Made by a program: the position numbers and the translations under genes. The notes under the pieces were generated by a model that was not told where the DNA came from, ran no database searches, and saw only the letters and a program-made list of their open reading frames with translations. This document shows positions 1 through 24,000 of a DNA stretch of 24,000 bases, one piece after another. Source of the DNA: Candidatus Heimdallarchaeota archaeon (GTDB lineage: Archaea; Asgardarchaeota; Heimdallarchaeia; JABLTI01); assembly GCA_019058165.1 (NCBI GenBank), contig JAHLVZ010000030.1:1-24000 (forward strand), given 5' to 3'. The stretch's first letter is position 1; the number at the start of each line of letters is the position of its first letter.

Positions 1-118
1 GCTGTATGCCTCTAAAGAACCATTCCCAGAGAAAGAAAAACGATATTGCAAAAGTAAGTTCTATTATGCTGGAGAATAGGAACCAGATTTTTGTAAATTT
101 CAAAACCTTATCAAGCAT
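1..118 (-). CDS. N-terminal fragment of a hydrophobic (membrane) protein running off the left edge
   Basis: The reverse-strand ATG (complement of 116-118) is preceded at 6 nt by GGAGGG (complement of 125-130). The frame is open to position 1 and reads MLDKVLKFTKIWFLFSSIIELTFAISFFFLWEWFFRGIQ. It is absent from the ORF track because it is short and truncated. Confidence 0.3.
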   Translation of the reverse strand, partial: MLDKVLKFTKIWFLFSSIIELTFAISFFFLWEWFFRGIQ

Positions 119-323
119 TATCTTCCCTCCATATTAATTCAGAAGAATTGATTATAACATACTTTTTCTTTCAAATAAATATTCTTGTAAAAAAAGATTA
201 ATTCAGATATTCAGTCTTGATTATTACTCACTCGAATCTTCACTAGATTAAACTTTTAAATTCCGGTCAATATGTTAAGCATATTTAAAGAAATTTTAAT
301 TACAATTTGTCTGGTGTGTTTAT

Positions 324-1313
324 TTGGAAATTAAAGTAAAAACCCCTTGTCGACTACATTTCGGTTTAATTGATTTAAATGGTCAATTAGGTAGAATAAA
401 TGGTGGATTGGGTGTTGCTTTAGAACAACCAGGATGGGAAATAAAAGGTTGGATTACTGAGAACAGCAACAGCAAAGTTTCTCTTTCCCCATCTTTGATT
501 TCTGTAATCACTAGATTCGATGAATATTTCAAAACAACAACCAATGATATTGATTTTAAAGTACTTGAGAGAATTCCGCAACATGTTGGATTAGGATCCA
601 ATACTCAATTTTCTTTGGCAATTGGGATTATATTAGCAAAACTCCACAAAATTGAAACGTCTGTTGTAGACATCGCTAATGCGGTTAAAAGAGGTGGGAC
701 AAGTGGTATTGGTGTTGCGGCATTTGATAAGGGTGGCATAATTCTTGATGGGGGACATACATTTGGTAAAGGTAAACAAACAGAGTCTTTCAAACCTTCA
801 AGTATATCAGCAGCCCCACCTCCTCCAGTTATTTTTAGGTATAATCCTCCAAGTAACTGGCAATTCGTTTTATTGACAACGAAAACGGAACAAGGAGCAC
901 ATGGCAAAGAAGAAATCGATTTTTTCACTGATAATTGCCCAATACTTGCTACAGAAGTAGAAAAACTATCCAGATTAATTTTGGTAAAGATCCTTCCAGC
1001 TATTGTTGAAAAAGACATTCAAGCCTTCGGTGAAGGACTCACTGAAATGCAAACCAATTTTACACAATTTGGGATGAATCGCTACAAAAAAGGAATTGTA
1101 CACGATTTACTGAATTTAACAAGAAAAAACCAAGACATTTATGGATCAGGATTAAGTTCCTTTGGTCCAACAATTTTTGCATTAACAGATACAGACGAAA
1201 AAGCAAAAAAAATAATCAAAGAAATAAAAGATGAATTTCCTAAAAATGAATTCGACTTAATTCTATCCTCAAAAGTAAATAGAAACGGTGCAAAAATAGA
1301 GAAAATAAAATAG
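324..1313 (+). CDS. mptG: beta-ribofuranosylaminobenzene 5'-phosphate (beta-RFAP) synthase, methanopterin biosynthesis, GHMP-kinase fold
   Basis: TTG start. The protein is collinear with the MJ1427-type enzyme as I recall it: KTPCRLHFGLIDLNGQLGRINGGLGVALE, HVGLGSNTQFSLA, RGGTSGIGVAAFDKGGIILDGGHTFGKGK, LSSFGPTIFA. A TATA-like ATTTAAAG lies about 35 nt upstream. Confidence 0.9.
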   Translation: MEIKVKTPCRLHFGLIDLNGQLGRINGGLGVALEQPGWEIKGWITENSNSKVSLSPSLISVITRFDEYFKTTTNDIDFKVLERIPQHVGLGSNTQFSLAIGIILAKLHKIETSVVDIANAVKRGGTSGIGVAAFDKGGIILDGGHTFGKGKQTESFKPSSISAAPPPPVIFRYNPPSNWQFVLLTTKTEQGAHGKEEIDFFTDNCPILATEVEKLSRLILVKILPAIVEKDIQAFGEGLTEMQTNFTQFGMNRYKKGIVHDLLNLTRKNQDIYGSGLSSFGPTIFALTDTDEKAKKIIKEIKDEFPKNEFDLILSSKVNRNGAKIEKIK

Positions 1314-1342
1314 GAAATACCGGAAATCCAGTAAAAGAATTC

Positions 1343-1792
1343 CTATGTTATTCCTAATTTTTCCTTTGACATCTTTTCAACAGCTCCACCGATTTTTGGT
1401 GCTAACTGCTCAAAGAAGTACTGATAACCAAAAACTACTGCCCCCAATTCTGATTTAAAAGTTACAATATCAGATTCTACTGGCATATCATTTTCGGAAT
1501 AAATATTACCTTCAGGATCAATCGAATAAGTTACTTCATTTAGATTGAAATTTGCTAATAGAAGGTTTGCGTGAATAGTGCTTACAAGCTCTTGGGGAAC
1601 TTCATTTGCTACCATAATTTGGCAGAATAATTGCATCCATTCAGGAGCAACAACAATTCTAACATTAAAGGTTCGTTCATCGATTTTATACGGTAGCATA
1701 ATCTCTGTTCCACTTTGTGAAACAAAATAGTTCAAATTAAGCTCGTCTAACCAACCTTTCACTTTTTCTACATATTCTATAACATCAGTCAT
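1343..1792 (-). CDS. YbjN / type-III-secretion-chaperone-like fold protein (uncharacterised)
   Basis: A 149-aa acidic soluble protein. Its pattern (MLPYKIDERTFNVRIVV...WMQLFCQI...LLLANFNLNEVTYSIDPEGNIY...) resembles the YbjN family. Assigned by pattern only. Confidence 0.4.
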   Translation of the reverse strand: MTDVIEYVEKVKGWLDELNLNYFVSQSGTEIMLPYKIDERTFNVRIVVAPEWMQLFCQIMVANEVPQELVSTIHANLLLANFNLNEVTYSIDPEGNIYSENDMPVESDIVTFKSELGAVVFGYQYFFEQLAPKIGGAVEKMSKEKLGIT

Positions 1793-2036
1793 TTTCTTAC
1801 ATTAACTCCGATCATCTTTACTCTTTTAGAAACTGTATCACAAAAAAACTTTTCCTAATAAGTAAAAATTTCCCACAATCTTTTTGTCGAAAAGTATAAA
1901 TCTATGTTATTTTATTATGACTTGGAATTGGAATTTTTGGTAAGCTTATAAAGTTTATAAACCATAGATTTTTTAAATAACATGTGGTAGAGAGAGAAAT
2001 AATACATTCAATGGTAAAAAGGAGTTCAATACATCG

Positions 2037-2210
2037 ATGAACAAAGGTTCCATCAAAGTTACTGAAAAATGTCCTCTCTGCGGAAGTAAATCTGTAAAGA
2101 TAGTCTATCATACAGAAGCGGGTATTGTTATTCTCTCAGAATATAATTGCCAAATTTGCGGTTCATATACCCGAATGAATTTCTTAGTTGCAGATGCCAA
2201 AGAAAGCTAA
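2037..2210 (+). CDS. small zinc-ribbon protein (57 aa), not in the ORF track
   Basis: ATG at 2037 with AAGGAG about 10 nt upstream and TAA at 2208-2210. Translation: MNKGSIKVTEKCPLCGSKSVKIVYHTEAGIVILSEYNCQICGSYTRMNFLVADAKES. It has two CxxC knuckles (CPLC, CQIC) 22 residues apart. A TATA-like TTTATAAA lies about 80 nt upstream. Confidence 0.5.
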   Translation: MNKGSIKVTEKCPLCGSKSVKIVYHTEAGIVILSEYNCQICGSYTRMNFLVADAKES

Positions 2211-3229
2211 TACAAAATTATTAGCCATATTCCTGAAATTGTTAGTAGTGTTCCCATAAAAAGTACTAATGACGTCTTTTCTTTTAGAAATAAAATTGAG
2301 AGTGGTGAAGCTATCAAAGGGGATGCTGCAGTGATTGCTGCTGTAGTGGATGCTTCTGTAAATGATAAAGAGAGTAAATAGAACAAGCTTCCAAATGTGT
2401 TTCCGATTATTCCAGCAAATAATACTAATAATACCCCTTTTTTTGTGAATTTGCTTTTCTGTTTACCACGATTTCCGGCAAAGAAGACTATCAAAGCTAA
2501 TGGAGCTATACAGATCATTCTGTAAGCATTGGCATTTATGCCTTGTATTTCAACTGTTAATGCTCTATCAAGCATAATTGTTCCAATGGTCCAACAAATT
2601 GCCGTAGTAAGAGCACCCATAATTCCTATGATAAGATTGCGTTTTTTCTTTTTTTCCTGATCACTTATTGATGTATTATTTTTTTCTTTCTGTTCTCGTT
2701 CTTTTATTAGTTGATAATCTACAGACGATTTATTATTAATTCGAATGTATTTCTCGATTTCATTTTCAGTAGAACTTGATATTAAGTATACACCTAAAAC
2801 AACCAACATTACTCCTTGAATTCTAAAAAGATCATAAAATTCGTATCCTAAAATAATTCCAATCAAATAGGTTAGTAAAGGATAACTCACAGCAATTGGA
2901 TATGCTCGAGATAATCCTATCAGCTGTTGACTAAAGTAGAAAGCAACATCACCAATTATGATAGCTAATGCAGTTCCACCAACTAGTAGTAAGCCTGTTT
3001 TGTAATCAAAAGAAAATGCTGTCTGTAGTGCTCCTAATGATAACATTACTATCAAATAAAATACCGCAGTAAAGGATAATCTAATTGCATTAACAGCTAT
3101 AGGTTTTATTTTACTACCTTGTGACTTAATGATTACATTACCTAGTCCAAAACAGATTGCCCCAGCTATTGCTGCTAATTCTCCGAAATAATCACTGAGA
3201 GCCATTGGATTCAATCCGCTATTCATCAC
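2207..3229 (-). CDS. EamA/DMT-superfamily permease (two EamA halves joined by a K/E-rich loop)
   Basis: About ten hydrophobic helices arranged as two 5-TM repeats, each ending in a G-rich helix (VMLVVLGVYLISS and LLTISGIWLIILY). The start is GTG at 3229 or ATG at 3226. Confidence 0.8.
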   Translation of the reverse strand: MMNSGLNPMALSDYFGELAAIAGAICFGLGNVIIKSQGSKIKPIAVNAIRLSFTAVFYLIVMLSLGALQTAFSFDYKTGLLLVGGTALAIIIGDVAFYFSQQLIGLSRAYPIAVSYPLLTYLIGIILGYEFYDLFRIQGVMLVVLGVYLISSSTENEIEKYIRINNKSSVDYQLIKEREQKEKNNTSISDQEKKKKRNLIIGIMGALTTAICWTIGTIMLDRALTVEIQGINANAYRMICIAPLALIVFFAGNRGKQKSKFTKKGVLLVLFAGIIGNTFGSLFYLLSLSFTEASTTAAITAASPLIASPLSILFLKEKTSLVLFMGTLLTISGIWLIILY

Positions 3230-3726
3230 TATTTTTCCAATATTTCTTTGAATTTCTCCAATTCACTATATGTTTCAGATAATTCTTGTGATATTACTCG
3301 AGTATCAGATAAGATAGGCATGAAATTCGTATCACCACTCCAACGTGGAACAATATGTATGTGTAAGTGTGTTTTTAAGCCAGCTCCGGAAACTTTTCCT
3401 AAATTCAATCCTATATTGAATCCTTCCGGTCGTATAGCTGCTTTCAATAATTCCACAGTTTTTGTAGTTAATGCCCACATTTCAGAACCAGTTTCTAAAG
3501 GTAAATCTTTCAAATCAGCTGTATGCTCTAATGGTGCAATCATTAAATGACCTGCAATATATGGATATAAATTCAGAAGAACAATTGCATTTTTTCCTCT
3601 ATGAAGAATGAGGTTTTTCTTATCATTAATAGGATCATCATTTATGACTTCACAGATAAAGCATTCATCATCTGCTCTAGTTTGTTTTATATATTCAATT
3701 CTCCAAGGAGCCCAGATTTTCTTCAA
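3229..3726 (-). CDS. HIT-family nucleotide hydrolase/phosphorylase
   Basis: Histidine-triad motif HLHIHIVPRW near the C-terminus. The N-terminal WAPWRIEYI and CFIC are typical of the archaeal/bacterial HIT (Ap4A-phosphorylase-like) branch. Confidence 0.85.
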   Translation of the reverse strand: MKKIWAPWRIEYIKQTRADDECFICEVINDDPINDKKNLILHRGKNAIVLLNLYPYIAGHLMIAPLEHTADLKDLPLETGSEMWALTTKTVELLKAAIRPEGFNIGLNLGKVSGAGLKTHLHIHIVPRWSGDTNFMPILSDTRVISQELSETYSELEKFKEILEK

Positions 3727-3792
3727 GATTTACAACTCACTGTTTTTGTTTTTAAATTAGGATAATAAATCACATTTTTCTTTAAAACTTCT

Positions 3793-4074
3793 TTATCTAC
3801 TATTACTAATTTCTATTTCAGGTTCTAAGGGGATTACTTTCATTAGAATGAAATAAACTAGAACTGCAAGACCACCTGTTATTACCATAAGAAAAAGAAA
3901 AATTATACGAAGAGTAGTTGAACCTATCCCCCAAAAATAAGCTAATCCACCGATTACCCCAGCAAACATATAATCATCTCTGGATCGAAAAAGGATTTTC
4001 ACTTCATCTTGTTTCTTTGTTTTTTTCATTGTTGCATCCATTTCCGTTCCACTATCAACCATGCTATTACTCAA
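3793..4074 (-). CDS. PspC-domain membrane protein
   Basis: LFRSRDDYMFAGVIGGLAYFWGIGSTTLRIIFLFLMVITGGLAVLVYFILMKVIP matches the PspC-domain consensus pattern. The TTG start overlaps the upstream stop (TTGA); an alternative ATG is at 4062. Confidence 0.7.
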   Translation of the reverse strand: MSNSMVDSGTEMDATMKKTKKQDEVKILFRSRDDYMFAGVIGGLAYFWGIGSTTLRIIFLFLMVITGGLAVLVYFILMKVIPLEPEIEISNSR

Positions 4075-4775
4075 CTTTTTTTATTTTTCGAAGAAAATTT
4101 CTTGTATGAACTAGGCATATCTTCTAATCTTTCAAGATAGGTAAGAATAATTTGAGGGAAGAAATGGGCTTCGACATACCGTATTCCCATTCTTTCTGTC
4201 CAAGACTTTATTCCTGTATCTGCTGAGACCACTCCTGCACCAAGTTCCTTGGCTAAAATGAGTGTGTCGATATCAGGAAGAGAATCTAAAACCCCTCTTC
4301 TCATTTTTTGTCTATATTTATCTTCATAAGTTTTAGAAAGAGAATTCTCGATATCCTTAATCGTATGAGTATTATCGTCATATTGATTTCTCTCTGTTTG
4401 TTTTAAAGCTTCTTTTATCGCTCTTCTAACAATACTCATGCCTTGATCTAATCTATCCCTCACGTCAGAAACGTATTCGTAAATAACTTGCGAAGATAAC
4501 AGAACTGAATGTCTATCCGGGGCCTTTCTTACAACCCATGCTTCAACTTGGTCAACATCACGGATTGTGCATTTGCTCTCGAGAAGAAAAGATTTGAGCT
4601 CGCTAAATGTACTAGGGGGCATATAACAAGAAATGTTTAACCGTAATCTACCTATACTAATTAATTCAGAAAGCCTGTTTACGGCTTCAGTTATACTTCC
4701 ACCGAGATGACTTATTAATTTGGCATCTGTAAAAGCAGTTGTGTCAAGAACAAAACGTTGTCTAGGAAAGGACAT
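4071..4775 (-). CDS. HARP-type protein-only RNase P homolog (PIN_5 / UPF0278 family)
   Basis: Block-wise resemblance to Aquifex Aq_880 as I recall it: FVLDTTAFT, CYMPPSTFSEL, QVIYEYVSDVRDRLDQG, YRQKMRRGVLDSLPDIDTLILAKELGAGVVSADTGIKSWTERMGIRYV. These include the PIN-like acidic residues. Confidence 0.75.
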   Translation of the reverse strand: MSFPRQRFVLDTTAFTDAKLISHLGGSITEAVNRLSELISIGRLRLNISCYMPPSTFSELKSFLLESKCTIRDVDQVEAWVVRKAPDRHSVLLSSQVIYEYVSDVRDRLDQGMSIVRRAIKEALKQTERNQYDDNTHTIKDIENSLSKTYEDKYRQKMRRGVLDSLPDIDTLILAKELGAGVVSADTGIKSWTERMGIRYVEAHFFPQIILTYLERLEDMPSSYKKFSSKNKKS

Positions 4776-4942
4776 ACGTCTAACTCCTAATTCAAAGAGA
4801 ATTTTTCTTTATCTAGATAGAAATTTCTTAATTAAAATGATTTGTGGTAAAAGCTAATTAATTAAATATCCTTTATTTTATTGGAGAAAATCAAAAATAA
4901 ATGAAACGGACATTTAAAATTCCAATTTAGGAGGAGTTTATT

Positions 4943-6490
4943 GTGAGTGCAAAAAAACAGAAATACAACTCAACCCCAAAAATGAAGCTTGGAATTGTTT
5001 CTTTTACAGATCCGAGAAGCGAAGTGCATTTGATCAAGGAACGTGAAGATTATATTAGAAACAATCATCTTGAACTTAAACAAAAATTAGAATCAGATGG
5101 ATTTAAGGTTATAGATCCCCAAACCGAACTTCGAAAACAAAAAAAGAATAATGAAATCTGGGGTATAAATAAACTAGATGATGTTAAAGAAATAAGCAAA
5201 GAATTCTTACAGGAAAACATAAGTGCTTTAATATTGGGTTGCTGGACTTGGAATGAACCAAACGTACCTCTCACATTAGCTAAAAAAGTTAATGTCCCAA
5301 TTGCACTCGTAACAAAGAATGATCCATTATGGCCTGGTATAACAGCTGTTGCTTCAACAGGTGCAACATTTTGGCAGTTAGCGAATAATCATCATATAAA
5401 AACACATAATCGCTTTATTGTTTCTTCGAAAAAGGATTATCACGACTTACTTTCCTGGTCAAAAGCATCCTGTGCTGTCAAGTATTTGAGAAATGGAACA
5501 CTTATACTTTGGGGAGGTAGTCCAGCATTAAATATGGAACATTTAAATGACGATATACCATCTCTGAAAAACTTTCTAATAAATGATATAGTAATTGAAG
5601 ATCAAAATACGCTAATAGACCGAGTTGAAATACTGCTCTCTAAGAATGAAAATCGTGTTTCAGATTTTCTAAAATGGTTGAGGGAAAATAATTGTCAAAT
5701 TGTCTATGACAATAAGATGACTACAGTAGATTCCATTGAAAAACAAATCGCATTGTATTTTGCAGCAAAGGATTTGATTGCTCAAAGATTAGAAAGTGGT
5801 GAATCAATTATTGGAGTTTCACTTAAATGTCAACCAGAACTTAGTATCAATTTTGGAGTAACAGGTTGTTTGATACCTGCTTTCCTTCCCTTCCCATATG
5901 ATAGTGAGGGAGAGAAACCAATAATACCAACTACTTGTGAAGGTGATATTAAGAGCCTTCTAATTTCTGCAATATTATTTGGATTAAATAGTAAGATCCC
6001 TCCTTTGTTTGGTGATTTAAAAGTTTTAACAGAAAATTACTTTGTAATTGCAAATTGTGGTGGAGCAAGTGCTTTTTATGCTGCAAATTCCACTGATCCT
6101 AAAATTTCTTTATTAAAAAGTACAATTAAACCTCAATGCCAAGGGGAATCTGGAGGAGCATTCGGATTTTATACTCCTTCAACAACAGATGAAGTAACTT
6201 ATGCTCAATTTATGAGAATAGCTGGTAAATACATCTTACAGTTTGGAGTAGGAAAACTTTCAACAAAATATCAAAAACCAAAAGAAGCTTGGGGTGAATC
6301 TTGGCCACATACTGTTGTGGAATCTAACATTCCGAAAGAGCTGTTTGTAAAAGCAGTAGGATCAAATCACTTCACCCTAACGTTAGGAAATTTCAAAAAC
6401 GAATTAAAATACGTTGCAAAAATTTTGAATATTCCAGCTGTAGAATTGGATAATGAAGAATCTGTGGAAGGTTTTCTCCAAAACATGTAA
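4943..6490 (+). CDS. L-fucose/arabinose-isomerase-like sugar isomerase (COG2407-like)
   Basis: GTG start with GGAGGAG 6 nt upstream. The blocks LGIVSFTDPR, GCWTWNEPN, TTCEGDIKSLL, FGDLK and GSNHFTLTLGN...ILNIPAVEL parallel E. coli FucI blocks (IGIRPVIDGR, TPCWCYGSE, ATENDSLN, FADVR, GANHGVLTIGH...LRIPVCM). Confidence 0.65.
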   Translation: MSAKKQKYNSTPKMKLGIVSFTDPRSEVHLIKEREDYIRNNHLELKQKLESDGFKVIDPQTELRKQKKNNEIWGINKLDDVKEISKEFLQENISALILGCWTWNEPNVPLTLAKKVNVPIALVTKNDPLWPGITAVASTGATFWQLANNHHIKTHNRFIVSSKKDYHDLLSWSKASCAVKYLRNGTLILWGGSPALNMEHLNDDIPSLKNFLINDIVIEDQNTLIDRVEILLSKNENRVSDFLKWLRENNCQIVYDNKMTTVDSIEKQIALYFAAKDLIAQRLESGESIIGVSLKCQPELSINFGVTGCLIPAFLPFPYDSEGEKPIIPTTCEGDIKSLLISAILFGLNSKIPPLFGDLKVLTENYFVIANCGGASAFYAANSTDPKISLLKSTIKPQCQGESGGAFGFYTPSTTDEVTYAQFMRIAGKYILQFGVGKLSTKYQKPKEAWGESWPHTVVESNIPKELFVKAVGSNHFTLTLGNFKNELKYVAKILNIPAVELDNEESVEGFLQNM

Positions 6491-6537
6491 CAATTTGTAT
6501 TGGAATAAATAAAAGAAATAGAACAAATGGGGGAGAG

Positions 6538-6684
6538 TTATCTCTGATCCCATAGTTCATCTCGTAGTAAATCGCGAATAGCAATTCTAATAATTTCGCT
6601 TCTATTAGCGTACTTCTTTTGACGTACGAGTTCATCTAGCCCTTCTAAAAATCCATCCGGAACATGTACAGTTAAGAGTCTCAT
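6538..6684 (-). CDS. ribbon-helix-helix (CopG/Arc/MetJ-type) DNA-binding protein, 48 aa, not in the ORF track
   Basis: ATG is the complement of 6682-6684, with GAGGTGA 8 nt upstream. Translation: MRLLTVHVPDGFLEGLDELVRQKKYANRSEIIRIAIRDLLRDELWDQR. This gives a beta-strand, helix 1, then the canonical RSE(I/V)IR helix 2. It replaces the out-of-frame track ORF 6393..6635. Confidence 0.65.
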   Translation of the reverse strand: MRLLTVHVPDGFLEGLDELVRQKKYANRSEIIRIAIRDLLRDELWDQR

Positions 6685-6705
6685 CAAACCTTATTCACCT
6701 CGGCT

Positions 6706-6757
6706 GACAGCAATGCTGTCCATCCACCCGACACAATCTAAACCCTCACATTGTGTC
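6706..6757. promoter_or_regulatory. two inverted repeats upstream of the RHH gene (candidate operator)
   Basis: GACAGC-AAT-GCTGTC at 6706-6720 and GACACAAT-N12-ATTGTGTC at 6730-6757 lie 22-73 nt upstream of the RHH start. A TATA-like element (complement of GTGTATATTTGC, 6761-6772) is just beyond them. Confidence 0.3.
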
Positions 6758-6890
6758 AAAGTGTATATTTGCAGATATTCCTCAGCGATTACAATATATA
6801 AAAAACACCAATATTTGCTTACTACCACAGTATTACACTCATCAATATGCTGGTACTATGGATTTTTGATGCTTTATCAAGAAATTTCAT

Positions 6891-7622
6891 TTAATTCAAG
6901 TTTTTTAATTCTTCAATTTTTGCATCTTTAAAGGCATCCCATGTATCAATTAACTCTCTTATTTCTTCTTCAAAATCTAAAGTAACGAATTCATCATTTA
7001 TATTTCTAATACGATTAAGCAATTGTTTATTAAAAGAAATTAACGCATTAAGAATACGATCTCTATGTTCTAATGCCTCTTCTTTAATCCCGGAGGTGAA
7101 AATTTCCTCAATTTTCTCAACTGAATCACTTATGCTTTTACGAGATTCTTCTAAAAACTCAATCAATTCTTCTTTTCGCTCATTGAAAAGCTTTCTTTCC
7201 TCGCTTTCTTTCTGAGTTACAGATTCTTCTACTTGAATAAGCTGAACTTGTCTTGAAAGCAAATTTCTAACTCGTTCACTTTCTTCTATTGCTTCACGGT
7301 GTTCTGGATGTAATTCTAAAATATCCTCATATGTGAAAAGTGCTAGATCAAATTTCTTTTGCATCTTTAATGCACGAGCCTTATTTAATAACGCTCGAGA
7401 TAAATCAGGATCAATACTCAGTGCTTTGTTATAGCAATTTATGGCATCTTCTATTTTGCCAAGCTTCCTCAAAGCTACTCCTTTATTATTCCAAGCCATA
7501 GTATTCTCTGCTTCAACAGCTATAACTCGTTCAAAGTATTCTATAGCTTTCTCATTTTTATTTTTCTTCAGAGATTCTAAACCATCTTCTAGCAGCTTTT
7601 TGATGTTTTCAGATTTTACCAT
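6891..7622 (-). CDS. TPR-repeat protein with C-terminal coiled-coil
   Basis: The N-terminal roughly 115 aa hold three TPR-like units (AIEYFERVIAVEAENTMAWNNKGVALRKLGKIEDAINCYNKALSIDPD...). The C-terminal roughly 125 aa is E/K/L-rich with heptad character. Confidence 0.75.
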   Translation of the reverse strand: MVKSENIKKLLEDGLESLKKNKNEKAIEYFERVIAVEAENTMAWNNKGVALRKLGKIEDAINCYNKALSIDPDLSRALLNKARALKMQKKFDLALFTYEDILELHPEHREAIEESERVRNLLSRQVQLIQVEESVTQKESEERKLFNERKEELIEFLEESRKSISDSVEKIEEIFTSGIKEEALEHRDRILNALISFNKQLLNRIRNINDEFVTLDFEEEIRELIDTWDAFKDAKIEELKNLN

Positions 7623-7745
7623 TTATTTATTCACCCATTCAATCTGTAATTTATGGATTATAATAAATATTGGGCATTAAAATTACTTGTTAATGAAAAA
7701 ATGTGCTTTAGAATTACTTAAAATTTTCTCATGGATTGGAGGGTT

Positions 7746-15428: not shown

Positions 15429-15555
15429 AGCTATTAACCACCAATCTTTTCTATAATTTAACCTTTCACATATTTAATAGTTTTATTTGAGTTATGTGAT
15501 TTGTATTAATGAGGGATAAATCTAAATTTAAGAAGAAAATATTCCATCTATTGGT

Positions 15556-16254
15556 TTGATTGAAATGCTTCTAATTGATGATTGTATTGAGAAATGGGGA
15601 ATCAAATGCATTATCTTTGATCTTGACGGTACCTTAGTTGATACTCTTGACAAACACATACTTGCATTCATAAAATTATTTCAAGAAAATAATCTATCAA
15701 TAGCAAAAGAACGAATAAGTGAGAATATGGGAAGAACACCGAAGGATACCTTGCTTACATTAATTCCTGAACTTAAAACAAATCAAAAGAAACTCATCAC
15801 ATTTGCTAATCGTAAAGAAGAAATCCTAACAACATTACTTGAAAATATTCCGTTGTTCATAGGTGCAAAGGAAATACTCGAGTATCTAAAGAAAGTTAAT
15901 CTTCCATTAGCTTTAGCTTCATCCACACCGAAATTTAATGTGCAGAAAATGTTAATTTCAGCTGGAATAAATGAATACTTCAATGTAATTATCACAGGCG
16001 AAGATATTTCCGTTGGAAAACCAAATCCTGAAGTGTTTCTGAAAGCAGCCAAAAAAGGTAACTTCTCCAAAATCGAATGTATGATTATTGGGGATTCCCC
16101 ACATGATGTACACGCAGCGAAGAATGCGGAAATGAAAATTATTGCAGTAAACACTGGGACTCATAGTTATGAAGAAATCCAAGAATCAAAACCAGATTTG
16201 ATTGTAAAAACATTAATTGACTTACTATCAAAAATTAAAATGCCAGAAAAATAA
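15556..16254 (+). CDS. HAD-superfamily hydrolase, subfamily IA (beta-phosphoglucomutase/phosphatase-like)
   Basis: Motif I IIFDLDGTLVDT, motif II LASSTP, motif III GKPNPEVF, motif IV IGDSPHDVHAAKNAEM. The track start is TTG at 15556; ATG at 15565 is equally plausible. Confidence 0.85.
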   Translation: MIEMLLIDDCIEKWGIKCIIFDLDGTLVDTLDKHILAFIKLFQENNLSIAKERISENMGRTPKDTLLTLIPELKTNQKKLITFANRKEEILTTLLENIPLFIGAKEILEYLKKVNLPLALASSTPKFNVQKMLISAGINEYFNVIITGEDISVGKPNPEVFLKAAKKGNFSKIECMIIGDSPHDVHAAKNAEMKIIAVNTGTHSYEEIQESKPDLIVKTLIDLLSKIKMPEK

Positions 16255-16352
16255 TAAGCAAAAACAAAAAATTTGTAACTTTAGAAACAGTAAAAAGTCT
16301 TATATAATATTTAACTTCAACAGATATAGACTATTAATACAGGTGAATACTA

Positions 16353-16514
16353 ATGTCTGATCGATTAGGTTTTGGCTGGCAATTTTTAGGTACAATATTA
16401 TGTGGATTTTTTTTTGCAATCCCAATCGCTATAGCTTATTATATTGTAAGATTTGTACAAGGTAGAGTTGAGAAGCAAAAAGAGAAGGATATTGAAGAGC
16501 ATACAGTTATTTGA
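16353..16514 (+). CDS. small single-TM membrane protein (53 aa), not in the ORF track
   Basis: ATG at 16353 has AGGTGA 7 nt upstream (16341-16346), and a TATA-like TTATATAAT lies at 16300-16308. Translation: MSDRLGFGWQFLGTILCGFFFAIPIAIAYYIVRFVQGRVEKQKEKDIEEHTVI. A T-rich tract follows the stop. Confidence 0.45.
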   Translation: MSDRLGFGWQFLGTILCGFFFAIPIAIAYYIVRFVQGRVEKQKEKDIEEHTVI

Positions 16515-16593
16515 AATCTTCTCCCCATTTTTCTTCTTTTATCTAATTATTATTATCTTATTTTTGTAGTTGAATTAGTGTGAGTGGTAGATT

Positions 16594-19347
16594 TCAGTTT
16601 TCATCTTTTTCAAAGAATTTACTAAGTTTCATTTGTTTTGTATGAGTTTTCTTTTCATTTTCTTTTTCTGATTCTAAATCCTCTGAATCTTGTTCAGTTA
16701 CTATATCATCTGATATCCGTTTGAAGATCTCATCAATTGGTTCTGTAGTTAATTTGTTCTTAATCTCTTGTAATGTAACTTTCAAACCAAATCCTTCTGA
16801 AGCACGCAAAATTTCTGCAAGATAATGCTCACGATCAATTTCTGAAGCATATTTAGGATGTTTAGCACGATCACTTAGAATACCTTTGCCCGGAGTTATT
16901 ACCCATTGAAATTTATCAAAATCCTTCCAAGCTGTTGTTGGATCCAATCCTTCTCTTTTAGCAAAATCAAGAAATGCTTGAACAGCTGGCATTTTTGATT
17001 TGTATTTTTCAGGTTCTTTTTTAATCGGTGAAAGAATAACTGCTTTTGGAATAAGTTCTTCAGCAGACATTTGGAGAATCTCAAGACCTAGCTCAATAAG
17101 ATATTGTTTTGCTTTAATCATGCCTGAATCAATATCATCATTTTCAACTTTCTTCTTCATCACAGGTTCAGTTAGGATTAATTCTAGCACTTTTTTTTGT
17201 GAGTCTCGAGAAAGCATAGACCAATCAGAACGAACTGCTTCAAAACCAGTGATCTTTAATTTTCCAGATAAAATGCTATAATAGCTATATGCTTTTGCTC
17301 TCCCTGGTTTGAAAATTAATCTGTAAGCAATATCTTCTAAAGTTAATTCCATAGCTTCAGGGAATTTAGAATTAAGATTTTTAAGAATCGAATTTGTGAT
17401 CTCTATTAGTTTTTCCAGATATTTTTGTTTTTTCTTTGGGTTCTTTTCATTAAAAGCATTTATTACAAATGACTCATCGAGTATTTTTATGAACGCAGAA
17501 TCAGTATCCCCATAAATAATATCAACTGGCGTTATTTTTTTAGAGACCTCTTTCAGAAGCTTCTCCATTTGAAGAATATAGGTTCTTGCGATATTTGTAA
17601 TTGCATTACCAAGTGTAATAGAATAAAACCGACTTCTAATGTAATTGTGACTTCCATACATACTATTAGCAACGATTTTCATTGAATACTGCTCTTTGTC
17701 AAGAATCTCTCGTTCCTCTGATAATCTCTCTTTCTTTTTTTCATCTGTTATATCTTTCAATTTTTGATCAAGTACTTTTATTGCATCTTTCGTATGTTCG
17801 CGACGATGAATCAATGATTCTTCCATTAATGATAGACACGATTGGGGTTTTGAGTGGAATAATTCAAGTGGGTTGGCATCTTCAATATCTTTCACTCTTT
17901 TGAGGGATTCCCCTCCAATATTATGAGCAACACAAACAGATGGATACATACTCCGAAAATCACTGATAATAACACCAAAGTGCAAAGTTCCTTTTGGAAT
18001 TAGAACGGTTCCACCTGTGTGTGGATTTTTCCTCCTTTCAACTCTCCTCCTTGCGACTTCATCATCACTTGGAGCCATAGGTATCAAAACATCCTGAATT
18101 CCAGCGAACCTCATAAGTTCAAATTCCCCTTGGATTCTTTCTGTGCTTCCTGGAGCTTCGCCTGGAGGATAACCTGTTAATCGTATTACCTCAAGCCATC
18201 CTTGAACCCCTAATTTCCAAGTTAATTCGTAAGTTAGTTCACTATCTGTTAGGGAATATTCTTCAAGTTTCTTTTGATCTGCTTTGTTACCTTGTAAAAA
18301 TCCTGATCTCCATAATTCACCAGTGGTCTTTTCTATTTCGATTTTCCCGAATCCAAGTACAGTTTCTGCTATGTCTCCCAAACCCTTTTTACCTGATATT
18401 GGGTGAATCCCCCAAGTTCTAGGTGAAATATCGTAAGAAATTCGTCCTTTGATTCTATAGCAACGATTACGATTTGAATAGAAGACAGAATCATTTTGGA
18501 AAATTGAGAACAAAGCTGAGGGAATTGACAATTTTTCCATTCTAGCTAGGAGATATGGTAAGTCAAAATTATCTCCATTAAATGTGATTAGGACATCTGG
18601 TTGTATGCAATTTACTTCCTTAATGAATTCCTGAATCACTCTAATTTCATCTTGATTTGTATCTCCCTGAAGAATGAATGTTTTACCTCTACTATCAAAT
18701 TGATTAGTTCCCCAAACAGTAGAAATTGCAACTATTCTTTTGGATTTACTACCCAGTAAATGTTGAATCGTTTCTTGTTGATGATCAATTTCGATATCAA
18801 AAGCCATTATTTTTAATTTATAGAAATAATCTGCAGAACTGATAACTTCTTTTGATGCTGGATTTATTTGCATGTAACTCGCATCTATAAAAACTGTGTT
18901 CTCTTCTTTCTTGATGTTTGATGAATTTACCGTAAGAACATTCAAACCACGTAAACCAAGGTCTAACAAGAATCGCTTGATAAAAGGAATATCTGCTTCG
19001 TGTATTTCATAACCTGCTTCTTTAATACGTGTTCTAACTGTAGGAGTTTGTTCTGGATGGGAGCCTGATAATTTGATTAGCTTTAATTCTTCTCCCCCAA
19101 AATACCTTTTCTTCTTGGATTCTTCAATGCGTAGTTTCCATTTCCTAACAATAGGATCTTTTTCAATAAAATCCTCTATTCCTTTTTTATGAGTAATATA
19201 GAAGTAAGGTAGAAAATCTTTAATGGTTATAATTACTGTTTCTTTTTCCGTTTTGCCAAATAATCTTATTGTTGGTGAATCATCTGTATCTTTAATTTTA
19301 TAATCAAGATCAATTAACATAAAAGAGAATTCAGATAAATCTACCAT
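16594..19347 (-). CDS. polB: family-B DNA polymerase (archaeal PolB), exonuclease-proficient, intein-free
   Basis: Exo I is MAFDIEID, Exo II is NGDNFDLPYL, Exo III is YSLTDSELTYEL. Pol motif A is DFRSMYPS, motif B is KIVANSMYGS, motif C is IYGDTDS. A C-terminal PIP box is present. Confidence 0.95.
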   Translation of the reverse strand: MVDLSEFSFMLIDLDYKIKDTDDSPTIRLFGKTEKETVIITIKDFLPYFYITHKKGIEDFIEKDPIVRKWKLRIEESKKKRYFGGEELKLIKLSGSHPEQTPTVRTRIKEAGYEIHEADIPFIKRFLLDLGLRGLNVLTVNSSNIKKEENTVFIDASYMQINPASKEVISSADYFYKLKIMAFDIEIDHQQETIQHLLGSKSKRIVAISTVWGTNQFDSRGKTFILQGDTNQDEIRVIQEFIKEVNCIQPDVLITFNGDNFDLPYLLARMEKLSIPSALFSIFQNDSVFYSNRNRCYRIKGRISYDISPRTWGIHPISGKKGLGDIAETVLGFGKIEIEKTTGELWRSGFLQGNKADQKKLEEYSLTDSELTYELTWKLGVQGWLEVIRLTGYPPGEAPGSTERIQGEFELMRFAGIQDVLIPMAPSDDEVARRRVERRKNPHTGGTVLIPKGTLHFGVIISDFRSMYPSVCVAHNIGGESLKRVKDIEDANPLELFHSKPQSCLSLMEESLIHRREHTKDAIKVLDQKLKDITDEKKKERLSEEREILDKEQYSMKIVANSMYGSHNYIRSRFYSITLGNAITNIARTYILQMEKLLKEVSKKITPVDIIYGDTDSAFIKILDESFVINAFNEKNPKKKQKYLEKLIEITNSILKNLNSKFPEAMELTLEDIAYRLIFKPGRAKAYSYYSILSGKLKITGFEAVRSDWSMLSRDSQKKVLELILTEPVMKKKVENDDIDSGMIKAKQYLIELGLEILQMSAEELIPKAVILSPIKKEPEKYKSKMPAVQAFLDFAKREGLDPTTAWKDFDKFQWVITPGKGILSDRAKHPKYASEIDREHYLAEILRASEGFGLKVTLQEIKNKLTTEPIDEIFKRISDDIVTEQDSEDLESEKENEKKTHTKQMKLSKFFEKDEN
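16612..16635 (-). other. canonical PCNA-interacting peptide (PIP box) at the PolB C-terminus
   Basis: Residues 905-912, QMKLSKFF, match QxxLxxFF and lie 5 residues from the C-terminus. I verified them codon by codon on the reverse strand. Confidence 0.7.
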
Positions 19348-19435
19348 TGCACAACACAGGAATTAATGATTCATATTATGATGTTAACTTATTTCATTTG
19401 AATTTATCTAATACCAAGAAAAAAATTGATTAGAA

Positions 19436-20434
19436 TCAGCTCTTTATAATTGATTTCTGCAAACTCTTGATATCATCTTCACTGAGAATAGTGTCAGGAG
19501 AAATAATGATCTTGTAAATACATTCACGACAGATGTCCATACCGATTTTAAAACCATAGATTTGTGAAAGCATAACTGAATCTTCATATCTTTTAAGAGT
19601 GACTTTGATATTCCTGGTGTCGATTTGCTTAGTAGTTACAGGACATCTCAGAATTTTCTCACCATTCTTTAAAATACAGAAATCTGGACAAATATCCTTG
19701 CCGGAATTCTCCATGGATTCCTTTCTAAGATCAGGTATAATTTCCAAAACCATTTTACTAACTTCATCATGAAATCCAAAACTAGTAAGTTCGGTTTCTA
19801 TAAATTGGTCTTGATTCAAACAATAAGTTGACCCATCTTCCATTTCCTTCAACATTGGACAAGGATAATGAAATGAGTATTCTTCTTCCTTTTTCTTGTC
19901 TACTTTAAACTCAGGAACTTCTCCTGTTGTCTCCTTCAAAATCCAACTATAAACTTCTTTTAAACCAACAAGAGTTACAGCACTTGTACTAATCATTTCC
20001 CAAGATCTGTTAAGAACTCCTTTCAAACCCAACTTGCTAATCAAAGTACTTTCTTTGATGGTTTTCTTAAGATCAGATTTATGTCTGAGAACGCATATAG
20101 GAATGAGTTTTTTCTGGGTATTTCTAAGGATTCTCTTGAATTCTTTTGAAACCTCTTTGAGATTCTTCTTATTTCCAGAGTCAACAACAAAAACTATCAA
20201 ATCTGCAAAAGGGAGAAGAGGAGTAACTTCTTCTCGGAATTTTTCCTGGCCACCTAAATCGAAAATACGAAAATTCATATCTTTCGCTTTGAGCGTACTA
20301 AGAGAGACACCTAAAGTTGGTGCTGTTTTGAAAACATCACCTTTAGTAAATATATTGAGAATTGTTGTCTTTCCTGCGTTAGATAGACCACAAAATAGAA
20401 CAACTTTTGTTTTCTCATTTCCCACTTTAGGCAT
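19436..20434 (-). CDS. eukaryote-type small GTPase (Arf/SR-beta/Rag-like G domain) with a roughly 155-aa Cys-rich C-terminal domain
   Basis: G1 is GLSNAGKTTIL (residues 16-26), switch I is PTLG, G3 is DLGGQ (59-63), G4 is HKSD (118-121, nt 20072-20083), and G5-like is TSAV. The C-terminal region 176-332 carries H189, C192, C205, C249-x3-C253, C264 and C302-x2-C305. Confidence 0.85.
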   Translation of the reverse strand: MPKVGNEKTKVVLFCGLSNAGKTTILNIFTKGDVFKTAPTLGVSLSTLKAKDMNFRIFDLGGQEKFREEVTPLLPFADLIVFVVDSGNKKNLKEVSKEFKRILRNTQKKLIPICVLRHKSDLKKTIKESTLISKLGLKGVLNRSWEMISTSAVTLVGLKEVYSWILKETTGEVPEFKVDKKKEEEYSFHYPCPMLKEMEDGSTYCLNQDQFIETELTSFGFHDEVSKMVLEIIPDLRKESMENSGKDICPDFCILKNGEKILRCPVTTKQIDTRNIKVTLKRYEDSVMLSQIYGFKIGMDICRECIYKIIISPDTILSEDDIKSLQKSIIKS

Positions 20435-20512
20435 AGTAGTTATATTTTCGCTTATACATAAAATATATTTCGATAGTGACTTGTAAGAATAAAAAAGGGA
20501 GATATTGTCTGA

Positions 20513-21580
20513 TTATTGAATAACATCTCTTCGTTTTTTAGCCAAAAATGCTTGGTAAACCTCTGGTGATTCATGAAAAATCTTTTCAACAACGAGATTT
20601 ACAATACGTGACCCATAATCTTGTGACATGTGAGCTTTCTTATGAGTTAGATAAGCTGGTGTAATGAAACCATTACCATCATGATATGTGACCATTGCTT
20701 CTTGAATTTCCTTTAATCGGTTCTTTTGTGGTAAAAGAGAATCAACTCGTATGGGTTGAGCTCCATCCTTTAAAATAAAGTAACTAAGATAGAATGATTG
20801 CAATTCGTCTTCCTGAAATACATTTGCTGCTTTCCAAACTTTTTGTCGTACGGGACTAATTTTAGGAGCAAATTTAATTGGTTTGGTAAATCCTGACTTA
20901 CCTTTTGAAATAATATTGATTAATGATACATCATTAATTGGTGGTTGTTTCTTTGAATCTTTGTGTAAATGTTTCATCAAAATGTTAGCTCGAGAATCCT
21001 TGGATACCCCAACCAGAACTATATCATCTAATATGCTTTTGGTGATTAACTTATACGCTGCTTGAATGAATTTTTGATAAAGACTAAAGAATTTTTCAAT
21101 ATATGATCCTTCATCAATACTATCTAAATCTTCCAAGTAGAATCTTAAACTATGTGGAATACCTTTGTAAGCAAAATTAGTTATAGACCCATCAAGGAAA
21201 AGGATTTCTGGTTTCATTTCTGCTAGCTTTAACGCTACATTCACCTCGAGTAAATCCCGAAAGAGAGATCCAAAATTCCTAGGGTCATCATCCATAGTTA
21301 GGATTTCAACATCATCTTCTTCAATCCAAATTGGATCTTTATTTTGCTCGAAAATAGCACCTGCTGCACGTGATGGTATTATTGCTAAACCTACAAAATC
21401 TTCTGAAAAACCCCCGCCATCTAAAGCAGCAATTTTCCTAGGATTGATTTGTGTAGGTAAATCAAAGAATGGATATTCGATTTTCTTAAGTTCTTTCACA
21501 ATATTTTGTAGTTTGTCTTTAGCAATTCTTACTTTTGAAGTGATATTAGATTCGAAATCCTGAGTAGGTTGTTTATCCAT
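20513..21580 (-). CDS. nurA: NurA-domain nuclease-like protein
   Basis: KIAALDGGG and ILFLDGSITN match the two acidic NurA motifs (xxAxDGS and LDGSL). The C-terminal ITPAYLTHKKAHMS resembles the conserved YPxxLxxAHxxAxxS block. No HerA, Mre11 or Rad50 gene lies in the window. Confidence 0.55.
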   Translation of the reverse strand: MDKQPTQDFESNITSKVRIAKDKLQNIVKELKKIEYPFFDLPTQINPRKIAALDGGGFSEDFVGLAIIPSRAAGAIFEQNKDPIWIEEDDVEILTMDDDPRNFGSLFRDLLEVNVALKLAEMKPEILFLDGSITNFAYKGIPHSLRFYLEDLDSIDEGSYIEKFFSLYQKFIQAAYKLITKSILDDIVLVGVSKDSRANILMKHLHKDSKKQPPINDVSLINIISKGKSGFTKPIKFAPKISPVRQKVWKAANVFQEDELQSFYLSYFILKDGAQPIRVDSLLPQKNRLKEIQEAMVTYHDGNGFITPAYLTHKKAHMSQDYGSRIVNLVVEKIFHESPEVYQAFLAKKRRDVIQ

Positions 21581-21653
21581 TTCTGACCCAATCCATACAA
21601 TATAAAATTAAAACTAGTTATTATAAATATACACCTTGCAATTCAATCTGTTA

Positions 21654-22043
21654 TTATTTTGATTTTAATGCTTTTTTCATTGTTTCTTTTGCTTCTGTTT
21701 CTTTTCCAAGTTTTCTCAAAGCTAATCCCTTATTGAACTGCGCATCTCGATGCTCAGGGTTAATTTTGAGTATTGTGTCAAAGTATTGTAATGACTCCTC
21801 ATCTTGAGAAGCTTCAATCAACACTAAACCTTTCATAAATAAGTAATCAATATCTTTAGGGTTTAGTGAAAGCAAAATATCATGGACTTCTATTGCTTCA
21901 CTATATCTATCAAGATGACGTAAACAAGAAGATTTTTCTAAAAGTGCTGAAACATTTTTTTCATCTTTACTGAGAATTTCTTCTAATTCTTTGAGTCGTT
22001 CTTCAATTTCCTCTGGATTTTTATCGTGTATATCTTTAGTCAA
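21654..22043 (-). CDS. small TPR-repeat protein
   Basis: Three TPR units in 129 aa (ALLEKSSCLRHLDRYSEAIEVHDILLSLNPKD..., FMKGLVLIEASQDEESLQYFDTILKINPEH..., QFNKGLALRKLGKETEAKETMKKAL). Confidence 0.8.
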   Translation of the reverse strand: MTKDIHDKNPEEIEERLKELEEILSKDEKNVSALLEKSSCLRHLDRYSEAIEVHDILLSLNPKDIDYLFMKGLVLIEASQDEESLQYFDTILKINPEHRDAQFNKGLALRKLGKETEAKETMKKALKSK

Positions 22044-22257
22044 TTAATTCATCTCATTATAAAATATTTTCTAGTTTTTCTAAACAAATAACATGATAAT
22101 ACATTCATAGTTATGAGTGTTATCCTTTTAATTTTCAAGTTAATGATTATATTCTTGTATTTGCTTTGTTTTATAATCTATTAAAATAGGATATTTACCG
22201 ACTAACTTTTATTTAGTTGAATTTGAAAATAATTAAAGAAATAAATTAAGGTGATCT

Positions 22258-23679
22258 TTGATGCTAAGTAAAATCTATAAAAGAAGAGCCATTCTAGCAG
22301 AGGTAATAGTCGATAGAAAGACAGGAGATCACTTAGCTGAATTATCAGAATTAGCATATGTTGTTGGTTATAATGTCGTTGATAGAGTAACTCAAAAAAC
22401 TGATAGATTGCATCCTGAATATTTATTTGGTAAAGGAAAAGCAAAGGAAATCAAAGGTCGAATCAAAGAATTAAACGCAAGTATTGTGATAATTGAGAAC
22501 AAACTTGATGCTATTCAATTAGATAATTTAAGAAAAATGTGGCGAGTAGAAATCATTGATAGATTTGAAATTATTCTTGAGATATTTATCAAGAAAGCAG
22601 GAACTCAAGAAGCGCTGACTCAGATTCGTTTAGCGGCATTAAAGAAAGTAGTTGGGTCGCGTTTTGAAAGTCACAGAAGTGTTACATCTCGAAATGTCTT
22701 AATAAAGAAATTAGAGAAAAAATTAGATCTAATTAAGAAATCAAAAGATCTGCGAAGAAAAAGAAGGTTGAAAACGGGATTTGATTTAGTAGCAATTGCT
22801 GGGTATACTAATTCTGGAAAAAGTACTCTAATGAATGCTTTGACTGAAGCTGAAGTTGAAATAAGTGGTAGAATGTTTACAACATTAGATACGACAACAA
22901 GAAGTTTCGATGCAGATGGAAGAAAAATATTAATCACAGATACAGTTGGATTCATATCCCGACTCCCACATGTGTTAATGGCTGCTTTTTATGCAACCTT
23001 GAAAGAAGTGACAGAAGCTGATTTAATCCTATTATTAATTGACTGTAATGATTCTGTGGAAAACATTAAGATGAAAGTTCTAGCATCAATGAATACTTTA
23101 GGTGCGATCGAAGCTGAAGCAATTCCATTAATTCCTGTTCTAAATAAAATGGATATCGCACAAAATAGAGATGAAAAACTGGAAATAGTTAAAGCTGCAT
23201 TGAAAAAACAACCAGTAATGATAAGTGCAAAAGATGAAACCAATATGGATGCCCTTAGAGCTGAAATTCTAAATATTCTCGAAACATATCGTTTTCATTT
23301 GAAAATACCTAATAATAATGAAGGCATGTCCTTGGTTTCCCGAATTCATGACAAAACAAGAATTACAGAAGAAATATTCCATGAAAAAGTTATAGAATTG
23401 AGATTTGAAACTAATGAACGACTAGGCAGATATCTCTATAACACTATCAAGAAAAGTAATTTAGACGTTGAAATTACAAATGAAGAAATTCTCTTAAAGC
23501 AATTGAAGAAAAAAGAGACAGAACCAACAGAAGATGGTTATAAAATAATTAAAACTGAATCCGGTGAAGAATTTGTTATATTTGATCTCGTAGAAGAGAA
23601 AACAAATGAGGAGAATCTAGAATTACTGGATGAACCTGAAAAATTAGGTAAAATAACCTCACTTAAAGAAAAAAAATAA
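22258..23679 (+). CDS. hflX: GTPase HflX with an acidic C-terminal extension
   Basis: The HflX N-domain reads HPEYLFGKGKAKEI...IIDRFEIILEIFIKKAGTQEA. G1 is GYTNSGKST, followed by FTTLDTT. G3 is DTVGFISRLPHVLMAAFYATLKE and G4 is NKMD. AAGGTGA sits 5 nt before ATG 22261, which is the likely true start; the track uses TTG 22258. Confidence 0.85.
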   Translation: MMLSKIYKRRAILAEVIVDRKTGDHLAELSELAYVVGYNVVDRVTQKTDRLHPEYLFGKGKAKEIKGRIKELNASIVIIENKLDAIQLDNLRKMWRVEIIDRFEIILEIFIKKAGTQEALTQIRLAALKKVVGSRFESHRSVTSRNVLIKKLEKKLDLIKKSKDLRRKRRLKTGFDLVAIAGYTNSGKSTLMNALTEAEVEISGRMFTTLDTTTRSFDADGRKILITDTVGFISRLPHVLMAAFYATLKEVTEADLILLLIDCNDSVENIKMKVLASMNTLGAIEAEAIPLIPVLNKMDIAQNRDEKLEIVKAALKKQPVMISAKDETNMDALRAEILNILETYRFHLKIPNNNEGMSLVSRIHDKTRITEEIFHEKVIELRFETNERLGRYLYNTIKKSNLDVEITNEEILLKQLKKKETEPTEDGYKIIKTESGEEFVIFDLVEEKTNEENLELLDEPEKLGKITSLKEKK

Positions 23680-23693
23680 AGGAACCTAGAGAA

Positions 23694-24000
23694 ATGAATA
23701 GTTCTAAGTTTAAACAAATACTCGTTCCATTTATTTACATCATAATACTTGGATTTTTGTCTGTGAGTAATTTAGTAATTGCTGCTTCTTATACACGGCA
23801 AGATTTTGTTATTAATAATGAAACAAAGGTATTACTGGATATAGATGCAACTGTGTATTATAATGGCAGTATTATTATAACTGTTACATCCGGTGATCCT
23901 GTCAATGCTACAGTTAATGGAGTAATGAAAGAAATTTCAATAGGTGAAAGTGAAGAGTTATACATATTAAATACTACAAGTATCTATTTCTCATTATCCA
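23694..24000 (+). CDS. 5' part of a secreted/anchored protein gene running off the right edge
   Basis: ATG at 23694 lies 14 nt after the hflX stop, and the frame is open to position 24000. The N-terminal hydrophobic segment is ILVPFIYIIILGFLSVSNLVIAA, followed by beta-rich sequence with NxS/T sequons. Confidence 0.5.
   Translation, partial: MNSSKFKQILVPFIYIIILGFLSVSNLVIAASYTRQDFVINNETKVLLDIDATVYYNGSIIITVTSGDPVNATVNGVMKEISIGESEELYILNTTSIYFSLS

Follow-up and report, generated by a model that had tools for sequence, protein, structure and literature searches.

Arf-type GTPases of the Asgard archaea occupy a central place in the debate on when membrane trafficking originated. The members studied so far are single-domain, helix-bearing proteins; characterised Arf-related GTPases (ArfRs, also termed AArfs), such as GerdArfR1 (PDB 8oum and 8oun) and HodArfR1, comprise ~170-190 residues and possess an amphipathic helix at the N-terminus as well as an NKxD G4 motif. 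Among 210 AArfs, just 19 have the helix (PMC11914678), and it is present in 45 of 94 ArfRs analysed (Vargova et al., bioRxiv 10.1101/2024.02.28.582541), so that it is not a defining trait of the archaeal group. Family members with extra domains were noted or set aside in these two studies; in the former, AArfs with additional non-Arf domains were noted, and many AArfs were concluded not to act on membranes.

The protein described here is encoded in a window of 24,000 nucleotides, the whole stretch of DNA that was analysed (contig JAHLVZ010000030.1 of the Candidatus Heimdallarchaeota archaeon assembly GCA_019058165.1). An earlier note, made from the sequence alone, had pointed to an open reading frame encoding an Arf-like G domain with an HKSD motif and a cysteine-containing C-terminal half. 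The frame is real and lies on the minus strand, the plus-strand frame over the same positions being riddled with stops, and codon-by-codon translation recovered all of the quoted motifs and cysteines, with HKSD at exactly the nucleotides given (Table 1). Of the nine cysteines in the protein, seven fall in the C-terminal part, and the G domain contains the remaining two, C15 and C114. An identical sequence is present in a public collection (P0172), and ~30 full-length orthologs were found.

Table 1. Positions in the window of the gene, its flanking regions, and the motifs and domains of its product.
Feature	Residues	Position	Strand	Basis or remark
Complete gene, two-domain protein	1-332	19436..20434	minus	ORF listing; ATG at 20434, stop codon 19436-19438
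Upstream intergenic region		20435..20512	minus	T-run after NurA stop; A/T-rich TATA-like box ~25-35 nt before ATG
Downstream intergenic region		19348..19435	minus	T8 run directly after stop, then PolB gene
Arf-family G domain	7-168	19931..20416	minus	Pfam, PDB sequence matches, Foldseek
G1 / P-loop GLSNAGKTT	16-24	20363..20389	minus	Codon translation
Switch I / G2 PTLG	39-42	20309..20320	minus	Arf-type PT(I/L)G; T40 invariant
G3 / switch II DLGGQ	59-63	20246..20260	minus	Codon translation, alignments
G4 HKSD	118-121	20072..20083	minus	Variant of NKxD; codon translation
G5 TSA	150-152	19979..19987	minus	S151 and A152 invariant
Cysteine-rich C-terminal domain	176-312	19499..19909	minus	Alignments, profile searches, AF2 model
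C192 codon	192	19859..19861	minus	In PCP motif; translation, alignment
C205 codon	205	19820..19822	minus	In C-L-N-x-D motif; translation, alignment
C249-P-D-F-C253	249-253	19676..19690	minus	Knuckle-like motif, predicted beta-hairpin; translation, AF2, alignment
C264 codon	264	19643..19645	minus	In RCP motif; translation, alignment
C302-R-E-C305	302-305	19520..19531	minus	N-terminus of predicted helix, then Y307-K308; translation, AF2, alignment
C-terminal tail	313-332	19439..19498	minus	Predicted helix, low confidence; no terminal Cys

An Arf-type G domain with a variant G4 motif

The G domain is of the Arf type and not of the Rag type. The Arf-type motifs GxxxxGKT(T), PT(I/L)G, DxGGQ, and the G5 motif (T/C)(S/A)(A/T) are present and conserved, and the nucleotide-binding and catalytic residues are all kept (K22/T23, T40, D59, G62, Q63, K119, D121, and S151/A152). 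Among the orthologs, the P-loop is invariant except for N19, which is Y or F in some, and Q63, which aligns with the catalytic Q71 of Arf1, is invariant. The best GTPase model in Pfam is Arf (PF00025; 127.3 bits, E 5.5e-37, cutoff 22.3), followed by SRPRB (50.2 bits) and Ras (43.3 bits); Gtr1_RagA (PF04670) reaches 38.7 bits. The top 60 matches among PDB sequences consist of Arf/Arl chains (E about 1e-24) and two entries named "GTP-binding protein" (8oun and 8oum), and BLASTP to a eukaryotic Arf yields 92 bits at 34% identity. Furthermore, the best Foldseek match of the full-length model is GerdArfR1 (8oum; E 7.5e-9, TM(target) 0.68, 33% identity), and the top 50 matches are all Arf or Arl. 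The gene product is best placed among the Asgard Arf-related GTPases, within one of a pair of paralogous Heimdall-group subfamilies. A neighbor-joining tree that combined both subfamilies with eukaryotic Arfs and RagA, and was built without ArfL, SR-beta, and MglA references, is uninformative on the branching order of its three Arf groups (62% bootstrap).

The G4 motif reads HKxD in 36 of 40 orthologs and NKxD in three of 40, and NKxD is present in all 51 clusters of the full-length paralogous subfamily that carries the same C-terminal domain. Judged from sequence comparison, HKxD is a derived, subfamily-specific substitution within an NKxD Arf lineage. The K and D of G4, the guanine-specificity residues, are retained; the His probably takes over the role of Asn in bracing the P-loop and the guanine, and D121 would keep guanine specificity. 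The earlier note had cited the RagA sequence LVHKMDL, and HKMD is indeed found in PDB 6ces_A, to which the RagA residues 1-183 used for comparison are an exact match. A true Rag/Gtr GTPase, in which an HKxD G domain is followed by a roadblock-type dimerisation domain with acquired cysteines, would account for this parallel between HKSD and HKMD and for the similar length and two-domain layout, and Asgard Rag-like GTPases with fused roadblock or longin domains exist (PMC10933270). Such an origin is nevertheless extremely improbable and is contradicted by NKxD in the three orthologs and in every paralog cluster. Gtr1_RagA aligns only at model positions 2-128 of 232, which is its G-domain portion; BLASTP to RagA yields 32 bits at 23% identity, as against 34% to Arf; and the mean G-domain identity to RagA shows no excess in the HKxD subfamily (21%) over the NKxD paralogs (21.5%). 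The top 50 Foldseek matches of the full-length model include neither Rag nor Gtr chains, the roadblock and longin models of Pfam do not match the C-terminal domain even at E≤10, and the predicted order of this domain (five strands, a helix, a hairpin, and three helices) differs from that of roadblock. The "Asgard Rag-like GTPase" of the earlier note is not supported; its other proposal, a new Arf-related fusion, gains support from the invariant cysteines and from a C-terminal domain family that is restricted to Asgard archaea. HKxD, often treated as a Rag hallmark, has an independent origin in an Arf lineage, so that it should not serve alone for classification.

The cysteine-rich C-terminal domain and its family

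Seven cysteines lie within the 137 residues of the C-terminal domain (5.1%, vs. 0.61% in the window's 17 other long ORFs; binomial P = 2.5e-5), and none of the seven varies among 29 orthologs with identities of 56-93%; the cysteine pattern is therefore not due to chance. The earlier note had listed H189 together with the cysteines. The seven cysteines of that set stand, but H189 is replaced by Y or F in three orthologs, and both H189 and C253 lie outside the conserved core. Across the whole domain family, C192, P193, C205, C249, C264, C302, C305, Y307, and K308 are invariant and P191 nearly so, whereas C253 is conserved in the HKxD subfamily only, leaving C249 as the member of the C249/C253 pair that is kept family-wide. 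All three branches share six invariant cysteines; the HKxD subfamily has seven, and the stand-alone forms have eight. In profile searches, the C-terminal ~135 residues define an Asgard-only family of 116 protein clusters, which comprises two Arf-fusion subfamilies and stand-alone proteins of ~140 residues; the latter have a conserved downstream partner of ~140 residues. Almost all clusters are labelled Asgard, and the few labels of Bathyarchaeia, Thorarchaeota, or Thermotogota are suggestive of mislabelling or mis-binning.

Neither Pfam and NCBIfam nor the PDB sequences contain a match to the domain. Profile searches against PDB sequences returned no match with one alignment and RsbX at the chance level of E 0.6 with the other, and scans of individual members against Pfam and NCBIfam at E≤10 returned scattered chance matches only. 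The six-Cys domain is not described in the ArfR preprint (bioRxiv 10.1101/2024.02.28.582541), PMC11914678, Tran et al. (2024), or the archaeal fold survey, and those parts of the preprint supplement that were covered by an accession and sequence-motif search contain no match. In the full-length AF2 model (pTM 0.66), residues 180-310 have a pLDDT of about 75-90, whereas the isolated domain, modelled from a 20-sequence alignment, has a pLDDT of 48; a confident model in the full-length context only is compatible with packing of the domain on the G domain. Foldseek with the isolated-domain model found nothing in the PDB below E = 4. The full-length model has 987 matches at E≤0.001, and no listed chain aligned over more than 187 columns; the GTPase matches swamp this search, so that any match of the C-terminal domain would be hidden.

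The paralog (P0125) is 33% identical over 320 residues and has the same architecture, which points to a single ancestral fusion followed by duplication. Both paralogs are present in all six reference MAGs that carry the HKxD subfamily, and GCA_019058195.1 also has both.

Proposed function and alternative readings

The protein is proposed to be a GTP switch of the ArfR type that carries its own module, probably zinc-binding, for partner binding or regulation, a reading to which we assign roughly even chances. The six core cysteines would ligate a metal, most likely structural zinc, because the protein is archaeal and cytoplasmic, CP motifs and a CxxC at the start of a helix are present, and the stand-alone forms have eight conserved cysteines, a number sufficient for two Cys4 sites. 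On binding and hydrolysis of GTP, switch I, the interswitch, and switch II would change their arrangement, and this rearrangement would alter the packing of the cysteine-rich domain on the G domain and its engagement with a partner, the domain serving as the built-in partner-binding or regulatory module. Of the metal- or redox-sensing domain proposed in the earlier note, a conserved, cysteine-rich, and probably metal-binding domain is upheld, while sensing stays conjectural. Fifteen residues precede the P-loop Gly, compared with seven in the paralog and 23-26 in most eukaryotic Arf matches, and the N-terminus (MPKVGNEKT) is hydrophilic; the amphipathic helix of membrane-binding Arfs is missing. 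Other AArfs without this helix have been reported to localise diffusely on expression in yeast. A C-terminal amphipathic helix was considered as a membrane anchor and rejected, since its hydrophobic moment (0.51) was equalled in 95 of 500 shuffles.

Other roles of the cysteine-rich domain are less probable. A sensory role, with either an Fe-S cluster or a Cys/Zn site that is redox-active, would make the GTPase a sensor of redox state, oxygen, or metal; it fits the six to eight invariant cysteines and the CP motifs but is unlikely: the cysteine spacing agrees with no Fe-S signature that could be recognised, no Fe-S assembly or redox genes are close to the examined loci, and the one faint indication, a match to FeThRed_B in two of 20 members (E = 0.19), is at chance level and was rejected. 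Rather unlikely, too, is a zinc-stabilised module for membrane or lipid binding with a FYVE- or C1-like function, which would substitute for the N-terminal helix. The absence of that helix leaves room for a replacement, and 46 of 51 clusters of the paralogous subfamily have a polybasic stretch and a C-terminal Cys resembling the membrane-targeting tails of Ras/Rho; however, neither the polybasic stretch nor the terminal Cys is found in any of 40 members of the HKxD subfamily, whose C-terminal helix is no more amphipathic than shuffled sequence, and Pfam reveals no similarity to FYVE, C1, or PH. A built-in GTPase-activating domain, comparable to TRIM23/ARD1 or to the ArfGAP zinc finger, would be consistent with the use of a Cys4 zinc finger by Arf GAPs and with the failure to find an Arf GAP or GEF in Asgard genomes (PMC11914678). 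Nonetheless, it is very improbable, because neither the protein nor the domain members match ArfGap (PF01412) in Pfam, the CxxC-x16-CxxC-x4-R pattern is absent, the domain having a single CxxC where ArfGAP fingers have CxxC-x16/17-CxxC and a catalytic Arg, and no Arg is invariant family-wide, R282 and R303 being subfamily-specific.

Gene order and paralogy raise further alternatives. The window has NurA, the GTPase gene, and PolB in this order on one strand; of six ortholog loci examined, five share the order, at identities as low as 56%, and PolB adjoins the GTPase gene in all six, which could suggest that the GTPase acts with NurA and the family-B DNA polymerase in replication or repair and that its cysteine-rich domain is a nucleic-acid-binding zinc module. 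There is little prospect that this is correct. A block of ~15 kb (saccharopine dehydrogenase, PTP, HflX, TPR, NurA, GTPase, PolB, and HAD) is collinear as a whole, so that the adjacency reflects close relatedness of the genomes; one locus (L003) has no NurA; and the paralog and the stand-alone forms occur in unrelated gene contexts. Furthermore, the TATA-like box suggests that the gene has its own promoter, the T8 run is likely an archaeal terminator, and T-runs after both stop codons together with the box suggest separate transcripts. A NurA/PolB operon was hence rejected as specific evidence. A Rag-like function without Rag ancestry, in which the HKxD and NKxD subfamilies heterodimerise through their cysteine-rich domains as RagA/RagC do through roadblock, is likewise rather doubtful. 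The two subfamilies co-occur in genomes, both have retained the C-terminal domain across a long divergence, and both are without the membrane-binding N-terminal helix. However, paralogs often co-occur, which is no proof of a heterodimer, the genes of the two are unlinked, and at least three reference MAGs have the second subfamily only, according to a single-pattern scan of incomplete MAGs. An extension, in which the paralogs pair via the six-Cys domain as a Rag-like heterodimer and the metal or redox state of that domain gates signalling, is more speculative still and would be a long shot; if true, it would mean that the closest archaeal relatives of eukaryotes possess a metal-dependent counterpart to the Rag/Gtr nutrient switch that arose by convergence, a heterodimer built from an Arf chassis and a fold not known before.

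Comparison with known GTPases and zinc domains

With the reading as an ArfR-type switch bearing a partner-binding or regulatory module, the closest described systems are the Asgard ArfRs, with which the protein shares the Arf-type G domain, the Heimdallarchaeia lineage, and the PT(I/L)G, DxGGQ, and TSA motifs; it differs from those characterised by having no helix, an HKSD motif, and an additional 135-residue six-Cys domain. It defines a conserved and duplicated Arf branch in Heimdall-group genomes that is barred from canonical membrane anchoring, and the partner of the cysteine-rich domain would reveal which processes a switch of the Arf type governed prior to, or independently of, the budding of vesicles. 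The domain itself would add an Asgard-restricted metal-binding family without known relatives.

Eukaryotic Arf/Arl proteins (Arf1, Arl1, and Arl3) are 30-37% identical to the G domain and have the catalytic Gln and switch motifs in common with it, although the N-terminus of the protein is neither myristoylated nor amphipathic, the Asn of G4 is replaced by His, and an extra C-terminal domain is present. In the eukaryotic protein TRIM23/ARD1, RING and B-box zinc modules are fused to an Arf domain, and the non-Arf part is a GAP for its own Arf. The covalent linkage of an Arf domain to a cysteine-rich zinc module, here a predicted one that would act on the Arf switch or through it, is common to both proteins, whereas the domain order is opposite, RING and B-box matches in Pfam and any homology are absent, and the lineage here is archaeal.

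Asgard TRAPPC3/V4R-type domains are ligand-binding domains of trafficking-related proteins, comprise ~150 residues, and are stabilised by a Zn(Cys4) site in which the positions of the Cys ligands vary by lineage (PMC10933270). They are similar in size to the present domain, for which a Cys-ligated metal site is predicted. A TRAPPC3/V4R-like Zn domain was set aside and is a lead at most: no V4R/TRAPP match was found in Pfam, nor any match in the PDB sequence set, which should include the Thor-TRAPPC3 crystal structures from PMC10933270, and the topology differs, the predicted domain beginning with a beta-meander and V4R with two N-terminal helices. Rag/Gtr GTPases (RagA and Gtr1) resemble the protein in HKxD, the two-domain layout, a length of ~310-330 residues, and two paralogs per genome, although its G domain reaches an identity of only 23% with RagA and its C-terminal domain shows no roadblock signature.

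Arf affinity of the G domain and origin of its HKxD motif

Codon-exact translation of the minus-strand ORF of the GTPase (see table) contains every motif and residue listed in the earlier note. PTLG, DLGGQ, VFVVDS, and a G5 motif of TSA are read in the 332-aa product, as are H189 and cysteines at positions 192, 205, 249, 253, 264, 302, and 305; the plus-strand frame over this interval is closed.

Coordinates of the GTPase gene, its neighbors in the window, and features of related genomic loci (L-numbers)
Feature	Position	Strand	Remark
GTPase ORF, 332 codons	19436-20434	-	ORF listing of the window
P-loop GLSNAGKTT	20363-20389	-	Codon translation
G4 HKSD	20072-20083	-	Codon translation; coordinates as in the earlier note
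C15 codon	20390-20392	-	Just ahead of the P-loop
C114 codon	20093-20095	-	In the strand preceding G4
PolB (family-B DNA polymerase)	16594-19347	-	Block gene
NurA	20513-21580	-	Block gene
Small TPR protein	21654-22043	-	Block gene
HflX	22258-23679	+	Block gene
TSP3-repeat ORF, 1120 aa	8662-12024	-	
Four ORFs of 149-316 aa	13245-14195; 14787-15428; 7746-8564; 1343-1792	-	No Pfam match
NKxD fusion gene	L008 6001-7011		Polybasic C-terminal stretch
Stand-alone loci with putative downstream module	L028 3938-6583; L029 3965-6612; L006 1609-4389; L007 1069-3849		Borrarchaeum, Promethearchaeota

The G domain scored 127.3 bits against the Pfam Arf model (E 5.5e-37), 50 against SRPRB, 43 against Ras, and 38.7 against Gtr1_RagA, the last aligned only over model positions 2-128 of 232. 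The best 60 PDB sequence matches are Arf, Arl1, Arl3, or Arl8 (~1e-20 to 1e-24), together with 8oun and 8oum, both labeled "GTP-binding protein." A full-length AlphaFold2 model that drew on 29 orthologs (mean pLDDT 70, pTM 0.66) was matched best in Foldseek by 8oum (crystal structure of GerdArfR1, an Asgard protein), and the remaining 49 matches listed are all Arf or Arl; none of these best 50 PDB matches was aligned over more than 187 columns, i.e., none spans both domains. In BLASTP, a eukaryotic Arf reached 92 bits at 34% identity vs. 32 bits at 23% for RagA. These scores speak against the Rag-like GTPase proposed in the earlier note, and true membership in the Rag family is considered extremely improbable. 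By HMM, motifs, and fold, the protein is a member of the Asgard ArfR/AArf group. K22, T23, T40, D59, G62, Q63, K119, S151, and A152, which are nucleotide-binding or catalytic positions, are invariant among orthologs, and D121 is nearly so; the sequence thus looks like that of a working guanine-nucleotide switch of Arf type.

RagA does carry HKMD, as the earlier note stated: PDB 6ces_A, identical to RagA residues 1-183 as compared here, reads LVHKMDL. Approximately 30 full-length orthologs (56-93% identity, nearly all labeled Heimdall or Asgard) were found, in addition to a handful of fragments and of nearly identical cluster members. Among 40 sequences of this subfamily, G4 is HKxD in 36 (HKSD in 32, HKAD in 4) and NKxD in 3, one being unscorable. 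Searching with a profile of the C-terminal domain identified a second fusion subfamily (~336 aa) with the same architecture, aligned with the window GTPase over 320 residues at 33% identity, in which G4 is NKxD in 51/51 clusters. Mean G-domain identity of the HKxD subfamily is 35.5% to this second subfamily, 29% to eukaryotic Arfs, and 21% to RagA, whereas the NKxD subfamily reaches 21.5% to RagA. Given this census, and identities that show no excess toward RagA over the NKxD paralogs, HKxD is a post-duplication substitution inside an Arf-type NKxD lineage, convergent with Rag and no mark of kinship. Two further G-domain cysteines, C15 (invariant) and C114 (nearly invariant within the HKxD subfamily), arose together with His118, because both positions are hydrophobic in the NKxD paralogs (V/I and L).

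The P-loop Gly is preceded by 15 residues in the GTPase, 7 in the paralog, and 23-26 in most eukaryotic Arf matches, and the N-terminal segment MPKVGNEKT is hydrophilic. The canonical Arf membrane anchor is missing from the predicted protein, as in many Asgard Arfs (PMC11914678; Vargova et al., bioRxiv 10.1101/2024.02.28.582541).

The cysteine domain and its family

The C-terminal domain (residues 176-312) contains 7 Cys in 137 residues, against a Cys content of 0.61% for the 17 remaining long ORFs of the window (P = 2.5e-5). Single-sequence and profile searches of Pfam, NCBIfam, and PDB sequences gave no match to this domain. All seven cysteines are kept in 29/29 orthologs, whereas H189, offered as a further ligand, gives way to Y or F in three of them. 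Profile searches yielded a family of 116 protein clusters, nearly all labeled Asgard, in three branches: HKxD fusions, NKxD fusions, and stand-alone proteins (120-163 aa) known from Promethearchaeota and Borrarchaeum. The alternative reading of the earlier note, a new Arf-related fusion, is supported by the invariant cysteines and by the family that the domain forms. A few records labeled Bathyarchaeia, Thermotogota, or Thorarchaeota (P0018/P0091, SMAG_U14241; P0138; P0116/P0037) probably reflect mislabeling or mis-binning, because the same MAGs hold both Heimdall-type paralogs.

C192, P193, C205, C249, C264, C302, C305, Y307, and K308 are invariant across all three branches, and P191 is nearly so. 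C253 is limited to the HKxD subfamily and one outlier; in the NKxD subfamily, 46/51 clusters instead have a Cys among the final four residues, usually as ...DLSKC, which might serve either as a seventh metal ligand or as a membrane signal of the lipidation type. Tran et al. (2024) found no terminal-Cys small GTPases in MK-D1. A polybasic stretch, LKRKIKAG..., is also seen at the C-terminus of NKxD fusions (P0088, P0090-P0140). Stand-alone forms (27 sequences, e.g., P0087 and P0152) show a C-x3-C-P-C motif; the PCPC forms have seven invariant cysteines and an eighth in 20/22, sufficient for two possible Cys4 sites. As the fused forms add to six core cysteines one whose position differs between lineages, and the stand-alone forms have eight, the metal-ligand set appears plastic.

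In the AlphaFold2 model, the domain (pLDDT 75-90) is predicted to comprise a meander of five strands, then a helix, a hairpin bearing C249/C253, short strands, and three helices, the second of which (H303-310) is opened by C302-x2-C305. With a knuckle and then a CxxC that begins a helix, the arrangement would resemble a treble-clef zinc site.

Genomic surroundings

The window is ordinary chromosomal DNA (~32% GC) encoding a GHMP kinase, EamA transporter, HIT, PIN_5, TSP3-repeat protein, HAD hydrolase, PolB, NurA, TPR protein, and HflX. The order NurA-GTPase-PolB is found in 5/6 ortholog loci and PolB adjoins the GTPase in 6/6; NurA is absent from the block in L003, the most divergent genome. 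No HerA-like ATPase is annotated beside NurA in the window or related loci. The neighborhood was treated as uninformative because the entire ~15-kb block is collinear across related genomes and the GTPase gene is flanked by T-runs, after its own stop codon and that of NurA, and by a TATA-like box ahead of it. Close to its C-terminus, the 1120-aa ORF bears calcium-binding repeats of the bacterial TSP3 (thrombospondin type 3-like) kind, and it keeps its place in the related genomes L001 and L002. Of the four ORFs unmatched in Pfam, those of 316 and 213 aa correspond in position to unannotated genes of similar size in related Heimdall genomes.

Paralog and stand-alone genes lie in contexts unrelated to the GTPase locus. 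For one stand-alone gene type, the next gene is consistently an overlapping ORF of ~136-153 aa that is highly conserved and has no Pfam match (MLTRL.I.DLT...FFPPIRSSNVTKLL...STGICNYE..CLWEGY), and after it comes an AAA/STAND-like ATPase (~385-394 aa) with a C-terminal winged helix; the three genes may form a module.

Possible function and relation to known Asgard GTPases

The six-Cys domain is covalently joined to the Arf domain, strongly conserved, and also free-standing, and the translated GTPase retains an apparently intact Arf-type catalytic apparatus with a derived His in G4 and without the N-terminal helix. The cysteines would be metal ligands, with structural zinc the likeliest metal; the domain would serve as a built-in partner-binding or regulatory module of the Arf switch, and the nucleotide state would set its exposure or packing. 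For this composite reading, belief and doubt are about equally balanced. Each alternative is improbable at best. The conserved cysteines might instead constitute an Fe-S or redox sensor, or a lipid-binding zinc module, neither of which is favored; a built-in GAP is similarly doubtful. Both fusion paralogs occur together in GCA_019058195.1 and six reference MAGs, and their pairing as a Rag-like heterodimer is judged unlikely, as is a role in replication or repair beside PolB and NurA.

The domain family seems to be specific to Asgard archaea and undescribed: Asgard Arf members with additional domains are mentioned in the ArfR and AArf studies, where the six-Cys domain is undescribed, and no description was found elsewhere in the literature searched. 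The GTPase is relevant to workers on Asgard GTPases, although not highly surprising, because Asgard archaea were already known to have multidomain GTPases and the Rag link fails. Compared with characterized ArfR/AArf proteins, it differs in its G4 residue, the absent helix, and the additional domain.
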